Sequence record: PP620640
Source: Escherichia phage fKMPT1
Length of the DNA stretch: 64,000 nt
Strand: one strand, 5' to 3'
The translations under genes and the position numbers were made by a program. Numbering within the stretch: the stretch's first letter is position 1; each line of letters begins with the position of its first letter. Below are positions 1 through 64,000 of this stretch, in pieces. The notes beneath the pieces are model-generated. The model had not been told where the DNA came from and made no database searches. It saw only the letters and a list, made by a program, of their open reading frames with translations.

Positions 1-1602
1 ATGGACTTAAATGCTATTAAGCAGAAGCGAGTGGAAGATGTTAGGAAAGTCCTAGCTGGAGAGTTGGGGCTTTCTGATGAAGTAAAAGAAATTATCAAAT
101 CATTCGGTAAAGACCCCTCTAAATTCCTTCCAACTCAAATTCTGACTTTATTAAGATACACACCAGACCAAGTTAGACTTATCTTCAAATTGATGACTGA
201 TAAGAACTATGTAGCCCCTCAGCCGGGTTCTCAAGAGGTCTTTTTAAATACTAATGCTGACTTGGTTCTCTATGGTGGTGCTGCTGGTGCTGGTAAGACT
301 GCTGCATTGTTAATGGACTCTTTAAGGTTTATTGACGACCCTAATTATAATGCTGTATATTTCCGTCGAAATACAACACAGTTACAAGGTGGTTTATGGC
401 CTGCTGCAAAGAAACTATTTGGTAAGTTTGGTGGGGTTCCTCACGAGCAGAAGATGACTATCACATTCCCTTCTGGGGCAACTATCAAGTTTACCTATCT
501 AGAACTTGAAAAGCACGCTGAAGGTCATCAGGGTATTGAATACTCAGCTATTTACTTTGACGAAGGTACACACTTCTCTGCTTCACAGATTTCATACCTA
601 CAGACTCGTCTACGTTCTGGGGCTGAAGGTGATTCATACATGAAGATTTCTATGAACCCAGACAGAGACCACTTTATTTACGATTGGGTAGAACCATTCT
701 TAGATGAAGAAGGTTACCCAGACCCTGAGAAATGTGGTCGTATTCGTTGGTATGTTATGAATGATGGTGTGATGGTTTCTGATTGGGAGAGAGACAAGAT
801 TCTTGAAATGTTCCCTCTTGAGATTCCTCAGACATATACATTCATCTCTGGTACGATTGATGACAACCCAATTCTTGACTTCTTAGAACCTAAATATCGT
901 GGTAAGTTGGAAAATAACACACCTGTAAACGTTGCAAGACTTCGTTTCGGTAACTGGAAGGCTCGTGCAGAAGGTTCAAACTATTGGCAAAGACAATGGT
1001 GTGAAATTGTTGATTCACTCCCAGAAGATGTATTCGATGTCAGAGCATGGGACTTAGCAGCAACTTTACCATCTGAGATTAACCCTAATCCAGACTGGAC
1101 AGCAGGTGTTAAGATGGGTAAATCTAAAAAAGACGGTTGCTATTATATCATTGATGTAGTAAGATTTAGAGATAGACCCTCTGGAGTCGAAACACAAATT
1201 AATTTGACTGCTGAAAGTGACGGTAAGCGAACTGGTATTTTTATCCCTCAAGACCCAGGCGCTGCTGGTAAATCCTACGCAACATCCCTCATCAGGAAAC
1301 TTGCCGAGAAAGGTTATCGAGCAAGAGCTAAACCAACAAATAAAGATAAAGTTACCCGATTTGCGGGGTTTTCTGCTGCTTCTGAAGCTGGACTTGTAAA
1401 AGTCTTGAGAGGTAGTTGGAATGAAGCTTACTTCCAAGAACTTGAAGGTTTTTGTGGTGATGGTAAAACTAAAGATGACCAAGTGGATGCTACCAGTGAT
1501 GCTTTCAACAGTCTTAACGAAGTTAAATTATTCAAGCCACCATCAATGGGTGCTCACACAGACTTAGTGAGAGGAAACCCATATGAGGGGCTTAGACGTT
1601 GA
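1..1602 (+). CDS. terL: Terminase large subunit (may be 5'-truncated by window edge)
   Basis: 533-aa ORF; Walker A P-loop GGAAGAGKT near N-terminus; first gene of structural module followed by portal-sized ORF. Confidence 0.8.
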   Translation: MDLNAIKQKRVEDVRKVLAGELGLSDEVKEIIKSFGKDPSKFLPTQILTLLRYTPDQVRLIFKLMTDKNYVAPQPGSQEVFLNTNADLVLYGGAAGAGKTAALLMDSLRFIDDPNYNAVYFRRNTTQLQGGLWPAAKKLFGKFGGVPHEQKMTITFPSGATIKFTYLELEKHAEGHQGIEYSAIYFDEGTHFSASQISYLQTRLRSGAEGDSYMKISMNPDRDHFIYDWVEPFLDEEGYPDPEKCGRIRWYVMNDGVMVSDWERDKILEMFPLEIPQTYTFISGTIDDNPILDFLEPKYRGKLENNTPVNVARLRFGNWKARAEGSNYWQRQWCEIVDSLPEDVFDVRAWDLAATLPSEINPNPDWTAGVKMGKSKKDGCYYIIDVVRFRDRPSGVETQINLTAESDGKRTGIFIPQDPGAAGKSYATSLIRKLAEKGYRARAKPTNKDKVTRFAGFSAASEAGLVKVLRGSWNEAYFQELEGFCGDGKTKDDQVDATSDAFNSLNEVKLFKPPSMGAHTDLVRGNPYEGLRR

Positions 1603-1609
1603 TAGCTAG

Positions 1610-3085
1610 GTGAGAAGAATGGCAGAAATTACAGAAACACAAGAAAGCTTACCACCATTTAGAATGGGTGAAGTAGGTTCTTTGGGTCTGAAGGTTAAGA
1701 ATGGAAGAATCTATGAAGAACCTCGTCAGGCACTAAGGTTCCCTGAAAGTATTAAAACTTTCCAATTAATGATGCGTGACCCTGCTGTAGCAGCATCTGT
1801 AAATATTATTAAGATGTTTGTCAGAAAAGTCAACTGGAGATTCGTACCTCCAAAGGGAAAAGAGCAAGACCCTAAAATGCTTGAAAGAGCAGACTTCTTT
1901 AATTCTTTAATGGATGACATGGAGCATGATTGGGCAGATTTTATTAACTCTGTAATGTCATTCTGCACTTATGGGTTCTGTGTTAACGAAAAGGTTTATA
2001 AGAAACGTCAGGGTAAAAAAGGAAAGTATCAGTCAAAATTTGATGATGGTCTAATTGGGTGGGCTAAATTACCAATCAGAAACCAGTCAACACTTGATAA
2101 GTGGTATTTTGACGAAGACTTTAGAAAAGTTACTGGTGTTAGACAGAATCTGAGAAATGTTTCACATATTGCTGGAGCAATTAATCTTGGAGAAAGACCA
2201 CTAACAAGAAAACTTCCACGAGCTAAATTCATGCTGTTTAAGTATGATGATGAATATGGAAATCCAGAAGGTCGTTCACCATTACTTAATGCTTATGTAC
2301 CGTGGAAATATAAAGTACAGATTGAAGAGTATGAAGCTGTTGGTGTTTCAAGAGACTTAGTAGGTATGCCAAAGATTGGTTTACCACCAGACTATCTAGA
2401 TGAAAATGCAGAACCTGAAAAGAAAGCTTTCGTACAATACTGCAAAACTGTTGTTAACGATATGATTGCTAATGACAGAGCAGGTTTAATCTGGCCTAGA
2501 TATATCGACCCAGATACTAAAGAGGATATCTTTGAGTTCTCATTGGTTTCTAGACAGGGTGCTAAAGCATACGATACAGGCTCTATTATTGACAGATATT
2601 CCAAGCAAATTATGATGGCATTTATGTCAGATGTTCTTGCTATGGGCCAGTCAAAATATGGTTCATTCTCTCTTGCAGATTCTAAGACAAGCCTATTAGC
2701 AATGTCAGTAGATATTCTGCTGAAGCAAATTAAGAACGTAATTAACCGTGATTTAGTTGCACAGACTTATGCTCTTAATATGTGGGATGATGAAGAACAT
2801 GTACAAATCACATATGATGATATCGAAACTCCAGACCTTGAAGCAATTGGTTCTTATATTCAGAAGACTGTTGCAGTAGGTGCTTTGGAAGTTGACAAAG
2901 AGCTATCTAACAAACTTAGAGAGCATATTGGTCTTCCTCCTGCTGATGAGTCTCAGCCAGTATCTGAAAAGCTTTCTCCGAATAGCCAAAGCCGTTCAGG
3001 AGATGGTTATAAGACCGCTGGAGAAGGTACTGCAAAGACACCTTCAGCGAAAGACCCAAGCACAGCAAATAAGGCAAATAAATAA
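1610..3085 (+). CDS. Portal protein (candidate)
   Basis: 491-aa ORF immediately downstream of terL, canonical position and size; no motif recognised by eye. Confidence 0.55.
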   Translation: MRRMAEITETQESLPPFRMGEVGSLGLKVKNGRIYEEPRQALRFPESIKTFQLMMRDPAVAASVNIIKMFVRKVNWRFVPPKGKEQDPKMLERADFFNSLMDDMEHDWADFINSVMSFCTYGFCVNEKVYKKRQGKKGKYQSKFDDGLIGWAKLPIRNQSTLDKWYFDEDFRKVTGVRQNLRNVSHIAGAINLGERPLTRKLPRAKFMLFKYDDEYGNPEGRSPLLNAYVPWKYKVQIEEYEAVGVSRDLVGMPKIGLPPDYLDENAEPEKKAFVQYCKTVVNDMIANDRAGLIWPRYIDPDTKEDIFEFSLVSRQGAKAYDTGSIIDRYSKQIMMAFMSDVLAMGQSKYGSFSLADSKTSLLAMSVDILLKQIKNVINRDLVAQTYALNMWDDEEHVQITYDDIETPDLEAIGSYIQKTVAVGALEVDKELSNKLREHIGLPPADESQPVSEKLSPNSQSRSGDGYKTAGEGTAKTPSAKDPSTANKANK

Positions 3086-3585
3086 TGGCTGAAGTTATCT
3101 CTATTTCAAATGCTACACGAGTGCATTCGTATAGAGGTGTCCTTATCATTACTGACAAGCTATCTGTAGAGGCTGGCTCAAGGGTCAGCCTTTCAGGTTA
3201 TGTTAGTGATGGTGGAATCTCTGACGTTTTCACTATTTGCAGGTTACTTGATGCACCAATGAGTGGAAAACCGTTTATTTCAGGAAATTGTAGTGAAATT
3301 GTTAAAATTCCATTTGACAGTTCATGCCTTTTGGGTGTAAAGTTATATAACTGCGAGAATAAACGTATCAATGTTAATAGCATTGAAGCCGCTTTCATTA
3401 CCCTCGATACTGCATTTCAATCCCCAATGACAGTTAACAAAGAAACAAACAGACTTGAATACATTTTTTCACAAAATGATTACAAAGTACTTGTCAAAGG
3501 TAAAGTATATGATATGATTGTAAATGTGGTAGATGAATCTGGTAACCATTCAACAGTCCTTAAACAAAAAGTAAGGTTTAATTAA
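3085..3585 (+). CDS. Hypothetical head-associated protein
   Basis: 166-aa ORF, start overlaps portal stop (ATGA-type coupling). Confidence 0.4.
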   Translation: MAEVISISNATRVHSYRGVLIITDKLSVEAGSRVSLSGYVSDGGISDVFTICRLLDAPMSGKPFISGNCSEIVKIPFDSSCLLGVKLYNCENKRINVNSIEAAFITLDTAFQSPMTVNKETNRLEYIFSQNDYKVLVKGKVYDMIVNVVDESGNHSTVLKQKVRFN

Positions 3586-3917
3586 TGGGAACATTAACTA
3601 TTGATGGTAAGAATAAAATCCTCGCCACGCTAACCCCAACGACTATTATTTTACACAATGTAGACCCAACGGCAGACCCTACAGCAAATAAGGTTACTCA
3701 GCCAGTGGCTATTTATTTTTCTGAACCGGATAATGGCTTAATTGCCTCAGAAGACACAGTTAACATTACTGTTCCAGCTTCTGCAACGGTCTCACACTAT
3801 AGCTTGTGGGATGCTAACGATAAATGCGTGGCAACTGGTGCTCTTAGCAAACCTCAATTCTTTGCTGAAGAAGGTATCTATGTTATCTCTTCAGTCTCTG
3901 TAGATTTAAACAAATAG
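3585..3917 (+). CDS. Hypothetical head-associated protein
   Basis: 110-aa ORF translationally coupled to upstream ORF. Confidence 0.4.
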   Translation: MGTLTIDGKNKILATLTPTTIILHNVDPTADPTANKVTQPVAIYFSEPDNGLIASEDTVNITVPASATVSHYSLWDANDKCVATGALSKPQFFAEEGIYVISSVSVDLNK

Positions 3918-3928
3918 GGTGAGTAAAA

Positions 3929-5275
3929 ATGAGTTCGAATATCTTCAGACTTGCTGATAGATTATTCAACCAACCTTTACTAGCCACTGAATCATTAGCT
4001 CACTCAGCAGCAACTTATGTGAATAACAGATTGCTGGGTGATGTCCAAGCAGCAGTAAACTTTGATAAACCCAAAGGTGAAGCAAGAAGTCTTTTAAAAG
4101 TAAAAGATGATATTGCTATTATCCCTATTATGGGTGGTTTAACCCATCGTATGACATTCATTGATGCAATGTGTACGGGTGGTTTAAGCTCTTATGAGGG
4201 TTTACGCAGAGGCTTTGACGAAGCTTTAGCAGATGAGTCAATTAAGACTATTGTTCTGCATATTGATTCTGGTGGTGGTGAAGCTTCAGGTTGCTTTGAA
4301 TTAGCACGTCACATTATGGCTTCAAGAGGCCAAAAGAAAATTATTGCTTATGTAGATGAGTTCGCTTGTTCCGCTGCATATGCTCTTGCATCTTCTGCTG
4401 AAGAAATTATTGCATCACCAGATGCAGATGTTGGTTCTATCGGTGTAATCATGGTTCATCAGGAATTAACTAAGGCATTTGAAAAGAATGGCGTAACAAT
4501 TAACGTCATCAAAGCTGGTGAGTTTAAAGGTATGGGTTCACCATTCCAAGCACTTTCAGAAGAAAGCAAAGAAAGACTTCAAAAGAGAATTAATGATACC
4601 TACGCAACCTTTACAGGTTTTGTAGCTGAATCTCGTAATCTCTCTGAAGAAGCTGTAAAGAATACTGAGGCGAATGTTTATTCTGCTCAGGAAGCTCTTG
4701 AACTTGGTTTAATTAACTCAATCATGTCTCAAGATGATTTCTTAAATTACTTACAAGGTTCTGAAGAGGCTCCTGTAAGTTTAAACGTTAACAATTCAGG
4801 TGAAGAAATGACTGAACAAGAAAAGCAAGAACTAGAAACTTTGCGTCTTCAGGTTGCTCAAATGAAAGCTAAAGAACAGGAAGCTGCTTTGTCAGATTTG
4901 ACTAATAAGATTTCTGCTTCTGCTGAAGCTTTTGGATTTGATGCAAAAGAAGCTGCAACGACTATTTTAGGTGCTGGTCTTGATAACCCTCTGAGTGTTC
5001 TGTTTATGAATGCTATGGAAGGTGCTAACCAGAAACTTAATGAAACTATCGCGTCCCACGCTTCTGCAATGGAAGAAAAAGAATCAGAAATTACCAAGCT
5101 GAAAGAAACTGCTGGTGCTGTTCTTGAACATTCCAACGCTATGGAAGAAATGGGTAATGACGGCGAAGCTGATTTGGTTGAAGAAGAAAAAGAACCAGCT
5201 AAGAATGCTTCCGAAGACACCGCTGAACAACGCAAACTGGCTCTCCAGAATGCTCTAAAATCTCTTATCAAATAA
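3929..5275 (+). CDS. Prohead protease, S49 (SppA/ClpP-fold) family with C-terminal coiled-coil scaffold-like region
   Basis: 448 aa; S49-like segments HIDSGGGEASGCFELARHI and AYVDEFACSAAYALASSAEEI, VGSIGVIM; acidic/helical C-terminus; lies between portal and capsid. Confidence 0.7.
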   Translation: MSSNIFRLADRLFNQPLLATESLAHSAATYVNNRLLGDVQAAVNFDKPKGEARSLLKVKDDIAIIPIMGGLTHRMTFIDAMCTGGLSSYEGLRRGFDEALADESIKTIVLHIDSGGGEASGCFELARHIMASRGQKKIIAYVDEFACSAAYALASSAEEIIASPDADVGSIGVIMVHQELTKAFEKNGVTINVIKAGEFKGMGSPFQALSEESKERLQKRINDTYATFTGFVAESRNLSEEAVKNTEANVYSAQEALELGLINSIMSQDDFLNYLQGSEEAPVSLNVNNSGEEMTEQEKQELETLRLQVAQMKAKEQEAALSDLTNKISASAEAFGFDAKEAATTILGAGLDNPLSVLFMNAMEGANQKLNETIASHASAMEEKESEITKLKETAGAVLEHSNAMEEMGNDGEADLVEEEKEPAKNASEDTAEQRKLALQNALKSLIK

Positions 5276-5286
5276 GGAACACAACA

Positions 5287-5664
5287 ATGGCATATCAAGG
5301 TTTTACTAAGTTAGGTAACAGAGAACCTCTGAATGATATCATTCTTTGGGAACAGATTACCCCAACAGGCCACTCTCGTAAAGAGTACACTCCAGTTGCT
5401 TCAACAGAATACCGTGTAGGTGAAGTTCTGAAAGCAGATGGTACTAAGGTTACAGCAGGGCAAGAAGCTCAGGCTGACTCTGTATGTATCGTTAACTTCT
5501 ACGCAGACTCACAACTGTCTTATCATGGTCAGTTGAAAGTGGTAGGTATCTACCGCGATGCAGAACTGAAAGACATGCTTACTCTTGAGTCTGGCGTTAA
5601 TGCTGAGAACGTCAAGAAAGCTCTGGCTGCTAAAGGTATTGATTTCGTACCAACTGGCCTGTAA
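5287..5664 (+). CDS. Hypothetical head protein (decoration protein candidate)
   Basis: 125-aa ORF between protease and major capsid gene; RBS-like AAGGAAC upstream. Confidence 0.35.
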   Translation: MAYQGFTKLGNREPLNDIILWEQITPTGHSRKEYTPVASTEYRVGEVLKADGTKVTAGQEAQADSVCIVNFYADSQLSYHGQLKVVGIYRDAELKDMLTLESGVNAENVKKALAAKGIDFVPTGL

Positions 5665-5697
5665 TAACAATAATAAGACATTCTGGAGAATTTTACA

Positions 5698-6810
5698 ATG
5701 TTGACTAATTCTGAAAAAAGCAGATTTTTCCTTGCTGACCTGACTGGTGAAGTCCAGTCTATCCCAAATACTTATGGGTATATTTCCAACTTAGGTCTGT
5801 TCCGTTCAGCACCAATCACCCAAACTACTTTCCTTATGGACTTGACTGATTGGGATGTTAGCTTGCTTGATGCGGTAGACCGTGATAGCCGTAAAGCAGA
5901 GACTAGCGCACCTGAGCGAGTTCGTCAAATCAGCTTCCCAATGATGTACTTCAAAGAAGTTGAAAGCATCACTCCTGATGAAATTCAGGGTGTACGTCAG
6001 CCAGGCACTGCAAACGAACTGACTACTGAAGCAGTAGTACGTGCTAAGAAGCTGATGAAGATTCGTACCAAGTTCGATATTACTCGTGAGTTTCTGTTTA
6101 TGCAAGCTCTGAAGGGTAAAGTTGTTGATGCTCGTGGTACTCTGTACGCTGACCTGTACAAGCAGTTCGACGTTGAGAAGAAGACTATTCACTTCGACCT
6201 AGACAACCCTAATGCTGACATCGACGCTTCTATTGAAGAACTGCGTATGCACATGGAAGACGAAGCGAAGACTGGCACTGTAATCAACGGTGAAGAAATT
6301 CACGTAGTTGTTGACCGTGTATTCTTCAGCAAACTGGTTAAGCATCCGAAGGTTCGTGACGCTTATCTTGCACAGCAGACTCCACTGGCTTGGCAGCAGA
6401 TTACTGGTTCTCTGAGAACTGGTGGTACTGACGGCGTTCAGGCTCACATGAACACTTTCTACTACGGTGGTGTTAAGTTTGTCCAGTACAACGGTAAGTT
6501 CAAAGACAAGCGTGGTAAGGTTCACACTCTGGTGAGCATTGATGGTGTTACTCAGGATGGAACTGTAGGTGTAGGACATGCTTTCCCTAACGTTTCTATG
6601 CTGGGTGAAGCAAACAACATCTTCGAAGTGGCATATGGCCCATGTCCTAAGATGGGTTACGCGAATACACTTGGTCAGGAACTATACGTATTCGAATACG
6701 AAAAAGACCGTGACGAAGGTATCGACTTTGAAGCTCACTCTTACATGCTGCCATACTGTACTCGTCCTCAGCTGCTGGTAGATGTTCGTTCTGACGCTAA
6801 AGGCGAATAA
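5698..6810 (+). CDS. Major capsid protein (candidate)
   Basis: 370-aa ORF following protease; codon usage visibly shifted toward CTG/CGT/GGT/GAA typical of highly expressed genes. Confidence 0.55.
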   Translation: MLTNSEKSRFFLADLTGEVQSIPNTYGYISNLGLFRSAPITQTTFLMDLTDWDVSLLDAVDRDSRKAETSAPERVRQISFPMMYFKEVESITPDEIQGVRQPGTANELTTEAVVRAKKLMKIRTKFDITREFLFMQALKGKVVDARGTLYADLYKQFDVEKKTIHFDLDNPNADIDASIEELRMHMEDEAKTGTVINGEEIHVVVDRVFFSKLVKHPKVRDAYLAQQTPLAWQQITGSLRTGGTDGVQAHMNTFYYGGVKFVQYNGKFKDKRGKVHTLVSIDGVTQDGTVGVGHAFPNVSMLGEANNIFEVAYGPCPKMGYANTLGQELYVFEYEKDRDEGIDFEAHSYMLPYCTRPQLLVDVRSDAKGE

Positions 6811-6831
6811 TATTCTTAAGGAGGGTTATGA

Positions 6832-7281
6832 ATGTGTTATACAGGCGACCCAGCCAATAACCCTCTTGATAGAGTAAGAATCCTCTGCACAGACACCAAT
6901 AATGATGAAATTCTTATTGAACAGTCTGTGCTAGAGTGGTTCTATCTAGAATCTGGAAAGGATGAAAAGAAAGCAGCCATCAAAGCTCTTAAATATTTAC
7001 TCTTTCAAGTAGCCAAGATGGGAGATGAGAAGGTTGGTGGTGTTTACTTGCGTAACTCTTCCAGATTCAAGTCTCTGAAAGCTGTTTATGACGACCTTGT
7101 TAAAAGCTCTGTTTCAGGACTGCCCTATGCAGGTGGTATTAGTCAGTGTGATATTGACATGCGTCGTCATAATCCTTGCTCTGTCAAGAAATACACAGAA
7201 TATGGTGATGCTGCCAGATATGAAGGCAGAGATTACTGCAACCGTGTTAATGGCGTATTTATTATCGAGCGAGATGAATAA
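6832..7281 (+). CDS. Hypothetical head-tail connector/completion protein
   Basis: 149-aa ORF with strong RBS AAGGAGGG; position in morphogenesis module. Confidence 0.4.
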   Translation: MCYTGDPANNPLDRVRILCTDTNNDEILIEQSVLEWFYLESGKDEKKAAIKALKYLLFQVAKMGDEKVGGVYLRNSSRFKSLKAVYDDLVKSSVSGLPYAGGISQCDIDMRRHNPCSVKKYTEYGDAARYEGRDYCNRVNGVFIIERDE

Positions 7282-7763
7282 TGGTTAAAAGGGTTATTCA
7301 CCCCGCTAGAGCAAAATTAGTCGGGGCTATGAAGAACTTGCAAACGGCTAATGCTCAAGTTGGGTATTTTCAAGAACAAGGTCAACATAGCTCTGGTTTT
7401 TCTTATCCTGCTTTAATGTATTTACAAGAAGTTATTGGGGTTCCCTCAGCTTCTGGTAAAGTATATCGTAGGTTGTTTGAAATCACTATGATGCTAAACA
7501 AACAGACCTTGTTAGAGCAGACTAAGAAGAGTCTATATAAGCAACTTAGCAGTCTCAACGTAGACCCTTCAAATACCTTAGAAGCATTTGCAAAGAATGC
7601 TCAGAAGGCAATTAAAAGAGGTTTTGGTAATTCTGCTATCCTCCCTCCTAACGCACCTTCCACAGTCAAGAAAAAAGGCTTTAATGCACCTCTTGTTGAG
7701 ACAGGTGACTTAAGGGATAACCTTGCTTATAAAATTTCTACTAAGAAGGGTATTAAAAAATGA
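7281..7763 (+). CDS. Hypothetical head-tail joining protein
   Basis: 160-aa ORF, coupled start (ATGA overlap). Confidence 0.4.
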   Translation: MVKRVIHPARAKLVGAMKNLQTANAQVGYFQEQGQHSSGFSYPALMYLQEVIGVPSASGKVYRRLFEITMMLNKQTLLEQTKKSLYKQLSSLNVDPSNTLEAFAKNAQKAIKRGFGNSAILPPNAPSTVKKKGFNAPLVETGDLRDNLAYKISTKKGIKK

Positions 7764-8161
7764 GGCTCTTAAACAGACACAGCTTTGTAGTAAAGCGTAA
7801 AGTCTCTGAAGACGGTTATTATAATGATGATGGTGATTGGGTAGCTTCACAAGATATTGTAGAGGTTAACTGCAAAGGTAATATCCAGCCATACATCAAA
7901 GGTTCTGTAAAGAACGGTACACAGATTGCTTTACCGGAAGGTATTAGGTTAACCGATACAAGAATCCTATATACCACATATAAACTTAGAACTTCAGATG
8001 ATGTAGAGTGGAATGAGTCTGACATTGTTATGATTGATGGTCATGAGTATGAAGTATTTATGACTATGGATTGGTCACAGCAATTAGCCCATACGTCCCA
8101 TTATGAATATATCATTATTAGAAGGGATAAAATGAATGCAGTTAGAAACAGCAGAACTTGA
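7760..8161 (+). CDS. Hypothetical head-tail joining protein
   Basis: 133-aa ORF, overlapping start. Confidence 0.4.
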   Translation: MRLLNRHSFVVKRKVSEDGYYNDDGDWVASQDIVEVNCKGNIQPYIKGSVKNGTQIALPEGIRLTDTRILYTTYKLRTSDDVEWNESDIVMIDGHEYEVFMTMDWSQQLAHTSHYEYIIIRRDKMNAVRNSRT

Positions 8162-8735
8162 AAAAGGTCTAGTCAGAACCTTAGTGGATGTTATTGGTCA
8201 CAGACTAGCTCGTGATAAAAATAATAGACCAAATGTAATTAGAGCTTACCCTTCTGATAACTCAAATGACAAAGGTTTAAAACCTGACCAGCCATTTATT
8301 ACTGTATATTGTCAAGATGCCGCAACACCTTATGGTTGGGTTCTTGATAAGTTTGTTGAGGATGATGTAGTTTGCTACAGAATTGCTTTTCAGATTCCAG
8401 TATTAATTACGGTAAATGGTAAAGGTGCTCATAGTATTATGCTTGAGCTTAAACAACGATTAGAGATGAGTTCAGTCAGAGATTTAATTCTTGAAGAGAC
8501 AGGAGCTACAGTTTTAGACACTGGAGCTATCCCAAATGACTACACTTATCTTAATACAGATTTCGAAAATTCTGCACCTCTTGTTGTAACTCTTGTAAAA
8601 AATTCAGTCCTGAAAGATGAACGTGGAGGTATTATTGAACGTGTCATTGTTGATGGTGAATTAGTTTACGAAGAAGGACAAGAGCCACCAGAATATACTA
8701 TCCATCTAGATGTAGACTCCAAAGGGGTAAAATAA
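8136..8735 (+). CDS. Hypothetical tail completion protein
   Basis: 199-aa ORF in structural operon. Confidence 0.35.
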   Translation: MQLETAELEKGLVRTLVDVIGHRLARDKNNRPNVIRAYPSDNSNDKGLKPDQPFITVYCQDAATPYGWVLDKFVEDDVVCYRIAFQIPVLITVNGKGAHSIMLELKQRLEMSSVRDLILEETGATVLDTGAIPNDYTYLNTDFENSAPLVVTLVKNSVLKDERGGIIERVIVDGELVYEEGQEPPEYTIHLDVDSKGVK

Positions 8736-10088
8736 ATGTGGAATCCAATTGTTAATGTAGATATTACATTGAACACCGCAGGAACTACAAGAGAAGGTTT
8801 TGGTTTGCCACTATTCTTAGCTTCAACAGATAACTTTGAAGAAAGAGTTCGTGGTTACACTTCCTTAACTGAAGTTGCTGAAGATTTCGATGAGAAGTCT
8901 GCTGCATATAAGGCTGCTAAACAACTTTGGAGTCAAACTCCTAAAGTAACTCAGCTTTATATTGGTAGACGTGCTATGCAGTACACTGTATCAATTCCTG
9001 ATGCCGTTACCGAAAGTACAGACTACTCAATCACTGTAGCTGCTGGCGGTGGAATTTCTCAACCATATCAGTATACAGCACAAAGCTCAGACACTGCTGA
9101 AGTAGTGTTGCAACAGTTTAAAACACAGATTGAAGCTGACCCAACAATCAAAGATAAGGTTTCTGTGAACGTAACTGGTAGTGGTGCTTCTACCACAATG
9201 ATTATTACCAAAGCTGGTGATAATGACTTTGTGAAAGTAACGACTACAGCACAAACAGTATCAATTGCAAGTACAACTGCTGATACAGCATCAACTGCTC
9301 TAGCAGCTATTGAAGCTTATTCAACTGACTGGTATTTCATTGCAGCAGAAGACAGAACTCAACAGTTTGTCTTAGCAATGGCTTCTGAGATTCAGGCTCG
9401 TAAGAAAATCTTCTTCACTGCTAACTCTGATGTAGCAGCACTACAAGGTACAGAATTAAACAGTGCAAATGATGTCCCAGCACAGCTTGCTAAGAATATG
9501 TACACTCGCACAGTTTGCTTGTGGCATCACACAGCATCAGAAGATTATCCAGAGATGGCATACATTGCTTATGGTGCTCCATATGATGCAGGTTCAATTG
9601 CTTGGGGTAATGCACAGTTAACTGGTGTAGCTGCTTCTCTACAGCCAACTAATAAGAGACCTCTGACAAGTATTCAGAAGTCAGCTTTAGATGCACGTCA
9701 CTGTAACTTTATTGACCTTGATGGTGGTGTTCCAGTGGTTCGTAGAGGGATTACTTCTGGTGGGGAATGGATTGATATCATCCGTGGTGTTGACTGGTTA
9801 GAATCAGACCTGAAAACTTCTCTGAGAGACTTGCTAATTAATCAGAAGGGTGGTAAGATTACTTATGATGATACTGGTATTACCCGTATTCGTCAAGTCA
9901 TTGAAACCTCTCTGCAAAGAGCAGTCAACAGAAACTTCCTGTCATCTTACACAGTTAATGTTCCTAAAGCCTCTCAAGTTGCTTTAGCAGACAAGAAAGC
10001 TCGTATCCTGAAAGATGTTACCTTCTCAGGTATCTTAGCAGGAGCTATCTTGGATGTTGACTTGAAAGGTACAGTGGCTTACGAATAA
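8736..10088 (+). CDS. Tail sheath protein (candidate)
   Basis: 450-aa ORF directly upstream of a ~150-aa tube-sized ORF and chaperone/tape-measure genes; baseplate genes downstream are of contractile-tail type. Confidence 0.45.
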   Translation: MWNPIVNVDITLNTAGTTREGFGLPLFLASTDNFEERVRGYTSLTEVAEDFDEKSAAYKAAKQLWSQTPKVTQLYIGRRAMQYTVSIPDAVTESTDYSITVAAGGGISQPYQYTAQSSDTAEVVLQQFKTQIEADPTIKDKVSVNVTGSGASTTMIITKAGDNDFVKVTTTAQTVSIASTTADTASTALAAIEAYSTDWYFIAAEDRTQQFVLAMASEIQARKKIFFTANSDVAALQGTELNSANDVPAQLAKNMYTRTVCLWHHTASEDYPEMAYIAYGAPYDAGSIAWGNAQLTGVAASLQPTNKRPLTSIQKSALDARHCNFIDLDGGVPVVRRGITSGGEWIDIIRGVDWLESDLKTSLRDLLINQKGGKITYDDTGITRIRQVIETSLQRAVNRNFLSSYTVNVPKASQVALADKKARILKDVTFSGILAGAILDVDLKGTVAYE

Positions 10089-10103
10089 TAGAGGTAAATT
10101 GGA

Positions 10104-10550
10104 ATGGCTATGTATCAGCAATATTCCCCTAAAGACGTTGTATGTAGCTGGAACGGCATTGCTATTGAAGGCTTTGCTCCAGATTCATTCTTACGTCTAC
10201 AGAGAACATCACCACTTATCACACCAGTTGTAGGTGCAGGTGGTCAGGTTGCTCTGACAAGAAATGCAGACAAGACAGGTACTATTGAGATTGAGCTAAT
10301 GCAGACTTCTCTCTCTAATCAGATGCTTTCTGCAATTCAAGCTAAACAAGACAATATGGAACTTGAAGAAGATATCTCTTCTAACTTCGTAATCTACGAC
10401 CCATCAGGCTCTGTTCTGGCAACTGGTATTAATGCTTGGTTGCAGGAACTACCACAGATTGAACTTGGTCGTGACCAGAACTCTAAAACTTGGATTTTTG
10501 GTTGTGAGAAGCTAGACTACACTTCTACAATTCCAGCGTCAAGTGTTTAA
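10104..10550 (+). CDS. Tail tube protein (candidate)
   Basis: 148-aa ORF after sheath candidate, followed by strong terminator. Confidence 0.45.
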   Translation: MAMYQQYSPKDVVCSWNGIAIEGFAPDSFLRLQRTSPLITPVVGAGGQVALTRNADKTGTIEIELMQTSLSNQMLSAIQAKQDNMELEEDISSNFVIYDPSGSVLATGINAWLQELPQIELGRDQNSKTWIFGCEKLDYTSTIPASSV

Positions 10551-10560
10551 TAAATCCTAT

Positions 10561-10597
10561 AAGGGGGAGACTTTAAAAGGTCTTCCCCTTTTTTGTT
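10561..10597 (+). terminator. Rho-independent terminator after tail tube gene
   Basis: aagggggagac / gtcttcccctt stem with short loop followed by TTTTTTGTTT. Confidence 0.7.
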
Positions 10598-10623
10598 TCT
10601 TTTAAAAGTATTAAGGAATCACA

Positions 10624-11022
10624 ATGAAAACAGAATCTAGAGTAATTAATGGTAAGAAAGTAAATATCATTCTGCTTGGGGCAAGAGATGGTATTAAGAT
10701 GTCTATGAAGTTGGGTAAAATTGTTGTTCCAACATTTGCACAGATGCTGTCAAGCCTGACTGATAAAGATAAGAAAGAAGTCCCAATGGTTCCATTTAAA
10801 GAACTTGTTGAGGCTTGTTTTGACAGAATTGAAGAAATTAACCTTGAAGAAATGGCTACCCTGCTATTTCAAGGGGCAACTGTTGATGACTTCCCACTTA
10901 ATATTGATACATACTTCCAAGCAAACTATGGTGAATTTATTGATTACTTAGCATTTGCGCTGGAGGCAAACTTCGGAAGTTTTTTCGAAGCAAGCATTTT
11001 CAAAAGCCTAACTTCTCAGTAA
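10624..11022 (+). CDS. Tail assembly chaperone (candidate)
   Basis: 132-aa ORF in the conserved position between tube and tape measure genes. Confidence 0.4.
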   Translation: MKTESRVINGKKVNIILLGARDGIKMSMKLGKIVVPTFAQMLSSLTDKDKKEVPMVPFKELVEACFDRIEEINLEEMATLLFQGATVDDFPLNIDTYFQANYGEFIDYLAFALEANFGSFFEASIFKSLTSQ

Positions 11023-11024
11023 AC

Positions 11025-11263
11025 ATGGGTAACACTCTACAGACACCACTAACTGATGCTGCTGTAGAGGCAACCTATGAAGAAGCAGACGAGATGAAAT
11101 TTGTGCTTGCTATTTATGGTATGGAAGGGTGTAAAGAAACACTTGACCAACTCTTTGCTATGACATTCTCTGATTTATTATCATTGAGACAATTTCTTGA
11201 AATTCAGAGGTCGTATAAAGAGGAAATTGCTTACAACGAACTTAGAAGAGCAGGAAAAATGTA

Positions 11264-11264
<1 letters not shown>
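11025..11264 (+). CDS. Tail assembly chaperone partner / small tail protein (candidate)
   Basis: 79-aa acidic ORF immediately upstream of tape measure, coupled stop-start. Confidence 0.35.
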
Positions 11265-16666
<5,402 letters not shown>

Positions 16667-16667
<1 letters not shown>

Positions 16668-18136
16668 TGGCAGGATTAACTACAACAGGATTACAAACTC
16701 TAAGATATCAGGAAATTTTTGATAATATCAAATCAAGACTTCTTAGAGATATTTCACCCAACCTTGACGTTTCTGAAGATAGCCAATTAGGACTCTTCCT
16801 AGCTTCAATTGCGAGGTCTTTAGCAGATACTCATGAGATTCTATCAGAAATCTACGATGGGGGTACAATTGATAAGGCTGAAGGCTTTAACCTTGATGAT
16901 ATTACAGCTTTAAATGCGGTATACAGATATGTTGCTCAGGCAACAAGAGGCCAAGTTGAGTTTACTGGAACGACTGGTGCTACCATTCCTTCAACAACAA
17001 GATTAAGAAGTACTGCCGGAAACATCTTTTATCCAGTTAATAATATTACCCTTACTCCATCATATTGTGTTGAAGCTATTCTTGAAGTTAACTCTTTACG
17101 AACTGATGCAGATTATGTTATTATTATTGATAACGTCATTTTCTCATATAAACCAACCTCATCAGACACAATCACCACGCTTCTAACAAAATTATCAGAA
17201 GCTATTAATGGTGGTATTGTAGCAAAAGCAGAAGTCATTAATGATGGAGCCGCACTAAGAGTCTATAAAGACGAGGGTGATATCATTGCAAGAACAAACC
17301 CTATGGTTGTCACTGCAACAACGTTTCTGACCTTTACAAAAATTACAACTATTTCAGATGTAGTAGCTGAAGAGGTTGGTGCTACCCCCGCTTTGGCTGG
17401 TACGCTTATTGAGATTGAGACAACTGTTGATGGTCTTGACAGTATTTATAACAGGTATGACTTAACAACTGGTAGAAACGAAGAAACTGACACAGAACTT
17501 AGACAGAGATATTTAGAATCTTTAGCAGTTACTGGTGTAGGGACTTTAGATGCAATTGTAGCTGCTGTTAAAAGAGTTCAAGGTGTCTCAGATGCTTCAG
17601 GTGTTGAAAATGATACTGAAGAGACAAACTCAGAAGGTCTTCCACCAAAATCTTTTAAGATTGTTGTAGTTGGTGGTCAAAATGATAATGTTGCTCAAGC
17701 AATCTGGGATACAAAACCTGCTGGTATTAGGGCTTATGGCTCAATTTTTGGTACAGCCTATGATTTAGGTGGTTTGGCACATAATATTTATTTTAGCAGA
17801 CCAACACCAAAATACGCATTTGTTAAAGTTTCTTACTCTTTATATGATGAAGAAAGCTTAACAATCCCTGAAGAGGATATCAGAGACAGTATTGTACAAG
17901 GTATTAATGCCTATGGAAGAACGCTTAAGGTTGGTAATGATGTTATCCCTAACAGAATCTACGGATATATCTATGACGCAATCAAAGGTATTGAGGTTAA
18001 TGAGGTTAAAGTAGCCTTATCAAACAGTCAATCAGTTCCACCTAGTGACGGGCAGTATACTACAGCAAGAATTACTGTTGACGGTGACCAATATACTGTT
18101 TGGGAAAGCAGCCAGTATACCATCACTAAGGAGTAA
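16667..18136 (+). CDS. Baseplate wedge protein, gpJ-like (candidate)
   Basis: 489-aa ORF in baseplate cluster. Confidence 0.4.
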
Positions 18137-18138
18137 TA

Positions 18139-18993
18139 ATGTTTGAAAAGATTGATAGTGTTTATTACAAAACACTTGATGAACGAACTGTAACACAGTT
18201 TAAAGATAAGTTTATCTACACAAGTATCTTGAAAGCAATCACTGATGAATTACAAACTCTAGAGGATGTTTGCTGGCAGATGCACACAGAGAGAAATATC
18301 AGGACGTCAGTAGGTCAACAGCTTGATAATATTGGCTCACTGATTAAAGTTCCTAGACCTTTAGGTGCAGATGATGAAACATATAGAGCCATGCTTTATA
18401 TCCAAATCTTCCTAAGACGCTCTGATACTACTCCAACATTCTTGCAAAAAGCAATTATGACACTATATGGTGCAACTTTCTCTCAGATTTTTGAGCATAT
18501 TACTCCCAAGACTGGTGGCATCGTTATCCGTGTTAACACCAGAAAAAACGTTCTTGATGCTGCATATACACTATCAAAGATTTCTGCAACAACTACTGGT
18601 TCTGCTGTTATCTTAAGAGATGTTACTTTAAATGGGACTGCTTGGACACCTGTAGAGGTTGCTGATTCAGCACTTGCTATTGTGGATGATAAAGAGAACT
18701 GGTTTGTAACTGATGCTAACAGAGGTCTTGTTACAAATAACACTGGTGGCTCTCTGGAGTTCAACTTAGTAGGTAGTCTTGCAGATGCTGGTGTTATTGA
18801 TGGTTACTTTAGGGTTGACAGAACAGCAAACTCACAGAGCGATGATTATATGACTGTAGATAGGTCTAATAATAGTGGCTATTTCATCGTTGGTAAAGAA
18901 GCTATTGCAGGTGGTGCATACGGAGTCATGGCTGAGGTTGCACAAATTGTCAAAGGCAGAAAAGATAAATCACAACAAGAAGGAAATTCTTAA
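18139..18993 (+). CDS. Baseplate protein, gpI-like (candidate)
   Basis: 284-aa ORF preceding tail fiber genes. Confidence 0.35.
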
Positions 18994-19295
18994 TGGCAGT
19001 TTTAAATTGGTCTACAAATGAAGTAGATACTGATGGTAACCAGTTAAAAGTTTTACCACCACCGGAAGTTCAAGAGACAGGTCTTTTAAAGGGTGAACCT
19101 ATGGGTAGGCAGTGGTTCAACTATATTATCAACTACCTACTGAATAAAGTAAACGGCACTGTTGGTGAAGTTCGCTCATATGCAACTCAGCAACCAGATT
19201 TAGTAGCCAATGGCTGGAAACTAATTAAGTCTGAGACAGGTACTGCAACAACAAGTACAAAGAACCTTTACACATATGAATATGTAGGAGCTTAA
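18993..19295 (+). CDS. Hypothetical tail protein
   Basis: 100-aa ORF, coupled start. Confidence 0.35.
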
Positions 19296-19297
19296 TA

Positions 19298-20473
19298 ATG
19301 GCAGTCGGTGAAATTCAAATTAGTGCCTTGCCACAAGCGGCATTACCTGTTGATTTAAGTGATATCTTCCATCTTAAGCAAGGTGTTGAGGATAAAAGAT
19401 GTACGCTTGAACAGTTGTTAGCACCTCACGCATCTTTGAGGAATAATCCTCATGGTGTAACCAAATCGCAAGTGGGTCTTGATAATGTTATTAACTCTCT
19501 TCAATTAGTTGCAGCTAATAACTTGTCAGACATTGTGAATGTTGCTGAGGCAAGAGCGAATCTGCAAATTATGTCTTCAGATGAAGTGAACAGTTTAATT
19601 AAGAGACATATCGACGACAAAAGTAACCCACACAATACAACTAAAGCACAGGTTGGGTTAAGTAATGTTCAGAACTGGACAACATCAAACCTGTACAATG
19701 AAGATGCTGATAAATATGCTACTGCGAGAGCAGTGAATAATTTATACAAAGCTATCCAAGCATCATATCCAGTAGGGACTATTCATCTATCTGTTAACTC
19801 TGCTAACCCATCTACTTACTTGCTTTGTGGTGGTACTTGGGAGTTAGTCTCTAAAGGTAAGGCACTAGTTGGTTATGATACAGATTCTAGACCTGTTGGT
19901 TCAACGTTTGGTTCTCAGACTGTAGCATTAACAAATAATAATTTACCAGCACACACCCACTCTATCTATTTAACAGGTGGTGGTCATACACACTCTGCAA
20001 GTGTATCTATCTCTAGTTTCGACTATGGTTCAAAAAGTACATCGACTTTTGACTACGGTACGAAGGCAACTAACAGTGCTGGTGCTCACACCCACACATT
20101 TAGTGGAACGACAAGTAATGCTGGTAACCACAACCATAGAGTACCTATGAGGGGTAACGACAGAAGTGGGTCAAATGCTATTACTGCATCTGCTGATGCT
20201 GGTGTTGGGTATGCTGTGTATACTGATTTGGCTGGTGCTCATACTCATAGCTTCTCAGGTACAACTGCATCATCTGGTGCTCACAGTCATACTGTCGCAA
20301 TTGGTGCTCACAGTCACACTGTTAATATTGGTTCACACAGTCATACAGGGTCTGTTACTGTTTCTAGCTCCGAGCATACACACTCAGGAACATCTGGTTC
20401 TGTTGGTGGTGGGCAGGCTTTCAGTGTTGAGCAGCCATCTTTTGTAGTATATGTGTGGCAGAGAACAGCTTAA
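19298..20473 (+). CDS. Tail fiber protein with phage-tail-fibre repeats and His-x-His repeat tip
   Basis: 391 aa; two copies of NPH(G/N)xTK(S/A)QVGLxNV motif (tail fibre repeat); C-terminal array of HTHS/HSHT/HNHR motifs (AHTHSFSGTTASSGAHSHTVAIGAHSHTVNIGSHSHTG) as in T4 gp37 metal-binding tip; ends ...VWQRTA. Confidence 0.75.
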   Translation: MAVGEIQISALPQAALPVDLSDIFHLKQGVEDKRCTLEQLLAPHASLRNNPHGVTKSQVGLDNVINSLQLVAANNLSDIVNVAEARANLQIMSSDEVNSLIKRHIDDKSNPHNTTKAQVGLSNVQNWTTSNLYNEDADKYATARAVNNLYKAIQASYPVGTIHLSVNSANPSTYLLCGGTWELVSKGKALVGYDTDSRPVGSTFGSQTVALTNNNLPAHTHSIYLTGGGHTHSASVSISSFDYGSKSTSTFDYGTKATNSAGAHTHTFSGTTSNAGNHNHRVPMRGNDRSGSNAITASADAGVGYAVYTDLAGAHTHSFSGTTASSGAHSHTVAIGAHSHTVNIGSHSHTGSVTVSSSEHTHSGTSGSVGGGQAFSVEQPSFVVYVWQRTA

Positions 20474-20482
20474 TTTCTTTAC

Positions 20483-20503
20483 AGGGGCTTTGTAGCCCCT
20501 TTT
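20483..20503 (+). terminator. Rho-independent terminator
   Basis: aggggct-ttgt-agcccct hairpin followed by TTTT. Confidence 0.6.
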
Positions 20504-20519
20504 AAGAGGAAAATTTATA

Positions 20520-22898
20520 ATGGCAGATTACAAATTGAGTCAATTAAACTCAATCGACACAATTCGTTCAGAAGACCTATTGCACATCAGAGTTAAGAAA
20601 AGACCTGAAATGTTGGGTGACGAAGACCGTAGAATGACCTATCAAGACTTCTTAGCTTCCTTCAAGCTAGAAAGGTTTGTTCAGATTGCTGGGAGTACTA
20701 TGGTTGGGGATTTAGGTATTGTCAAGTTACTTTACGGTGGTAAGGCAGTATTTGACCCAACAGGCTCTTCTGAGATTACTATTGGGGATATTTTAAAGAC
20801 TTTTAAAATTAACTCAAATGGGCTTAAACTCACTATTGCAGATGCCACAAGGTCGGCAACTGTTTATCATACTTTGAATAAACCAAGCCCTAATGAACTT
20901 GGTATGAGAACTAATGAAGAGAATGATGCAAGATATGCAAGGCTTGCTGTTACAAACACATTCTCTGGGACTCAGAACATTCAAGGTGATGCTAACTTAC
21001 TTCGCCTTAGAAACCGAAATGCAAACAATGCACAATACATTGAAGGTGTGAACCTAGATGGTTCAGCTAGATGGTGGGTTGGTATTGGTAGCAATGGTTC
21101 TGACGAAGTAAAACTGTACAATAACAAATACAACTCAGTCTTGACTGTTGCAAGTAATATCTCTGTTAATAAGTCTTTAGCAATCACTGGACAAGTCCAA
21201 CCTTCAGATTTCTCTAACTTAGATGCTAGATACTTTACTCAGACAGTTGCTAATCAGAGATTTGCACAGTTAGCTGCTAATAATAATTTTACTGGAACAA
21301 ACACGTTCAGCAGAAACCTCACCATCATCAGTGATAGTGCTGCTTTAAGGTTGAAAAATGCAACAGCTAGCTCACTATTCATTCAGGGTGTTGGCCCCCA
21401 GAACACTAACAGGTGGTATGTAGGAAACGGGGATAACACAGCCTCTGTGCTGCTACACAACTATGTACACGGTTCAAATATCAGGCTTGATAATGGTTAT
21501 ATCTCAGTCAACCAGAACTTCAGAATCACTGGACAAGTTCAACCTTCAGATTGGGCTAACATTGACTCTAGATATATTCCAGCAGCAACATTAAGTACGA
21601 TTGCAAGAACTAATGCACAAAATACTTTTAATGGTGTACAGAAAGTTGTTGCGGATAATGAAGCCCTGATTTTTAAAAACTCTACTCAGAACAGACCATT
21701 GTATATCCGTGGTGTGGACACTGCTAATGTTTCAAGATGGTGGGTAGGTGTTGGTGGTGCTGATACGAATGATGTTACCCTAAATAACAGTTATTCTGGA
21801 ACCCAATTGGTTCTCGGAAATACAACATCATACATTAACAAAACATTGGCTATTGCTGGACAAGTCCAACCTTCAGATTTCTCTAACTTAGATGCCAGAT
21901 ATTATACACAATCTGTTGCGAACTCTAGGTACATGCTTGCTGTCTCTTCTGGCACTGGTACAGAGGTAGGTGATAGTGATGGAATTGCTTGGAATGCTAA
22001 AACTGGTCTGTATAATGTTACAGGGAAATCTGGTGGTTCAACACAACTGGTCTACCATATGTATCAGGGTAGCAGTTCTACACCAGCAGCTCAGTTAAAA
22101 TTTAACTACAACAATGGCGGTTTTTGGTATAGGTCAGCAAGAGATGATTATGGTTTTGAGAGTGCTTGGTCTAAAATCTATACAGACAAAGATAAACCAA
22201 CCCCTTCAGATATCGGTGCATACACTAAAACTGAAACTGACCAGAAGATTGCACAGGCTATCAGTGACTCTACAGACCTGAATAAAATCTACCCAGTAGG
22301 TATCGTGACATGGTTTAATAGTAATGTTAACCCTAATACAGCACTTCCTGGTCTAACTTGGACGTACCTGAATAATGGTGTTGGCAGAACTATTAGAATT
22401 GCAGCAGCAAATGGTTCAGATGTTGCTACAACTGGTGGTTCAGACTCTGTAACGTTATCTGTTGGTAACTTACCTTCACACACACATAGTTTCTCTGCCA
22501 CCACTTCATCATTTGACTATGGTACTAAATCTACTAGCAACACAGGTGCGCATACCCACAGTGTCAGTGGGACAGCCGCATCGTCAGGTAATCACTACCA
22601 CACTTATATTGGCGATGACTCTCTTTATAACAGAAAATTGGCGACCAGAGATAGCCTGGTCAACTGGGATTGTGGTGATGGAACGGGGAACGGAGGAAAC
22701 TACCGCACTAGCACGTCCGGCGCACATACCCATAGTGTCAGTGGGACAGCAGCTTCTTCTGGTGCACACGCACATACTGTTGGTATTGGTGCTCACAGCC
22801 ACACAGTTAGTGGTAACACAGGTGGTACTGGTTCTGGTTCAGCATTTAGTGTTACTAACCAGTTCTACAAGTTAATGGCTTGGGTAAGAACTGCTTAA
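20520..22898 (+). CDS. Long tail fiber protein with three internal repeats and His-x-His repeat tip
   Basis: 792 aa; three ~110-aa repeats each containing ITGQVQPSD(F/W)(S/A)N(L/I)D(A/S)RY; C-terminal HTHS/HYHT/HAHT/HSHT array; C-terminus ...AWVRTA paralogous to upstream fiber. Confidence 0.75.
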   Translation: MADYKLSQLNSIDTIRSEDLLHIRVKKRPEMLGDEDRRMTYQDFLASFKLERFVQIAGSTMVGDLGIVKLLYGGKAVFDPTGSSEITIGDILKTFKINSNGLKLTIADATRSATVYHTLNKPSPNELGMRTNEENDARYARLAVTNTFSGTQNIQGDANLLRLRNRNANNAQYIEGVNLDGSARWWVGIGSNGSDEVKLYNNKYNSVLTVASNISVNKSLAITGQVQPSDFSNLDARYFTQTVANQRFAQLAANNNFTGTNTFSRNLTIISDSAALRLKNATASSLFIQGVGPQNTNRWYVGNGDNTASVLLHNYVHGSNIRLDNGYISVNQNFRITGQVQPSDWANIDSRYIPAATLSTIARTNAQNTFNGVQKVVADNEALIFKNSTQNRPLYIRGVDTANVSRWWVGVGGADTNDVTLNNSYSGTQLVLGNTTSYINKTLAIAGQVQPSDFSNLDARYYTQSVANSRYMLAVSSGTGTEVGDSDGIAWNAKTGLYNVTGKSGGSTQLVYHMYQGSSSTPAAQLKFNYNNGGFWYRSARDDYGFESAWSKIYTDKDKPTPSDIGAYTKTETDQKIAQAISDSTDLNKIYPVGIVTWFNSNVNPNTALPGLTWTYLNNGVGRTIRIAAANGSDVATTGGSDSVTLSVGNLPSHTHSFSATTSSFDYGTKSTSNTGAHTHSVSGTAASSGNHYHTYIGDDSLYNRKLATRDSLVNWDCGDGTGNGGNYRTSTSGAHTHSVSGTAASSGAHAHTVGIGAHSHTVSGNTGGTGSGSAFSVTNQFYKLMAWVRTA

Positions 22899-22905
22899 TC
22901 CCTTG

Positions 22906-22934
22906 TTGACTGATTGTTAAGATGGTGTTAATAT
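22906..22934 (+). promoter_or_regulatory. Sigma70-like promoter (TTGACT-17 bp-TAATAT) overlapped by 9-bp inverted repeat
   Basis: -35 TTGACT at 22906-22911, 17-bp spacer, -10 TAATAT at 22929-22934; inverted repeat aagatggtg (22919-22927) / caccatctt (22951-22959). Confidence 0.45.
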
Positions 22935-22977
22935 TCTTTATGGGTGTTCTCACCATCTTGGCTGATGAGGTGATTAA

Positions 22978-23175
22978 ATGCCTACAATCCTAGCAATTCT
23001 TCTAAAAAATCTAGGTAGCTTCTTCTGGAAACTCGTTTTATCCCTTCTAAGTGAATACATGATTGAGAAAGTGTTCTTTAGGCTTGCAAGATATCTTGCG
23101 AGTAAGACAGATACACCTATTGATGATGAGTTCGTAGATAACTTAGAAAAAGCTTTTAAGGGGGAGAATAAATGA
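22978..23175 (+). CDS. Small membrane protein (holin/antiholin-class candidate)
   Basis: 65 aa, N-terminal hydrophobic helix ILAILLKNLGSFFWKLVLSLL; RBS GATGAGG. Confidence 0.3.
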   Translation: MPTILAILLKNLGSFFWKLVLSLLSEYMIEKVFFRLARYLASKTDTPIDDEFVDNLEKAFKGENK

Positions 23176-23543
23176 AGTGGCTAGAGGAAGCTTTTAAAAA
23201 TAATATTGGTGCAATTGTAGTTGGTATTTTTAGTGTTATCGGAATGTATACCACGATGCAGGTTTCAAGTGGTAAACAAGAGGTGTCTGTCAAAACAAAG
23301 TTACAACAGTTGGATAATTACACAAGTAGTAACTATTCAGCTATTCGTGATTTACAGTCTGACATTAGGCTTATCCAGTTAGGGATGGAGAACCAGAAAG
23401 TCCAGTTAGAGAATGTTAAGGGTGAGAACGCAAAACTTACTAAAACCCTTGATAAATTCTCTGACAGCGTGAACAATCTGGCTCAATCAGTATCAGCCCT
23501 CCAAGCTATTACTGAAAAGAACACAAAGAATACTGAAAAGTAA
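23172..23543 (+). CDS. Membrane-anchored protein, T4 t-like holin candidate
   Basis: 123 aa; single N-terminal TM (IGAIVVGIFSVIGMYTTM) followed by helical soluble domain; located directly after tail fiber genes as holin t is in T4. Confidence 0.35.
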   Translation: MKWLEEAFKNNIGAIVVGIFSVIGMYTTMQVSSGKQEVSVKTKLQQLDNYTSSNYSAIRDLQSDIRLIQLGMENQKVQLENVKGENAKLTKTLDKFSDSVNNLAQSVSALQAITEKNTKNTEK

Positions 23544-23548
23544 AGTTT

Positions 23549-23576
23549 AAGGCTCCTTTTTACGGGAGCCTTTTTG
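23549..23576. terminator. Bidirectional intrinsic terminator between convergent genes
   Basis: ggctcc-loop-ggagcc hairpin flanked by A-run upstream and TTTTTGTTTT downstream. Confidence 0.65.
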
Positions 23577-23579
23577 TTT

Positions 23580-24479
23580 TTACTTACCTACTGACAGAGG
23601 TGCTTCAATCTTACCTGCATGTTGGTAGTTATTAATCCCACCAATAAAGTCACTTGCAGTAAGATGTTTCAGGTCACTTAAAGTATTAAGTGGTAGACCA
23701 ATCTCAAAAGTTGGTGCATGGAACTCTTCATTGTTCATCAGTTCATAAACCTGCTTCATATGGTTCTGATAAATTTGAGTATCTCCAAAGACACCTATCA
23801 AGTACCGTGGAGTGTATCCGGTCATCTTGCAAAGAACTTCCAGAATAAAACCATAAGAGGCAATATTAAATGGAAGTCCTAAGAAGGTGTCTACTGAACG
23901 CTGATACCATTGTAAGTCAACTTCACCCTCGTTAGTGATATAAATCTGAAACAGTACATGACAAGGTGCTAAAGCCATTGAGTTCGCTGCAATATCTGCT
24001 GCATTCCAAGCATTAACAAGCATGTAACGGTCTGTGATATCACCCTTCATCTTCGTTACTAAGGTCTCTAGCTGGTCTACAACACAACCGTTATGACCTT
24101 CGAAGTTTCTCCACTGAACCCCATAGATTCTCCCACCTGCATCCTCTAACCAATCTTGTTCAGAAGAATAATTAGAGCTTAACCAGCGTTTAAAATCATC
24201 TGACCAGATAGTCCAGCGTTCTCCGTCATTTTCACCCCAAGTACGGTAACGAAGTTCACCAAGCTTATTCTCACCATTCAGGAACCATAAAGCTTCCCCA
24301 ATAACTTGCCGTGTAAACACCTGTTTAGATGTTAATAGCGGGAAACCAGTTCGCATATCAAAACGAAACTGAGGTGGAGCAAATGCAGAGATAACATCTC
24401 CAGTTCGTGTAGTACGCAGTTCACCAACGGATAAAACATGGTTCAGGATATTTTTGTAACTTGTATCTGCTTGTGACAT
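23580..24479 (-). CDS. thyA: Thymidylate synthase (ThyA/Td family)
   Basis: 299 aa; near-collinear with E. coli ThyA: RTGDV, FPLLTSK, WFLNG, YGVQWR, MALAPCH catalytic Cys, YQRSVDTFLGLPFNIASY, GDTQIYQNH. Confidence 0.85.
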   Translation of the reverse strand: MSQADTSYKNILNHVLSVGELRTTRTGDVISAFAPPQFRFDMRTGFPLLTSKQVFTRQVIGEALWFLNGENKLGELRYRTWGENDGERWTIWSDDFKRWLSSNYSSEQDWLEDAGGRIYGVQWRNFEGHNGCVVDQLETLVTKMKGDITDRYMLVNAWNAADIAANSMALAPCHVLFQIYITNEGEVDLQWYQRSVDTFLGLPFNIASYGFILEVLCKMTGYTPRYLIGVFGDTQIYQNHMKQVYELMNNEEFHAPTFEIGLPLNTLSDLKHLTASDFIGGINNYQHAGKIEAPLSVGK

Positions 24480-24480
24480 A

Positions 24481-25026
24481 TCAAAAGTGTCCTTTTACTT
24501 GTGGAACATAAATTTCAAAGGTTGCTTTACCATCCTCTGATGGTTTTGACTGTACCTTTGTAAATACACGGTTATCATACAGCTTCTCGAAGAAGTTTTC
24601 AAAAGGTAAATGCACAGTGGTCTCTTCAGTAACTTTATGGAAAACTGTATGGAAAACTACACCAGCATACGGTAAAGCATTGACAAGGACACCTGCACCA
24701 CCAATTACAAAGACATCTTCATCAATAGAGCTATCAAGATAGTTCAAGAATGCTCCAAAGGATTCTTTGCTGGCCTTAGCATACATTACATCATCTTTGC
24801 CAAAATCTATGCCTAAATATGGTACAGAATTTGTTAAGATTAGGTTTGCACGTTCTGGTAAAGGTTTACTCCCCAGAGTCTTGAAAGTTTCATTACCCAT
24901 CACTACTAAGTTGTTTTTAGTGAGTCTCTTAAACTCTTGCATGTCCTGTTTATGTCGAGGCCACGGCATACCAGTTGGAGTACCAAACTCACCATTTTCA
25001 CCACTTGCAAAGATTAATTTAATCAT
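24481..25026 (-). CDS. frd: Dihydrofolate reductase
   Basis: 181 aa; N-terminal MIKLIFA...GMPWPRHKQDMQEFKRLT and VVMGNETFKTL resemble phage/bacterial DHFR; adjacent to thyA. Confidence 0.7.
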   Translation of the reverse strand: MIKLIFASGENGEFGTPTGMPWPRHKQDMQEFKRLTKNNLVVMGNETFKTLGSKPLPERANLILTNSVPYLGIDFGKDDVMYAKASKESFGAFLNYLDSSIDEDVFVIGGAGVLVNALPYAGVVFHTVFHKVTEETTVHLPFENFFEKLYDNRVFTKVQSKPSEDGKATFEIYVPQVKGHF

Positions 25027-25283
25027 TTTGTAAATCCTTTCTTAATGAACCAGTTGACAACATTCTTCACAGCTTTATTGCTATGATAGATTAAGTGTGG
25101 TGTAGGTTGGTATGAACCATAGGCCCAGAAAGCAATAATTTCACTACACCCTGTACACCTTGTACTCTCTTCAGCAATATGACCGTTGACTATTTCACTC
25201 ACCTCACCTTGTAAGTCTGTACATCCACAATGTGGGCAACGGATAGGTGCTCCGTCAGACTCATAGCAGTGTTCAATTTTCAT
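25023..25283 (-). CDS. Small zinc-ribbon protein
   Basis: 86 aa with CPHCGC ... CTGC cysteine pairs. Confidence 0.4.
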   Translation of the reverse strand: MKIEHCYESDGAPIRCPHCGCTDLQGEVSEIVNGHIAEESTRCTGCSEIIAFWAYGSYQPTPHLIYHSNKAVKNVVNWFIKKGFTK

Positions 25284-25799
25284 TTATTTAACCTCAAAAA
25301 CTGGTTCAAGAACCAATATAAAGTCTACACAGTCATCTTCTTCATCCAGAATACCATCAAAGTTCTTAGGAACGAAGTCGAAGAGACTCATCACAAAGCA
25401 GTCAGAAGTAACCCTGATAGTTCCTCCGATGTTCTCTACAGTTAACACTGTACGACTTTCTTTTACCTCTCGCAAAAGATTACTCACAAAGTCATCTAAG
25501 AAGTACTTCATCAGTGATTTAAAGCCTTTAGGGTAATCTGTACCAGAGTATGTTTCAATCTGAGGTACAAGCTTAACATTTATACTAGTCTTTGTTAAGA
25601 ATGTGTTAGAGAACATACTATCAGGTAACTTACAAACAATCTTTCCAGTACCTTCATGTTCAATCTCAACAAAACCAGCTTCATCGCCACATGTAACTAT
25701 TTTAAAAGATGCTTCATTCTCACACTGTGAAGCCATAAACTTTTTAAGCATAATTTTAAGGAAATCTGCATGAGCATCTTGTAAGTAGACATCAATCAT
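25284..25799 (-). CDS. Hypothetical protein
   Basis: 171-aa ORF in tightly packed minus-strand operon. Confidence 0.4.
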   Translation of the reverse strand: MIDVYLQDAHADFLKIMLKKFMASQCENEASFKIVTCGDEAGFVEIEHEGTGKIVCKLPDSMFSNTFLTKTSINVKLVPQIETYSGTDYPKGFKSLMKYFLDDFVSNLLREVKESRTVLTVENIGGTIRVTSDCFVMSLFDFVPKNFDGILDEEDDCVDFILVLEPVFEVK

Positions 25800-25812
25800 A
25801 GTTAATCACCTA

Positions 25813-26172
25813 TTATGGGAACAGACACTTAATGTCATCATTTTTGAAAACGAAGCTTGTGTAATTGTGACCATCAACATCCAGCCAAACAGCCTGAACA
25901 TCTACACCATCAAGATTGTGGTAAATCTCTTTGATGAAGTGGTCTTTTACAATCTGGCTACTAGTTGTTTCCAGCTTAATGTTTGAGATTGCTGAACCTA
26001 CAGCCATATAACCCATGACACGTTTCTTCTCAGTATGCTTAATCTTACCATCTTTATAAGCCATAATGAGATTGGAAAGAATCTTCACACCATAATACTT
26101 TTCAAGGTGAGTAGGTACACCATAAAAGCCTAATGCGAAGTTTTCAGAGTGGATAATGTTTTCACGTTTCAT
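25813..26172 (-). CDS. Hypothetical protein
   Basis: 119-aa ORF. Confidence 0.4.
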   Translation of the reverse strand: MKRENIIHSENFALGFYGVPTHLEKYYGVKILSNLIMAYKDGKIKHTEKKRVMGYMAVGSAISNIKLETTSSQIVKDHFIKEIYHNLDGVDVQAVWLDVDGHNYTSFVFKNDDIKCLFP

Positions 26173-26173
26173 A

Positions 26174-26503
26174 TTAATCTGCCAGCCTTAAATTAAAATT
26201 AACACCAAATTTTTCGCATACTTCCAACATATACTCAAGCGAGACATTACCAGTGAGGTGGATTATGTTGGATACGCGAGCCTGAGAGATACCACAAATT
26301 TTAGCAACTTGCTCTTGAGAAAGACCTCTGGATTTAATCTCTCTCTTAAAACGATGTGCAACGAAGTCTCTCATTTCGTCTACATCCATTGGACAAATAT
26401 AACTCTCCATTTCAGCCTCTCTGTCAACCTCCCAATCATCTTGTGGAGCATAAGGGTCAAAAGTCTCATTCATCTTTCTTCTTCCGTTTGCGTGAAGTGT
26501 CAA
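26174..26503 (-). CDS. Helix-turn-helix (XRE-like) DNA-binding protein
   Basis: 109 aa; C-terminal region LSQEQVAKICGISQARVSNIIH typical HTH. Confidence 0.55.
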   Translation of the reverse strand: MTLHANGRRKMNETFDPYAPQDDWEVDREAEMESYICPMDVDEMRDFVAHRFKREIKSRGLSQEQVAKICGISQARVSNIIHLTGNVSLEYMLEVCEKFGVNFNLRLAD

Positions 26504-26678
26504 TCAATGAATCTATGTTTGTAGCCCTAACCTTTTCACGTTCATCGTTAAGATAATCATCAAGAGCCTTTTCAATCTGTGAATCATCTTGACAGATAAC
26601 TGTAAAGACTGTAAAGCCGTCTGTATCGTCAATTATCTTACCATAACCGCTTCTGGGGTGTAACTTTTTAAGAGCCAT
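26466..26678 (-). CDS. Hypothetical small protein
   Basis: 70-aa ORF with basic C-terminus. Confidence 0.35.
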   Translation of the reverse strand: MALKKLHPRSGYGKIIDDTDGFTVFTVICQDDSQIEKALDDYLNDEREKVRATNIDSLIDTSRKRKKKDE

Positions 26679-26679
26679 A

Positions 26680-27063
26680 TCAAATACCTGTGCAGCTTCT
26701 GTTTTCTAAGAAATACTCAACACCATACATAGCTTTTTGCATCAAATCTTCTTTAAACTGGATGCGATGGTTGAGCATAGCCTGTACATCAATATCATCA
26801 TGGTGCTTTTCTTTAATATTTGCAGATTGCAGGAAATACTCTCCAAGAACACGATACTGGTAGTCAGTTACCTTATCAGTCATCTCTGTCAAAGACTCTT
26901 CAGAGATTGGTTTAAGTAGCTCACCTTTAGATAGCGCAACACCTTTTACAATCTGGCAAGTGTCTTCTGGAACACCTGATAAGTCCACATTTGGAAGTTC
27001 TGTTGCATTGACTGGTAAATTCATTGCCATAACCATTGCAGCAGCTAATAAAATCTTTTTCAT
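26680..27063 (-). CDS. Secreted/periplasmic small protein
   Basis: 127 aa; N-terminal signal peptide MKKILLAAAMVMAMNLPVNA. Confidence 0.5.
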   Translation of the reverse strand: MKKILLAAAMVMAMNLPVNATELPNVDLSGVPEDTCQIVKGVALSKGELLKPISEESLTEMTDKVTDYQYRVLGEYFLQSANIKEKHHDDIDVQAMLNHRIQFKEDLMQKAMYGVEYFLENRSCTGI

Positions 27064-27169
27064 AATGACCTCAAAGTTATATTAAATTTTGTATTACATT
27101 GAGTATAAAAATAAGCTATAACACCTGACTTGTCAACAGATTTTATAGCTTATTTGGCAGATTTTTTAT

Positions 27170-27430
27170 AAGGCTACTGCCATCCTTCCATACCACACCA
27201 AACCACACCTTACCTCACACCACCACACCCAACCGAGCCTGACCTTATTAAAAGACCCTCTTAAAGACCTTTTAAAAAGGTAAGTCTCATTTTAATGTAG
27301 TTGAGACTAACTACCCATACTTTACCGGACCTTACTGGACCATACCTAACACCACCGAACCAAACCATACACCACCGAACCGTACCATACCAGACATCAC
27401 TTAAAAACCCTCTTAGAAAGACTCTTAAGT
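27170..27430. repeat. Duplicated G-depleted CA-rich module with conserved TTAAAA(G)ACCCTCTTA box
   Basis: Two ~100-130-bp units (27170-27270 and 27300-27430): plus strand runs of CCA/CAC/ACC almost devoid of G (e.g. ccataccacaccaaaccacaccttacctcacaccaccacaccc; accaccgaacc twice), each ending in ttaaaagaccctcttaaagacc / ttaaaaaccctcttagaaagac. Confidence 0.6.
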
Positions 27431-27648
27431 GATGCTGGTGAGTACCCGTTGGTTTATGCTGCTCAGTATACTCACCAAATTTTCTATGTCAACAACTTTT
27501 ATAAAAAAGTTCTGATAGCTATATGCGTCACGAAACAAAAGATTGTAAACAAGACACCCATTGCAAAAGATGTGTCCAAAAGCTTACTTGCAACGTATGA
27601 CAATACAAAGACAACCAGTATAAACAAAATGACTGTACTGAACATAGT

Positions 27649-28749
27649 TTACTCATAATCCCTAATAACTAGCCCAACAGGAAACTGTAAAGACCCCTTA
27701 CGAGTCATCTTCTGGAACTGAACCGTTAAAGGTTTCCCGATAAACTCTTCAGGATGCTCAGCAAGATACTGTTTCTTCTCATGAGTAGTCTTCCATGAGA
27801 CATCTACAAAGACGTTAGGAAGCGTCTCTACAACGAACTTGCCATGACCACGTTTATCGGTCTTTACACCAGTTACTTTAAACTCTTCAGTGTGCATCTT
27901 CTTGTGCTTAATCAAGAAGTATGAACGGTGACAACACTCATAGAAGGAGTCTTCAGAAATTGAACGGTACATTGCACCTTCAAACTTAGCTTCAACCCAC
28001 TTATCATGGGCTTCATCAAACTCTTCCCAAGAGTTAACACGACGAGATTTAACAGGGACAACTTTACAGCCATCTCTAAAGTCATTCAATGGTGAAGTCT
28101 CAATAATATCTCTACGCTCAGGCCACGTCTTAGTACTGTCACAGATATCATACCAGTAGAACTGGAGTAGATGTCGGTCTGGATTGTCAGCATTCTTAAT
28201 CATAGACACAATGTCTTCTAAGTCCCAACCATGAGCATAAATCTCGCCATCAAAGTCTTTAACTTGCGGATGTAATTTAAGCAACAAAAGTAAATCTGGG
28301 ATTAGTTCTGCTGGAACGTTGTAAACAGTATTCTCACGAGAATAAGCCGTGAAGCTAACTGAATCAGCATCTCTTGAAATTCTACAACGAACACCATCAA
28401 GTTTTGGTTGAGCATCAGCAGGGAATATCAAATACTTTGCATGACTAACCTTTGCAGCATCATGCGCAAGCTGTACACCTACCTTCTCAGTATTCTGTGC
28501 AGACTCTTTTGTGTAAGCATAACCTTTGCGGTCAACCTGCTTTTTATACTTAGCAGCAACTTCAAAGAGAGCTTGCTGTTCAGCGTTACGCTCATTCTTT
28601 TTACCGATGTTTTTAGGTTCTGCTGTATACTCTTCAAACATCATCTTGCCATTCTCTTTACCGTAGGTTGTAATAACTTTGTCGCCTACAGCAACACATG
28701 ACCAGACGTTGAAGGAGCCATCTTTATTTTGTTTGTATAGAATTGTCAT
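27649..28749 (-). CDS. ATP-dependent DNA ligase
   Basis: 366 aa; adenylation motif I KLDGVRC (KxDG); size as T7-type ligases. Confidence 0.8.
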   Translation of the reverse strand: MTILYKQNKDGSFNVWSCVAVGDKVITTYGKENGKMMFEEYTAEPKNIGKKNERNAEQQALFEVAAKYKKQVDRKGYAYTKESAQNTEKVGVQLAHDAAKVSHAKYLIFPADAQPKLDGVRCRISRDADSVSFTAYSRENTVYNVPAELIPDLLLLLKLHPQVKDFDGEIYAHGWDLEDIVSMIKNADNPDRHLLQFYWYDICDSTKTWPERRDIIETSPLNDFRDGCKVVPVKSRRVNSWEEFDEAHDKWVEAKFEGAMYRSISEDSFYECCHRSYFLIKHKKMHTEEFKVTGVKTDKRGHGKFVVETLPNVFVDVSWKTTHEKKQYLAEHPEEFIGKPLTVQFQKMTRKGSLQFPVGLVIRDYE

Positions 28750-28952
28750 TTTCTCTTACCACCAATTTCTACGTCAATAACTTGAATATCACCAGCATCA
28801 TCAAACTTGTGAATGATGCTTTTCACAGTGTAAGTCCAACCCTCGATGCGAACCAATTCACCTTCTCGTGGAACTATTGGGTTACGTTGAGCTACCGTTG
28901 TAGTGGAGTGAACAACATCATAACAATAGATATAGTTTACTAGGACTTCCAT
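28746..28952 (-). CDS. Hypothetical small protein
   Basis: 68-aa ORF coupled to ligase start. Confidence 0.35.
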   Translation of the reverse strand: MEVLVNYIYCYDVVHSTTTVAQRNPIVPREGELVRIEGWTYTVKSIIHKFDDAGDIQVIDVEIGGKRK

Positions 28953-28961
28953 GCCTTTTCC

Positions 28962-29195
28962 TTAAAATGATAAGTCAATATTGATACGTTCACCCTTAAG
29001 GACTCCTGTACGGTCCCTTGCAATCTTACCGTCAACAATAAGGATATGCGCAGACCTTAAAGATTCACTATTAAAACCTTTTACGAACTTACTAGGCATA
29101 ACTACAATAAGCATCTCTTGAATCAACTCTGGAGTGTAGCAGTTGTCGTGAAGTTGCTGAATAACGTCTGCAAGTGTCATTTTTGATGTCTCCAA
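28962..29195 (-). CDS. Small protein, paralog 1 of a two-member family
   Basis: 77 aa; alignable over full length with 29383..29601 product (shared ...DGKIA(R/K)D(R/K)TG.LKGER(I/V)NI...). Confidence 0.45.
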   Translation of the reverse strand: METSKMTLADVIQQLHDNCYTPELIQEMLIVVMPSKFVKGFNSESLRSAHILIVDGKIARDRTGVLKGERINIDLSF

Positions 29196-29386
29196 TACTC
29201 AATGTCAATAAGTTCTTGTGCAATGCTTTTCAGATTACCTTTCAAGAAAACCTTCTCAGAATCTGAAAGAGATGAATTGTCAATTAACCTGTTCATTCTC
29301 TCAAACAACTTCTGCTTACGATTCTTGATAGTTTCCTTTGAAGCACCTTTCATCATCGCTGCATGGGTTCTTCCACGGTGGCTCAT
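29177..29386 (-). CDS. Small basic protein
   Basis: 69 aa, Lys/Arg-rich. Confidence 0.35.
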   Translation of the reverse strand: MSHRGRTHAAMMKGASKETIKNRKQKLFERMNRLIDNSSLSDSEKVFLKGNLKSIAQELIDIEYWRHQK

Positions 29387-29601
29387 AGTAAAGTCTCAAT
29401 GTTTACACGCTCACCTTTTAAGTAGCCTGTCTTGTCTTTTGCGATTTTGCCTCCAGCAATAAAGATATCAACTCTACGTAGAACTTCAGGGTTTACCTTC
29501 AAATTCCTACAGCTACTGCAAAGAACAATAAACATCCCTTCAATCTCTTTTTGAGAGTAACCTGCACATTGCAACTGAACTTCAATCTCTGAAAGCGTCA
29601 T
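29383..29601 (-). CDS. Small protein, paralog 2 of a two-member family
   Basis: 72 aa; paralogous to 28962..29195 product. Confidence 0.45.
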   Translation of the reverse strand: MTLSEIEVQLQCAGYSQKEIEGMFIVLCSSCRNLKVNPEVLRRVDIFIAGGKIAKDKTGYLKGERVNIETLL

Positions 29602-29652
29602 GTGACCTCCTATATAAGATATTGTATATGGTACTCTTCCATGAGCACCTTG

Positions 29653-30156
29653 TCAAGATAGTTTTGCAAACTCTCCGTGGAGTTTTATAGCAGCTTCACA
29701 GTAAGCTTTATGGGCTTCTTCAGGTGTATCAAATAGACCAAGTGATGACCTTTTACCTCTGCATGTTATAGTCGCCCTCCACTTATTGCAGTCTTTAAAG
29801 TAATGAACACCCTTGTAACCTGATTTGTTAGTCGTCTGCTTTACCCTGTTTTGAGCGTTTCCATATTTATCGGTCTCCCTAAGATTAGAAATGTGATTAT
29901 TACTCCTGTTGCCATCAATGTGGTCTATCATCTTAGTAGGTTTGTAACCATGCTCAAACCACCAAACAAGGTGATGCACTTTTATTACAACATCTTTGAA
30001 TTTAAGCACTTTGTAACCATAAGCATCACTTCCTCCGGCAACCTGACCAGCTTTAGCTTGTCTATTCCTATCATACCTGTTGTAGAAGACCCCTTTATCG
30101 GGGTCGTAAATAAAGTTGTCCTTGTAATCTTGAAGTGTTAGTGAACGGCGTACCAT
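29653..30156 (-). CDS. HNH homing endonuclease with AP2-type DNA-binding domain
   Basis: 167 aa; HNH_3-like motif MIDHIDGNRSNNHISNLRETDKYGNAQNR and AP2-like SGYKGVHYFKDCNKWRATI...LGLFDTPEEAHKAY; immediately downstream of intron-containing polymerase gene. Confidence 0.75.
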   Translation of the reverse strand: MVRRSLTLQDYKDNFIYDPDKGVFYNRYDRNRQAKAGQVAGGSDAYGYKVLKFKDVVIKVHHLVWWFEHGYKPTKMIDHIDGNRSNNHISNLRETDKYGNAQNRVKQTTNKSGYKGVHYFKDCNKWRATITCRGKRSSLGLFDTPEEAHKAYCEAAIKLHGEFAKLS

Positions 30157-30689
30157 GTTTTACCTACCTTACCAGTACCCGTGACAAGTGTCTTACTCTT
30201 TAATCCAAGATTTTTTGATGCTTGACCATACATTCTATCAATAATCTCCTTAACATCTGGTACAGCTTTTGTTGGAACCTCTAAAGAAACTTCGTCGTGG
30301 TAACTACAGACCCATCTAGCACCAATAGCTGGTTTCCTACCATTTAGAACTGTAAGTTTTCGCTCTGTTAACTCTCTATTAGCCAAGTTAATCCCCTCAT
30401 TCTGTACCTGCGCCTCACTACCCATGAGTGTGAAATTCAATAACTTATGTGGAGATTTACACCATAACCACGCTCCAGCGACTTTGATATAACCACCTTT
30501 GGCAATTGCAGAAGTTTTTCCAAAAACCTCTTCAAGTGCTTTCTTAGTTGCTTTGAAGTCTTCCTCTAACCTATCAAGCAGCTTTTTAATCTTAGGTAGA
30601 CGTACAAAGTAAGTTTGTTTAGTCAATGCACCTTCTTCCGTAGATGATGCCTTGATAGTTTTTGCAAACTTCTCGTCTCCAGCACCGAA
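30138..30689 (-). CDS. DNA polymerase, family A (T7-like), exon 2 (5' boundary approximate)
   Basis: Contains FGAGDEKFA (second half of motif B, cf. T7 YGAGDEK) and motif C YHDEV; no in-frame ATG or RBS at its 5' end, stop codon 4 codons upstream. Confidence 0.65.
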   Translation of the reverse strand, partial: FGAGDEKFAKTIKASSTEEGALTKQTYFVRLPKIKKLLDRLEEDFKATKKALEEVFGKTSAIAKGGYIKVAGAWLWCKSPHKLLNFTLMGSEAQVQNEGINLANRELTERKLTVLNGRKPAIGARWVCSYHDEVSLEVPTKAVPDVKEIIDRMYGQASKNLGLKSKTLVTGTGKVGKTWYAVH

Positions 30690-30965
30690 CAATACATCTG
30701 GTCAATACACTCGCAAGGTGTACCAGTTCTCTTATGAACTTCTCCGCATTTCTACGGAGTGTCGGACTATATCACGTAGCAGGATGCTACCGTTGCACTT
30801 GGGAATGGTCATTAGCTTACCACCCTACTCTACTCAGTTCATACGTTAAGTATGCTTTTCGATAGTCTCTGAACGTTCCTCTCAAGAGGCTTCGCTGCTG
30901 ATTACCGTATCTTCTCAGACTTAGGCTTCCAGCAATTCACAACGTTTTACATGCGCCACTGACGC
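30690..30965 (-). mobile_element. Group I self-splicing intron (ORF-less) in DNA polymerase gene; boundaries approximate
   Basis: On minus strand, in order: P-like gaattgctggaagcc (~30924-30938), Q-like aatcagcagcg (~30893-30903), R-like gttcagagactat (~30862-30874), S-like gatatagtccgac (~30761-30773) giving P7 GACTAT/ATAGTC; P9-like hairpin ctccgtagaaatgcggag; possible P1 pairing exon tttaT with intron Gtaaa; interrupts motif B of polymerase. Confidence 0.75.
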
Positions 30966-33104
30966 ATAAATGCCATTTTTGGCTTTCTTACGACCTTTTG
31001 TAATCTCGTGGAGAAGTTCCTCATCCTGTGTATACCTACAACGAACAATATCTTCTTCCTTGTTCAGACCAAAGTAAATACTGTTCAGTGTATGTGCATC
31101 AGTACCTGTGTATACTTCATAGAGGTCATTCTCAGCATCATAACGAAGGTACTTGTCAGTTTCTGGATTGAGGTACTTATCAAGATGCTTGCAATAGTAT
31201 CTTCCATCCTCTTGCTTGGTAAATTCTACTGACTCTTTACCTTGTGTTACCGCTTTAGTGAACTCTTCATCACCCATAAAGTTACAAAGAAGAACTAGCT
31301 GTGCTGAGTTTTGGTCTACAGAGATGATATCTGTCCCCTCTTCACAAGTCCACACCTCCCTCATAGGTGCTCCATAGACAGCAGCACCAGACGGTACGTT
31401 TACAATACCATATTGTGTCATACGTCCAGTTGAAGTACCAAATACCATTGCACCAGCACTAAGGCGACCATCAGGACGAATCTGGTTCAACCAACCTTTT
31501 TCATCATCCTTTGAGTTCTCAATAGTTCTGCGTCGGTGCATCAAAGTATAGTACTTAGCAATCTTCTGTCCAAGCTCACCTTCAATCGTATCATAAGATG
31601 ATTCAGTAAGTTTTGGTGAAGTACGGATTAAGCAAGGTTCAAGCAAATCTGTGTATTTCTTCACAGACCAGTTATGTTCAATGTACTGGACACCTTCATG
31701 TTCAACATAACTCAAACCACACCTTTCAACCATCTCATCCCACTTAGGATGCTTTGTAATCATCTTTTTGTTGTCTTTGAAACGACAAACTTTGACAGGA
31801 CGACCATCTGAGTCTTTCTTGTAGTTCCAGTCATCTGGAATCCAACCAACTGATTTCAAATAGTCTTTCACAACTGCTACCTGAGTCATACGAGAAACTT
31901 CGAACTCAATTGGTGTATATGGTGCATCAATCAAACCTGTGTAGCGACTTGACTCAAGCTCAAAGTGGTTAACAACATGGCTGTTATAGTACTTCACAGT
32001 TTTAACTGTTTTTACTGGCTTCCAATCTTTGCACTTCTTACCAATCTTTGCATTCAACTCATTGCAAATTGCACGAGCATCCTTCATTGCTACAAAACCT
32101 TCCTTGTACTCTTCACCAGTTACAGAGTTGGTTGGTGTATAGCAATTCCGCTTTTCAATGTTAAAAATCTTTGTAGTTGGCTTACCAAATGGCTTGATTT
32201 CATATGTCTGCATCTCACCGTTACGTACCTGCTGACGATACTTTGTCTTAGGGTACTTGGTAATTCTCTTCAGTCCATCTGCGTGACCAAATGCTTCAAC
32301 ATACTCATTCCAAGCTTTTGCAAACTCTTCTCCAGTGACTTTAACTTTGGTCTTGATAGTTGGAGGAAGATGTGGTTCAACTTCTGAAGCAAGCTCATTA
32401 GTCAACTTGTCAAGTTCCTTTACATGGAACTCCATAAGCTCTTTATCAGCTTTCCAACCATTGATAGCTTGTTGACTCATCCAGAAAGATGTTTCTTTAG
32501 CTCGCATGTAGGTTTCATAAGTATCTACGCCACACTTCTTCAGCTTGAGATATTCATTATCCAGTGCACGTTTAGTTTTGGCGTTAATACGGATATCTTC
32601 TACAACACGAGTGAAGATTTCTGCATTCCACACACCCCAATGTTCAATCTCTGGTTTACGTACACCGACACGAGCACCCCATGCAGCCAAGCCATGAGCA
32701 CCTTTATAGCCTTTTGGAGTTGGTCTATCCATCCATTGAACACGAGATTGGATAAGAGAATCCTGAAAGAAATTACTCCACGGCTTACACTTTGGATTAT
32801 CAAAGTTCCACAAATCAGGTGCAATGTGATTGAAAACCCACCAGTCATACCCCAGACCATTATGGATGCAAAGTCGTTTTGCCTTTAACGCAAACTCAAC
32901 ACCTTCACGCAAGCCACCCTTAATGTACTTGGTATACTTGTGACCGAGGATAGGCTCATCTGTAAAGACCCATACAGGTGGCTCTTCATCGTCAGATTTA
33001 TAGTCTGCGAAAGCCATTACGTGTACTTTAGTGAACTCAAGGAGTAAACCATCAGTTTCTGTATCGCCAACTAAATGTAAGTTTTTAAAATCTACGTTTT
33101 CCAT
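30966..33104 (-). CDS. DNA polymerase, family A (T7-like), exon 1 (3' boundary approximate)
   Basis: 3'-5' exonuclease Exo I motif VGDTETDGL; motif A-like DQNSAQLVL; ends in RKKAKNGIY (first half of motif B); likely true start at second in-frame ATG (MENVD) preceded by GAGGGAG RBS. Confidence 0.75.
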
Positions 33105-33361
33105 TTTTACTCCCTCTAAAATCATTAACCACATACATTACTGCAAAAAATTATAAAAAGCAAGTTGACAATGTACTTGACAAGGTGTTAATCTTTGCGA
33201 AGTGGGTTTTTACTTAAAAGGTTACTTAACAGTTTAACTATACAGATACTTTAAAACTCTTAAAAGATTATTTAATAGTTTTTAAAAAGCTTTAAAGTAT
33301 AACGTATAGAATACGTTAAGATAAAAGATTAAAACTTAATAGTTACTTAAAAGAGGCTTAC

Positions 33362-33784
33362 ATGCAGAAAATGTTTGTTCACCCAGACATAGCTGACTTT
33401 GTTAGAGCTTTGCAGAAGTTGGAAGAACTTGACATTGCTGCTCAACGGGAATATGCTCACCATCACAGGAGAATGGTTGATATACAACATGAAATAGAGT
33501 TGTCTGAAAACTATGAAGATGACTTAAAATGCTCTGTATTTGAGCATATGAAAGATGTTGCTACAGCGAGACGTAAAGCTAAAGACACAGTTGCTTTACT
33601 AGATTCTCTTAAAAAGAGATTGCAAAGTGGTACAGACCTGTGTAATCTAGCGTCACTGATTAACGATGTTGAAACTTCTTGGGATAGACATTACTATCCA
33701 CGTTCTGAAAAGACACTTGACTTTTCTTCATCCGAAAACTTAAAATGTTCTAGAAAGAAACTTAACCAACTGAGAGAGAAATAA
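33362..33784 (+). CDS. Hypothetical early protein
   Basis: 140-aa ORF, first gene after AT-rich divergent control region. Confidence 0.4.
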   Translation: MQKMFVHPDIADFVRALQKLEELDIAAQREYAHHHRRMVDIQHEIELSENYEDDLKCSVFEHMKDVATARRKAKDTVALLDSLKKRLQSGTDLCNLASLINDVETSWDRHYYPRSEKTLDFSSSENLKCSRKKLNQLREK

Positions 33785-33785
33785 T

Positions 33786-34598
33786 ATGAACACTACTGTA
33801 GACCAGATGCTTAAAGAAAAAGGTGTTGACGAAGCATTCTTAATCAATGCCGTAGAAAGCATGGCTATGATTCTTCGTGGAAACAACTATACAGAACAGT
33901 TTATGCCTGCAAGCTATAACTTACCTAAAGACAAGTCTGATAACGGTGCTTTTGCAGAACAGGTTAATATGATGCTGTGTGACAAAAAACTTGCTTTAGC
34001 ATCTATCGTTGTAGGTGTTGATGCTCTTGCAGAGTTCATTTTTTATGAGATGCAGAAAAATGACTATATTGCCATGACCTCTGAAGAAAAAGACTCGCTA
34101 CTACTCTTAGATAATAATGAGTTAGTTGACCTGTTAATTTCGTCAACGAGTGCTGTTATGGCTGCTCTTGAGAAGCGCATGGAAGAGAAGCTGTCACGAT
34201 ATGAAAAGCTTGATTGGGGTGTAGAAGAGTTAAACCCACGAATCAAAGAGATTATCCAGCAAACTAAAGAGTCTTTAGAAGAGGCTGTGAAAGATGATTC
34301 CGTAGCTGATGTAGAACCACTACAGGTGAAGGTTGCTCTGATGATTCCAGCTATCTCTACAATGATGAATATCGTTGCACTAATCCAACTTTCACAGATG
34401 TTGGGTGTAACCATTGAGTTCGTTGAGGAGATGACTGGTGGTGTCAGCATGCAAGCAATCAATGATGTTTTGGTAAACATTGGCGCTTCAATCATTGAAG
34501 AGAAGCTGCGTATTAACTTTGGCGATGATTTTGTGAAGCAAGTATCAGCTATGGCTGAAAAAGAGTATTCACAGATTAATACCGACCAACTGCACTAA
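33786..34598 (+). CDS. Hypothetical acidic protein
   Basis: 270-aa ORF, coupled to upstream gene, followed by terminator. Confidence 0.4.
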   Translation: MNTTVDQMLKEKGVDEAFLINAVESMAMILRGNNYTEQFMPASYNLPKDKSDNGAFAEQVNMMLCDKKLALASIVVGVDALAEFIFYEMQKNDYIAMTSEEKDSLLLLDNNELVDLLISSTSAVMAALEKRMEEKLSRYEKLDWGVEELNPRIKEIIQQTKESLEEAVKDDSVADVEPLQVKVALMIPAISTMMNIVALIQLSQMLGVTIEFVEEMTGGVSMQAINDVLVNIGASIIEEKLRINFGDDFVKQVSAMAEKEYSQINTDQLH

Positions 34599-34615
34599 GT
34601 CTTTATAAACCTTAC

Positions 34616-34640
34616 AAGCCTCCTTAGTTGGGGGCTTTTT
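34616..34640 (+). terminator. Rho-independent terminator
   Basis: aagcctcc-ttagtt-gggggctt hairpin followed by TTTTT. Confidence 0.6.
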
Positions 34641-34659
34641 AGTAATTAAGGGAGATAGA

Positions 34660-35403
34660 ATGAGTAGTATTATTGCATTTACTGGAAAGGCACGTTCTGG
34701 AAAAGACACCTCATGTTCTATTGTTAAGAATATTCTAGAAGATGAGTATGGCTACAATGTTGCAGTAATGGCCTATGCAGACAATCTTAAACTTTCTGCA
34801 TCAAAGATATTTGACTTGACTTGGAATGACCTGTACGGTGAAACTAAAGAAACTCCACAGGTTTTTGATTTATCATACTCTGAACTTATGCCTAAAGTTA
34901 CAGAAGCTATTGAGTTCACCTTCAAAGATGAACGTTACCATATGGACTTCAAGCTTATGTCAGAGTTAACCGGACGATTAATCATGGAGCTTAAGAAGGT
35001 TGCTAAACCAACTCTATTGACACGTCTGGGATTTAGCAAAAAGTATAAATTCTCATCAAGACAAATTCAACAGATTTGGGGAACTGAAGTTATCCGTAAA
35101 GTTATGGGTGACAAATTCTGGGCTAAAGACCTTGAAAAACGAATGGCTCGCTTCTTTGAATCTTGTTCACTTATGAGTCAAGAGGGTGTTGTTTTAATCA
35201 GTGACTTAAGGTTTGACTCTGAAGCTGAGTGGCTGAGTAGATTTGCACACCAGATTATTGAAGTAAAAAGAGACAATGTGGACAAGGTTTCATCACATGT
35301 TTCAGAAAATGGAATTTCTACCAAATATGCGCGTGACATTATCCATAATAATGGTACTCTTGCAGACCTTGAAAACAAGCTAAGAGCTATCCTGAAAATT
35401 TAA
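34660..35403 (+). CDS. Deoxynucleoside monophosphate kinase (T4 gp1-like)
   Basis: 247 aa; N-terminal P-loop IIAFTGKARSGKDT matching T4 dNMP kinase LIFLSGVKRSGKDT. Confidence 0.7.
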   Translation: MSSIIAFTGKARSGKDTSCSIVKNILEDEYGYNVAVMAYADNLKLSASKIFDLTWNDLYGETKETPQVFDLSYSELMPKVTEAIEFTFKDERYHMDFKLMSELTGRLIMELKKVAKPTLLTRLGFSKKYKFSSRQIQQIWGTEVIRKVMGDKFWAKDLEKRMARFFESCSLMSQEGVVLISDLRFDSEAEWLSRFAHQIIEVKRDNVDKVSSHVSENGISTKYARDIIHNNGTLADLENKLRAILKI

Positions 35404-35411
35404 AAGAGAGA

Positions 35412-35612
35412 ATGAAGATGAGAGTAAAAGATAATTTCAAAGTTATTGACCATCGTTTAGTGGAACTCTCATCTCTTTCCAATGAGGTAATGATTGAACG
35501 TCTTAAGAGAGTTGAATCACGAAGGAAAGAGATTGCAGATGAAGTCCATGAACTTGACAAGATTGAAAATGGATTGAAGGCAGAACTACAACGAAGAGGT
35601 GCTAATGTCTAA
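35412..35612 (+). CDS. Hypothetical small protein
   Basis: 66-aa ORF with coiled-coil character. Confidence 0.3.
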   Translation: MKMRVKDNFKVIDHRLVELSSLSNEVMIERLKRVESRRKEIADEVHELDKIENGLKAELQRRGANV

Positions 35613-37590
35613 AGGTCGTAAATTGAAAGAGGCTGGTCAGTTTATTGGTCATTGTGCGTGTCCACGTTGTGGTTCATCAGATGCTGGTTCAATCTATCAT
35701 CATGACGATGATTCTTATTCGATGACTTGCTTTAGTTGTAACAAAGGTTTCCCAGAGTGGGATTTTGATAAAGGACAAATCGTGAGCACTTATTCTACTG
35801 GTTCAGATAATAAAAACCGTACTTTCCGTGGAATGGATTTAGACGATGTAAAAGAAAACCTTGAAGCAATGGACTTGAAAGACAGGAAGATTCCTGCAAA
35901 AGTTCTTGAACGCTTAGGTATCAAGGTTGACATTGACAGTGATGGTGAAATTGATGCACATTTCTATCCGACTTACAAACGTAATGAAGATGGCAAGCTA
36001 GAACATGTTGGCTACCGTGTTCGTCACCGTTACCCAGAAGACCATCCAAAAGAACACCTACGTGGTAAACTAAAAGACTTTTCAGGTGGTGTTGGAGACA
36101 TTAAAGGCGAACTGGCAATGTTCGGTTCATGGATTGCTCCAGAAGGTGGCAATCGTCTATTCATCTGGGAAGGTGAGATGGAATGTGCTACAGCAATCTA
36201 CATGACTTCTCTGGCAATTAAAGATAAGTCTCGTCGTAAGAATTACTGTCACGTATCTGTTCCATCAGGTGCAAACATTAAGTCTATCAAAGACAACTAT
36301 CAGTATATCACATCATTTGATGAGATTTACTTGTGCTTTGATAACGATGAAGCAGGTGCTAAAGCTACCAAAGAGGCTGCTGGTATCCTGCCTATTGAGA
36401 AGGTTCGTTTATTCCAGTATCCAGAAGGTGTAAAAGACCTTAATGAATGGTGGACAAAGTTCTATAAAGAGAAAGACACAGTTCTGGAAGGATTTAAGCA
36501 GCGTATCTACAACGCACCTCGTTATTGCCCTGCTGGTATCAAGAACTTTGCAGATGGTTTTGAGGCAATGAAGAATCGTGGTCAGATTCCATTGATTCCT
36601 TTCCCAGAGTCTTTCGGGGATTTGAACAGACTGACTTATGGTGGTTACGGTTTAGGTGAGATTACAACTCTGGCAGCACCATCTTCAGTAGGTAAATCAG
36701 CGTACACCCGTGAAATGATTTACACTGCTTGGAAGGAAACCGATTATAATATTGGTGTAATTCCTGTAGAAGATACCTACGAAGAGTTGATGGAAATGCT
36801 CTGTGCAATTCACCTGAGCAAGCAGATTTCTGAGATTCCTTATGACGAACGTGATTGGGATGAATTGAAGGAAGCACACGCAGAGCTATCTAAAGGTCGT
36901 CGTATCCATATCGTTGACCATCAAGGGGCAATTGACCAAGATAACCTGCTGGAGTTTGTTGACTATCTTGTTAATAGTTTAGACTGTAAGATTATTATTC
37001 TTGACCCTATTACGTTGGCTCTGTCACGTTCTGATACGGATGAAGAGGAAGTATTGTCTGAACTATTGCGTCGTTGCAAACGCTACCAGTATGCGCAGGT
37101 AAACGTGTGTCACGTTCGTAAGAGTGCAGGTGGTCAGAAAGCCAACTCTGAAGGTGGAGATATCTCTGAAGAGGACATTAAAGGTTCTGGTGCGTATTTC
37201 CAGATTTCTATGAACAACATTCTGTTAATGCGTAACAAGGTTGACCCAGACCCTGTTAAGAAAAACTTGACAAAAATCAAGTTAACTAAGTGTCGTCGTC
37301 ATGGTAAGTCAACAGGTATTGCTGGTCACACTTGGTACAATCCAGACACAGGACGTCTTATCAAAGCTTCTGGATGTGGTGTTGATATTGATGGTGCAGC
37401 AGAAAATATTCGTCAACAGTTTGGTATTGGTGAAGCTGAAGACCATTACGATGACTCTTTACCTCATTATGAGGATGAAGTGTTTGACCGTGAGACTGGT
37501 GAAGTCTATACTGAAGAACAGCGTCAAAGCTCAACGATTCCACCTGTATTAAGTGAGGATGCAGATGACTGCCCGTTTGAAACTGAGTGA
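35599..37590 (+). CDS. Bifunctional DNA primase/helicase (T7 gp4-like)
   Basis: 663 aa; N-terminal Cys4 zinc ribbon CPRCGSSD...CFSCN, TOPRIM-like acidic segment (FDNDEAG), C-terminal DnaB-type helicase with Walker A AAPSSVGKS and Walker B IIILDP. Confidence 0.8.
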   Translation: MLMSKGRKLKEAGQFIGHCACPRCGSSDAGSIYHHDDDSYSMTCFSCNKGFPEWDFDKGQIVSTYSTGSDNKNRTFRGMDLDDVKENLEAMDLKDRKIPAKVLERLGIKVDIDSDGEIDAHFYPTYKRNEDGKLEHVGYRVRHRYPEDHPKEHLRGKLKDFSGGVGDIKGELAMFGSWIAPEGGNRLFIWEGEMECATAIYMTSLAIKDKSRRKNYCHVSVPSGANIKSIKDNYQYITSFDEIYLCFDNDEAGAKATKEAAGILPIEKVRLFQYPEGVKDLNEWWTKFYKEKDTVLEGFKQRIYNAPRYCPAGIKNFADGFEAMKNRGQIPLIPFPESFGDLNRLTYGGYGLGEITTLAAPSSVGKSAYTREMIYTAWKETDYNIGVIPVEDTYEELMEMLCAIHLSKQISEIPYDERDWDELKEAHAELSKGRRIHIVDHQGAIDQDNLLEFVDYLVNSLDCKIIILDPITLALSRSDTDEEEVLSELLRRCKRYQYAQVNVCHVRKSAGGQKANSEGGDISEEDIKGSGAYFQISMNNILLMRNKVDPDPVKKNLTKIKLTKCRRHGKSTGIAGHTWYNPDTGRLIKASGCGVDIDGAAENIRQQFGIGEAEDHYDDSLPHYEDEVFDRETGEVYTEEQRQSSTIPPVLSEDADDCPFETE

Positions 37591-37657
37591 TAGTTATAAA
37601 AGAGAGGGGTTTATACCCTTCTTTGAAGAAAAAAGTTTAAATAAATTTCAGGAAGAG

Positions 37658-37689
37658 TGTTTGACAAAGGTTGATAGGTTCTATAGAAT
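37658..37689 (+). promoter_or_regulatory. Promoter, TGTTTGACA-N17-TAGAAT
   Basis: -35 TTGACA 37661-37666 with upstream TGT, 17-bp spacer, -10 TAGAAT 37684-37689. Confidence 0.55.
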
Positions 37690-37842
37690 GCTCTACATGA
37701 AATGTGATGGAGGAGTTGAGGTTGAACAAAAGTCCCATCACAGTATAATAACAGTCACTATTACTATACCTCAACATAATATTGGTTGGCTGTTTATAAT
37801 TAAAGAAAATGTGTTTGAATATCAAGTATATCGGAGAATATC

Positions 37843-37992
37843 ATGAAACACTCTAAAGCATTTGAAAAAGTTTTTGGGGATTCCTTAAAAGCCACTGCTG
37901 GTAAACCAGCAAAATACTATGAAGAGAAGCGTGTAAGAACTGGAAAAACTGCACGTAAAGCAGCTTCTAAAGATAAGCACAACTTCCAGTAA
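37843..37992 (+). CDS. Small basic protein (49 aa), candidate
   Basis: ATG at 37843 preceded by GGAG; encodes MKHSKAFEKVFGDSLKATAGKPAKYYEEKRVRTGKTARKAASKDKHNFQ; below the ORF-track length cut-off. Confidence 0.3.
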   Translation: MKHSKAFEKVFGDSLKATAGKPAKYYEEKRVRTGKTARKAASKDKHNFQ

Positions 37993-37996
37993 TTAA

Positions 37997-38028
37997 TGTT
38001 TGACAATAGAGTATCAACAAATTAGAAT
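37997..38028 (+). promoter_or_regulatory. Promoter, TGTTTGACA-N17-TAGAAT, upstream of SSB gene
   Basis: -35 TTGACA 38000-38005, 17-bp spacer, -10 TAGAAT 38023-38028. Confidence 0.55.
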
Positions 38029-38064
38029 TGGTACTCTTCATAAATTGAGATAGAGGTTTAAATA

Positions 38065-38922
38065 ATGTCTAAAGTTGTTAAAATGAAAGCTCCGGTAGAG
38101 AAGTACAATGGTACTGAACGTCAAACTCTGCGTTACCTGCTGAAAGATGTTTGGTTTTATTACCTGAACACTTCACCACGTCCGGGAAAAGGTAAATCCA
38201 TTGATAAGAAATTCCCAGGCAAAGACTGTAACTACAGTGTTTCAATTCTGGCAGAAGATGGTAATAAACTATTTAAAGAGTTTACTAAGTCTAAGAAAAA
38301 CCCAGAAGGTTGGGATAAAGTTACTACTGAAGCAGTTGATGCAGATGACTTCGAAGAGAAGTTTGGTTGCAAACCACCATTTGAAGCAGACACTTACTAC
38401 ATCTTGAAAGTAAGTCGTGCAGCAGCTTATAAAGACGGTGCTGTGTGGACAGCTAAACAGTCATTCCCTGTAATGCTGATTGAAGAAGTAAATGGTAAGC
38501 GTGTAGCTGTTAAACAGCCGATGAAGAAAATCAAAGCTCAAGCATCTGACAAACATGAAGATGACAAGAACTATGATGTAATTCATCCAGATATTGCAGT
38601 TGGTAACGGTTCTTTTGGTAGTGTGATTCTGTCTACTCACTTCTACACTTTTGAGAACAATGTTCTGACAAAACCTATTCAGGAACAGTTTATCATTGAC
38701 ACTCTTGTACCTTACACTGGTGGTAACGGTGCTAACGGTGAACCTGAACTGGATGAAGACGAACTGGCTATGCTTGGTCTTGATGGTGTTGAAGATAACG
38801 GTGAAATCACTGAAGAAGACGCAAAAGACCACAAACCTTCTAATGATTCTGATGATGGTGACGATGAAGACTTGCCAGACCCAGATGACGAAGAAGATGA
38901 AGACTTCGATACAGAAGACTAA
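38065..38922 (+). CDS. Single-stranded DNA-binding protein (T7 gp2.5-like) candidate
   Basis: 285 aa with strongly acidic C-terminal tail DDGDDEDLPDPDDEEDEDFDTED; located in replication module after primase-helicase. Confidence 0.5.
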   Translation: MSKVVKMKAPVEKYNGTERQTLRYLLKDVWFYYLNTSPRPGKGKSIDKKFPGKDCNYSVSILAEDGNKLFKEFTKSKKNPEGWDKVTTEAVDADDFEEKFGCKPPFEADTYYILKVSRAAAYKDGAVWTAKQSFPVMLIEEVNGKRVAVKQPMKKIKAQASDKHEDDKNYDVIHPDIAVGNGSFGSVILSTHFYTFENNVLTKPIQEQFIIDTLVPYTGGNGANGEPELDEDELAMLGLDGVEDNGEITEEDAKDHKPSNDSDDGDDEDLPDPDDEEDEDFDTED

Positions 38923-38940
38923 TCTTTAAAAGTTACTTTA

Positions 38941-38968
38941 AAGCCCTGTACTTAGTATGGGGCTTTTT
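38941..38968 (+). terminator. Rho-independent terminator
   Basis: aagccct-loop-ggggctt hairpin followed by TTTTT. Confidence 0.55.
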
Positions 38969-38984
38969 CATATGGAGAGCCACA

Positions 38985-40025
38985 ATGGAGAAGTATACAC
39001 TAACAAAACTTCCCGATTCAGTTACACATGTCTTTATCGACTCTGACAGTATTGCCTATAAAGGTGCTTGTGTAGTTGAGAAAGCAAAATATAAGTATGT
39101 CAATAAACTCACAGCAGAAGAATCTGAACCATTTGATAATGCAAAAGATGCTGCAAGATGGTTAGCAGACCAGAGAATCCTTGTGGAAGAACTTGGCCTG
39201 ACATTTGATGAAGATGAATGGGAAAGACAGACTTGGAAAGAGGCTAAGAGTGAAAAAGAAGCTATCATGGCTACTCAGCAGGTTCTTCAGGAATGGCTTA
39301 AGGTTGTTGGTAAAGAAAGAACTTGGGTAGGTTATTTAACAGAGAAGGGTGTACATAAACATAAAGACATTAAAGGTCTTGAGCACCAATATCAAGGTAA
39401 CCGTAAAGATGCTGTCACACCAACACACTTAGTTGCTTGCCGTGAATATCTTCTGTCAAGACCAGAGTTTAAGCTTCTCCGTGGAGGATTTGAAGCCGAT
39501 TCCATCGTAATTGCTAAAGCTGAAAAGATGGGTAAGAAGGCCGCTCTTATGAGTATTGACAAAGACCTTCGACAAGCTGAAGGGACTTATTGTATTGATA
39601 TGACTTATGAAAAATCACCACTAATTTTTATCGCTGATAATAATGTTGGTAACATCTGGGATTGCCCTATCAAATCAAAACCAAAAGCTGCAAAAACAGT
39701 TGGTGTAGGTTTTAAATTCTTGTGTTATCAGGCTGTTGCTGGAGATAATGCAGATAACTACTTCGGTCTTAAAGGTGCTGGAAAAGTAGCTGTGATGAAT
39801 GCTTTAGATGGTAAAGAGACCTATAAAGAGTGCCTTGACGCTATCTATGAACTCTATGCTAAAAAAGAGTCTTACACCTATGTATCATGGGATGGGCAGA
39901 CTGTTACAAAAACACCATTAGAGTTAATGGAGCAGCATTTCTGGGTGGCATATCAAGAGAGAAATCCAAAAGATAATTTCTCTTTTAAGAAATATAATTG
40001 GGAGCCGTGTATGAATGAAGATTAA
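38985..40025 (+). CDS. 5'-3' exonuclease / flap endonuclease (FEN family)
   Basis: 346 aa; N-terminal FIDSDSIAYKG and helix-hairpin-helix-like GDNADNYFGLKGAGKVA resembling FEN/Pol I 5'-nuclease motifs. Confidence 0.6.
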   Translation: MEKYTLTKLPDSVTHVFIDSDSIAYKGACVVEKAKYKYVNKLTAEESEPFDNAKDAARWLADQRILVEELGLTFDEDEWERQTWKEAKSEKEAIMATQQVLQEWLKVVGKERTWVGYLTEKGVHKHKDIKGLEHQYQGNRKDAVTPTHLVACREYLLSRPEFKLLRGGFEADSIVIAKAEKMGKKAALMSIDKDLRQAEGTYCIDMTYEKSPLIFIADNNVGNIWDCPIKSKPKAAKTVGVGFKFLCYQAVAGDNADNYFGLKGAGKVAVMNALDGKETYKECLDAIYELYAKKESYTYVSWDGQTVTKTPLELMEQHFWVAYQERNPKDNFSFKKYNWEPCMNED

Positions 40026-40512
40026 AGGATTTGGCAATTGTCCCACCTATGGTCATTGGGTATCTTTGTGTGGGGAAGTTGACCCCACTAAACATTTTGG
40101 TTTTGTCTATTTAGTATACTGTAAGAAAACCGGACAATATTATATCGGAAAGAAACAGCTTAATAGTGTGACCAAAAGAAAAGTTGCTGGCAAGACTCGG
40201 AAGAAGGTAGTCACTAAGGAAAGTGATTGGATGACTTATGAGACTTCTTCTGAGTATGTTAAAAAAGATATTGAGAGCTTTGGAAAAGAATTTTTTGACT
40301 TTTACATTATTCAAACCTACTACACAAAAGGTGGTCTAGTTTATGGTGAAGCAAACCTTCAACATAAATTCGATGTAATGACAAAAAGGATTGACTCTAA
40401 GCTCAGACTCTTCTACAATGCCAACATTGCAGCAATTAAGTTTATCACTAAAGAAACTTATGAAGATGCTGAAAAAAGAATCCATAAGGTAATGAAAGCA
40501 AATTGTGCTTGA
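40015..40512 (+). CDS. GIY-YIG-like endonuclease (candidate free-standing homing endonuclease)
   Basis: 165 aa; GFVYLVYCKKTGQYYIGKK resembles the GIY-(10 aa)-YIG module; basic region follows. Confidence 0.35.
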   Translation: MKIKGFGNCPTYGHWVSLCGEVDPTKHFGFVYLVYCKKTGQYYIGKKQLNSVTKRKVAGKTRKKVVTKESDWMTYETSSEYVKKDIESFGKEFFDFYIIQTYYTKGGLVYGEANLQHKFDVMTKRIDSKLRLFYNANIAAIKFITKETYEDAEKRIHKVMKANCA

Positions 40513-40518
40513 TAACTA

Positions 40519-40782
40519 TTGAGAGAGAATAAAATGTTTAACAAAAGTAAAGCTGTGAGTCATGTAGCAAAAGTTGACAGCAAGATTGAAGAACTTGAGC
40601 GCATTCTTGCAAATGTCAGAGAGTCAATAATTAAAGAAGTTGAAGCTGTTGAATCTCAAATGCAGCACCTAATGCTTAAACGTCAAGAGCTACGTGAGCA
40701 TCTGGAATATATTGAAACACGAGAGCTAAAGGTTAACAGATATTTTAAGGAGTCCGAATGTTTAACTCAAGAGAATCAGTAA
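40519..40782 (+). CDS. Hypothetical coiled-coil protein
   Basis: 87-aa ORF. Confidence 0.35.
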   Translation: MRENKMFNKSKAVSHVAKVDSKIEELERILANVRESIIKEVEAVESQMQHLMLKRQELREHLEYIETRELKVNRYFKESECLTQENQ

Positions 40783-41513
40783 AAAACTGGAATCTTCGTT
40801 GTGGAAACACCCAAAAGCATCCTTACAGTGACGAGTATTGGGAATCTTTAAAGTCTCAATCTTTATGTATGCTTGAAGAAGCAAAAGAGCTTGTGAAGGC
40901 AATTGAAGAGAAAGACCCCATTGAGACACTGGATGCTCAGGCAGATTTGCAATATGTTCTTGATGGTTTGATTTACCTGTCACAACATGACCATAACGGT
41001 GCTATGAAAGCTGTTTGCCATAACAATGACCTGAAGTACACAGACGACTATGAAGAAGCTTTAAAACGTCTTGCAGATATTGAGAAGCGTACTGGTCAAG
41101 AGTGTATCATCAGAATGTCAGTAGTTGATGGCAAAGAATGGTATGCAATTGCTCGTGCAGCCGATGGGAAGATTATGAAGCAATCTAATCTCCCTAAAGT
41201 TCAGCTTGGTGAATACATTGTAGAACTTGAAAGCCAAGAACTTTTTGTGGTAGTATCTGACACATGCGTTATCTGCAAAGGTATTGTATGTAGCTTAAAG
41301 GATTTGGGTGTAGATGGTTTTGTAGAAGTTAATCCAATTACCTCTAAAGCAGATAAAGATTTCTGTAAAGAGAATGGACTATGGATTGCAGATATTGTCT
41401 ACTATGATGGTGAGCAGTTCCATGTAACCTCATACCCGAAACTTAATTATGATGCTAATAACCTGAAGTGCTGGTTAAAAGGGGTTGGTTATAATGGATT
41501 CACAGAACATTAA
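40758..41513 (+). CDS. MazG-like nucleotide pyrophosphohydrolase domain protein (candidate) with unknown C-terminal domain
   Basis: 251 aa; N-terminal EEAKELVKAIEEKDPIETLDAQADLQYVLDGL resembles the MazG EExxE...D helical motif. Confidence 0.35.
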   Translation: MFNSRESVKNWNLRCGNTQKHPYSDEYWESLKSQSLCMLEEAKELVKAIEEKDPIETLDAQADLQYVLDGLIYLSQHDHNGAMKAVCHNNDLKYTDDYEEALKRLADIEKRTGQECIIRMSVVDGKEWYAIARAADGKIMKQSNLPKVQLGEYIVELESQELFVVVSDTCVICKGIVCSLKDLGVDGFVEVNPITSKADKDFCKENGLWIADIVYYDGEQFHVTSYPKLNYDANNLKCWLKGVGYNGFTEH

Positions 41514-41817
41514 TAAAGAAGGTGTGGCTCAGAAGAGCCACTTCTCAAACTACAATATCTCTATGACGGTGTTTATGAATGACCCGTTACTTGAGAAGTA
41601 TGGTGAGACTCCAGATACACTTCTGGATAATGAACAAGTTTTAAAAGCAGTTCTGTACAAATACGGGATTGATATTGAGAAAGAGTATTCTTTTGAAATC
41701 TGTCAACACAGGAATACTTTTGGTAAAGTTGTAATGGCTCCACTCTTCATGGGTGTAGAAAGAACTGACTATGGTTGGTTATATCTAAAAAGAAACTTGG
41801 AGAAATACCGTGTCTAA
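41485..41817 (+). CDS. Hypothetical protein
   Basis: 110-aa ORF. Confidence 0.35.
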   Translation: MVIMDSQNINKEGVAQKSHFSNYNISMTVFMNDPLLEKYGETPDTLLDNEQVLKAVLYKYGIDIEKEYSFEICQHRNTFGKVVMAPLFMGVERTDYGWLYLKRNLEKYRV

Positions 41818-42148
41818 AGCAAAAAAGCTATCTTATGATGACATTATCTCAGGTGCTAAATTAGGTGTTGATAGTATCGGACAAGATGTTAAGCACGGAG
41901 ACACAGTTATGTACTGTGATGACCGAAGAGGGAGAAGTGCAATCTTGTTTGGAAGAATTGTTTGCAAGATGCGAGGTAATTACGTTGTTGCAGACATGGA
42001 TGTGAACGTTACACAAAAACTTGAAACACTTATGGATGATAATACATCATCATGGTTCTCCCTGAATTGTATGCACACTTCTTCAGTCACAAAAGTAAGT
42101 GATAAGTTTTACGATATGTGGCAGAATGAGCAAATTTTCAAGATTTAA
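41810..42148 (+). CDS. Hypothetical protein
   Basis: 112-aa ORF followed by terminator. Confidence 0.35.
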   Translation: MSKAKKLSYDDIISGAKLGVDSIGQDVKHGDTVMYCDDRRGRSAILFGRIVCKMRGNYVVADMDVNVTQKLETLMDDNTSSWFSLNCMHTSSVTKVSDKFYDMWQNEQIFKI

Positions 42149-42154
42149 ACTAGG

Positions 42155-42176
42155 GAGCCTCTTCGGAGGCTCTTTT
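42155..42176 (+). terminator. Rho-independent terminator (UUCG loop)
   Basis: gagcctc-ttcg-gaggctc hairpin followed by TTTT. Confidence 0.7.
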
Positions 42177-42194
42177 CATCTGTAGGATTTAAAA

Positions 42195-44429
42195 ATGATT
42201 AAGACAATTAAAAAATCAAACGGTACAGTAGTAAGCTTTGACCCAGAAAGACTGAATAAGTGGGCATCATGGGCAGATAAGCGTGGAATTATCTGGTCAG
42301 AAGTCACTATGGAAGCCATGAAGCGTGTCTATGAGGGTTGCACTACAAAAGAGATGCACCAAGCCATGATTGATGTTTGTGTTGATAAGCAAACTCAAGA
42401 GTACTCAGATATGGCTGGGCGGCTACTTCTGGGGATTATCTACAAAGAAGCCTTTGGAGGTTTTACTAAGGTTCCTACGCTGGTTACCTTCGTTAAAAAT
42501 ATGGAGAGAGCAGGACTTTGGGAGAAAATGGACTATTCTCAGGAAGAGCTTGAATATCTGCAAGGGTACATTGTGCACTCAAAAGATATCTCTTACGGTT
42601 ATGCAGTATTGAAACAGTTTAGAGACAAGTATGGTATCCGTGATATTAAAACGGGAAGACTTTTTGAGTCACCACAATTTATGTTTATGGGTATGGCTAT
42701 GAAAGCCTTCGAGAAGCAACCAAAGCACCGTAGGCTGCAAGATGTTATCAAGCTGTACACTTACCTATCTGACCTGAAGATTAACGCTCCTACGCCTTAT
42801 CTGAATGGTTTAAGAGCTACTAAATCAGGTTATGCGTCATGCTGTTTGATTAAGGCAAATGATACTGCCGAATCACTTGGTATTGCTGCAAAGGTTGCTT
42901 ATGATATGACTACAAAGCAAGCTGGTATTGGTATGCTTATGGAGACTCGCACTATTGGTGATGGTATCCGTCAAAACACGATTGAGCACATGGGTAAGCT
43001 GCCTTATTACAAGCTTGTACGTTCATCTGTAGAGGCAAATAAACAGAAGAGTCGTGGTGGTTCAGCTAACAACTTCTACACCGCTCTAGACCCGCAGATT
43101 GAAGATTTACTGCGTTTGAAGCACCCTACAACAGTTCCTTCGAAACGTATTAACGAGATGGACTACTCATTCGGTACAAATGATTATTTCTGGCAGTGTG
43201 TTCAGTATGATACAGATTGGTTGCTATTCTCTTACAAGGATGCACCAAAACTTTATGATATGTTCTACACCGCATCTGCTGATGAGTTTGCTATGGCAGT
43301 TGGTCACGCAGTACATTCTGGTGTTAAACACAGACGAGTAAAGGCTCGTGAAATTGCTAAACTGTTTATCCAGCAGCGTTACGCAACAGGTCGTGTGTAT
43401 CCATTCTTCACAAACAATGCAAACACACATACACCATTTAAAGAGCCTTTGAAGATGTCAAATCTGTGTATGGAAATTGTGTTGCCAGTATACGGCTTTG
43501 AGAAAGAGACAGACCTTTACAGAGATGATGCTGTGAAAGAGGATGGTGAGGTAGCTCTTTGCTTCCTAGCTAGTTTGGTTGCAGGGAGAATTTCAGAAGA
43601 TGAATACGCTGACGTTGCTTATTATGCTCTTGCAATGGTTGACTCCGTTATTGACCTTATGGATTATCCGTATCCGTCGATGCGCAACCATGTTCAGAAG
43701 CGTCGCTCTGTTGGTATTGGCCTTACAAATGTGGCTCATTACCTTGCGAAAAACTATGTGAACTATTCTTCAAGAGCAGGTAAGACAAAGCTTCATGAGC
43801 TTGCAGAGATGCACTCTTACTACTTACACGAAGCTTCTTTAAGACTTGCTAAAGAACGTGGTGTACCTGAGTATATGCAGTTCACTAAATATCCTGAAGG
43901 TTGGGTTCCTCCGAAGACAGCTAACAGGAAGATTGATGAAAAGCATGATGCAAAACTACGATATGATTGGGATGACTTAGCACAACGTATCAAAGAAAAT
44001 GGTGGAATCCGAAACTCTGTATTAGAAGCTTACATGCCTAATGAAAGTTCTTCACTAGCAACTAATACGACAAATGGCTTGTACCCAATTCGTGACTTTA
44101 TTTTAACTAAAAAGTCTGCAACTGGTAACGTACTGTTTATTGTTCCAGATTACGAAGAGTTGAAGTATGTCTATGAAATTGCTTGGGATATTGACACCTT
44201 TGACCTGATAGATTGTTATGCAATTGTTCAAAAGTTCACTGGTCAAGCTATCTCTTCAGATTTCTATGTTGACTATGCAAAGTCTAAGAAGGTATCATTG
44301 GCTCAAGCTCTGAAGTACATGATTTATGCCAACTCGGTAGGTATGAAAACCATGTACTACCTTAACAGTCGCATCGGTGTAGGTAAATCTGCACTGCAAG
44401 ATGCTTATTGCGAGGGTTGTGGTGTTTAG
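42195..44429 (+). CDS. nrdA: Ribonucleotide reductase class I large subunit
   Basis: 744 aa; N-terminal ATP-cone (IKTIKKSNGTVVSFDPERL), active-site region NLCMEIVLP, C-terminal Cys pair CEGCGV. Confidence 0.85.
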   Translation: MIKTIKKSNGTVVSFDPERLNKWASWADKRGIIWSEVTMEAMKRVYEGCTTKEMHQAMIDVCVDKQTQEYSDMAGRLLLGIIYKEAFGGFTKVPTLVTFVKNMERAGLWEKMDYSQEELEYLQGYIVHSKDISYGYAVLKQFRDKYGIRDIKTGRLFESPQFMFMGMAMKAFEKQPKHRRLQDVIKLYTYLSDLKINAPTPYLNGLRATKSGYASCCLIKANDTAESLGIAAKVAYDMTTKQAGIGMLMETRTIGDGIRQNTIEHMGKLPYYKLVRSSVEANKQKSRGGSANNFYTALDPQIEDLLRLKHPTTVPSKRINEMDYSFGTNDYFWQCVQYDTDWLLFSYKDAPKLYDMFYTASADEFAMAVGHAVHSGVKHRRVKAREIAKLFIQQRYATGRVYPFFTNNANTHTPFKEPLKMSNLCMEIVLPVYGFEKETDLYRDDAVKEDGEVALCFLASLVAGRISEDEYADVAYYALAMVDSVIDLMDYPYPSMRNHVQKRRSVGIGLTNVAHYLAKNYVNYSSRAGKTKLHELAEMHSYYLHEASLRLAKERGVPEYMQFTKYPEGWVPPKTANRKIDEKHDAKLRYDWDDLAQRIKENGGIRNSVLEAYMPNESSSLATNTTNGLYPIRDFILTKKSATGNVLFIVPDYEELKYVYEIAWDIDTFDLIDCYAIVQKFTGQAISSDFYVDYAKSKKVSLAQALKYMIYANSVGMKTMYYLNSRIGVGKSALQDAYCEGCGV

Positions 44430-44442
44430 TTTTAATAACTAT

Positions 44443-44462
44443 GAGGGTCGTAAAAGACCCTC
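44443..44462 (+). other. Perfect 7-bp hairpin downstream of nrdA without T-tract
   Basis: gagggtc-gtaaaa-gaccctc; followed by TAAAATT rather than a U-run. Confidence 0.3.
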
Positions 44463-44484
44463 TAAAATTAACTTTGGAGAAACT

Positions 44485-44742
44485 ATGAAAGATTTGATAG
44501 CGAATCACGAATGGCCCATATACTTGCTCCACAAACCTCGGAAAACGATGTACTATGTGAGTAGCACAGACATGATGATAAAACAAAATGATGACTCATG
44601 GGTCGAGGGTGTCTCTTACATCTCTACAGCAGATGGTAAAATCTATGCAAGACCTTATGACATGTTTAACAAAGAAAATTGGGAAGTTTTAGACAGAAAA
44701 CAAGCCTTAGAGATGATAAAGAAAGGAGAAATCACACTATGA
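44485..44742 (+). CDS. Hypothetical protein
   Basis: ORF re-started at internal ATG 44485 preceded by GGAG; track start 44401 overlaps nrdA. Confidence 0.35.
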   Translation: MKDLIANHEWPIYLLHKPRKTMYYVSSTDMMIKQNDDSWVEGVSYISTADGKIYARPYDMFNKENWEVLDRKQALEMIKKGEITL

Positions 44743-45812
44743 TTAACCAACACCCAATCTTTTTAGGTGGTGAGAGAAAGACATTTGACTCACTTAACAA
44801 GCACTACCCAAAAATCTTTGAACTCTATAAACAACAAAAAGCACAAGACTGGTCAGAAGATGAGTTCCCTTTTGAACAATCACGTCTTGATTTTGAGAGT
44901 GTGCCAGCATCAATGTCAGGTGTAATGCTTGAGATTCTTAAGTGGCAGTGGGAAGCAGATACCCAAGTTGCTAAGAGTTTAGCGTTTGCTTTTGCACCAT
45001 TCATCTCTGATGACATTTATGCAACTGCAATTATGAAGCAGTCTGAGATTGAAAACCTACATGCTCTTACTTACTCAGAGATTGTAAGGCAATGTATTAA
45101 AAATCCTGAGACAATCTTAGATGAGATTAACCAGAACGTTGCTGTACAAGACCGATTAAAAACTGTGAATCGTGTTCTTGAAGAATTACTGGATGAAGGT
45201 ATAAACTATCGGCTGAGTTATGTCCGTGACTCACTTCTGGACAAAGACCCTTTACACTTCCATAAAGTGATTCTAAAAGGTCTATTTGCAGTGACTGCAC
45301 TTGAAGGTATTTCTTTTATGGCATCCTTTGCATGTACTTTTGCACTTGATGCTCAAGATAAATTTCAGGGTATTGCTCAAGCTGTCCAGAAAATTATGCT
45401 TGATGAAATTCTTCACACTAAAATTGATATTGAAGTTTTAAAAGAAACTTTAAGAGATGATGAGTGGCAAAAAGCTTTCCAACAAATTCTTCCAGAGATT
45501 AAAGTAATCTTAGATGAAGTAGTTGAAAGTGAAGAAAAATGGTCGTATTATATCTTCTCCGAAGGACGTGCTGTAGTTGGTTTAAATACAAAGCTTCTTC
45601 ATGAGTGGGTTTACTATAATGCTGCCCCACTGTATGATATGTTTGGCATTCCCAGAGATTTTGTAGCTCCTAAAGAACCACCTTTGAAGTATATGATTAA
45701 GAAGATGGAAATTGATAAAGAGCAGAATGCTAATCAGGAGCAACAGAACGGTGCGTACTTATTGAATACTGTTGTAGATGATTTGAATAGTGGATTTTTA
45801 GAGGTTCCTTAA
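44739..45812 (+). CDS. nrdB: Ribonucleotide reductase class I small subunit
   Basis: Start taken at ATG 44739 (MINQHPIF) preceded by AAGGAG; ferritin-like helical protein with ExxH-type segments (MLDEILHTKID); adjacent to nrdA. Confidence 0.7.
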   Translation: MINQHPIFLGGERKTFDSLNKHYPKIFELYKQQKAQDWSEDEFPFEQSRLDFESVPASMSGVMLEILKWQWEADTQVAKSLAFAFAPFISDDIYATAIMKQSEIENLHALTYSEIVRQCIKNPETILDEINQNVAVQDRLKTVNRVLEELLDEGINYRLSYVRDSLLDKDPLHFHKVILKGLFAVTALEGISFMASFACTFALDAQDKFQGIAQAVQKIMLDEILHTKIDIEVLKETLRDDEWQKAFQQILPEIKVILDEVVESEEKWSYYIFSEGRAVVGLNTKLLHEWVYYNAAPLYDMFGIPRDFVAPKEPPLKYMIKKMEIDKEQNANQEQQNGAYLLNTVVDDLNSGFLEVP

Positions 45813-46054
45813 TGACTTATGTAATTTACTCCAAAACTGGATGCCCTCAGTGTGAGACTGCAAAGAATTTTGCAAAAGCTCGTGGTATTGACCATGTTGT
45901 GAGAATGTTAGGGCAGGATTATGAACTGTCAGACCTGATGGATATTGCACAGATGCCAGTTCGTCAGATGCCATTCATCATGAAGACTGATGGTCAAAAT
46001 CTAAAACCTGTTGGGACGCTACAGAATTTTATGGCAGAGGTGAATAATGCTTAA
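45812..46054 (+). CDS. Glutaredoxin-like protein (NrdC/NrdH-type RNR reductant)
   Basis: 80 aa; N-terminal CPQC redox motif (KTGCPQCETAK); follows nrdB. Confidence 0.65.
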   Translation: MTYVIYSKTGCPQCETAKNFAKARGIDHVVRMLGQDYELSDLMDIAQMPVRQMPFIMKTDGQNLKPVGTLQNFMAEVNNA

Positions 46055-46253
46055 ACGCCTTTGGGAAGGTTTGGTTGTTGATGCACCAGCCATTGTGATT
46101 GGTATGCTTGTTGTTAACCTATTTACTGATTTTGAACAAGGTTCATTGTTTGGAGCCATGCTATTATGGGTTATCTTTGAAATATTAGAGATACAGCTAG
46201 GCATCACTGAAAAACTAAGAAAACTCGTTTCAAAGTTTTCTAAAAAGATTTAA
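46047..46253 (+). CDS. Small membrane protein
   Basis: 68 aa with two hydrophobic helices. Confidence 0.35.
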   Translation: MLKRLWEGLVVDAPAIVIGMLVVNLFTDFEQGSLFGAMLLWVIFEILEIQLGITEKLRKLVSKFSKKI

Positions 46254-46258
46254 AATGA

Positions 46259-46282
46259 AAGGGTCTCTTCGGAGACCTTTTT
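46259..46282 (+). terminator. Rho-independent terminator (UUCG loop)
   Basis: ggtctc-ttcg-gagacc hairpin followed by TTTTT. Confidence 0.7.
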
Positions 46283-46301
46283 AGCATGTAAAGGGGCAAT
46301 A

Positions 46302-48446
46302 ATGAACAAAGTACAGATTATTAAAAAGAATGGCTCACTTGAAGAACCTGATATCAAAAAAGTTTTAGCAGCAGTAACTAAGTCAGCTAATAGGGTTGGG
46401 TATAAAGAACTCCCACCAGATGTTACCCAAGCTCTTGAGTCAGCATTCATGAGGATTCTGGTGAAGTCCACTAAGCAGAATAATTTGCTCATCTCGGTAA
46501 ATGACATTCACAGTATTGTTGAGGGTGCTTTGGCAGAAGTCAATCACGAGATTTACGAGTCTTACTCAACATATAGAAATTACCGTAAAGAGGTTGCTCA
46601 AAATTGGGATGAGCTTTACCAAAAGACTAGAGACACACTCTTCTTAGGTGACCGTGAAAATGCTAACTTTGACAGCAGTTTAATCTCTACAAAAGGCTCA
46701 ATTATTCGTGGTTATCTGACTAAAGAAATCTTTAAACAGTACCATTTAACACCAGAAGAACTCGAAGCCATTGAACAAGGGTTTATCTACATCCATGACT
46801 TAAGAGACCTAATTTTTGGTGGTATTAACTGTTGCTTGTTTGACATTGGTAAAGTACTGAAAGGTGGCTTTGAAATGTCTGGCATCGAATACTGTGAACC
46901 GAAGTCTGTACTGTCAGCCTTACAAGTCATCGGTGATGTAGTTCTTTCAGCAACTGCACAGCAATTTGGTGGCTTTACTTTAGCAGAGATTGATAAGGTA
47001 CTTGTACCGTATGCTAAGAAGTCTCTACGCTATCATGCTGAGAAAGCAGCATCTTACGGTATTCCTAAAGAACATTACCATAACTATGTCATGGAGCAGC
47101 TACAGATTGAATTAACTCAAGGCTTCCAGTCACTAGAGATGAAGCTAAATACTGTACCTTGTAGCCGTGGTGATTTCGCATTCACAACTTTAACATTTGG
47201 GTTGCTCGACTCAGATATGTCTAATGAAGACAACAGACTGCAATACATGATTGCAAGTACTCTCCTAGATGTTCGTATGAATGGGCAAGGTAAGAGCAAA
47301 AAACCTGTTGTATTCCCTAAACTGGTTTATATCTACGACCAGAAGAGACATGATGAAAATATCTGTCAAGGTCACCTGTACAGTAAAGCTATCGAGTGTT
47401 GCTCTAAAGCAATGTATCCAGATTTCTTAAGTGTATCTGGTCACGGTGCTGTAGCAGAGGCTTTTGAGCGTTCTGGTAAGGTAATTTCACCGATGGGTTG
47501 CAGAGCTTTCTTGTCTCCATATCTTAACGATGATGGGGAAGAGTTCTACGTTGGTCGTGCTAACATTGGTGCTGTGTCTTTGAACTTGCCAATGATTTAC
47601 CAGTATTCTAAAGAGAATGGTTTAGATTTCTGGAAAGAGCTTGATAAGTACCTAGAGATGATTCGCAGCTTCCACAAGAAACGCTACGAAATGATTGCTA
47701 ATATGCCAGCAAGTTCTAACCCTCTTGCATTCACACAAGGTGGTCTGTACAAAGGTACTAAGAAATCTACTGACAAGGTTGGCTGGGATATCGTGAAGTC
47801 CTTCACAGCTTCTTTTGGGGTTACTGCACTTGATGAGTTATCTGTTCTTGCTGAAGGTAAACGACTTCATGAAGTTGGAAGCTATAGTTTCGCATACGAT
47901 GTTCTGGCATACATCAACATGAAAACTGAAGAGTTTAAAAATGAAGATGGCTTCTTATATGCTGTCTATGGTACTCCAGCAGAATCACTTTGTGGAACTC
48001 AGCTAAAACAGTTCAGAGATATGTTTGGCGTTATTAAAGGCGTTTCTGACAAGGAATACTTCACAAACAGTTTTCATATGAATGTTGCAGCAGACATCTC
48101 ACCATTTGAGAAGCAGGACTTAGAAGAGCCATTCTTCCATATCTGTAGAGGCGGTAGAATCCAGTATGTAAGGGTAGCTAACCCAGAAAACTTAACAGCA
48201 CTTAAAAGTTGTATTACAAGAGGGATGTTGAAGGGTTTTTATCAGGGACTTAACTTTGACTTAGCAATCTGTGAACATTGTGGTAGCAGACCAAAGGCTG
48301 ATGTTGAAGAATGTGAGGTTTGCCATTCACATGATATCTCTGTGATTAACAGGGTGTGCGGGTACTTGGGGTGGACTAAGATTAAAGGTGAATCCCGAAT
48401 GAATGATGCAAAAATTGCTGAGATTCGTGATAGAGTATCTATGTAA
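46302..48446 (+). CDS. nrdD: Anaerobic ribonucleoside-triphosphate reductase
   Basis: 714 aa; N-terminal ATP-cone, C-terminal zinc ribbon CEHCGS...CEVC and glycyl-radical motif RVCGYLG. Confidence 0.85.
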   Translation: MNKVQIIKKNGSLEEPDIKKVLAAVTKSANRVGYKELPPDVTQALESAFMRILVKSTKQNNLLISVNDIHSIVEGALAEVNHEIYESYSTYRNYRKEVAQNWDELYQKTRDTLFLGDRENANFDSSLISTKGSIIRGYLTKEIFKQYHLTPEELEAIEQGFIYIHDLRDLIFGGINCCLFDIGKVLKGGFEMSGIEYCEPKSVLSALQVIGDVVLSATAQQFGGFTLAEIDKVLVPYAKKSLRYHAEKAASYGIPKEHYHNYVMEQLQIELTQGFQSLEMKLNTVPCSRGDFAFTTLTFGLLDSDMSNEDNRLQYMIASTLLDVRMNGQGKSKKPVVFPKLVYIYDQKRHDENICQGHLYSKAIECCSKAMYPDFLSVSGHGAVAEAFERSGKVISPMGCRAFLSPYLNDDGEEFYVGRANIGAVSLNLPMIYQYSKENGLDFWKELDKYLEMIRSFHKKRYEMIANMPASSNPLAFTQGGLYKGTKKSTDKVGWDIVKSFTASFGVTALDELSVLAEGKRLHEVGSYSFAYDVLAYINMKTEEFKNEDGFLYAVYGTPAESLCGTQLKQFRDMFGVIKGVSDKEYFTNSFHMNVAADISPFEKQDLEEPFFHICRGGRIQYVRVANPENLTALKSCITRGMLKGFYQGLNFDLAICEHCGSRPKADVEECEVCHSHDISVINRVCGYLGWTKIKGESRMNDAKIAEIRDRVSM

Positions 48447-48454
48447 AACTTGAC

Positions 48455-48494
48455 AAGGTGGTGTGGGTCTTGGTAGGCTTACATCACCTTTTTT
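48455..48494 (+). terminator. Rho-independent terminator
   Basis: aaggtggtgt / acatcacctt 10-bp stem (one G-U) with 16-nt loop followed by TTTTTT. Confidence 0.55.
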
Positions 48495-48508
48495 ATTGGA
48501 GTTGCATT

Positions 48509-48853
48509 ATGGGCTTATGGCTTTATGTAGCAGTTGGTGGACTTGCATGTGTTATAATCTTAGTTGTTCTTGGAGTAATGCGATTCAAAGACATCATACG
48601 GTCAGATTTTTGGCCTGATTTTATTTTAAAATCTGTAGCAGTTGTGGTCATTATACTTTGTGTTTTTGTTGTGTACTACGCATATAAAACTATAATATGG
48701 ATGGACACAAGCAACTGTGTAAAAACCTCTCAACATCGTGAAGTTACCTACTTTGTAAGTGTGTTAAGTGGGAGCACCACTATACTTGTTCCACAAACTT
48801 CTGTAGAGTATCTTTACACATGTGATAATGGTAAAACTATATGGTGGAATTAA
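48509..48853 (+). CDS. Membrane protein
   Basis: Start moved to ATG 48509 after GGAG; multiple hydrophobic helices. Confidence 0.35.
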   Translation: MGLWLYVAVGGLACVIILVVLGVMRFKDIIRSDFWPDFILKSVAVVVIILCVFVVYYAYKTIIWMDTSNCVKTSQHREVTYFVSVLSGSTTILVPQTSVEYLYTCDNGKTIWWN

Positions 48854-49056
48854 CAATGACAACACTCTTAAAGGTATTGACACCCATACTACACATAGCA
48901 ATCTTCTTCTTTGGTGTTAGTGTTATGGTGTGGGGTTTTTCAGACCCACAATGGGGTTTCTCATATCATGGTCAGATGGATTTATGGTCATGCTTCAAAC
49001 CATTCTTAGGGTTAGCTATAGCATTCAGTGCATTACCAACTAAGGTGAAATTATGA
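48841..49056 (+). CDS. Small membrane protein
   Basis: 71-aa hydrophobic ORF. Confidence 0.3.
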   Translation: MVELTMTTLLKVLTPILHIAIFFFGVSVMVWGFSDPQWGFSYHGQMDLWSCFKPFLGLAIAFSALPTKVKL

Positions 49057-49448
49057 TTAAGTTGAACAAAAAACAGCTAGAGTGGATTAAAGATTACGCC
49101 TCAGAGTGTGGCTCTTGCGAAAAGAATCACGTAAGATATTCAGCATTCCATACGACCTTCACATTGTACATCAGTGACAACGTTCTAAGTGATTCCGTAG
49201 AAGATGGTGTAGCGTTGCCTAATGAATTACTTGATAAATTAGCTATAGTCACTGGAACTTGGTCTGAAGAAGACGGTCATGAATTATTTGACAATGTTGT
49301 CTTCTACAGTCTTGAAAACATTATGAATCCAGAGTACATTATGCTAATGACTTGTGCACAAGACTGTGTGCCATTACAAAACTTCATTAAAGAGCACTGT
49401 GAAGAGTTTATTACTAAACAGGTTCCTTGTCAGGTGGTGTTTGAATGA
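49053..49448 (+). CDS. Hypothetical protein
   Basis: 131-aa ORF. Confidence 0.35.
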   Translation: MIKLNKKQLEWIKDYASECGSCEKNHVRYSAFHTTFTLYISDNVLSDSVEDGVALPNELLDKLAIVTGTWSEEDGHELFDNVVFYSLENIMNPEYIMLMTCAQDCVPLQNFIKEHCEEFITKQVPCQVVFE

Positions 49449-49744
49449 GTAAAACAATTCGAAGAAAAGGTTTAAAGAACGTTCATGGACTTTATGAGTG
49501 GAGAAATGAGGTACGTAACAGAGAAAATGCTTCAGAGGTCTACTACCACTCTGATATGATGTCCAGAAAAGGTGGCTCTTACGACTTCACAAGTCAGCCT
49601 TGTAGAGAGATTAAGAAGGCTACTAAACGTCTTACAAGAACACAAATAAGGCAGCTTTCTAAGACATCCTACTTAGATGAAGACTTTGACATTGATAGTA
49701 AGTCTCCAAAGAAAGCTGCTCAGAGCACTTATATGTATTGGTGA
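49445..49744 (+). CDS. Hypothetical protein
   Basis: 99-aa ORF. Confidence 0.35.
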   Translation: MSKTIRRKGLKNVHGLYEWRNEVRNRENASEVYYHSDMMSRKGGSYDFTSQPCREIKKATKRLTRTQIRQLSKTSYLDEDFDIDSKSPKKAAQSTYMYW

Positions 49745-49753
49745 GGTAACTAG

Positions 49754-50239
49754 ATGAATTACATGGAGATTCGGCCATTTGACACAGCTAATGGTGAAGG
49801 GGTTCGTGTAAGCCTCTTTGTAGCTGGTTGTAAGCACCACTGTGAAGGCTGCTTTAACAGGGAATCTTGGAAGTTTAATGCTGGTAAAGAGTTTACTTAT
49901 GCAAACCTCTACGGCATCATTAAGTTAATGGATGATGAGGCCATCAGTGGTTTGTCAATACTTGGTGGAGAACCTCTGGATGATAGAAATATTCAAGAGG
50001 TTACCAACATATGCAAACGTATTAAAACTGTTTATCCAGAAAAGTCTATATGGCTTTGGACTGGTTTTCAACTGCACGAAAAAATCCACTTAGATGTAAT
50101 GAAATATGTTGACGTGGTGATTGATGGTAAGTATGATTCATCTAAACCAACAGTTAAACCATATCGTGGTTCTGATAACCAAAACCTCTGGAGAAAAGAG
50201 TATGGGTGGCAAGGTGATTGTCAATGGCGAGCAGAATGA
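49754..50239 (+). CDS. nrdG: Anaerobic ribonucleotide reductase activating protein (radical SAM)
   Basis: 161 aa; radical-SAM Cys triad CKHHCEGC; in same block as nrdD. Confidence 0.75.
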   Translation: MNYMEIRPFDTANGEGVRVSLFVAGCKHHCEGCFNRESWKFNAGKEFTYANLYGIIKLMDDEAISGLSILGGEPLDDRNIQEVTNICKRIKTVYPEKSIWLWTGFQLHEKIHLDVMKYVDVVIDGKYDSSKPTVKPYRGSDNQNLWRKEYGWQGDCQWRAE

Positions 50240-50477
50240 TTATTCTGGCAAGTGGACTTACGACATCAACAAGTTAGATGCTTGGATGATTTACACAAGA
50301 GAAAAATTTGGCGAACGTTCATTATGTGCTCTTGCAACGATGGTGAAGAACGTTACCTTTGTCATTCATGAATCAGATAAGTTTGGAGACTTCTACAGGA
50401 TTCAAAACATCAGAGAAGGTATAACTCCAATCGGTATCACTGAAGAAGAACTTCATAAGTTCTGTATTAAACTTTAA
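50202..50477 (+). CDS. Hypothetical protein
   Basis: ORF re-started at ATG 50202 after GGAG, overlapping nrdG end. Confidence 0.3.
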   Translation: MGGKVIVNGEQNDYSGKWTYDINKLDAWMIYTREKFGERSLCALATMVKNVTFVIHESDKFGDFYRIQNIREGITPIGITEEELHKFCIKL

Positions 50478-50492
50478 TGAGAGAGACTAAAA

Positions 50493-50759
50493 ATGGGAAT
50501 TTTAGGTAATATGAAAGCTGGCTTCTTGAAGGCACTGGCAAAAGCAGCAGCAATCATTTCTATGACTGGGAAGCAGGTTGGTGTAGATGCTTCAGCAATT
50601 GCACAGGTTCTTGCAAGCCAAATTGAACAGCAGCCTTACATCCACGTTGGACGTGGTAAAGGTGGTAAGAAGCAGGCTCATCGTAAATCTGGTGCAGCAG
50701 CTATTAAACGAGCAGCTAAAAAAGCTCGTAACCGTAAACGTAACAAGAAGGTTAAATAA
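50493..50759 (+). CDS. Small protein with highly basic C-terminus
   Basis: 88 aa; C-terminal KKQAHRKSGAAAIKRAAKKARNRKRNKKVK. Confidence 0.4.
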   Translation: MGILGNMKAGFLKALAKAAAIISMTGKQVGVDASAIAQVLASQIEQQPYIHVGRGKGGKKQAHRKSGAAAIKRAAKKARNRKRNKKVK

Positions 50760-50761
50760 TC

Positions 50762-51073
50762 ATGAGCAAAGTTTATAACACTCGCAAGATTCAGATTTTA
50801 GCACTTTGTCAGTTCATGCTTGACAAACATAATGCTCACTATTGTGGGACTGGCTTCTTGTGTTTTGACCGAAAGTATATACCTTTCAAAGAGGCTGTAA
50901 AGCTCTACAATGAGCATGATGAAAGTGACAAAGAGTTAAAACAACTTAAGCTGACTTATGACAAGAAGCATAAGAAGATTGTTTGCCTGAACAATTATAT
51001 CAAGCCAACTGAAGTACTGAAGTCAACGCTTGGTGAAGGTGAATTTGAAAAAGTCTTGAAGGCTATCCAATAA
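50762..51073 (+). CDS. Hypothetical protein
   Basis: 103-aa ORF followed by terminator. Confidence 0.35.
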   Translation: MSKVYNTRKIQILALCQFMLDKHNAHYCGTGFLCFDRKYIPFKEAVKLYNEHDESDKELKQLKLTYDKKHKKIVCLNNYIKPTEVLKSTLGEGEFEKVLKAIQ

Positions 51074-51086
51074 GCTTGTATGATTA

Positions 51087-51111
51087 GGGAACTGTAAAAG
51101 GTTCCCTTTTT
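51087..51111 (+). terminator. Rho-independent terminator
   Basis: gggaac-tgtaaaa-ggttccc hairpin followed by TTTTT. Confidence 0.65.
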
Positions 51112-51125
51112 ATTTTGGAGAAAAT

Positions 51126-51659
51126 ATGTATCTGGCAAACCTTAAGCGCTCTGCTGCAATGTCTGTCCTTCGTCTTGACTTTGATGAGCGTCAAGAATTT
51201 ATAGACTCCCACAAGTATGACCCTTCAAATTCTAATCACATGGTTCTTTGGAATCGTGGAAGCTTCCGTGATAAATCCCTCTTCAGATACTACCCACATT
51301 ACACCATTGATAACCTGTATGAGTACTGCGTTGTCAAAAACACTATTACAGTACTTAATAAACTATGCAAATACTCTGACAAGAGAGCCTTCACATTAGG
51401 TCACCACACACCTGTTACAAAAGGTGGCGAGCATCACTGTACAAACTGGTTTATCCAAACTAAAGCTGATAATCAGAAGCAAGGGGATAACCTACTAAGT
51501 ACTCCTAAGATGACCTATGAAGAGCAAGAGAAATATATCAAAAATAATATGCCAGATGTGCTTGACAACAACTATACAGATTTGGCAATATCTCTCCTGT
51601 TGAAGTTCGAGACAGTTTATAGGGCAACTTACAATGGCAGTAACAAACGTAACTTTTGA
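51126..51659 (+). CDS. HNH endonuclease-like protein (candidate)
   Basis: 177 aa; LGHHTPVTKGGEHHCTNWFIQTKADNQKQGD fits the HNH pattern HH..P..KGG....N.......N.K.GD. Confidence 0.45.
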   Translation: MYLANLKRSAAMSVLRLDFDERQEFIDSHKYDPSNSNHMVLWNRGSFRDKSLFRYYPHYTIDNLYEYCVVKNTITVLNKLCKYSDKRAFTLGHHTPVTKGGEHHCTNWFIQTKADNQKQGDNLLSTPKMTYEEQEKYIKNNMPDVLDNNYTDLAISLLLKFETVYRATYNGSNKRNF

Positions 51660-51674
51660 TTGAGAGAGAAAACT

Positions 51675-52130
51675 ATGATTTTTTGCAGCTTCCAAAAAAG
51701 AATTATTGAGATTCTATACAATAAGTTTGGGACAGATAACACATTTGACTCAAATGAAGCTATTGAAGCCCTACAAGAAGGAAGTGATTACATCAAAAAA
51801 CAGCCAATAGCAAACATCAGGTACTACTTGACTCAGATGAGAAAGTGGGGTGTGCTCATCGTGGTAGGACAGATTAAGCAACAAGGGAGGATGCTCATCA
51901 ACCAATTAAATAGGGGTTTTATTGAGAAGCACATTCAGCTAGAATATTTACTTAAAGAGCCACGAAACCAACGTGAAGAACAGCAAAAAGACTTAAGTGA
52001 TGGTGTAGGTGTGTCTCCAGACATAAAATTCTTTATTGGTGAGTTGATGTTTGATACACTCCAAGACGCTGTCGAACACTGCAAAAAGTATATTATCAAA
52101 GTAAAACGTGCAAAAATTATTTGGGAGTAA
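51675..52130 (+). CDS. Paralog family member A1 (unknown function)
   Basis: Start at ATG 51675 (MIFCSFQ); shares N-terminal MIFCxxQK..IEILY..FGT.NTFDSNEAI and C-terminal AVEHCKK.(I/L)IKVK.AK(I/V)IWE with 52552..53016. Confidence 0.5.
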   Translation: MIFCSFQKRIIEILYNKFGTDNTFDSNEAIEALQEGSDYIKKQPIANIRYYLTQMRKWGVLIVVGQIKQQGRMLINQLNRGFIEKHIQLEYLLKEPRNQREEQQKDLSDGVGVSPDIKFFIGELMFDTLQDAVEHCKKYIIKVKRAKIIWE

Positions 52131-52134
52131 TAAC

Positions 52135-52530
52135 ATGTTTGAGCTTCTGAAGGTTCTGTATATAACTTTTGGCTATGATAAAACATTTTCTGGCTCACAG
52201 CTAACTAAGGTTTTTAATAAATATCTACCACATGCTTCAATCAGGGATAAAGCTAATTGGTCTCACAGATTACGTAAAAGTGGGTATATTAGCGTTGTTG
52301 GAGCGACAGGCTTTAATAATGAGTATCTTATGAGAATCAATGAAAGCAAAGCTAAAAAGGTGCTTTTAAATTGTAATGACCATCAACAAAAGTATGAAGA
52401 GGCTAGTGTAGGTGAAGTAGGGTACTTCATAGGTGACATACACTTTACCAGTATGGAGGCAGCAGTTGAGCATTGTAAGAAAACGGTTATCCAAACAAAA
52501 AGAAAGCGTATTGTTTGGGAAGAAGTTTAA
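52135..52530 (+). CDS. Paralog family member B1 (unknown function)
   Basis: Start at ATG 52135 (MFELLKVLY) with GGGAG 7 nt upstream inside previous gene; C-terminal AAVEHCKKTVIQTKRKRIVWE. Confidence 0.5.
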   Translation: MFELLKVLYITFGYDKTFSGSQLTKVFNKYLPHASIRDKANWSHRLRKSGYISVVGATGFNNEYLMRINESKAKKVLLNCNDHQQKYEEASVGEVGYFIGDIHFTSMEAAVEHCKKTVIQTKRKRIVWEEV

Positions 52531-52551
52531 ACATTTGATTAGGAATACACT

Positions 52552-53016
52552 ATGATTTTTTGCAATTTACAGAAGCACGTAATAGAGATTTTATACAAAA
52601 CCTTCGGGACAGAAAACACTTTTGACTCTAATGAAGCAATTGACGCATTAAGAGAGAATAGTCTTTTTATACGAGGCCAGTCAATCAGTAATACCCGTGG
52701 GTATCTAACAATGTTAAGACAGTCTGGTGTACTGCTGACTGTAGGGCAGGTAAAAAGCAAAGGTAGGCTAAGTATTAATCAATTAAATCGAGCCTTTATG
52801 GAGAAGCACATACAACTGTCAAGGATGCTAGATAATACGCGTGAAGAGTTGGGGAGTTCACAAAAAGCAAGTTCATCTGATGTTAAAGATGTGGATGTAC
52901 AACCTGACGTAAGATACTTTATCGCAGATGTTATGTTTAAAACACTTGATGAAGCTGTTGAGCACTGCAAAAAGCATCTTATTAAAGTTAAACATGCAAA
53001 AGTTATTTGGGAGTGA
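52552..53016 (+). CDS. Paralog family member A2 (unknown function)
   Basis: 154 aa; full-length alignable with A1. Confidence 0.5.
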   Translation: MIFCNLQKHVIEILYKTFGTENTFDSNEAIDALRENSLFIRGQSISNTRGYLTMLRQSGVLLTVGQVKSKGRLSINQLNRAFMEKHIQLSRMLDNTREELGSSQKASSSDVKDVDVQPDVRYFIADVMFKTLDEAVEHCKKHLIKVKHAKVIWE

Positions 53017-53020
53017 TGTT

Positions 53021-53401
53021 ATGATTGAACTGTTAAAAGTCCTATATAATAAGTTTGGTTATGATGAAACTTTTACTTGTTCACAGATACGTAGTATCCA
53101 TGATAAGGAATTTCCAAATGTATCCAAGACAAACAAGTCAACTCGGTTCAATCGTCTTCGCCAGAGGGGTTACATTAAAATAGTTGGATACAAGAATAAC
53201 TCTTTTGAGTATGTAATGCAGATTAACAGAGAAGTATCAAGTAAAATACTTGAAGAGCCAACAGCCGAAGAACAAAAGATACAAGATGGTGAAGTTCGCT
53301 TCTTTGTGGAGAAGGAAAGTTTTGGGTCAATAGACGAAGCTATCGAATATTGCAAAAAGAACATTATCCAGATAAAGCGTAGAAAGGTTATTTGGGAATA
53401 A
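53021..53401 (+). CDS. Paralog family member B2 (unknown function)
   Basis: Start at ATG 53021 (MIELLKVLY) with GGGAG 7 nt upstream; C-terminal EAIEYCKKNIIQIKRRKVIWE. Confidence 0.5.
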   Translation: MIELLKVLYNKFGYDETFTCSQIRSIHDKEFPNVSKTNKSTRFNRLRQRGYIKIVGYKNNSFEYVMQINREVSSKILEEPTAEEQKIQDGEVRFFVEKESFGSIDEAIEYCKKNIIQIKRRKVIWE

Positions 53402-53420
53402 AGAGAAAGAGAGAGAAACT

Positions 53421-54302
53421 ATGAAAACATCTATCCGCGTTACAGTTCATTCACCAACTAAAGGAACTTATGAAGAAGAGTTTAACATCATCCAATTCCC
53501 TTCTGGTGAGATTGGTGGACACTTTTCACCAGAGTTTGTTGACTTCACTACTTATGCAGCATCATCTATCAACAATGTGATTATGATTGTAAAAGGTTAT
53601 GATAAAGATACATTGTTTGCTGTGGCACTTGCTAAAGAGGCGGTGGACAACTTAGTACCTCATAAGTTTGCTATGAAGACCATTATCTTTTACTATTTGC
53701 CAAATGCACGTTATGACCGTCACATGTTTAAAGGTGATGCAGCAGCTTTGAAAGTGTTTGCACAACAGGTTAATGCAATGGGTTTTGATGCAGTCTGTGC
53801 AGTTGACCCTCACAGCTATGTACCAGATAACCTGTTTAACTGCTTCCAAAGTATCCCTCAAAATGAAGTTGCAGTTCACTATGCAAATGACCCTCTGGTT
53901 GATTACTTAGTAGCCCCAGATGCAGGTGCTTCTAAGAAGATTGCAGAGACTGCTAAAGAGGTGGATAAACCATATATCACAATGTCTAAGGTGCGTAACC
54001 TTAAGACTGGTGAAATTACTGGTATGCGAATCCTTGATGATGTTGATTTGACAGATAAAACCGTCATGATTCTGGATGATATTTGTGATGGAGGACGAAC
54101 CTTCATAGAAGCAGCTAAACATCTTCGTGAAGCAGGTGCAAAACGTGTGGAACTCTATGTAACTCATGGTATTTTCTCTAAAGGGGTTGAAAACTTGCTT
54201 GACAATGGTATTGACCATATCTACACTACAAACTCTTTAGGGGAAGCTAAAGACCGTGGCTTAACACATTATGCTCAAGTTACTGTAGCAAACCTTGATT
54301 AA
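53421..54302 (+). CDS. Ribose-phosphate pyrophosphokinase (Prs) family protein; Prs or ADPR-PP synthetase-like
   Basis: 293 aa; collinear with Prs motifs: IFYYLPNARYDRH (cf. VIPYFGYARQDR), VAPDAGASKK (cf. VSPDIGGVVRA), PRPP-binding loop VMILDDICDGGRTF...AGAKRVELYVTHGIFS. Confidence 0.7.
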   Translation: MKTSIRVTVHSPTKGTYEEEFNIIQFPSGEIGGHFSPEFVDFTTYAASSINNVIMIVKGYDKDTLFAVALAKEAVDNLVPHKFAMKTIIFYYLPNARYDRHMFKGDAAALKVFAQQVNAMGFDAVCAVDPHSYVPDNLFNCFQSIPQNEVAVHYANDPLVDYLVAPDAGASKKIAETAKEVDKPYITMSKVRNLKTGEITGMRILDDVDLTDKTVMILDDICDGGRTFIEAAKHLREAGAKRVELYVTHGIFSKGVENLLDNGIDHIYTTNSLGEAKDRGLTHYAQVTVANLD

Positions 54303-54311
54303 AACTTTATA

Positions 54312-54332
54312 GGGGCTTACAAGCCCCATTTT
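54312..54332 (+). terminator. Weak terminator-like hairpin
   Basis: ggggc-ttacaa-gcccc followed by ATTTT. Confidence 0.4.
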
Positions 54333-54347
54333 GAGAGAGATTAAAAG

Positions 54348-56129
54348 ATGACTAAATCACTTTATGCAGTACCAGCAGGTTTAAACGCAGACGCTTACAA
54401 ATCTGGTCACATCTACCAGTATCCTAGTGCAATAGAGTACTTGATGTTCAACCTGACACCACGTAGTGATAAATGGTTTAACAGCCCCTTAGCAATTGAC
54501 GGTGTAGTGGCTTTTGGTATTCAACGTTTTGTTAAAGATTACCTGATAGACCACTGGAACGCCACCTTCTTCGAACGTGACAAAAAAGAAGCAATTGACG
54601 AAATCTTAGAAGTCATGAACGGTGTTCTGGGTAAAGATGCTATTGGTCGAGAACATTGGGAAGCACTCCACGACTTAGGTTATCTACCAGTTGAAGTATA
54701 CGCTGTAGAAGAAGGCACAGTTGTCCCTATGCGTGTACCAATGATTGTCTTCCAGAACACTGTTTCAGGTTTCCATTGGGTAGCGGGGTATCTGGAAGAT
54801 GCTTTCTCTGCTGAGATTTGGAAGGCTTGTACCATTGCAACTATTGCATTGCACTACAAACGTATCTGTAAGAAGTGGTCTGACCTTACTTGTGACAATG
54901 ACTTGCATTTACCTTATCAGTGCCATGACTTTGCTATGCGTGGTATGTCTGGCTTTACTGATGACGCATTTAATGCTGTAGGCCACTTAACCAGCTTTAA
55001 AGGGACTGATAGCTTCCCTGCTGTATACACGGCTAAACGCATCTATGGACAGCCCTACCCAATCTCTGATATTGGTAGTTCTGTACCAGCCACTGAACAC
55101 TCTGTAATGTGTGCAAACATTGCTTGGGAAGGTGGTAATGAGTTGATTGAAGAAGAAAGACGCTTTAAAGGTGAGTTACAAACCTTCCGTCGTTTCTTAA
55201 CAGAAACTTACCCAACTGGTATTGCAAGTGTTGTTTCAGACACTTATAATTTCTGGAAAACTGTATCAGAAATCTTACCAGCACTTCGCAAAGAGATTAT
55301 GGAACGTGACGGAAAACTGGTAATTCGTCCTGACTCTGGCGACCCTGTACATATTGTCACAGGTTATAAAGCAATCCACTTAGAGTGCGCTAAAAAAGCT
55401 TATTACGAACACCTAAGCAAGCTGGAAGCCAGCGACACAAAGTTGAATGCTGTTCTGAACATGAATCTTGAAGACATTCACTATATTATGGCTGGGTGGT
55501 TACGTACAGAAGGCTATGAAATGGTGGTTGACAGAGAAGACTTTGAAGTAGCTGATACAGTGCTTCTGAAAGATGCCTACATCAACGGCTCTGCAAACGT
55601 TGTAACACGTCCTGTAGCAGAGATTGATGGAGCTATTAAGACCCTGTATAACATCTTTGGAGGGACTATCAACGCTAAAGGTTTTAAAGTACTGGATGAG
55701 CACATTGGACTTATTTATGGTGACTCTATCACGTTGGAACGTGCAAACGAAATCCTTAAGCGTTTGTATGAAATGGGTTTTGCAAGCTCTAACGTAGTGT
55801 TTGGTGTAGGTTCTTACACTTACCAGTACATGACTCGTGACACCTTTGCATTTGCTGTTAAAGCAACTCTGGCAAGCATTGGTGGCAAAGAGATTATGCT
55901 TGCAAAAGACCCTAAAACAGATAGTGGTGTTAAGAAGTCTGCTTTTGGTGGTGTAGCACCTATGTGGGATGGTGATAAGCTGAAAGCTGTAGATGGCTAT
56001 GGGTTCCAGAGCTTTGCAGATGTGCTTGAACATCCAGCTTGTGCTTTACGTTTAGTCTTTAGTGACTCTGAGCAGTTTGGTTACACAAATCTTGGTGATA
56101 TTCGAAATAATATTGACAAGCAGCTTTAA
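54348..56129 (+). CDS. Nicotinamide phosphoribosyltransferase family protein (NadV/NAMPT-like or Namat-like)
   Basis: 593 aa; N-terminal LNADAYKSGHIYQYPS matches NAMPT LATDSYKVTHYKQYP; immediately downstream of Prs-like gene. Confidence 0.7.
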   Translation: MTKSLYAVPAGLNADAYKSGHIYQYPSAIEYLMFNLTPRSDKWFNSPLAIDGVVAFGIQRFVKDYLIDHWNATFFERDKKEAIDEILEVMNGVLGKDAIGREHWEALHDLGYLPVEVYAVEEGTVVPMRVPMIVFQNTVSGFHWVAGYLEDAFSAEIWKACTIATIALHYKRICKKWSDLTCDNDLHLPYQCHDFAMRGMSGFTDDAFNAVGHLTSFKGTDSFPAVYTAKRIYGQPYPISDIGSSVPATEHSVMCANIAWEGGNELIEEERRFKGELQTFRRFLTETYPTGIASVVSDTYNFWKTVSEILPALRKEIMERDGKLVIRPDSGDPVHIVTGYKAIHLECAKKAYYEHLSKLEASDTKLNAVLNMNLEDIHYIMAGWLRTEGYEMVVDREDFEVADTVLLKDAYINGSANVVTRPVAEIDGAIKTLYNIFGGTINAKGFKVLDEHIGLIYGDSITLERANEILKRLYEMGFASSNVVFGVGSYTYQYMTRDTFAFAVKATLASIGGKEIMLAKDPKTDSGVKKSAFGGVAPMWDGDKLKAVDGYGFQSFADVLEHPACALRLVFSDSEQFGYTNLGDIRNNIDKQL

Positions 56130-56142
56130 AAGTATATGATAA

Positions 56143-56165
56143 GAGGCTCCTACGGGAGCCTTTTT
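56143..56165 (+). terminator. Rho-independent terminator
   Basis: ggctcc-tacg-ggagcc hairpin followed by TTTTT. Confidence 0.7.
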
Positions 56166-56182
56166 AATTTCTGGAGAAGATT

Positions 56183-56518
56183 ATGAAAATCAAAGAAATG
56201 AATATCAATATTGTCTTAGAAGAACGTTGGGAGAACATCAAGAAGCCTGAAAATGGTCATAAGTTCCTCAACAAAATCTTAGTAGCAGCTAAAGAAGAAC
56301 TGACTGGCAAGGTTGCAGCAGCAATTACAATAAAGGTGTGTGTAAAAGGTCTTCCAGACAATCACCAATTTGCACTTGACGAGTTTAAAGAAAGCTTCTA
56401 CAATCCAAACAAACAGATGCTTGAAAGTAATTTTGCAGTATCTACAAGTATCGTCCATGACAGAAGCTTTATCCTTTACAAGAATATGAGAGGTGAGTCA
56501 TGCAAGCATATTGGATAG
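56183..56518 (+). CDS. Hypothetical protein
   Basis: 111-aa ORF. Confidence 0.35.
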   Translation: MKIKEMNINIVLEERWENIKKPENGHKFLNKILVAAKEELTGKVAAAITIKVCVKGLPDNHQFALDEFKESFYNPNKQMLESNFAVSTSIVHDRSFILYKNMRGESCKHIG

Positions 56519-56676
56519 AAATTTTACTGTCACTTGGTAGTGTAGCAGTATTTGTTTACCTTCTTTGCAAGTACTATGCAGAACACAAAAAATGTGACTT
56601 CTGTAACGGAGAGGGTTATACAAGAGCAGGTTGTTGCCCTATGTGTGGTGGTTCTGGTAAAATGTTTAATAAGTAA
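56500..56676 (+). CDS. Small membrane-anchored protein with two CxxCxGxG (DnaJ-type) zinc-finger motifs
   Basis: 58-aa ORF missed by track length cut-off; MQAYWIEILLSLGSVAVFVYLLCKYYAEHKKCDFCNGEGYTRAGCCPMCGGSGKMFNK; RBS GAGAGGTGAG. Confidence 0.45.
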   Translation: MQAYWIEILLSLGSVAVFVYLLCKYYAEHKKCDFCNGEGYTRAGCCPMCGGSGKMFNK

Positions 56677-56704
56677 TTTAACAGTAAACTAAGAGGAAAG
56701 TATT

Positions 56705-59071
56705 ATGCGCATGGTAAACGACCACGCAGAAGTGATTAAGAGTTCAACTTCTTTAGAGACGTCGCAAGCACAGATTACAATGACACCTGAAATGTTCAGC
56801 CTTTTGAGTTCTGGTGTATATACCTTTAAAGAAAGGGCAGTGATTCGTGAACTGTCATGTAACGCAGTAGATGCTCAGAAAGAAGCTGGAAAAGAGAATA
56901 TCCCGTTCCATGTGCATTTACCTACTCGTTTTGAGCCTTACTTTGAAGTTCGTGATTTTGGAACTGGATTAACTCATGATAAAGTTATGAGTTTGTACCT
57001 AAACTATGGGGCTTCTACGAAGAATGACTCTAATGACTACATTGGTGCAATGGGTATCGGCTCAAAATCACCATTTGCAATTGCTCAGTCATTCACAGTG
57101 TCTAGCTATGTTGACGGTGTTGTTAATAAGTACTCTGTTTATCTTGAGAATGGTATCCCTCAAGTAACTAAACTGACCACTAACCCAACAAAAGAACCTA
57201 ATGGTTTAGCTGTACGTGTGGCAGTTGCTGACCACCGTATTTCAAAGTTCTTTGAAGAGGCTGGTAATGTATACTCATACTTTGCTGTAAAACCAGAAAG
57301 TAACATCGAGTATGACGATGTACTAGCAGATATGAATGTCATTGCCCGTGAAGAAGGTGTCTATGATGCCATGATTCATAAGCAAAGCTGGCGTTCTAGT
57401 GGTAACAGGACAGAGTTTAATGTGGTGATGGGTAATATCGCCTATCCAGTTAACATGGAAGCATTACTTGGAGATGATTTCTTCAAAGTCTTGCCAGAAT
57501 TTTTCCGTAGGAGCGTAGACCTTGTAAACATCTACATGCCTATTGGTTCAGTCGCTATTGCAGCTTCTCGTGAAGCATTGCAGATGAATGATACGACAAA
57601 AAATGTTATCATTGAGGCTACTAAAAAGATAACTGAAGCAATTACAAAGGATGTTATCAAGAAAGTTAATAGCCAACCTACACTCATGGATGCTGCACAG
57701 GCTTATGCTGAGTTACGTTTGAACTCACGAGAGATGTTCAATGCTGTGTGTCCAAAGCTAGAGTGGGGTGGTGTTAAGCTTGATTCTCTGGAAGAAGAAT
57801 TACTAAACATTCGTCGTGGAATTATCTACGCAGAAGACGGCTCAGTCATTTACGAACGTGACGGCAAAGGCAATATTAAGGTTGATAGGAACGGGAACAA
57901 TATCCCTAAAGTAGATTATCTTTATGACCCAGTTGCTTACGTCAAGTTCAACTCTTTAGAGAGTAAGATTCGTGCAACATCGCTTTCCTACACTCAAGAG
58001 GCAAGTATGTTCAATATCTTTGGCGCAATGCGTAAAAGCCAAATTGAACAGTTTTTGTTTGTTATAAATGACCGTCGCAATAAAAATGGTACTGAGAAGA
58101 CTGTAGGACGCAATCAAATTTTGCGTGGTGCATGTCGAGACTATGCCAATGAGTCAAGTCTGTTTCACAGATACAATGGTATTGTCTTTGTATTCTCTAC
58201 AGAGAAAGAGCTAGACGACTTAATCAATTTGCACAAACTTGATAAAAGCTTGTTAAAGATTGTGAAGATGTCTGATAAGGAACACCATTATCAGCGTAAA
58301 GAAGCTGTAAGAGGTGTTGTAAAACTTTGGAAAGCTGTTCCAGCAGAAGGTGTAGCTTCCTATAAAGAGGTTTCAGAGGACTTTGATACAATTGAAGAAC
58401 CTCAGCTTTACATTAAGGCAGTCGGCGACACAGTTGACGGTGAATGTTTTTGCTCATCTCCAGAAGATGTAGCTAAGTCAGTTGCAAATGTCATTGGGAA
58501 GACAGTCTATGTTTTCCGAAAAGCAAATTGGAAAAAGATACCAGAAGACTGGATTGAAGTAGATGAGAAGCTCTTGAACGACAGCTTAACTGATGTTCAC
58601 TGGATTAACCATAATAGGTATATGACACGCATCTATATGAATGGTGTCCTTGACCTCACAAGCAGTTGGATTATTGCCAGAAACTTTACGTTCAATAACA
58701 GGAAGATTTCTCGTGGCTATTGTTATTCACGGGATACAAACAAAACTATCTTCCTAGAAGGCAATGAGGATGCTGTTGAGGCAATGTTTGGTAAAATCCA
58801 ATACGTTGCTGCACCGTTTGCATACACTTACACTATTAGTAGACTGCAAACTTTGAAAGAATGCCTTGATAACGATACAAAGCTGTACAAGAAAATCAAG
58901 AAAGCTGGTGACCGTATGGTCATTAAGGTGACAAACTACCTTTCAAAAAGGAAACAAGAAAACTTCTTGCTTTCTCATTTAGATTGGGATAAAGTGTCAC
59001 CCATCGAAGTGAGTAAGTTCTTAGGCTTTGATGTGAAGTGTGTTCCAGAAGGGACTACAATTTACGATTAA
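56705..59071 (+). CDS. rIIA: rIIA-like protein with GHKL (HATPase_c) ATPase domain
   Basis: 788 aa; Bergerat-fold boxes: N-box ELSCNAVDA, G1 DFGTGL, G2 GAMGIGSKSPFA; size as T4 rIIA. Confidence 0.6.
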   Translation: MRMVNDHAEVIKSSTSLETSQAQITMTPEMFSLLSSGVYTFKERAVIRELSCNAVDAQKEAGKENIPFHVHLPTRFEPYFEVRDFGTGLTHDKVMSLYLNYGASTKNDSNDYIGAMGIGSKSPFAIAQSFTVSSYVDGVVNKYSVYLENGIPQVTKLTTNPTKEPNGLAVRVAVADHRISKFFEEAGNVYSYFAVKPESNIEYDDVLADMNVIAREEGVYDAMIHKQSWRSSGNRTEFNVVMGNIAYPVNMEALLGDDFFKVLPEFFRRSVDLVNIYMPIGSVAIAASREALQMNDTTKNVIIEATKKITEAITKDVIKKVNSQPTLMDAAQAYAELRLNSREMFNAVCPKLEWGGVKLDSLEEELLNIRRGIIYAEDGSVIYERDGKGNIKVDRNGNNIPKVDYLYDPVAYVKFNSLESKIRATSLSYTQEASMFNIFGAMRKSQIEQFLFVINDRRNKNGTEKTVGRNQILRGACRDYANESSLFHRYNGIVFVFSTEKELDDLINLHKLDKSLLKIVKMSDKEHHYQRKEAVRGVVKLWKAVPAEGVASYKEVSEDFDTIEEPQLYIKAVGDTVDGECFCSSPEDVAKSVANVIGKTVYVFRKANWKKIPEDWIEVDEKLLNDSLTDVHWINHNRYMTRIYMNGVLDLTSSWIIARNFTFNNRKISRGYCYSRDTNKTIFLEGNEDAVEAMFGKIQYVAAPFAYTYTISRLQTLKECLDNDTKLYKKIKKAGDRMVIKVTNYLSKRKQENFLLSHLDWDKVSPIEVSKFLGFDVKCVPEGTTIYD

Positions 59072-59073
59072 AG

Positions 59074-59106
59074 TGTTTGACAAGGGGCTTCAAAGCCCCT
59101 TAGAAT
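59074..59106 (+). promoter_or_regulatory. Promoter, TGTTTGACA-N18-TAGAAT with GC hairpin in spacer
   Basis: -35 TTGACA 59077-59082; spacer aggggcttcaaagcccct (palindromic); -10 TAGAAT 59101-59106. Confidence 0.5.
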
Positions 59107-59150
59107 AGTCTTACAAAATGATTTATTAACTAACAAGAGAGAGTAATAAG

Positions 59151-60260
59151 ATGACTACTAAAACTAAAGCACAGATTGACGCAGAAATTTACGAACTGGT
59201 TAAAGAAGGTAAGCTGACTAAAACAGCTATTGCACAGAAGTTCAATACTTCAACCCGTTCAGTTGGTCGTGCTGTAGAGCGTCATGAAGCAACCTTAAAA
59301 GGTAAGAAGAAGACGACTTCTAATCCAGCTAAGAAGACCCTAAAGCAAGTTGCTAAGTCAGTTAAAAAGAAAGCTGGAAAACCAGTTGAAAAGGTTGTTA
59401 AAAAGGCTGTACAAAAAGCTCCGGTAAATAAACTACACGAAGCTATGCAGAAAGATGACAAGATTGAGTACATGATTACTGGTGACTCTGTAATTATGAC
59501 TTACGGTTCAGAATCTGAAATTGTTGAGTCTACTCATCCGAACTATCAAGAGATTGTAGTTCATGTTGTGAAAGGTGAGTTCAAGAAAGCCTTTGAACTG
59601 ATGAACATTCGTAAGTCTATCGAAAACTTCACTCAGGGTGCTATCACAATCAAAGGTGACAAGTTATTCTACGGTGCTGTTGAGATGCGTTCTACTCTGG
59701 TTGACCGTATTCTTCACATGATGAAGACTGGTGATAAAGGTTTTGAACGACTTGTAATGTTCTTCGAAAAACTGATGGAAAACCCATCTAAAGACTCTGT
59801 AGAACAACTTTGGGGATTTGTATCTCACCTTGATGTTGAGATTGATGAAGAAGGCTTCATCATTGGTTGGAAGAAAGTCTCTACTCGTGAAGGTAAGCTG
59901 GTTGACTCCCACACCTACAAAGTACCTAATGATTTGGGTAACATTGTAGAAATGCCACGTTGGATGGTTGATAACAACCGTAACGTAACTTGTTCTCAAG
60001 GTCTTCATGTTGGTGCTTGGGATTATGTTCGTTACTTCTCAGGTGATACCATCCTGAAGGTTCGTGTCCATCCACGAGATGTTGTATCTGTTCCAACTGA
60101 TTACAACGATATGAAGATGCGTTCATCCCGTTATGAAGTTGCAGCAATCGTTGATAATCAGCGTAAAGTACTGAAAGCGTGGGATGGTAAGACTGAGGCT
60201 TTGCATGTCATCGTTGGCACTGCTGGTGAACTCATCTCCCAACGTAAACGTGAAATCTAA
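59151..60260 (+). CDS. rIIB-like protein (candidate, by synteny)
   Basis: 369-aa ORF directly after rIIA-like gene; N-terminal HTH-like segment and Lys-rich linker; no diagnostic motif recognised. Confidence 0.35.
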   Translation: MTTKTKAQIDAEIYELVKEGKLTKTAIAQKFNTSTRSVGRAVERHEATLKGKKKTTSNPAKKTLKQVAKSVKKKAGKPVEKVVKKAVQKAPVNKLHEAMQKDDKIEYMITGDSVIMTYGSESEIVESTHPNYQEIVVHVVKGEFKKAFELMNIRKSIENFTQGAITIKGDKLFYGAVEMRSTLVDRILHMMKTGDKGFERLVMFFEKLMENPSKDSVEQLWGFVSHLDVEIDEEGFIIGWKKVSTREGKLVDSHTYKVPNDLGNIVEMPRWMVDNNRNVTCSQGLHVGAWDYVRYFSGDTILKVRVHPRDVVSVPTDYNDMKMRSSRYEVAAIVDNQRKVLKAWDGKTEALHVIVGTAGELISQRKREI

Positions 60261-60276
60261 TAAGTAATTTCTTAAA

Positions 60277-60300
60277 AGGCTGCTTCGGCGGCCTTTTTTA
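60277..60300 (+). terminator. Rho-independent terminator (UUCG loop)
   Basis: aggctgc-ttcg-gcggcct hairpin followed by TTTTTTATTT. Confidence 0.65.
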
Positions 60301-60301
60301 T

Positions 60302-60329
60302 TTGTATTTTGTGCAGAGTGCTGTATAAT
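60302..60329 (+). promoter_or_regulatory. Sigma70-like promoter candidate
   Basis: TTGTAT -35-like at 60302-60307, TATAAT at 60324-60329 preceded by TG; RBS AGGAG before ATG 60361. Confidence 0.4.
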
Positions 60330-60360
60330 TGTTGTCACGATAAACTAAACAGGAGAACCA

Positions 60361-60909
60361 ATGAAGAATTTGATTCTAGGTTTGTGCTTAATGTTTACAG
60401 CACACTTATCTTATGCAGTTGACTGCCCAGAGCTATCAATTAGCCAAAAAGTAAACATGTTAAAAGCTTACCAGTATGGTGAGAACAACATGGGTAAAGG
60501 TTGGGGTATCACTCTAGCAGCTATAGCCTTACAAGAGTCAGAGTTAGGTCTGAAGGTAGAGAATAAAAAGACCCATGACTATGGTATTTTCCAGAATCAC
60601 TTGAAGACTGTTGTAAAGCGTAACAAAATCAGTCCTAATGTGGCTAAAAAGAAACTCTTAAAAGATTTTGACTATGCTGCAAAAGAGACACATAAAGAGC
60701 TTGAGTTTTGGACTAAGGTACATGGTCACCCGAAGTCAAAGAAGACTTTACAAAAAGTTTTGGCATCATATAATGCTGGGTATTCGTACAAAATCCCTAA
60801 AGCTAAGAAATACTCTCAAGATGTCTATAACAATATGAAAGTTATTGCTCAATGTGAATTTGCAACAAACATTTCTAAGGTAAATCATGAAAAAATTAAG
60901 AAAGTCTGA
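60361..60909 (+). CDS. Secreted lytic transglycosylase (SLT domain), endolysin candidate
   Basis: 182 aa; signal peptide MKNLILGLCLMFTAHLSYA; SLT motifs LQESELG, DYGIFQ, SYNAGYSY. Confidence 0.55.
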   Translation: MKNLILGLCLMFTAHLSYAVDCPELSISQKVNMLKAYQYGENNMGKGWGITLAAIALQESELGLKVENKKTHDYGIFQNHLKTVVKRNKISPNVAKKKLLKDFDYAAKETHKELEFWTKVHGHPKSKKTLQKVLASYNAGYSYKIPKAKKYSQDVYNNMKVIAQCEFATNISKVNHEKIKKV

Positions 60910-61582
60910 TGAAGTCCTGTGCCACGCTTATGACTTGCATCCTCATGAGTTAGGTCTTGATTCCTGTGTATGGACTCCAGAACAGTGCAGGGATTTTGAA
61001 GACACTGCAAGAGAAGTTGTATGTTCACTTGAAGAGTTCCACACATCAGAACCAATTGTGAACGTTGTGGATAAAGAAACTGGACAAGCTATAGGTGTAA
61101 GTCGTGATAGTTTAGTCATAGTCAATGAAGACCTTGTAGAAAAAGGTAACCTCATCTTAGCAGATATTGATGGTGTTCTTACAAATTTTAATCACGAAGA
61201 TTGCTCAACGGAATTGACTGACGGGTCATTTTCACAGTACACTAATCTTCTTGACTCTGTAAGAGCAAAACCAACATATATTTTCAGTATCATTGATGCA
61301 ATTGCTAATCATGCTGCCATTGGCCTCTTAACAGCAAGAGGTGAAACTCAGAGAATACCTACTGAGATGTTCTTGAGGCACAATATAGAGCATGATTACA
61401 TGCTTTTTATGCGTGGTTTTGGAACTAACTCTCTAAGTGCAGAAAGTTTAAAAGTGAGGATGATTCAGTCTTGCATTCTTCCTTACTTTAATATAGTATG
61501 TTTTATAGAAGATACAGAGAAGAATGTTCAGAAGGTTAACAGAATCCTTCCACACATCAAAACCATGCTAGTTAAACATTGA
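60887..61582 (+). CDS. HAD-like phosphatase domain protein (candidate)
   Basis: 231 aa; ILADIDGVLTNF resembles HAD motif I DxDG(T/V)L. Confidence 0.35.
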   Translation: MKKLRKSDEVLCHAYDLHPHELGLDSCVWTPEQCRDFEDTAREVVCSLEEFHTSEPIVNVVDKETGQAIGVSRDSLVIVNEDLVEKGNLILADIDGVLTNFNHEDCSTELTDGSFSQYTNLLDSVRAKPTYIFSIIDAIANHAAIGLLTARGETQRIPTEMFLRHNIEHDYMLFMRGFGTNSLSAESLKVRMIQSCILPYFNIVCFIEDTEKNVQKVNRILPHIKTMLVKH

Positions 61583-61592
61583 GAGAAAACTT

Positions 61593-62057
61593 ATGAACAA
61601 TATCATTACGGTAGCACTGGACGTTACGGAAAACAAATCTGCAGTAGTTCGTAACATTATCAAGAGCAACTTTGAGGGTAAAATCTTCCGTGCTGTCAAT
61701 GTAAAAGCAGACGGGAACATTCGGGAGTATCGTGCTCTTCTGAATGTTAAGAAACATGTCAAAGGTGCTGGTTCAACGACTGCACACAAAGAAAACCTGA
61801 TGACTATCTATGATATGGGTATGGCTTCAGAGTTAGGTGCTGAAGGTATCGTTAAAGAAGGTGCTCCGTATCGCTCTTTCAATCTGGAAACTGCTCTTAT
61901 GCTTTCCTTTACAAGTGGTTCTAAAACAACTACTTATCTCTTTACTGATGCTGCAACGGTATCTGCTATTAAGGATAGCACTGTCAAAGCTGGGGTAGCT
62001 GCTGCTGCAAAAGCTTCTTCGATGGCTGCAAATGTCCTTGCTAAAGTCCTCAGTTAA
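61593..62057 (+). CDS. Hypothetical protein
   Basis: 154-aa ORF followed by terminator. Confidence 0.35.
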   Translation: MNNIITVALDVTENKSAVVRNIIKSNFEGKIFRAVNVKADGNIREYRALLNVKKHVKGAGSTTAHKENLMTIYDMGMASELGAEGIVKEGAPYRSFNLETALMLSFTSGSKTTTYLFTDAATVSAIKDSTVKAGVAAAAKASSMAANVLAKVLS

Positions 62058-62068
62058 GGTTAAGATAC

Positions 62069-62090
62069 AGGCTCCTTCGGGAGCCTTTTT
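62069..62090 (+). terminator. Rho-independent terminator (UUCG loop)
   Basis: ggctcc-ttcg-ggagcc hairpin followed by TTTTT. Confidence 0.7.
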
Positions 62091-62109
62091 CATTTCAGGA
62101 GATTGTTAA

Positions 62110-62457
62110 ATGACATTTAAAGAGTTTTGTCAAGCTACTTTCATAATTGTTTTCTTAGTTGGGGCAGGTGTCTGGGGAGGATACTCTTACAGAGACTACC
62201 AAGTTGCTGAAGCTGAGCTAAATAATGAGAAACTAATAAGTGTCGCTAAAGATGCTTATCAGGAAGGTTTAGTCACACTCAGCACCAATTACAAAAATGA
62301 TTTGAAAGACGTGCTTGCTAAGAATAAGCATACAAAAGAGGTACTAACATATGAAAAAACTAAGCCAGAGTTTTATAATGTTTGTGTTACTGATAATTAT
62401 GTCAGGGTGTTCAACGAACAAAGTGAACAGTACATTCAAAAACTCCCAAGTAAGTGA
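62110..62457 (+). CDS. i-spanin (Rz-like) candidate
   Basis: 115 aa; N-terminal TM FIIVFLVGAGVWGGYSY then helical periplasmic domain; overlapped out of frame by lipoprotein gene. Confidence 0.5.
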   Translation: MTFKEFCQATFIIVFLVGAGVWGGYSYRDYQVAEAELNNEKLISVAKDAYQEGLVTLSTNYKNDLKDVLAKNKHTKEVLTYEKTKPEFYNVCVTDNYVRVFNEQSEQYIQKLPSK

Positions 62458-62620
62458 GAGTGACAAGTACACTCAAGAAGAATCAAGATTCACTGTCAAA
62501 GGCAACACTGGTAGTGATGTGGCAGCAGCCCTTGAGTTTTATCGTGATGGTTTTTACCAGTGCACAATCAAAGCTAATAACCTTATTGATATGATTTTAT
62601 TAGGAAACAAACAGCAATGA
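62351..62620 (+). CDS. o-spanin (Rz1-like) lipoprotein candidate
   Basis: 89 aa; signal peptide with lipobox-like IIMSGC; start embedded in 3' end of i-spanin ORF in another frame. Confidence 0.5.
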   Translation: MKKLSQSFIMFVLLIIMSGCSTNKVNSTFKNSQVSESDKYTQEESRFTVKGNTGSDVAAALEFYRDGFYQCTIKANNLIDMILLGNKQQ

Positions 62621-62886
62621 CAGAGAATGAAGACACTTTCTATGTAGAAGGGTACTTACTACTACCACGACCAAAAGAAACTTATATACGGGTTGATTTC
62701 TCACCAACCATTATGGATAACGTGATGTGTCATATCTTTATGCAAGGTGTCACAGCACAACTTAAGCATGTTGGTAAAGAGTGCAAAATAAAGGTTGACA
62801 CTCATCCAGAAATCAAAGAGAATCACTACACATGGTTCTTGCCAGACTCTAAAGAAATCTTAGCAGTTCTTAAAACGAGGAAATGA
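62617..62886 (+). CDS. Hypothetical protein
   Basis: 89-aa ORF, coupled start. Confidence 0.35.
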   Translation: MTENEDTFYVEGYLLLPRPKETYIRVDFSPTIMDNVMCHIFMQGVTAQLKHVGKECKIKVDTHPEIKENHYTWFLPDSKEILAVLKTRK

Positions 62887-63197
62887 TTATGCAATTCCAG
62901 CCAACAAATCGTGGATTTTCTTATGCAGAATTTAAAGATGCTAAAGGAGAGATTTGTACTTTACAAGAAAGTTCATCATATGAACCATGTATCTGGTTAG
63001 GTGCTAAAGAGGTCTCTGTTCAGTACCTAGATGGTGGCTGGAAAACACTTGATATCCAAGCGTTAGTAGGCAAAGATTTTGTAGGTAACCAAAGAATGAA
63101 ACTCAACCAAGAACAGGTGAAAGAGTTATTGCCATACCTTCAGTACTTTGCTGAAAATGGTGAATTACCAACAGAGGAACTTACAAATGCAGATTAA
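62883..63197 (+). CDS. Hypothetical protein
   Basis: 104-aa ORF. Confidence 0.35.
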   Translation: MIMQFQPTNRGFSYAEFKDAKGEICTLQESSSYEPCIWLGAKEVSVQYLDGGWKTLDIQALVGKDFVGNQRMKLNQEQVKELLPYLQYFAENGELPTEELTNAD

Positions 63198-63513
63198 TGG
63201 AAGAGACTTTGTAGCCGTTTACTACGAGAAAGATAAAGAAGTTGGCGTAGCACAAGTATCTTATGGTAATGGTAAGTGGTTATATGGCACAATCGCAGTA
63301 GTAGGAACAAGAAGTGATACAAAAACTTTTAAAGACTGTGTTGACCTTCTTGAAGAATCCATCCACAATCATTGGTGTCTGATATGGATGACTGACAACG
63401 AAGTGATAGAACGCTTCAAAAAGATTGGTATCAACATTGATAGCATTGAGCATGTTGACTTGTATGAGCTAACTGAGAAGGTAAATTATGAAAGTAATAC
63501 TAGCCAGAGATAA
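63187..63513 (+). CDS. Hypothetical protein
   Basis: Start moved to ATG 63187 (MQINGRDF) preceded by GAGG. Confidence 0.3.
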   Translation: MQINGRDFVAVYYEKDKEVGVAQVSYGNGKWLYGTIAVVGTRSDTKTFKDCVDLLEESIHNHWCLIWMTDNEVIERFKKIGINIDSIEHVDLYELTEKVNYESNTSQR

Positions 63514-63715
63514 AAAGACACGGAAAATTATCCGGTCAGCAGTATTCATTGGAAGAAATAAAGTGATTCCATTTACAGCAAATGATGTAATAGCCTACAG
63601 GGAAAAATTAGCATTTAGTTATTGCTTGCGTGGCTTCATCTCACAACCATTGGAAGACTTCAAAAGTCGTTGTGGCAAAGGTATCATCATTCAAGAGGCA
63701 ATTATTCATGGCTGA
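63488..63715 (+). CDS. Hypothetical protein
   Basis: 75-aa ORF. Confidence 0.3.
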   Translation: MKVILARDKKTRKIIRSAVFIGRNKVIPFTANDVIAYREKLAFSYCLRGFISQPLEDFKSRCGKGIIIQEAIIHG

Positions 63716-63908
63716 CTTCTGCAAAGATTGTGCTATCGAAATGTTCGGGCGGGATACAGGAGACTTAAAAGGTCTTATCACTGAAGATGACTTTAAAGCT
63801 GGCTATGCAATGCCAGTAATCTGTGAAGGCTGTGGATGTATCTGGGTAGACCACGAAGGACAACGTGTAAAACCTTCAGAAGATAAAGAATCTTGGGAGA
63901 GATGTTAA
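63708..63908 (+). CDS. Small zinc-binding protein (candidate)
   Basis: Start at ATG 63708 (MADFCKDCAIEMF...ICEGCGC); paired CxxC / CxGC motifs. Confidence 0.35.
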   Translation: MADFCKDCAIEMFGRDTGDLKGLITEDDFKAGYAMPVICEGCGCIWVDHEGQRVKPSEDKESWERC

Positions 63909-64000
63909 ATGGGTATTGTAAAAATCATCAATGGTGATATCTTTGCAGCATTTGATAAAGGTAAGTTTGACATCATCGGTCACGGTTGCAACTGTATGAA
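63909..64000 (+). CDS. Macro-domain-like protein, N-terminal fragment (continues beyond window)
   Basis: MGIVKIINGDIFAAFDKGKFDIIGHGCNCM resembles macro-domain N-terminus (GDI(T/F)...D.I(V/I)N.AN pattern). Confidence 0.25.
   Translation, partial: MGIVKIINGDIFAAFDKGKFDIIGHGCNCM

Follow-up and report, generated by a model that had tools for sequence, protein, structure and literature searches.

The canonical Escherichia coli sigma70 promoter is TTGACA-17 bp-TATAAT, and sigma70 makes its strongest contacts with the -35 hexamer and with positions 1, 2 and 6 of the -10 box. In phage T4, rIIB is transcribed from promoters of its own that lie in the end of rIIA. For Felix O1, five putative promoters other than those treated here have been described, P102 being a weaker site at 37484-37512 of the stretch analysed below, neither an RNA polymerase nor a specificity factor of the phage's own could be recognised, and for transcription past the many terminators the choice between read-through and 'downstream secondary promoters' was left undecided (PMC3185647). 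The announcement of the relative vB_EcoM_AYO145A (NC_028825.1) reports 16 host-recognised promoters (PMC4472883), and its record marks as promoters the orthologues of two of our three sites, site 3 at 2298-2327 and site 2 at 70624-70652, with the wording 'similar to TTGACA(N15-18)TATAAT with 1 bp mismatch'. The site 3 orthologue is also marked as a promoter in vB_EcoM_ASO1A (MZ726791.1, 2298-2327), and Table S1 of UAB_Phi87 lists TTGACA / CCTTAGAAT at 27,984, which is again site 3 (PMC4837284). The wV8 record marks a terminator alone in this interval, and the fBSPA4 record annotates coding sequences and tRNAs without regulatory features.

Here, we describe three promoter-like sites in 64,000 nucleotides of Escherichia phage fKMPT1 (PP620640; "the window"), a region that occurs in some 260 phages of the Felix O1 type, from Felixounavirus and its sister genera. 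The window corresponds to positions 1-64000 of the Salmonella phage fBSPA4 (Felixounavirus; OR711204.1, 87,179 bp), with no offset and four single-base differences, and genome-wide scans were run on that record. Relatives' loci were taken from viral contigs (28 for sites 1 and 2, 30 for site 3) and from annotated GenBank relatives. Exact matches to TGTTTGACA-N17-TAGAAT are found at sites 1 and 2, and an exact match to TGTTTGACA-N18-TAGAAT at site 3, all on the plus strand (Table 1). The looser TTGACA-N16-18-TANAAT recovers the same three sites and no others in the window (0.35 expected), and the 23 kb of the genome that lie beyond the window add no fourth, which bears out the three matches reported by the initial annotation and makes them unique in the 87-kb genome for this perfect form. 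Sites 1-3 are also the top scorers in sigma70 consensus scans, and all 53 TAGAAT copies, checked with their best -35 boxes, yielded no additional members of the motif. TAGAAT also recurs on the minus strand at 65974 and 67629, where it is simply a conserved ribosome-site/start region of paralogous small genes read in reverse complement. Near-consensus sites are enriched in intergenic DNA, which makes up 11.7% of the genome when coding sequences and tRNAs are counted as genic: of seven sites with at most one mismatch to the full consensus, four lie wholly between genes and a fifth does so in part (binomial P = 0.005), and at two mismatches the intergenic share is 12 of 48 (P = 0.008). All three matches had initially been placed between genes; this holds for sites 2 and 3, each co-oriented with the next gene, but site 1 lies inside ASP4_00050.

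Table 1. Promoter-like sites, hairpins, genes and terminators of the three loci, and further TTGACA sites (positions are those of the window; numbering continues into the rest of the fBSPA4 genome)
Feature	Position	Strand	Remarks
Other TTGACA promoter-like sites, in the window	27131, 27487, 33165	-, -, +	A-rich tract and TGTTGACA
ASP4_00050	37565..37846	+	93 aa; PHROG 4982 (function unknown); contains site 1
Site 1	37658..37689	+	-35 37661-37666; -10 37684-37689; intragenic; predicted start A at about 37695-37697
Palindrome TTCTATAGAA, 10 bp	37679-37688		overlaps the site 1 -10
ASP4_00051	37843..37992	+	49-aa basic protein; PHROG 4424; own GGAG ribosome-binding site
Site 2	37997..38028	+	-35 38000-38005; -10 38023-38028; intergenic; predicted start at about 38033-38035
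Inverted repeat AGAGTATCAA-N10-TTGGTACTCT	38008..38037	+	brackets the site 2 -10; absent from the initial annotation
ASP4_00052	38065..38922	+	annotated hypothetical; gene that site 2 would serve
Intrinsic terminator after the SSB gene	38940..38970	+	from folding; hairpin and T-run; Felix O1 't104'
Site 3	59074..59106	+	-35 59077-59082; 18-nt spacer; -10 59101-59106; intergenic; predicted start A 59113
GC-rich hairpin AAGGGGCTT-ca-AAGCCCCTT	59082..59101	+	fills the site 3 spacer; 11 nt after the rIIA stop codon
rIIB	59151..60260	+	gene that site 3 would serve
Intrinsic terminator after rIIB	60274..60303	+	from folding and terminator scan; Felix O1 't2'; AYO145A terminator at the orthologous position
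Other TTGACA promoter-like sites, beyond the window	68051, 69743, 79346, 79880, 81383, 81474, 82966

All three sites have a -35 box that matches the consensus at six of six positions (TTGACA) and a -10 box that matches at five of six (TAGAAT), T1, A2 and T6 included, with spacers of 17, 17 and 18 bp at sites 1, 2 and 3, respectively; consensus scans found no extended -10 TG at any of them, and sites 2 and 3 are without an A-rich UP-like tract. Across 12 distinct intergenic sequences from three genera, all six -35 positions of site 2 are invariant, as are positions 1, 2, 5 and 6 of its -10 box (TAGAAT, TAAGAT, TAATAT or TAACAT), and the remaining spacer and the leader diverge, with indels. Site 3 keeps TTGACA in all but one (TTGACT) of about 26 distinct relatives, with TAGAAT or TAAAAT as the -10 box and a spacer of 17 bp in Suspvirus and Mooglevirus; this conservation was read from a direct listing of the sequences, as a column-wise alignment under-reports the -35 box when the change from 18 to 17 bp shifts the register. 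Because the positions that are kept are those that sigma70 contacts while their surroundings drift, sites 2 and 3 fit sigma70 promoters, and the reading of both as host sigma70-type promoters is well supported by sequence comparison. The initial suggestion that these are probably promoters for the host sigma70 holoenzyme thus gains from the perfect -35 box, the 17-18 bp spacer, the five-of-six -10 box, the conservation of the positions that sigma70 reads, the agreement of the annotators of relatives on sites 2 and 3, and the intergenic enrichment of near-consensus sites, which the initial annotation had made a test of the idea. We consider it likely that sites 1-3 are secondary, internal host-sigma70 promoters within the rightward replication block.

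Site 1, which lies 339 bp upstream of site 2, is the one of the three that has to be separated from coding sequence. ASP4_00050 shares 26 nt with the end of the primase/helicase gene and matches PHROG 4982 from end to end (E = 6e-49). Its reading frame is uninterrupted and of equal length in Mooglevirus and Suspvirus, whose sequences align with it in a protein-like pattern at about 40% amino-acid identity; the full-length match and the retention of the frame in other genera show it to be a real gene. Within it, TGT-TTG-ACA forms codons C32-L33-T34, in an E-C-L-T stretch that is invariant in the protein, and the -10 box lies over Y40-R41-M42. A possible though less favoured account is therefore that sites 2 and 3 are real and that site 1 is unused in vivo, a by-product of the protein sequence (ECLTK...FYRM) and of codon choice that is silent or negligible, for example through transcription arriving from upstream. 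The invariance of E-C-L-T in a real gene fits this account, and so do the changes seen in other genera, where TGT becomes TGC and ACA becomes ACT, both synonymous, as coding constraint predicts. Nor do the synonymous third positions of site 1 show significant excess conservation (0 of 4 variable, against a gene background of 34%; P = 0.18, a comparison of low power with four positions), and the invariance of the hexamers in 21 distinct Felixounavirus sequences is inseparable from coding constraint there. Site 1 is, moreover, not annotated as a promoter in any relative's record or table examined, an omission that we attribute to those annotators' searches having been limited to intergenic DNA.

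Against a silent site 1 stands the improbability of the sequence. Given the protein and the codon usage of the phage, the codons TTG, ACA, TAT and AGA occur together with a probability of 0.0105, and shuffling synonymous codons in all genes gives a mean of 0.013 perfect TTGACA-N17/18-TAGAAT matches in sense coding sequence genome-wide, so the site is hard to ascribe to chance. Its 10+6 bases are the same as those of the two intergenic sites, and in other genera, where the site weakens to TTGACT (or TTGACG)-17-TAAAGT, TTGACT-17-TAAAGT is still usable, with T1, A2 and T6 in place. Near-consensus sequences of this kind are, in addition, normally bound by sigma70 holoenzyme. On these sequence grounds, site 1 is probably an internal promoter, and the first gene downstream of it is ASP4_00051, 153 nt away.

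Sites 2 and 3 each head a promoter-gene-terminator unit that comprises one gene and a strong intrinsic terminator, and a Shine-Dalgarno sequence (AGAGG/GAGAG) precedes both genes. Site 2 lies between the 49-aa gene and a 285-aa gene, ASP4_00052, with 36 nt from the -10 box to the ATG. Pfam and PDB sequence searches with the ASP4_00052 product returned nothing; its structure model shows, by fold comparison, a gp2.5-like OB fold, by which the product is predicted to be a T7 gp2.5-type single-stranded-DNA-binding protein (SSB). The C-terminal tail is acidic (...DDGDDEDLPDPDDEEDEDFDTED), and F281 is invariant in 11 homologues; this Phe is not the last residue of the tail, which we take to be a difference from T7 gp2.5. 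A gp2.5-like SSB is needed in large amounts, a consideration that was counted toward the promoter reading of site 2. The terminator that follows the gene is identical in sequence to t104 of Felix O1 (PMC3185647), and AYO145A has a terminator at the orthologous position. Site 3 lies between rIIA (end 59071) and rIIB (start 59151), with 44 nt from the -10 box to the ATG. RT-PCR in Felix O1, an end-point assay with coarse timing, gave a signal maximum at 10 min for rIIB and at 25 min for rIIA (PMC3185647, Table 3), which is consistent with separate control of the two genes.

Both of these intergenic sites overlap a hairpin. The 18-nt spacer of site 3 had initially been described as a GC palindrome, and it is one (aggggcttcaaagcccct); adding the A and T on either side gives inverted arms of 9 nt (59082-59090 / 59093-59101), the hairpin having a folding energy of -13.2 kcal/mol alone and the surrounding 66 nt folding with z = -3.96. 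Over three genera its stem is kept and its loop varies (CA, TG, GAAA or GCAA); in two sequences one pair is lost with no compensating change. The rIIA-rIIB junction of an Erwinia phage of the genus Kolesnikvirus has a similar hairpin, GGGGCTG-gaaa-CAGCCC, with neither TTGACA nor TAGAAT, and another distant relative has a different hairpin around TTGACA-17-TCTAAT. Because the Kolesnikvirus phage has a hairpin without the promoter, we take the hairpin to be older than the promoter and to have a role that does not depend on it. The site 3 hairpin resembles intrinsic terminators in its GC-rich 8-9 bp stem, its short loop and its place 11 nt past a stop codon, but it differs from them in having no U-tract (3' sequence CCCCUUAGAAUAG): the bases directly 3' of the stem, AGAAUAGUCUU, are not U-rich, and a terminator scan that picked up the genuine terminators at 56141 and 60274 did not call it. 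The proposal that the palindrome could act as a terminator for rIIA is therefore kept in part, in that the hairpin is real, conserved and, in the Erwinia relative, independent of a promoter, and loses ground in its missing U-tract and in the scan. The fold probably forms the 3' end of the rIIA transcript or terminates it weakly.

At site 2, the inverted repeat that brackets the -10 box has 10-bp arms (38008-38017 / 38028-38037) and a folding energy of -9.1 kcal/mol, and all cells are paired (100%) in 11 distinct sequences. One pair changes between A-U and G-C from clade to clade, in a single event, and at another, eight sequences have U.G where the other three have C-G. Like the site 3 hairpin, the repeat has no U-tract. 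Because such wobbles pair in RNA and are mismatches in a DNA dyad, RNA pairing is favoured over a DNA operator, and the repeat probably acts as an RNA hairpin in read-through transcripts from upstream. The hairpins of sites 2 and 3 either precede the predicted starts or span them, and would therefore be present only in transcripts that come from upstream; since the site 3 hairpin lies upstream of the predicted start, only transcripts derived from rIIA would contain it. There they would probably mark the 3' end of that RNA or protect it, and transcripts born at the promoters would be without them. Another overlap of this kind is seen at 56113, where a promoter overlaps the terminator at 56141.

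We advance only tentatively, and think rather improbable, the notion that these overlaps of hairpin and promoter (sites 2 and 3, and 56113/56141) form a 'stop-and-restart' module. If it were true, one stretch of 30-40 bp would end or process the incoming RNA and launch a hairpin-free transcript, the dosage of SSB and of rIIB would be insulated from upstream transcription, and the promoter boxes would have arisen around an RNA element already in place, the rIIA hairpin predating its promoter.

That the palindromes over the promoter cores are instead operators, at which a phage or host regulator would switch the promoters during infection, is unlikely. Each core does have dyad symmetry (Table 1), different genera preserve the arms of sites 2 and 3, the change at site 2 occurs on both arms, and the phage encodes a putative transcriptional regulator, ASP4_00034. 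The three palindromes, however, have no sequence in common and cannot be explained by a single regulator, the site 2 repeat has, in 8 of 11 sequences, a T.G position that breaks the symmetry of a DNA dyad, and the site 3 hairpin is present at the equivalent Kolesnikvirus junction with no promoter around it. A common operator at sites 1-3 was accordingly rejected, the palindromes being unrelated in sequence, and the initial idea that the spacer palindrome of site 3 might serve as an operator is not supported.

The identical extended -35 boxes had also been taken to suggest a phage promoter class. The word TGTTTGACAA is indeed identical at sites 1, 2 and 3 of this phage, but the triplet 5' of TTGACA is TAT, TGC, AGT, AGC or GAT in relatives in which TTGACA is intact, so the TGT extension, which varies freely and is not conserved where the promoter is, defines no class. 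Judged from these relatives, the identity of the nine-base word is a feature of this isolate and not of a class. It is very improbable that the word marks a phage-specific ('middle') class that would be used by a modified polymerase, or through a factor encoded by the phage, instead of plain sigma70: beyond the identity itself, such a class could draw on the location of all three sites in the replication/nucleotide-metabolism block and on the absence from sites 2 and 3 of the A-rich upstream tract of the genome's other TTGACA promoters, but the bases 5' of TTGACA vary in close and distant relatives while TTGACA is fixed, the invariant positions coincide with the sigma70 contacts, and Felix O1 has no recognised RNA polymerase or specificity factor (PMC3185647).

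Those other TTGACA sites form a second, larger set in the genome, defined by an A-rich tract and the word TGTTGACA, seven of whose nine copies are intergenic. They share the -35 hexamer with sites 1-3 and are co-oriented with downstream genes or tRNAs, but they have the upstream tract aaaaa..ttttaaaaaagtTG, which sites 2 and 3 lack, and their -10 boxes are varied and weaker. The set stands at the heads of transcription units, in small-gene and tRNA regions, whereas the best -10 boxes are those of sites 1-3, which are embedded in the replication block; sites 1-3 look like secondary promoters rather than a separate recognition class. Chance, or the copying of a short mobile or duplicated cassette, has the exact repetition of 10+6 bases as the sole point in its favour and can be put aside as a negligible prospect, as TGTTTGACA-N17/18-TAGAAT had 0 matches in 100 dinucleotide-preserving shuffles against 3 in the window, the sites align at the boxes alone with no similarity outside them, and each is kept orthologously in place across genera.

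As secondary host-sigma70 promoters, sites 1-3 would be read by unmodified host RNA polymerase with sigma70 and would re-start or boost particular genes inside the rightward replication/nucleotide-metabolism block (33.4-64.7 kb). Site 2 would drive the gp2.5-type SSB gene and site 3 would drive rIIB independently of rIIA, both transcripts ending at a strong terminator, and site 1 would most likely contribute further transcripts of the SSB gene and of the 49-aa gene that precedes it. The analysis shows the match and its significance, the conservation, the surrounding genes and the fold of the SSB, and from these we infer initiation at the three sites, its timing and the function of the hairpins; literature searches returned no transcription-start, transcriptome, RNA-polymerase-binding or reporter data for Felix O1-like phages. 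The sites are good candidates for the secondary-promoter answer to the question left by the 2010 Felix O1 paper, at two places in the replication block. For the engineering of Felix O1-like phages (Salmonella typing, detection and biocontrol), they offer likely strong host-read promoters and terminator-bounded cassettes, and in the annotation of the gene that follows site 2, 'hypothetical' can give way to a predicted gp2.5-type SSB. The significance is modest, and the understanding of promoters is unchanged.

Sites 1-3 are an ordinary instance of a known element, largely anticipated by the annotation of sister phages, to which we add, in a small way, an intragenic candidate promoter, the predicted SSB identity of a downstream gene and overlaps in which a hairpin predates a promoter. 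For sites 2 and 3, the annotations of sister Felixounavirus genomes agree with ours in orthologous positions, boxes and interpretation, all of them being predictions from consensus matches. The likeness to the canonical E. coli sigma70 promoter lies in the perfect -35 box, the 17 or 18 bp spacer and the five-of-six -10 box; the canonical definition includes no hairpins, whereas sites 2 and 3 overlap conserved ones. The likeness to T4, taken here as a lead only, lies in a promoter for rIIB at the rIIA/rIIB boundary; T4 uses its own early and MotA-dependent middle promoters there, whereas the junction described here has plain sigma70 boxes with a hairpin in the spacer.

The long promoter-like module, found in three copies in Salmonella phage fBSPA4 (table below), follows one layout, in which an A-rich tract leads into TGTTGACA and, after 6-7 nt, a second cTTGACA. 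AGGTG lies directly 3' of this second box in two of the three copies, and a downstream ACTTAAAAGGTT is likewise common to two of them. Each of the three heads a rightward transcription unit; these long A-rich modules, with their -35 boxes in tandem, are candidates for the phage's main early promoters. The word TTGACAAGG(T/G)G, a possible extended motif, is present genome-wide in five places: 29656 (minus strand), 33177, 48450, 59077 and 79358. Base composition, in a rough calculation by hand, predicts AGG directly after about 1.2 of the 100 TTGACA copies. The copy at 48450 (48450-48500, plus strand) directly abuts the nrdD terminator hairpin. Beyond the window, about 1.7 kb (genome 70779-72513; L002 25779-27513) without an annotated gene is flanked by convergent gene blocks; in it, 'ttcgaTAGAATct' words recur at 70838 and 70932, on either side of TTTACA-18-TACAAT (70862).

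Features of fBSPA4 and of Erwinia phage vEam_W_25 (L002, fBSPA4 sequence reaching beyond the window; L073, vEam_W_25)
Feature	Location	Strand	Remark
Long module, copy 1	window 33165-33182	+	
Long module, copy 2	L002 24743-24761 (genome 69743-69761)		
Long module, copy 3	L002 34346-34363 (genome 79346-79363)		
TTGACC-17-TATACT	window 37484-37512	+	P102 of Felix O1 paper; within primase/helicase gene end
Hairpin AGAGAGGGG-ttta-TACCCTTCTT	window 37601-37624	+	-13.8 kcal/mol
Inverted repeat AGAGTATCAA-N10-TTGGTACTCT, 10 bp	window 38008-38037	+	spans -10 of site 2
TTGACA-16-TATGAT with terminator hairpin	window 56113-56164	+	end of nadV
GC hairpin GGGGCTG-gaaa-CAGCCC	L073 345-398		rIIA-rIIB junction

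At site 2, the promoter candidate ahead of the SSB gene, pairing of the inverted repeat is kept in 11 of 11 distinct relatives. Because one pair switches between A-U and G-C from clade to clade and a further pair is either U.G or C-G, the repeat suggests an RNA hairpin of read-through transcripts. The hairpin at 37601-37624, just 3' of the primase/helicase stop codon yet within ASP4_00050, has a stem conserved in other genera and a variable loop, and is followed by no U-tract. P102 is weaker than site 1, the candidate within ASP4_00050 that lies about 170 bp further downstream; the Felix O1 paper lists P102 as a promoter, and site 1 is absent from its list.

Since no sigma70-like boxes accompany the hairpin at the rIIA-rIIB junction of vEam_W_25 (Kolesnikvirus), this comparison of sequences shows the hairpin to be older than the promoter of Felixounavirus, Suspvirus and Mooglevirus. 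The nadV end is a further case of promoter/terminator overlap: a canonical terminator hairpin (56141-56164) directly follows the promoter boxes, so that the predicted start falls inside its 5' arm, and the record of the sister Felixounavirus AYO145A marks the orthologue of this site as a promoter (86706-86731).

What the first reader, a model, noticed from the sequence alone, without database searches (positions are those of the whole stretch)
51675..53401. Tandem A-B-A-B array of four paralogous ~130-155-aa genes of unknown function
Four consecutive, translationally coupled genes form two alternating subfamilies: A1 and A2 (MIFCxxQK..IEILY..FGT.NTFDSNEAI...) and B1 and B2 (M(F/I)ELLKVLY..FGYD.TF..SQ...). 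All four share a C-terminal signature (E/A)A(V/I)E(H/Y)CKK.(I/V)I..K(R/H).K(I/V)(I/V)WE. Even the A-to-B junction DNA is conserved (atttgggagtaataacATG versus atttgggagtgatgttATG, each with GGGAG 7 nt before the B start). This looks like a duplicated two-gene cassette that has diverged at the protein level, the pattern expected for rapidly evolving host-interaction or anti-defense genes. No known family was recognised.
Basis: seen in the sequence. Interest (0 to 1): 0.7.

Follow-up and report, generated by a model that had tools for sequence, protein, structure and literature searches.

The report
Paired winged-helix gene cassettes beside NARP1
Four small related genes in a Felix O1-like Salmonella phage encode winged-helix (DNA-binding-type) proteins with a shared, otherwise unknown tail module; they form a rare add-on cassette inserted directly in front of the phage's NAD-restoring counter-defence operon, and their function is still untested.

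Summary
The window is Salmonella phage fBSPA4 (a Felix O1-like phage). The genes are A1 (51675-52130), B1 (52135-52530), A2 (52552-53016) and B2 (53021-53401). They are significant paralogs: A1/A2 are 60% identical, B1/B2 42% and A/B about 30%, with BLASTP E from 1e-16 to 1e-37.

The family (phrog_29478, function unknown) is tiny and confined to Ounavirinae. It occurs in 15 of 50,697 phage records and in 4 clusters among 1.84 billion protein representatives.

At this site it always occurs as unlike pairs: A1-B1, A2'-A3 or A1-B1-A2-B2. The pairs sit exactly at the start codon of adps/namat (NARP1, a proven anti-defence operon), between direct repeats of the ribosome-binding region.

"Rapidly evolving" is not supported. 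Ortholog dN/dS is 0.03-0.24, like the neighbouring enzymes, and the duplication is old.

My best reading is paired, probably heteromeric, nucleic-acid-binding accessory proteins. An anti-defence role is plausible from context only.

The parts
51675..52130 (+). A1, 151 aa. Position-1 paralog: winged helix (res 1-93), disordered linker (94-116), beta-hairpin plus helix tail (117-151).
52135..52530 (+). B1, 131 aa. Position-2 paralog with the same architecture and shorter loops. Its start lies 4 nt after the A1 stop.
52552..53016 (+). A2, 154 aa. Position-1 paralog, orthologous (81%) to the first gene of the A2'-A3 pairs in Pr103Blw-type phages.
53021..53401 (+). B2, 126 aa. Position-2 paralog, 42% identical to B1. 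The GenBank start at 52994 is probably 27 nt too far upstream.
   Evidence: ortholog annotations of 126 aa
52123..52127 (+). GGGAG Shine-Dalgarno for B1, embedded in the last two codons (TGG GAG) of A1.
   Evidence: sequence; the GAG versus GAA codon choice tracks the presence of a B start 4 nt downstream
53009..53013 (+). GGGAG Shine-Dalgarno for B2, embedded in the last two codons of A2.
51662..51678 (+). Left boundary repeat GAGAGAGAAAACTATGA (ribosome-binding region plus start codon). In array-less relatives this same sequence directly precedes prs/adps.
53409..53424 (+). Right boundary repeat GAGAGAGAAACTATGA in front of prs/adps. It is a direct repeat of the left boundary.
51086..51107 (+). 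Terminator-like hairpin upstream of the transcription unit that contains the array (context).
   Evidence: a terminator is annotated at the equivalent place in phage Mordin
53421..56129 (+). Context: prs-like (adps) and nadV-like (namat) genes, the NARP1 NAD+ reconstitution operon, immediately downstream and probably co-transcribed. A terminator lies at 56141-56164.
   Evidence: NARP1 was shown experimentally in the Felixounavirus Bas63

Best explanation
**Shown**
- The four genes are old paralogs of one very small, Ounavirinae-restricted family.
- Each protein has three parts: a basic winged-helix domain of the MarR/PadR/SarA type, a flexible acidic or polar linker, and a family-specific ~35-residue beta-beta-alpha tail ending in ...K(I/V)(I/V)WE.
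- The array is an accessory cassette. It sits exactly at the start codon of the NARP1 (adps-namat) operon, is bracketed by direct repeats of the ribosome-binding region, has no promoter space of its own, and is under purifying selection.

**Inferred**
- The functional unit is a pair, one position-1 protein (A1 or A2) with one position-2 protein (B1, B2 or A3). The pair is made in roughly 1:1 amounts by translational coupling and is held together through the conserved C-terminal module.
- Each pair would then be a heteromer with two different recognition helices that binds nucleic acid, most likely asymmetric DNA sites.
- The window would carry two such pairs with different specificities.

**Speculative**
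- The pairs are expressed together with NARP1 and act as accessory regulators or blockers of host or competitor DNA targets during takeover. They are not part of the core phage programme.
For: **Fold**
- AF2 gives the H-E-H-H-E-E winged-helix topology at pLDDT about 90 in both A1 and B1.
- The N-terminal domains have pI 9-10.

**Pair rule**
- Every occurrence at this site is a pair of unlike paralogs: A1-B1, A2'-A3 or A1-B1-A2-B2.

**Coupling**
- The A-to-B spacer is 4 nt, with GGGAG inside the W-E codons.
- The last Glu codon is GAG only when a B start follows, and GAA otherwise.

**Shared tail, divergent heads**
- The C module is 37-74% identical across all subfamilies, including the distant solo homolog.
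- The winged helix is only 16-27% identical between A, B and the solo member. The recognition helix differs between A1, A2, B1 and B2.

**Selection**
- Ortholog dN/dS is 0.03-0.24.

**Cassette nature**
- Array-less relatives join the same upstream gene directly to prs.
- Boundary repeats flank the insert.
- The NARP1 genes of the window are closest (96.6%) to an array-less phage.
- No convincing terminator lies between 51107 and 56141.
Against: - No DNA binding, dimerisation or phenotype has been measured.
- The C module is predicted only at pLDDT about 70, and the heteromer could not be modelled.
- No operator-like repeat was found in or next to the cassette.
- A distant homolog (P0015) occurs alone, so pairing is not obligatory for the family.
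- No profile of a known regulator family matches.
Confidence: 0.4

Rival explanations
1. Anti-defence inhibitors acting by protein binding. Each protein or pair would bind and neutralise a host immune protein, possibly one linked to NAD+ depletion. The divergent winged helix would be the target-specific surface and the conserved tail a common scaffold. Two pairs would mean two targets.
For: - The cassette is an accessory insertion in about 6% of relatives, placed exactly at the NARP1 anti-defence operon and co-transcribed with it.
- There is a precedent: an extra gene inserted in a NARP1 locus (RyDEP) proved to be an anti-Thoeris enzyme.
- The cassette's distribution is mosaic relative to its flanks.
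- Its structural neighbours include protein-binding winged helices.
Against: - The support is guilt by association only.
- dN/dS is ordinary and shows no arms-race signature.
- The fold and charge favour nucleic-acid binding.
- No similarity to any known system turned up, and no literature covers the family.
Confidence: 0.3
2. Four independent homodimeric winged-helix regulators. They would be ordinary small phage transcription factors, PadR-s2 or MarR-like. They would be neighbours only because they arose by tandem duplication, and A and B would not interact.
For: - A solo homolog exists.
- Tandem paralogs are common in phage genomes (general knowledge).
Against: - At this site the family is never seen as a single gene or as a pair of like paralogs.
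- Tight coupling and the codon-level maintenance of the embedded Shine-Dalgarno sequence suggest stoichiometric co-production.
- The tail is conserved across all paralogs, beyond what independent dimers would need.
Confidence: 0.2
3. Remnant or passenger of a selfish element. The proteins would be DNA-binding modules derived from homing endonucleases or their associates, and the beta-beta-alpha tail would be a degenerate HNH (beta-beta-alpha-Me) motif.
For: - The region is rich in HNH-type genes: a DUF7390 gene annotated as HNH, phrog_3500 with weak HNH hits, and an HNH homing-endonuclease gene inserted in prs-nadV of BPSELC-1.
- The predicted tail is a beta-hairpin plus helix.
- A 30-nt DNA similarity links the tail to the phrog_3500 gene.
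Against: - The invariant tail residues (F, F, A, E, C, I, K, W, E) do not include the catalytic His or the Asn/His metal ligands of HNH.
- Profile comparison with phrog_3500 gives probability 0.7%.
- No nuclease family matches.
- Purifying selection acts on all four genes.
Confidence: 0.05

Closest known systems
Small winged-helix transcription regulators (PadR subfamily 2, MarR/SarA family, Fur DNA-binding domain)
   Different: No sequence-profile membership was found. There is an extra disordered linker and a conserved beta-beta-alpha tail not seen in those families. The genes are encoded as unlike pairs in a strictly lytic phage, with no promoter or operator of their own.
phrog_29478 (PHROGs v4, function unknown)
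   Same: All four proteins, and the solo homolog P0015, match this profile.
   Different: PHROGs gives no function, no fold and no description of the paired or alternating organisation.
Accessory genes embedded in NARP1 loci, e.g. RyDEP (gp78 of mycobacteriophage DyoEdafos)
   Same: Both are variable insertions at a NARP1 operon, revealed by comparison with a close relative that lacks them.
   Different: RyDEP is a RyR-domain glycosidase that degrades cADPR signals. The proteins here are winged-helix proteins with no enzyme-like domain and no sequence or fold relation to it.
Viral winged-helix DNA binders such as STIV F93 and TubR of phage/plasmid partition systems
   Different: Those are homodimers encoded by single genes. 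They lack the C-terminal module and have a different genomic context.
T4 MotA-type two-domain phage transcription factors
   Same: The resemblance is conceptual only: a DNA-binding domain tethered by a linker to a small second domain that could contact host machinery (my own knowledge, not tested).
   Different: The folds and domain order differ. MotA is a core gene, whereas this family is accessory and absent from about 94% of relatives.

Membership tests
Winged-helix (wHTH) fold superfamily | alpha1-beta1-alpha2-alpha3-beta2-wing-beta3 topology | tested here: met
Winged-helix (wHTH) fold superfamily | Nucleic-acid binding through alpha3 and the wing | not testable with these tools
   Only indirect support: N-domain pI of 9-10 and Arg/Lys/Asn/Ser-rich alpha3 helices.
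MarR / PadR / Fur sequence families (Pfam, NCBIfam) | Profile-HMM match above the curated cut-off | tested here: not met
   No Pfam or NCBIfam wHTH model reaches even E = 0.1. PDB sequence-profile search gives only a chance-level SH2 fragment at E = 0.07.
phrog_29478 | Full-length match to the PHROG profile | tested here: met
   E = 2e-63 (A1), 3e-68 (A2), 1.5e-14 (B1), 3.8e-15 (B2).
HNH / beta-beta-alpha-Me nucleases | Catalytic His at the end of beta1 and Asn/His metal ligands in the helix | tested here: not met
   The invariant tail residues are F, F, A, E, C, I, K, W, E, with no conserved His or Asn at those positions. hhalign against the HNH-like neighbour gives probability 0.7%.
Anti-CRISPR-associated (Aca)-type autoregulators | Own promoter with inverted-repeat operator upstream of an anti-defence operon | tested here: not met
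   The intergenic spacers are 15, 4, 21, 4 and 19 nt, which leaves no room for a promoter or operator. No local inverted repeat was found.
Known defence-system proteins (PADLOC-DB) | HMM match | tested here: not met
   No hit at E <= 1.
Fast-evolving arms-race accessory genes | Elevated dN/dS relative to neighbouring core genes | tested here: not met
   Ortholog dN/dS is 0.03-0.24, against 0.07-0.18 for prs and nadV.
Heteromeric two-gene module | Physical A:B interaction | not testable with these tools
Only genomic evidence exists: the pair rule and translational coupling.

The most novel reading that the evidence does not exclude
The paired winged-helix cassette would be a new kind of counter-defence module that works together with NARP1. 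Heteromeric A:B complexes might silence or occupy host defence loci or nucleic-acid-sensing immune proteins, for instance NAD+-depleting systems that NARP1 alone cannot overcome. The conserved beta-beta-alpha tail would be a previously undescribed interaction domain. The two pairs in this phage would broaden the range of hosts it can infect.
Probability: 0.15. Interest if true: 0.7.

Novelty: new variant of a known kind. Interest (0 to 1): 0.42.

Why it matters
- Felix O1-like phages are widely used for Salmonella and E. coli typing and biocontrol. Accessory genes next to their proven NAD+-reconstitution operon are natural candidates for host-range determinants.
- The finding gives a clean, testable unit. 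Natural phage variants carry zero, one or two cassettes and are otherwise more than 93% identical in the neighbouring NARP1 genes.
- It defines a small conserved tail domain with no detectable relative.
- It shows how promoter-less gene cassettes move between lytic phages by recombination at repeated ribosome-binding regions.
- If the proteins are only ordinary DNA binders, the value is modest: a fold assignment for phrog_29478 and a corrected gene start.

Tried and rejected
**Profile and sequence searches that found nothing**
- Pfam, NCBIfam and PADLOC scans gave nothing meaningful.
- The PDB sequence-profile search gave only a 40-residue SH2-like fragment at E = 0.07, which I judged to be chance.
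- A full-profile HMMER search of 1.84 billion representatives found no members outside the phage family. Hits P0016-P0019 are repeat proteins at E from 1e-5 to 1e-3.
- The IMG/VR scan found no relative.
- The solo homolog P0015 is a singleton.

**Structure attempts that failed**
- I tried an A1-linker-B1 fusion with paired orthologs to model the heteromer.

**Ideas rejected**
- The tail as a degenerate HNH motif related to the neighbouring phrog_3500 gene: hhalign probability 0.7%, and the catalytic residues are absent.
- A local operator: the repeat search showed only the paralogy itself and short, chance-level matches.
- Recent duplication as the cause of the junction similarity: rejected because paralog dS is saturated.

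**Literature**
- Searches on fBSPA4, Felixounavirus accessory genes, an accessory-gene screen and a phage gene-essentiality study gave nothing on this family.

Full report
**Identity of the window and of the genes**

The queried stretch is 100% identical, with the same coordinates, to Salmonella phage fBSPA4 (OR711204.1). This is an 87-kb Felix O1-like phage. The four ORFs are:
- A1 at 51675-52130
- B1 at 52135-52530
- A2 at 52552-53016
- B2 at 53021-53401

The GenBank record calls all four hypothetical. It starts B2 at 52994, but alignment with B1 and the 126-aa ortholog annotations favour 53021.

| Pair | Identity | BLASTP E |
|---|---|---|
| A1/A2 | 60% | not run |
| B1/B2 | 42% | 3e-37 |
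| A1/B1 | 30% | 2e-18 |
| A2/B2 | 28% | 6e-16 |

All four match one PHROG profile, phrog_29478 (unknown function), with E from 1e-14 to 1e-68. The C-terminal signature is real. The invariant residues are F120, F126, A132, E134, C136, K137, K138, I141, K144, W150 and E151. It persists across 18 family members.

**What the proteins are**

Pfam, NCBIfam and PADLOC give no hit, but the fold is not novel.
- AlphaFold2 models of A1 and B1 both show an N-terminal H-E-H-H-E-E winged helix at pLDDT about 90.
- A disordered 12-26-residue acidic or polar linker follows.
- The proteins end in a beta-hairpin plus helix of about 35 residues, at pLDDT about 70.
- Foldseek against viral models finds only the family itself and anonymous winged-helix proteins.
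- The N-terminal domains are basic, with pI 9-10.

The conserved part of the family is the tail, not the winged helix.
- The tail is 37-74% identical among all subfamilies and the distant solo homolog.
- The winged helix is 16-27% identical between the A, B and solo types.
- The recognition helix differs between A1, A2, B1 and B2. It is 88% identical between A1 and A3.

The tail has no detectable relative.
- The best PDB sequence-profile hit is an SH2 fragment at E = 0.07, which I take as chance.
- A possible link to the HNH-like neighbour gene fails, with hhalign probability 0.7%.
- HNH catalytic residues are absent.

**How rare it is, and how it is organised elsewhere**

- tblastn finds the family in 15 of 50,697 phage records, which represent 13 distinct phages. 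All are Ounavirinae.
- An exhaustive profile search of 1.84 billion protein representatives finds only four real clusters.
- The word-indexed 5.8-billion-protein search finds 8 A-type and 5 B-type clusters.
- IMG/VR yields none.
- About 250 Felix O1-like records carry the flanking genes. Only 10 of them have the four-gene array.

Four states exist at this one site, immediately upstream of prs:

| State | Examples |
|---|---|
| No cassette | BPS17W1, SP116 |
| One A1-B1 pair | Four metagenomic phages |
| An A2'-A3 pair (A3 is a third A-like lineage) | Pr103Blw, Mordin and others |
| A1-B1-A2-B2 | The window plus nine records |

A very distant homolog, P0015, is a solo gene elsewhere in a divergent relative.

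**History**

A bootstrapped NJ tree gives ((A1,A2) 97%, A3) and (B1,B2) 100%. This fits duplication of an ancestral A-B unit, with A3 as an older A-like partner. The duplication is old: synonymous divergence between paralogs is saturated, and nucleotide identity is 47-65%. The conserved A-to-B junction therefore does not reflect recent DNA duplication.

**Cassette boundaries**

- In array-less BPS17W1 the upstream gene runs ...ttgattgagagataaaactATGaaaaca, straight into prs. In the window the same sequence runs into A1, and a second copy (gagagagaaactATGa) precedes prs.
- Mordin shows a direct repeat of more than 30 nt on both sides of its pair. The single-pair phages show 15-25-nt repeats.
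- The motif is a recurrent ribosome-binding region of this phage. It occurs 4 times in the window, against 0.11 expected.
- The cassettes have no promoter space. The spacers are 15, 4, 21, 4 and 19 nt.
- The cassettes lie between a terminator-like hairpin at 51086-51107 and the one after nadV at 56141-56164. A terminator is also annotated at the first position in Mordin.
- The window's prs-nadV is most similar (96.6%) to an array-less phage, and only 93-95.6% to the other array-bearing phages.
- Within array-bearing phages, dS of the array (0.01-0.12) is lower than that of prs and nadV (0.13-0.35) and of the upstream genes.

Together these points indicate gain, loss or exchange by recombination at the repeated initiation regions.

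**Translational coupling**

Each A stop is followed 4 nt later by the B start, and GGGAG is formed by the terminal Trp-Glu codons. Across all loci the terminal Glu is GAG in every gene followed by a B start: the A1 and A2 lineages, from seven distinct sequences. It is GAA in every other family member, namely B1, B2, A2', A3 and the solo gene. A2' genes belong to the A2 clade but use GAA, so the codon choice tracks the downstream gene and not the lineage.

**Selection**

Ortholog dN/dS is 0.03-0.24 for the four genes, against 0.07-0.18 for prs and nadV. The only values above 1 come from B1 comparisons with dS of about 0.01 and are uninformative. The genes are functional and conserved, not rapidly evolving.

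**Context**

The downstream pair is a Prs-family gene (PF14572) and a Nampt-family gene (PF04095). This is the architecture of NARP1 (Adps plus Namat), shown in phage Bas63 to rebuild NAD+ from ADPR and nicotinamide and to overcome SIR2-HerA and other NAD+-depleting defences. Bas63 is a Felixounavirus. Orthology of the window's genes to Bas63 gp79-80 is inferred from genus, synteny and domain content and was not checked residue by residue. In a mycobacteriophage, an extra gene inserted in a NARP1 locus proved to be an anti-Thoeris enzyme. So accessory genes at this locus have a precedent for counter-defence roles. This is association, not evidence of function.

**Mechanism: what is shown and what is inferred**

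- **Shown:** winged-helix plus tail architecture, the pair rule, coupling, purifying selection, and accessory cassette status next to NARP1.
- **Inferred:** the position-1 and position-2 proteins form a heteromer through the conserved tail and present two different recognition helices to nucleic acid. The window would encode two such complexes.
- **Speculative:** they act on host or competitor DNA as accessory regulators during takeover, or alternatively bind host immune proteins.

I put about 0.4 on the heteromeric nucleic-acid-binding reading, about 0.3 on a protein-targeting anti-defence role, about 0.2 on independent homodimeric regulators, and about 0.05 on a selfish-element remnant. Non-functional ORFs are excluded by the selection data.

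**Verdict**

It is wrong on rapid evolution, and untested on anti-defence. The proteins are a new, very narrow variant of winged-helix proteins with an undescribed tail module and an unusual paired, promoter-less cassette organisation at an anti-defence locus. Interest is moderate.

Noticed in passing
window 53421-56129: The genes annotated prs and nadV have the domain pair and synteny of the NARP1 NAD+ reconstitution operon (Adps + Namat), characterised in the Felixounavirus Bas63. The GenBank names (ribose-phosphate pyrophosphokinase, nicotinamide phosphoribosyltransferase) are probably functionally misleading.
   Followed up: partly
window 51630-51660 versus L002 2009-2287 and L003 2009-2287: The other array-bearing phages, and many array-less ones, carry a 92-aa gene (phrog_4726, unknown) between the phrog_3500 gene and A1 or prs. 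The window and BPS17W1 lack it. The difference is bounded by a 'caatggc' microhomology and changes the C-terminus of the phrog_3500 protein (171 versus 177 aa).
   Followed up: partly
window 52994-53020: The GenBank start of B2 (52994, overlapping A2 by 23 nt) is probably wrong. The homologous start is ATG 53021, with GGGAG 7 nt upstream. Similarly, RPN213 annotates a truncated A2 (L019 4333-4638) although the full 154-aa ORF from 4174 is intact.
   Followed up: yes
window 51126-51659: The conserved upstream gene (phrog_3500) contains an HNH-like stretch (GHHTPVTKGGEHHCTNW...N) and weak matches to HNH endonuclease PHROGs (E about 1e-3). The window's copy is only about 86% identical to every relative examined, and dS is 0.6-0.9, far above the neighbouring genes.
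   Followed up: partly
window 50493-51073: The two small genes upstream (phrog_4425, and a DUF7390 gene annotated 'HNH endonuclease') exist as sharply different alleles among close relatives (about 53% versus 90-95% aa identity). The whole nrdG-to-prs interval is therefore a mosaic accessory region.
   Followed up: partly
window 33771-33788, 40520-40536, 51661-51677, 61580-61595: A TGAGAGA(G/A)AA...ATG translation-initiation motif recurs 4 times, against 0.11 expected. It is the sequence at which the cassettes are bounded and may serve as a recombination substrate for promoter-less gene cassettes.
   Followed up: partly
hit H93, Salmonella phage BPSELC-1 (MN227145.1) 54118-57295: An HNH homing endonuclease gene is annotated inside the prs-nadV interval of this relative. 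It is another insertion at the NARP1 locus.
   Followed up: no
L007 8001-11245: The only distant homolog (P0015, 125 aa, same tail but a different winged helix) lies in a divergent Ounavirinae-like contig about 6 kb downstream of its NARP1 genes. Its neighbours include a WYL_2-domain protein and a Macro-domain protein, which suggests an ADP-ribose-related neighbourhood.
   Followed up: no

What the first reader, a model, noticed from the sequence alone, without database searches (positions are those of the whole stretch)
53421..56129. Prs-like + NAMPT-like gene pair: candidate NAD+ reconstitution (anti-defense) module
A Prs-family enzyme (PRPP-binding loop VMILDDICDGGRTF) sits directly upstream of a NAMPT-family enzyme (LNADAYKSGHIYQYPS) in a terminator-bounded unit. 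No NMN adenylyltransferase gene is adjacent. Phage Prs-homolog + NAMPT-homolog pairs have been described as the NARP1 pathway (ADPR-pyrophosphate synthetase Adps plus nicotinamide-ADPR transferase Namat), which rebuilds NAD+ from ADPR and nicotinamide and counters NAD+-depleting immunity such as Thoeris, DSR, SEFIR and some CBASS effectors. The alternative is a classical PRPP + nicotinamide to NMN salvage step. The NAMPT-like protein is unusually long (593 aa), so it may carry an extra domain.
Basis: partly seen in the sequence, partly recalled or inferred. Interest (0 to 1): 0.75.

Follow-up and report, generated by a model that had tools for sequence, protein, structure and literature searches.

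The report
Known phage NAD+ rebuilding gene pair (NARP1)

Summary
The window is the first 64 kb of Salmonella phage fBSPA4 (OR711204.1), a Felixounavirus. Both ORFs exist exactly as described: 53421-54302 (293 aa, Prs-like) and 54348-56129 (593 aa, NAMPT-like). They are syntenic orthologues of genes 79-80 of phage Bas63 (JohannRWettstein), the Felixounavirus in which NARP1 (Adps + Namat) was discovered. Identity is 80% and 96%, with no gaps and the same 45-nt spacer.

The second protein carries the published Namat-specific adenine-clamp motif (GSYTYQYMTRD). It retains 16 of 20 NAD+-contact residues of the solved SPβL1 Namat, with 4 conservative changes, and its model matches the Namat crystal structures best. 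The first protein keeps the essential Adps lysine (K190) and fails every curated housekeeping-Prs equivalog threshold. No NMNAT, NadR or Nudix family was detected in the uncharacterised genes of the whole genome. The original paper's tables already list the closest relatives as NARP1 carriers.

Two corrections apply. Only the downstream terminator is real. The extra length is a confidently folded ~78-aa inserted α/β domain with no detectable structural relative. It is shared with Bas63, and the papers read here do not discuss it.

One open lead is a Macro-domain gene 7.8 kb downstream.

The parts
53421..54302 (+). adps: ADP-ribose pyrophosphokinase (Prs-family), 293 aa
   Evidence: ORF. 80% identical, with no gaps, to Bas63_0079. 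Passes only the broad Prs subfamily model and fails all Prs equivalog cutoffs. 23-29% identical to E. coli Prs.
53988..53990 (+). Codon for Adps K190, the equivalent of the essential SPβL1 Adps K162 (K-x-R-N motif)
   Evidence: Alignment with SPβL1, FADO, Kronos and Bas63 Adps. The K162A mutant is inactive according to the paper.
54063..54104 (+).
   Evidence: Position confirmed. The loop aligns with DDMIDTGGT of E. coli Prs and varies among Adps proteins.
54312..54327 (+). Conserved GC hairpin (GGGGCU-UACA-AGCCCC) followed by AUUUU in the 45-nt adps-namat spacer. Possibly a leaky terminator or RNA-stability element (inferred).
   Evidence: dG -12.6 kcal/mol, z = -3.1, 0 of 200 shuffles fold as well. 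The stem is identical in Bas63 and only the loop differs. The consensus scan missed it. The same spacer holds an HNH homing endonuclease gene in phages Mushroom and phiSUSP1.
54348..56129 (+). namat: nicotinamide ADP-ribose transferase (NAMPT-family), 593 aa
   Evidence: ORF. 96% identical, with no gaps, to Bas63_0080. AF2 model pLDDT 93.8. Best structural matches are the Namat crystal structures 9w5x/9w5w, target TM 0.94-0.95.
54465..54491 (+). Selectivity-clamp loop (SCL), aa 40-48 SDKWFNSPL; K42-W43 are the predicted adenine-stacking residues
   Evidence: Aligned to SPβL1 R40. Sequence identical to Bas63, for which the paper assigns the stacking role to the fourth loop residue.
55119..55160 (+). 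Small insertion (aa 258-271) that extends two helices relative to SPβL1/FADO Namat
   Evidence: Gap in the alignments to 9w5w and FADO. Low-occupancy run 258-271. Helical in the model.
55374..55607 (+). Inserted α/β domain (aa ~343-420) between the RPDSGDP strand and the next core helix; function unknown
55809..55841 (+). Selectivity-clamp helix motif (SCH) GSYTYQYMTRD, aa 488-498: the Namat signature
   Evidence: [quoted passage not shown] Xanthomonas Nampt has GGALLQKVDRD and H. ducreyi NadV has GAQTYQRNTRD at the same place.
56141..56169 (+). Intrinsic terminator closing the unit
   Evidence: 10-bp stem, GGGA... loop and T-run. dG -17.2 kcal/mol, z = -3.2.

Best explanation
The pair is NAD+ reconstitution pathway 1 (NARP1). 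When a host NADase effector (SIR2, TIR or SEFIR type) cleaves NAD+ into ADP-ribose and nicotinamide during infection, the first enzyme (Adps) uses ATP to pyrophosphorylate ADP-ribose to ADPR-pyrophosphate. The second enzyme (Namat) then joins ADPR-PP to nicotinamide with release of pyrophosphate, giving NAD+ directly with no NMN intermediate and no NMN adenylyltransferase. Namat keeps the NAMPT catalytic core and adds an adenine-binding clamp (loop K42/W43 plus helix Y490/Y494) that favours ADPR-PP over PRPP. Shown here: orthology, synteny, motif and residue conservation, fold, and failure to detect an NMNAT. Shown elsewhere, on Bas63 (genetics and metabolites) and on SPβL1 (enzymology and crystal structures): the chemistry and the anti-defence phenotype. 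Inferred: that the fBSPA4 proteins behave the same way.
For: The window is fBSPA4, a Felixounavirus. NARP1 was discovered by deleting genes 79-80 of the Felixounavirus Bas63. The deletion caused a ~20-fold drop in plaques on SIR2-HerA cells, loss of NAD+ recovery and loss of the ADPR-PP mass, and the phenotype was independent of host pncC/nadR. The window proteins are 80% and 96% identical to Bas63_0079/0080 with identical lengths and spacer. Adps K190 matches the essential SPβL1 K162. Of the 20 NAD+-contacting residues of SPβL1 Namat, 16 are identical and 4 are conservative, and all match Bas63. The Namat signature GSYTYQYMTRD is present, whereas true Nampt/NadV structures lack it. The AF2 model matches the Namat crystal structures best. 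Adps fails all curated Prs equivalog cutoffs. No NMNAT, NadR or Nudix family was detected in the genome. FelixO1, wV8 and BPS17W1 are already tabulated as Adps-associated Namat and Namat-associated Adps.
Against: No enzyme from fBSPA4, or even from Bas63 itself, has been assayed in vitro; the enzymology used SPβL1 homologues that are only 31% and 46% identical. The fBSPA4 Adps belongs to a different allele group from Bas63: its N-terminal ~180 aa are only about 70% identical, with dS 1.47. Namat retains some PRPP-to-NMN activity in vitro, so some classical salvage cannot be excluded. The inserted domain has no known role. I did not build a Prs/Adps tree.
Confidence: 0.93

Rival explanations
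1. Classical salvage: the first enzyme makes PRPP from ribose-5-phosphate, the second makes NMN from PRPP and nicotinamide, and a host enzyme (NadR or PncC route) finishes NAD+.
For: This is what the Pfam, PHROG and GenBank annotations say. The NCBIfam NF006629 phosphoribosyltransferase model is passed. SPβL1 Namat can make NMN from PRPP in vitro.
Against: Bas63 still overcame SIR2-HerA in a ΔpncC ΔnadR host, and ADPR-PP appeared only with genes 79-80 present. The Namat adenine clamp is present. Adps fails every Prs equivalog cutoff. No phage NMNAT was detected.
Confidence: 0.04
2. A nucleotide-metabolism helper: the pair mainly boosts PRPP and pyridine-nucleotide supply for phage DNA synthesis, independent of host immunity.
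For: It lies just downstream of the nrdA/nrdB/nrdD/nrdG cluster on the same strand.
Against: In Bas63 the unique metabolites formed only when the NADase defence system was present, and the deletion mutant was impaired specifically on defence-expressing cells. The paper describes NARP1 as using ADPR, which is produced only by NAD+ cleavage.
Confidence: 0.03

Closest known systems
NARP1 of Escherichia phage Bas63 / JohannRWettstein (genes bas63_0079-0080, MZ501086)
   Same: Same genus, same gene order, same protein lengths (293/593 aa) and same 45-nt spacer with the same hairpin stem. Namat is 96% identical, including the inserted domain and both clamp elements. The C-terminal 113 aa of Adps are nearly identical.
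   Different: The N-terminal ~180 aa of Adps are a divergent allele (dS 1.47 against 0.33 for the C-terminal part). The upstream neighbours differ: fBSPA4 has four tandem phrog_29478 paralogues where Bas63 has one 279-nt gene.
NARP1 of Bacillus phage SPβL1 (OQ921341; enzymology, and Namat crystal structures 9w5w/9w5x)
   Same: The catalytic lysine of Adps, the Namat catalytic core (F, R, D, A, R, D and the catalytic His), the SCH motif and the overall fold (target TM 0.95).
   Different: Only 31% (Adps) and 46% (Namat) identical. SPβL1 Namat is 491 aa and lacks both insertions. Its clamp loop is four residues shorter and uses R40 instead of K42/W43. Its two genes abut, with no spacer hairpin.
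NARP1-AP (Adps-Adpp-Namat) of Thalassavirus phages such as Gary and Kronos
   Same: Adps and Namat are homologous (34% and 41% to Kronos). Kronos Namat has a shorter insertion at the same site. fBSPA4 encodes a Macro-domain protein that aligns with the Kronos operon-embedded Macro protein over the latter's full length (28%, E 5e-15).
   Different: There is no Macro gene within or next to the fBSPA4 pair. The Macro gene lies 7.8 kb downstream, carries an extra ~100-aa C-terminal part, and is closer (~35%) to Macro proteins of T4-like phages.
NARP2 of Vibrio phage KVP40 (Nampt/NadV + Nmnat)
   Same: A NAMPT-family enzyme used by a phage to restore NAD+.
   Different: NARP2 needs a phage Nmnat and its Nampt prefers PRPP. 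Here no Nmnat was detected and the enzyme carries the ADPR-PP clamp.
Housekeeping Prs (E. coli b1207) and NadV/Nampt (H. ducreyi 9ke8, Xanthomonas 7yqo, human)
   Same: Same folds and conserved catalytic residues: RxDR, H131 and the K-x-R motif in Adps; the NMN-site residues in Namat.
   Different: 23-29% identity to E. coli Prs, and sub-threshold scores on all Prs equivalog models. The Nampt/NadV structures lack the aromatic clamp motif.

Membership tests
NARP1 (Adps + Namat) | A Prs-family protein with the catalytic lysine equivalent to SPβL1 Adps K162 / B. subtilis Prs K197 | tested here: met
   K190 lies in a K-x-R-N motif aligned with K162 of SPβL1, K168 of FADO and K192 of Kronos. The RxDR and DPHS motifs are conserved.
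NARP1 (Adps + Namat) | The Prs-like protein belongs to the phage Adps clade rather than housekeeping Prs | tested here: met
   80% identical to the founding member Bas63 Adps, against 23-29% to E. coli Prs. It fails all NCBIfam Prs equivalog cutoffs. The near-identical Adps proteins of BPS17W1 and wV8 are listed as Namat-associated in the authors' table. I did not build a tree.
NARP1 (Adps + Namat) | A Namat homologue in the immediate vicinity of adps (the authors' criterion: within 10 genes) | tested here: met
   Adjacent on the same strand, 45 nt apart.
NARP1 (Adps + Namat) | [quoted passage not shown] | tested here: met
   GSYTYQYMTRD at aa 488-498, with Y490 and Y494. 119 of the top 120 homologues also carry the motif.
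NARP1 (Adps + Namat) | Namat selectivity-clamp loop that provides an adenine-stacking residue (third residue R, or K/Y followed by a stacking residue) | tested here: met
   SDKW: K42 is followed by W43, identical to Bas63.
NARP1 (Adps + Namat) | Conserved NAMPT-type catalytic core (SPβL1 F189, R192, D215, A242, R306, D308 and the catalytic His) | tested here: met
   F195, R198, D221, A248, R327, D329 and H251.
NARP1 (Adps + Namat) | Enzymatic activities: ADPR + ATP gives ADPR-PP; ADPR-PP + nicotinamide gives NAD+ | not testable with these tools
   Shown for the SPβL1, DyoEdafos and Paenibacillus homologues, and ADPR-PP was seen in Bas63-infected cells. Not shown for fBSPA4.
NARP1 (Adps + Namat) | Counter-defence phenotype against NAD+-depleting systems | not testable with these tools
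   Shown for Bas63 Δ79-80 on SIR2-HerA and for FADO ΔNARP1 on DSR2.
NARP2 (Nampt + Nmnat) | A phage-encoded NMN adenylyltransferase | tested here: not met
   None of 37 non-structural uncharacterised CDS of at least 100 aa hit an NMNAT, NadR or Nudix Pfam family, and none is annotated. The structural-module proteins and ORFs under 100 aa were not scanned.
NARP1-AP (NARP1 with associated phosphatase) | A Macro-domain Adpp gene within two genes of the NARP1 pair | tested here: not met
   The six upstream and two downstream neighbours have no Macro hit even at E <= 1. The only Macro protein is 14 annotated genes downstream.
Housekeeping ribose-phosphate diphosphokinase (Prs) | Score above the curated equivalog cutoffs | tested here: not met
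   Best equivalog score 104.5 bits against a cutoff of 296. Only the broad TIGR01251 subfamily model is passed (123 vs 113).

The most novel reading that the evidence does not exclude
Felixounavirus NARP1 may have two uncharacterised extras. (a) The ~78-aa α/β domain inserted in Namat right after the ribose-binding RPDSGDP strand has no detectable structural relative and evolves about 10 times faster than the rest of the protein. It could have a specific role, for example docking Adps to hand over the labile ADPR-PP, or evading a host inhibitor. (b) The Macro-domain protein 7.8 kb downstream, homologous to the operon-embedded Macro protein of Thalassavirus NARP1-AP, could act in trans as an ADPR-1''-phosphate phosphatase. 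That would give these phages a split NARP1-AP able to resist aRES-type defence, which a survey limited to two flanking genes would have missed.
Probability: 0.2. Interest if true: 0.45.

Novelty: already known. Interest (0 to 1): 0.13.

Why it matters
The result mainly corrects annotation. GenBank labels the pair 'ribose-phosphate pyrophosphokinase' and 'nicotinamide phosphoribosyltransferase (nadV)', which implies the wrong chemistry. Recognising it as NARP1 predicts that fBSPA4, a poultry Salmonella phage of possible biocontrol interest, can infect hosts carrying SIR2-, TIR- or SEFIR-based NAD+-depleting defences. On present evidence it would be stopped by aRES-type systems unless the distal Macro protein supplies the missing phosphatase. 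It adds no new biology beyond the 2024-2026 NARP1 papers. The two small open points are the undescribed inserted domain of Felixounavirus Namat and the distal Macro gene.

Tried and rejected
1. Looked for known NARP1 accessory genes (Macro/Adpp, RyR-domain RyDEP) among the eight neighbouring ORFs and in the Namat insertion. Nothing was found even at E <= 1.
3. Looked for a dedicated Adps or Namat model in NCBIfam. None exists; only generic Prs and NAPRTase models hit.
4. Tested whether the divergent N-terminal part of Adps reflects positive selection. It does not: dN/dS is about 0.14 with very high dS, which indicates allele exchange by recombination.
5. Considered the Macro protein as a clear Adpp orthologue and rejected that as unproven. 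Poa1p matches only weakly (E about 0.01-0.02). The closest curated family is the DarG macrodomain, well below its cutoff. T4-like phages have closer homologues.
6. Guessed the Bas63 and SPβL1 accessions. MZ501111, MZ501080 and OM236515 were other phages. The right records were MZ501086 (found by stepping through the alphabetical series) and OQ921341 (taken from the paper's table).
7. KVP40 NadV was not fetched. Solved Nampt/NadV structures served as the contrast instead.
Full report
**Identity of the window.** The region 53421-56129 matches Salmonella phage fBSPA4 (OR711204.1, 87,179 bp, poultry, India) at 100% identity and at the same coordinates. A further 258 records also match, almost all Felixounavirus-type phages of Escherichia, Salmonella, Shigella and Citrobacter. 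The record labels the two genes 'putative ribose-phosphate pyrophosphokinase' and 'nadV, nicotinamide phosphoribosyl transferase'.

**Check of the observation.**
- Both quoted peptides are present, at Adps aa 215 and Namat aa 12.
- Family matches are overwhelming: PHROG E = 2e-98 and 4e-200, with Pfam Pribosyltran/Pribosyl_synth and NAPRTase/NAMPT_N.
- A strong intrinsic terminator follows the second gene at 56141-56164 (10-bp stem, dG -17.2 kcal/mol, z = -3.2).
- The unit is not bounded by a terminator upstream. Only 19 nt separate the first gene from the preceding ORF. The nearest upstream terminator-like site is at 51086-51107, five ORFs away.
- Inside the 45-nt spacer there is a GC hairpin (54312-54327) followed by AUUUU (dG -12.6, z = -3.1). 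The consensus scan missed it. Its stem is identical in Bas63, and only loop bases differ.

**What it is.** NARP1 was discovered in the BASEL phage Bas63 (JohannRWettstein), itself a Felixounavirus, by deleting its genes 79-80.
- The deletion reduced plaque formation about 20-fold on SIR2-HerA cells and abolished NAD+ recovery.
- It also removed a metabolite identified as ADPR-pyrophosphate.
- The phenotype did not depend on host pncC or nadR (bioRxiv 10.1101/2024.02.11.579819).

I fetched the Bas63 genome (MZ501086). Genes 79-80 have the same lengths (882 and 1782 nt) and the same 45-nt spacer as the window genes. The proteins are 80% (Adps) and 96% (Namat) identical, with no gaps. The authors' supplementary tables already list FelixO1, wV8 and BPS17W1 as 'Adps-associated' Namat and Namat-associated Adps. 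BPS17W1 is the closest relative of the window, at 96.6% DNA identity. wV8 and BPS17W1 carry the same Adps allele type as fBSPA4.

**Substrate-specifying residues.** The 2026 structural study of SPβL1 Namat (PMC12774641) defines a conserved NAMPT-like core plus an adenine 'selectivity clamp'. The clamp is a variable loop (SCL) and a helix motif (SCH) with consensus GS-X-Φ-X-Φ-X-Φ-TRD, aromatic at positions 3 and 7.
- The window protein reads GSYTYQYMTRD (aa 488-498).
- I fetched the SPβL1 pair (OQ921341) and mapped all 20 NAD+-contacting residues. Sixteen are identical and four are conservative: R40 to K42 (followed by W43), S190 to A196, A362 to S460, and F392 to Y490. Every one is the same as in Bas63.
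- The paper explicitly assigns the stacking role in Bas63 to the fourth loop residue, which is W43 here.
- True Nampt/NadV enzymes differ at the motif: Xanthomonas has GGALLQKVDRD and H. ducreyi NadV has GAQTYQRNTRD.
- An AlphaFold2 model (pLDDT 93.8, pTM 0.92) matches the Namat crystal structures best (9w5x/9w5w, target TM 0.94-0.95). These rank ahead of HdNadV and the mammalian and Xanthomonas Nampt structures.
- For Adps, the lysine whose mutation (K162A) inactivates the SPβL1 enzyme aligns with K190, in a K-x-R-N motif shared by all five Adps proteins compared.
- Adps is only 23-29% identical to E. coli Prs. It passes only the broad NCBIfam Prs subfamily model (123 vs 113 bits) and misses every Prs equivalog cutoff, for example 104 vs 296.

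I scanned the 37 non-structural, uncharacterised CDS of at least 100 aa from the whole genome against Pfam. None hit an NMNAT (CTP_transf_like), NadR or Nudix family. None is annotated either. The structural-module proteins and ORFs under 100 aa were not scanned. The eight immediate neighbours contain no Macro domain (the Adpp of NARP1-AP) and no RyR domain (RyDEP). This is therefore the plain two-gene form of NARP1.

**The extra length.** Relative to SPβL1 and FADO Namat (491 and 498 aa), the protein has a ~14-aa insertion at aa 258-271 and a ~78-aa insertion at about aa 343-420. The larger one sits directly after the RPDSGDP strand, which carries the ribose-binding R327 and D329.
- The long form (580-610 aa) is shared by Ounavirinae-type phages down to 46% identity. 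Kronos (Thalassavirus) has a ~40-aa version at the same site, and bacterial and Bacillus-phage forms have none.
- The insertion is confidently modelled in context (pLDDT 92-97) and on its own (pLDDT 94.4, pTM 0.83). It forms a compact α/β domain.
- Between fBSPA4 and Bas63 its dN is about 10 times that of the rest of the gene (0.095 vs 0.009). It is still under purifying selection, with dN/dS about 0.17.
- The domain is present in Bas63 Namat, so it is not new to this phage. The structural paper never uses the words 'insertion' or 'additional domain'. Its function is unknown.

**Other anatomy.**
- Divergence from Bas63 Adps is confined to the N-terminal ~180 aa (dS 1.47 vs 0.33 in the C-terminal part; dN/dS 0.14). 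Felixounavirus Adps proteins fall into two identity groups, 92-100% and 75-80%. This pattern indicates allele exchange rather than adaptive change.
- In Mushroom and phiSUSP1 the adps-namat spacer is occupied by an HNH homing endonuclease gene. Judging by the extra ~470 nt, the same is probably true of FelixO1.

**Verdict.** However, this is the type lineage of a system published in 2024 and extended in 2026, and close relatives are already catalogued as carriers. Novelty is 'already known' and interest is low. The most novel reading not excluded is that the inserted Namat domain or the distal Macro-domain protein adds an uncharacterised layer: Adps docking, or a split NARP1-AP.

- The Macro protein (63909-64694) aligns over its first 156 residues with the operon-embedded Macro protein of Kronos, covering that protein's full length (28% identity, E = 5e-15). 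Kronos is in the same genus as Gary, whose Adpp was characterised. The two share the same profile of solved relatives.
- Against this, T4-like phages have closer homologues, and the nearest curated family is the DarG macrodomain. A role unrelated to NARP1, such as reversing ADP-ribosylation, is at least as likely.

Noticed in passing
window 63909-64000 (gene continues to 64694 of OR711204.1; L007:1910-2695): A 261-aa Macro-domain protein (Pfam Macro E=1.2e-7, above cutoff), the orthologue of Bas63_0095 'putative phosphatase', lies 7.8 kb downstream of NARP1 on the same strand. Its first 156 aa align with the NARP1-embedded Macro protein of Vibrio phage Kronos (28%, E 5e-15). The best curated family is the DarG macrodomain (sub-threshold), and Poa1p matches only weakly. 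It could be an in-trans Adpp, or an ADP-ribosylation eraser unrelated to NARP1. The ~100-aa C-terminal part has no match.
   Followed up: partly
window 51675-53401: Four tandem paralogues of phrog_29478 (unknown function) sit directly upstream of adps in an A-B-A-B arrangement (A copies 60% identical to each other, B copies ~30% to A). All end in a conserved ...EAVEHCKK..I.K....IWE tail. The array is present in only about 10 of 236 related phage records; most relatives, including Bas63, have a single 279-nt gene at this position.
   Followed up: partly
window 54303-54347; L012:1183-1696; L013:1315-1830: The adps-namat spacer is a homing-endonuclease insertion site. Mushroom and phiSUSP1 carry a 163-aa HNH (AP2-domain) endonuclease gene there, and FelixO1 probably does too. 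fBSPA4 and Bas63 have the empty site with a conserved GC hairpin.
   Followed up: partly
window 53421-53960 vs 53961-54302: Adps is a recombination mosaic relative to Bas63. The N-terminal ~180 codons have dS 1.47 and ~70% aa identity, while the C-terminal 113 codons have dS 0.33 and ~99% aa identity. Two allele groups exist across the Felixounavirus records.
   Followed up: yes
window 56500-56676: A 58-aa ORF with two CxxC pairs (zinc-ribbon-like; phrog_3931 E=2e-33) overlaps the end of the gene downstream of namat. It is not annotated in the fBSPA4 record, although Bas63 annotates the equivalent gene (bas63_0083, 'putative membrane protein').
   Followed up: no
window 46302-48446 vs L005:6631-9517: nrdD is one uninterrupted CDS in fBSPA4. 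In Bas63 it is annotated as two joined pieces with a homing endonuclease gene (bas63_0068) inside. This is another presence/absence polymorphism of a mobile endonuclease.
   Followed up: no
window 29653-33125 (- strand): The DNA polymerase is annotated as two separate CDS (30138-30692 and 30921-33125), with an HNH endonuclease gene (29653-30156) abutting the smaller piece. This suggests a split or interrupted polymerase gene.
   Followed up: no

Follow-up and report, generated by a model that had tools for sequence, protein, structure and literature searches.

The rIIA-rIIB locus of a Felix O1-like phage, a probable counter-defence module with a GHL-type ATPase

Results

Identity of the locus

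In a Felix O1-like phage, the locus described here very probably forms an rIIA-rIIB module for counter-defence, made up of a two-domain GHL-type rIIA and of an rIIB with a helix-turn-helix (HTH), a linker and a C-terminal domain. It lies in the window, by which we mean the whole stretch of 64,000 nucleotides that was analysed, and consists of an ORF of 788 aa followed after 79 nt by one of 369 aa, both on the (+) strand, in the order and at exactly the coordinates claimed in the initial annotation (Table 1). The window is co-linear with and 100% identical to Salmonella phage fBSPA4 (OR711204.1, a Felix O1-like myovirus), in whose record the two ORFs are annotated as rIIA (56705-59071) and rIIB (59151-60260). 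The pair is already known, its genes being named in the public record, and rII genes have been on record for Felix O1-like genomes from 2015-2016 or before (PMC4611695, PMC4837284). The degree to which this was known had been underestimated by the initial annotation.

Table 1. Features of the rII locus and its flanks, with positions in the window
Feature	Position	Strand	Basis or remark
Promoter-like site TTGACA-16-TATGAT, 11/12	56113..56140	+	Consensus scan only; candidate start of the rIIA-containing unit
Intrinsic-terminator-like hairpin, 10-bp stem then T-run	56141..56164	+	Closes the upstream nadV unit
111-aa ORF, ASP4_00080	56183..56518	+	phrog_4262, E 1.7e-68
58-aa ORF, without annotation in the fBSPA4 record	56500..56676	+	phrog_3931, E 2.4e-33
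rIIA gene, 788 aa	56705..59071	+	phrog_612; T4 rIIA BLASTP; OR711204.1 annotation; Bas63 gp84 98%
rIIA ~19-195, Bergerat-fold (GHKL) ATP-binding domain	56759..57289	+	E49, N53, D56, D84-G86-G88, G114-G117-G119
rIIA ~196-325, second, transducer-like domain of GHL-type ATPase module	57290..57679	+	Invariant S288-R289-E290-x-L292 loop
rIIA ~326-788, C-terminal region	57680..59068	+	Confident model; without T4 BLASTP similarity
Promoter-like site TTGACA-18-TAGAAT, 11/12, in the rIIA-rIIB gap	59077..59106	+	Consensus match only
rIIB gene, 369 aa	59151..60260	+	phrog_609; T4 rIIB BLASTP; OR711204.1 annotation; Bas63 gp85 83%, SUSP1 rIIb 79%
rIIB 6-50, three-helix helix-turn-helix domain	59166..59300	+	Confident model
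rIIB 53-91, disordered lysine-rich linker	59307..59423	+	pLDDT below 50
rIIB 94-369, conserved C-terminal alpha/beta region, common to T4 rIIB	59430..60257	+	
Intrinsic-terminator-like hairpin, 10-bp stem then TTTTTTATTT	60274..60297	+	14 nt past the rIIB stop codon

Local Pfam scans gave nothing above the cut-off for rIIA (HATPase_c, E 0.12) or rIIB (HTH_Tnp_ISL3, E 8e-4), so the family calls were made through PHROGs, BLASTP to T4 and profile methods, and both proteins match the corresponding rII profiles. Residues 1-770 of rIIA align with positions 1-716 of the 725 in phrog_612 'RIIA' (E 2.5e-189). The BLASTP alignment with T4 rIIA (E 1e-36) is confined to the N-terminal part, with 306 aa aligned at 32% identity, and in this part both proteins carry the full set of GHKL motifs and the SRExL loop; by the same method the C-terminal ~470 aa have no similarity to T4 rIIA. 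The 369-aa protein matches phrog_609 'RIIB' (E 5e-89) and is 43% identical to T4 rIIB over 215 aa (E 1e-60), with the result that a call first made from synteny only is now borne out by sequence. Pfam PF26926 is precomputed on rIIB homologues, and the window protein has no match to it in the local Pfam scan. When each protein was searched singly against PDB sequences, rIIA had no match and the rIIB matches were no more than noise, and the profile search of the PDB with rIIB returned weak HTH matches only (E of at least 0.05).

rIIA and its relation to Hsp90-type ATPases

The three Bergerat motifs that had been claimed for the 788-aa protein are all present (NAVDA, residues 53-57; DFGTGL, 84-89; GAMGIGSKSPFA, 114-125), and the GHKL boxes read ExxxNxxD (N-box), DxGxG (G1 box) and GxxGxG (G2 box). 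In an alignment of 77 homologues, with identity as low as 22%, E49, N53, D56, D84, G86, G114, G117, G119 and K121 never vary, and G88 is kept in 73 of them. The GHKL motif set of rIIA is intact, and on these motifs the protein is predicted to be an active ATPase.

The N-terminal part of rIIA has the Bergerat alpha/beta sandwich fold, and in the confident model Hsp90-type ATPases come out as its nearest relatives. Its sequence-profile matches in PDB and NCBIfam are to Hsp90-family ATPase domains only, and the ATPase domain of HtpG, TRAP1 and GRP94 is homologous to the rIIA N-domain. The superposition extends over the two-domain module of ATPase and transducer that is found in Hsp90 and other GHL ATPases, whereas the C-terminal half of rIIA is unrelated to Hsp90. 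Topo II, MutL and MORC are structurally almost as near. The catalytic loop in the Hsp90 middle domain carries an arginine that contacts the gamma-phosphate of ATP. The HtpG stretch NVSREILQ (333-340) resembles the invariant SRExL loop of rIIA, and SRE pairs with SRE when rIIA 195-345 is compared with HtpG 216-624 by hhalign, in an alignment that falls short of significance (E 0.015, probability 3%). Pfam HSP90 is not matched by rIIA in the local scan, and the NCBIfam HSP90 model NF010683 scores 42.7 bits, below its cut-off of 455. Judged by sequence, rIIA appears to be related to Hsp90-type ATPases and to work like them, while standing outside the Hsp90 family proper. A literature search for rIIA together with Hsp90 returned Fc-gamma-RIIA papers only. 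The C-terminal region (~326-788), confidently modelled, matched no solved structure, and this domain is described as variable in PMC7824862 too.

rIIB

In rIIB, the HTH, linker and conserved C-terminal domain follow one another as in T4 rIIB. The structure model of the HTH (residues 6-50) matches sigma region 4, DeoR and DnaA IV domains, and HTH matches are also seen in rIIB homologues and in T4 rIIB. Residues 50-95 hold 17 K/R against 1 D/E, and nowhere does the protein vary more among Ounavirinae than in this lysine-rich linker. The C-terminal region contains the invariant residues F204, N211, G235, K241, R270, C281, G284, H286 and P308; for this region (94-369) no solved structural relative was found. 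Transmembrane segments were predicted neither in rIIA nor in rIIB.

Comparison with T4, Bas63 and phiSUSP1

Both genes are orthologous to T4 rII, and rIIB lies directly 3' of rIIA on the same strand in the window, in Bas63, in SUSP1 and in T4 (AF158101: rIIA 12-2189, rIIB 167965-168903). The similarity to T4 rIIB covers the C-terminal ~215 aa, whereas the N-terminal ~125 aa of the window protein, including the long Lys-rich linker, are left unaligned by BLASTP. The backbones also differ, the window genome being Felix O1-like with the T7-type replication genes that the initial annotation had pointed out: for the primase-helicase, the alignment with T7 gp4A spans 592 aa at 28% identity (E 1e-44), fragments of a family A polymerase are colinear with T7 gp5 (E 2.5e-8 and 1.2e-6), and the exonuclease is weakly similar to T7 gp6 (E 1.5e-5). 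As a separate observation, the DNA polymerase gene holds an unannotated group I intron.

A close relative with published genetics is Bas63, or JohannRWettstein (MZ501086, Felixounavirus), whose g84-g85 products are 98% (rIIA) and 83% (rIIB) identical to those of the window. The two phages have in common the order PRPP synthetase, NAMPT, 111-aa ORF, 58-aa membrane ORF, rIIA, rIIB, 182-aa ORF and polynucleotide kinase, and differ in one extra small ORF past NAMPT in Bas63 (bas63_0081) and in host, which is E. coli K-12 for Bas63 and Salmonella for fBSPA4. Within the genus rIIB is markedly the more variable of the two proteins, so the two phages could differ in defence specificity; the sequence differences cluster at residues ~50-150, 255-262 and 287-291 and in the C-terminal tail. 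A PhageMaP statement that Bas63 g84/g85 have '>80% homology' to T4 RIIA/B does not agree with the 32%/43% found by BLASTP with the window proteins, over partial lengths. In phiSUSP1 (KT454805), which belongs to the same subfamily, Ounavirinae, and to another genus, the arrangement of the locus is the same, with 63% identity for rIIA and 79% for rIIB; it differs in an inserted homing endonuclease that separates the PRPP synthetase gene from the NAMPT gene.

Flanking ORFs and signals

The upstream promoter-like site adjoins the terminator of the nadV unit. The 111-aa ORF is kept at the same position in Bas63 (94%) and SUSP1 (58%). The 58-aa ORF stops 28 nt upstream of rIIA and encodes one transmembrane helix (residues 4-24, KD19 hydrophobicity 2.11) and a Cys-rich tail, CxxCxGxG...CCPxCGGSG. 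Its identity is 98% with bas63_0083, which is labelled a 'putative membrane protein', and 46% with the corresponding SUSP1 protein. To connect this protein with rII function would be speculative. A possible T4 counterpart, rIIA.1, was rejected: it lacks both Cys and a hydrophobic segment, in contrast to the membrane, Cys-rich protein encoded upstream of rIIA in the window, and no similarity was evident by eye. The spacer of the promoter-like site in the rIIA-rIIB gap (59077..59106) contains a GC-rich hairpin, AGGGGCTTCAAAGCCCCT, and an Rfam scan of positions 56000-60500 found no RNA family.

Discussion

Published experiments in relatives indicate that rII genes protect phages from host and prophage defences, as the initial annotation had stated for Rex-type exclusion. 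Deletion of g84 or g85 in Bas63 lowers plating 10^4-10^5-fold on QatABCD hosts (10.1101/2024.10.10.617714), and knockdown of rII makes SUSP1 sensitive to lambda RexAB (PMC11879866). PADLOC matched the GHKL domain to TmtA (E 1.3e-8) and gave a non-significant ZorA match, and since there was nothing beyond these, they offer no evidence that the genes themselves form a defence system.

The initial annotation had allowed for a second gene unlike rIIB and for a first gene encoding a different GHKL enzyme. That the 788-aa protein could be a type II topoisomerase ATPase subunit, MutL, MORC or a histidine kinase, standing next to the second gene by coincidence, now has next to no probability, given the phrog_612 and phrog_609 matches and the BLASTP similarity of both proteins to T4 rIIA and rIIB. 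The topoisomerase likeness of rIIA is structural only, through the shared GHL module. Neither Pfam nor NCBIfam nor the PDB profile matches revealed topoisomerase domains (Toprim, GyrB-type); rIIA is not a topoisomerase subunit, because its profiles match Hsp90-family ATPase domains only and Toprim and other topoisomerase domains are absent. It has also been held that the rII proteins are 'lysis inhibitors' that directly delay holin-mediated lysis, the defence phenotypes being secondary. The genes owe their name to the r (rapid lysis) plaque phenotype of T4, the label 'RIIA/RIIB lysis inhibitor' stands in PHROG descriptions and many GenBank records, and an indirect role in lysis inhibition is repeated in PMC4837284. 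That label is, however, an inherited name rather than a tested function. Knockdown in T4, SUSP1, N4, EdH4 and MM02 has a clear effect with RexAB and none without it (PMC11879866), and in Bas63 the deletions show their phenotype specifically on the qatABCD host (10.1101/2024.10.10.617714). Moreover, the rII locus lies apart from the lysis genes, with the endolysin elsewhere in Bas63 and the spanins ~1.8 kb downstream, past a terminator. A direct action on lysis is, on this evidence, very unlikely.

A reading of another kind starts from the view of Iyer et al. 2021 that rIIB acts mainly as a transcription factor, binding DNA and tuning the expression of phage genes. With rIIA as its ATP-dependent regulator, defences would be escaped through altered expression or a masked nucleic-acid trigger, not through action at the membrane. 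The confidently modelled HTH and its recurrence in homologues and T4 rIIB, the strongly basic linker and the lack of a transmembrane segment in either protein are consistent with it, and rIIB stands among the specific transcription factors in PMC7824862. We regard this as somewhat unlikely. A related proposal for the whole rII family, which we consider unlikely, is that rIIA, as an Hsp90-like GHL clamp with the SRExL arginine, and rIIB, as a DNA- or nucleoprotein-binding protein, act on a nucleoprotein trigger of RexA or QatABCD and not on the membrane; rIIB would then contribute its HTH, its basic linker and a C-terminal domain of new fold with invariant Lys, Arg, Cys and His, and in Ounavirinae the conserved 58-aa membrane/zinc-ribbon protein could tether the complex.

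If the locus is the counter-defence module that we favour, rIIA and rIIB would jointly counter abortive-infection systems of the host or a prophage, which otherwise kill or arrest the infected cell ahead of progeny production, and would be dispensable where the host has no such system. rIIA would be a soluble or peripheral GHL-type ATPase, with a Bergerat and a transducer-like domain followed by a C-terminal region that varies between lineages. By analogy with other GHL ATPases, binding and hydrolysis of ATP by rIIA may drive a dimeric, clamp-like cycle, with rIIB as its probable partner. The pair might suppress whatever trigger is sensed by the defence, or might instead prevent the membrane depolarisation downstream of it.

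The rII genes were discovered about seventy years ago. For the window itself our results have little weight, given that the genes were named already and that the decisive genetics is published for the near-identical Bas63 and for SUSP1 of the same subfamily. The structural reading does name residues that could be mutated family-wide, E49, N53, D84 and R289 in rIIA, and K241, R270, C281 and H286 in rIIB. For therapy with Felix O1-like phages, rII status would predict sensitivity to defences of the RexAB and QatABCD type, and possibly also to defences that sense RIIB.

Results

Both ORFs of the rII unit are present exactly where the initial annotation had placed them, on the same strand and separated by 79 nt, and the three motifs quoted for the 788-aa protein are found at residues 53-57 (NAVDA), 84-89 (DFGTGL) and 114-125 (GAMGIGSKSPFA). 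This protein matches the PHROGs family phrog_612 'RIIA' over residues 1-770 (E 2.5e-189) and shares 32% identity with the N-terminal 306 aa of T4 rIIA (AF158101; BLASTP, E 1e-36), in agreement with its identification as rIIA. The 369-aa protein, which had been called rIIB on position alone, matches phrog_609 'RIIB' (E 5e-89) and shares 43% identity with T4 rIIB in the C-terminal 215 aa (E 1e-60), and the call therefore now rests on sequence. The Pfam and NCBIfam libraries gave no match above cut-off for either protein. Relatives of rIIB were found by tblastn in 2,910 of 50,697 phage records, with hosts that include Escherichia, Klebsiella, Vibrio, Pseudomonas, Streptomyces, Arthrobacter and Rhizobium, so the rII module is very widespread. 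Within the phrog_609 profile (1055 positions), the rIIA N-domain matches positions 31-299 and rIIB positions 755-1048, a layout suggesting that some family members are natural rIIA-rIIB fusions or the product of merged gene calls.

The locus has been annotated before. A megablast search of GenBank phages showed that 56000-61000 is 100% identical to, and co-linear with, the Salmonella phage fBSPA4 (OR711204.1; 87,179 bp, poultry, India), and about 200 Felix O1-like phages of Escherichia, Salmonella, Shigella and Citrobacter match it at 90-97%. The fBSPA4 record labels the genes 'rIIA protein' (ASP4_00081) and 'rIIB protein' (ASP4_00082), most related GenBank records carry the same labels, and published Felix O1-like genome papers list the same locus (e.g. 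PMC4837284). Hence the rIIA-rIIB pair is confirmed as an observation and supported in its interpretation, and is a finding already known.

Features of the rII locus, its neighbours, the rIIB protein and the DNA polymerase gene
Feature	Position	Strand	Remarks
Group I intron in family A DNA polymerase gene	30742-31024, within 30138-33125	-	Rfam RF00028
Ribose-phosphate pyrophosphokinase (PRPP synthetase) and NAMPT genes	53421-56129		just upstream of rII unit
Promoter-like site, near consensus	56113-56140		TTGACA-16-TATGAT; pattern match only
Terminator-like hairpin closing the nadV unit	56141-56164		pattern match only
111-aa ORF	between terminator 56141-56164 and rIIA		phrog_4262
58-aa ORF	56500-56676	+	phrog_3931, E 2.4e-33
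rIIA	56705-59071	+	788-aa ORF
Promoter-like site, near consensus	59077-59106, in rIIA-rIIB gap (59072-59150)		TTGACA-18-TAGAAT; pattern match only
rIIB	59151-60260	+	369-aa ORF
Terminator-like hairpin after rIIB	60274-60297		pattern match only
rIIB three-helix unit	residues 6-50		model
rIIB disordered linker	residues 53-91		pLDDT <50
rIIB alpha/beta region	residues 94-369		confident in model

In an alignment of 77 rIIA homologues, with identity down to 22%, residues E49, N53, D56, D84, G86, G114, G117, G119 and K121 are invariant and G88 is kept in 73; they make up the GHKL motif set ExxxNxxD / DxGxG / GxxGxG. For many of the homologues a match to PF13589 (HATPase_c_3) is already precomputed. 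Compared with all PDB sequences, the alignment profile retrieved 25 chains, all of them Hsp90-family N-terminal domains (TRAP1 at E 1.6e-4, and also HtpG, GRP94 and Hsp82), and hhalign aligned rIIA 30-176 with residues 16-182 of E. coli HtpG (94.8% probability, E 5e-8). The AlphaFold2 model built from the alignment is confident (mean pLDDT 87.4), and its 50 best PDB matches in Foldseek are all Hsp90-family chains (E ~2e-14, 560-760 alignment columns). These invariant residues and Hsp90-type profile and structure matches uphold the Bergerat-fold boxes proposed for the protein. We conclude that rIIA ~19-325 is a GHL-type ATPase-plus-transducer module, the nearest class to which is Hsp90, by sequence and, with a modest margin, also by structure. 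Membership of the Hsp90 family proper is rejected, the NCBIfam HSP90 model scoring 42.7 bits against a cut-off of 455. Nor is rIIA a topoisomerase subunit, and a different GHKL enzyme is excluded by the phrog_612, T4 rII and PDB profile matches.

An invariant rIIA loop, A-S288-R289-E290-x-L292, parallels NVSREILQ of E. coli HtpG (residues 333-340), which we take to be the Hsp90 middle-domain loop whose arginine touches the ATP gamma-phosphate. This correspondence is suggestive only, because the loop region alone has no significant similarity to HtpG by hhalign (E 0.015, probability 3%). The remainder of rIIA (~326-788) is confidently modelled and matches nothing, in line with PMC7824862, where rIIA is said to consist of a GHKL domain and a variable C-terminal domain.

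The rIIB model has a mean pLDDT of 83.7. Helix-turn-helix (HTH) Pfam families match other members of the rIIB family strongly (HTH_23 at 9e-12, GerE at 4e-10), and T4 rIIB residues 7-50 match HTH_7 at 5.6e-5; the architecture is therefore common to the family. Residues F204, N211, G235, K241, R270, C281, G284, H286 and P308 are invariant in the C-terminal domain. Compared with the Felixounavirus Bas63 (MZ501086), rIIA is 98% and rIIB 83% identical; compared with Escherichia phage SUSP1 (KT454805; Ounavirinae), of a different genus, the values are 63% and 79%. In the protein database, Felixounavirus rIIA forms one 90%-identity cluster and rIIB at least six, 83-96% identical to the rIIB studied here. 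The rIIB differences are patchy (residues ~50-150, 255-262, 287-291 and 335-369), as might result from allele exchange or from diversifying selection acting on rIIB.

The upstream promoter-like site ends one base before the strong terminator-like hairpin of the nadV unit. Transcripts begun there would start within the hairpin and so escape termination, and the stretch 56113-56164 would be a compact terminator/promoter junction from the nadV unit to the rII unit. The spacer of the site in the rIIA-rIIB gap is a GC-rich hairpin (AGGGGCTTCAAAGCCCCT) that is not followed by a T-run, and the gap may combine an internal rIIB promoter with RNA structure; no Rfam family matched at the rII locus. The positions of the 111-aa and 58-aa ORFs are kept in Bas63 and SUSP1. 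The latter ORF, unannotated in fBSPA4, stops 28 nt before the rIIA start, and its product (98% identical to the Bas63 counterpart, 46% to that of SUSP1) combines a single transmembrane helix (residues 4-24) with a Cys-rich tail, CxxCxGxG...CCPxCGGSG. This protein might partner rIIA and rIIB at the membrane.

Elsewhere in the genome, a group I intron splits the DNA polymerase gene (59.9 bits, gathering score 50, E 1.2e-14). In SUSP1 the polymerase is a single ORF (899 aa), which aligns in one frame with both exons and leaves an insertion of ~268 nt between the two. In the GenBank record the gene appears as two separate CDSs, each labelled 'putative DNA polymerase', and no intron is annotated. 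Just downstream is an HNH endonuclease gene (29653-30156).

Discussion

Published experiments in relatives, with Bas63 on qatABCD and SUSP1 on RexAB, substantiate the proposed link between rII proteins and resistance against exclusion. Without g84 or g85, its rIIA and rIIB, Bas63 plates 10^4-10^5-fold less well on a qatABCD host, a defect that complementation largely repairs (10.1101/2024.10.10.617714). When rIIA or rIIB is knocked down in SUSP1, T4, MM02, EdH4 and N4, these five phages are unaffected on naive E. coli, and their EOP falls on cells expressing lambda RexAB (PMC11879866), a result with which T4 transposon sequencing agrees (10.1101/2025.11.20.689424). Moreover, RIIB of T6 is toxic in E. 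coli and suffices by itself to trigger a CARD/gasdermin defence (10.1101/2023.05.28.542683). Given these experiments, rIIA and rIIB very probably form a two-component counter-defence module directed at abortive-infection systems. The PhageMaP preprint gives Bas63 g84/g85 '>80% homology' with T4 RIIA/B (10.1101/2024.10.10.617714); by BLASTP, T4 shares only the 32% and 43% partial identities reported here with proteins near-identical to those of Bas63.

The label 'lysis inhibitor' that the pair bears is a historical name, and the conditional phenotypes, seen in five phages, speak against lysis timing as the primary role. As to the site of action, the published working model places the rII pair at the membrane. 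That the pair acts instead on a nucleoprotein trigger would fit the HTH and basic linker of rIIB, the lack of a transmembrane-grade hydrophobic segment in either rIIA or rIIB, and the treatment of rIIB as a transcription factor in PMC7824862; we regard it as rather unlikely. Within the counter-defence module, rIIA would run an ATP-driven clamp cycle of the GHL type, with rIIB as its presumed partner.

In Bas63, the genes that match PRPP synthetase and NAMPT in position and annotation are g79/g80, reported by PhageMaP to counter Sir2-HerA (10.1101/2024.10.10.617714). With their counterparts beside the rII unit, this part of the genome resembles a counter-defence cluster. The structural details of rIIA and rIIB apply to the whole rII family, for which they are leads rather than discoveries.
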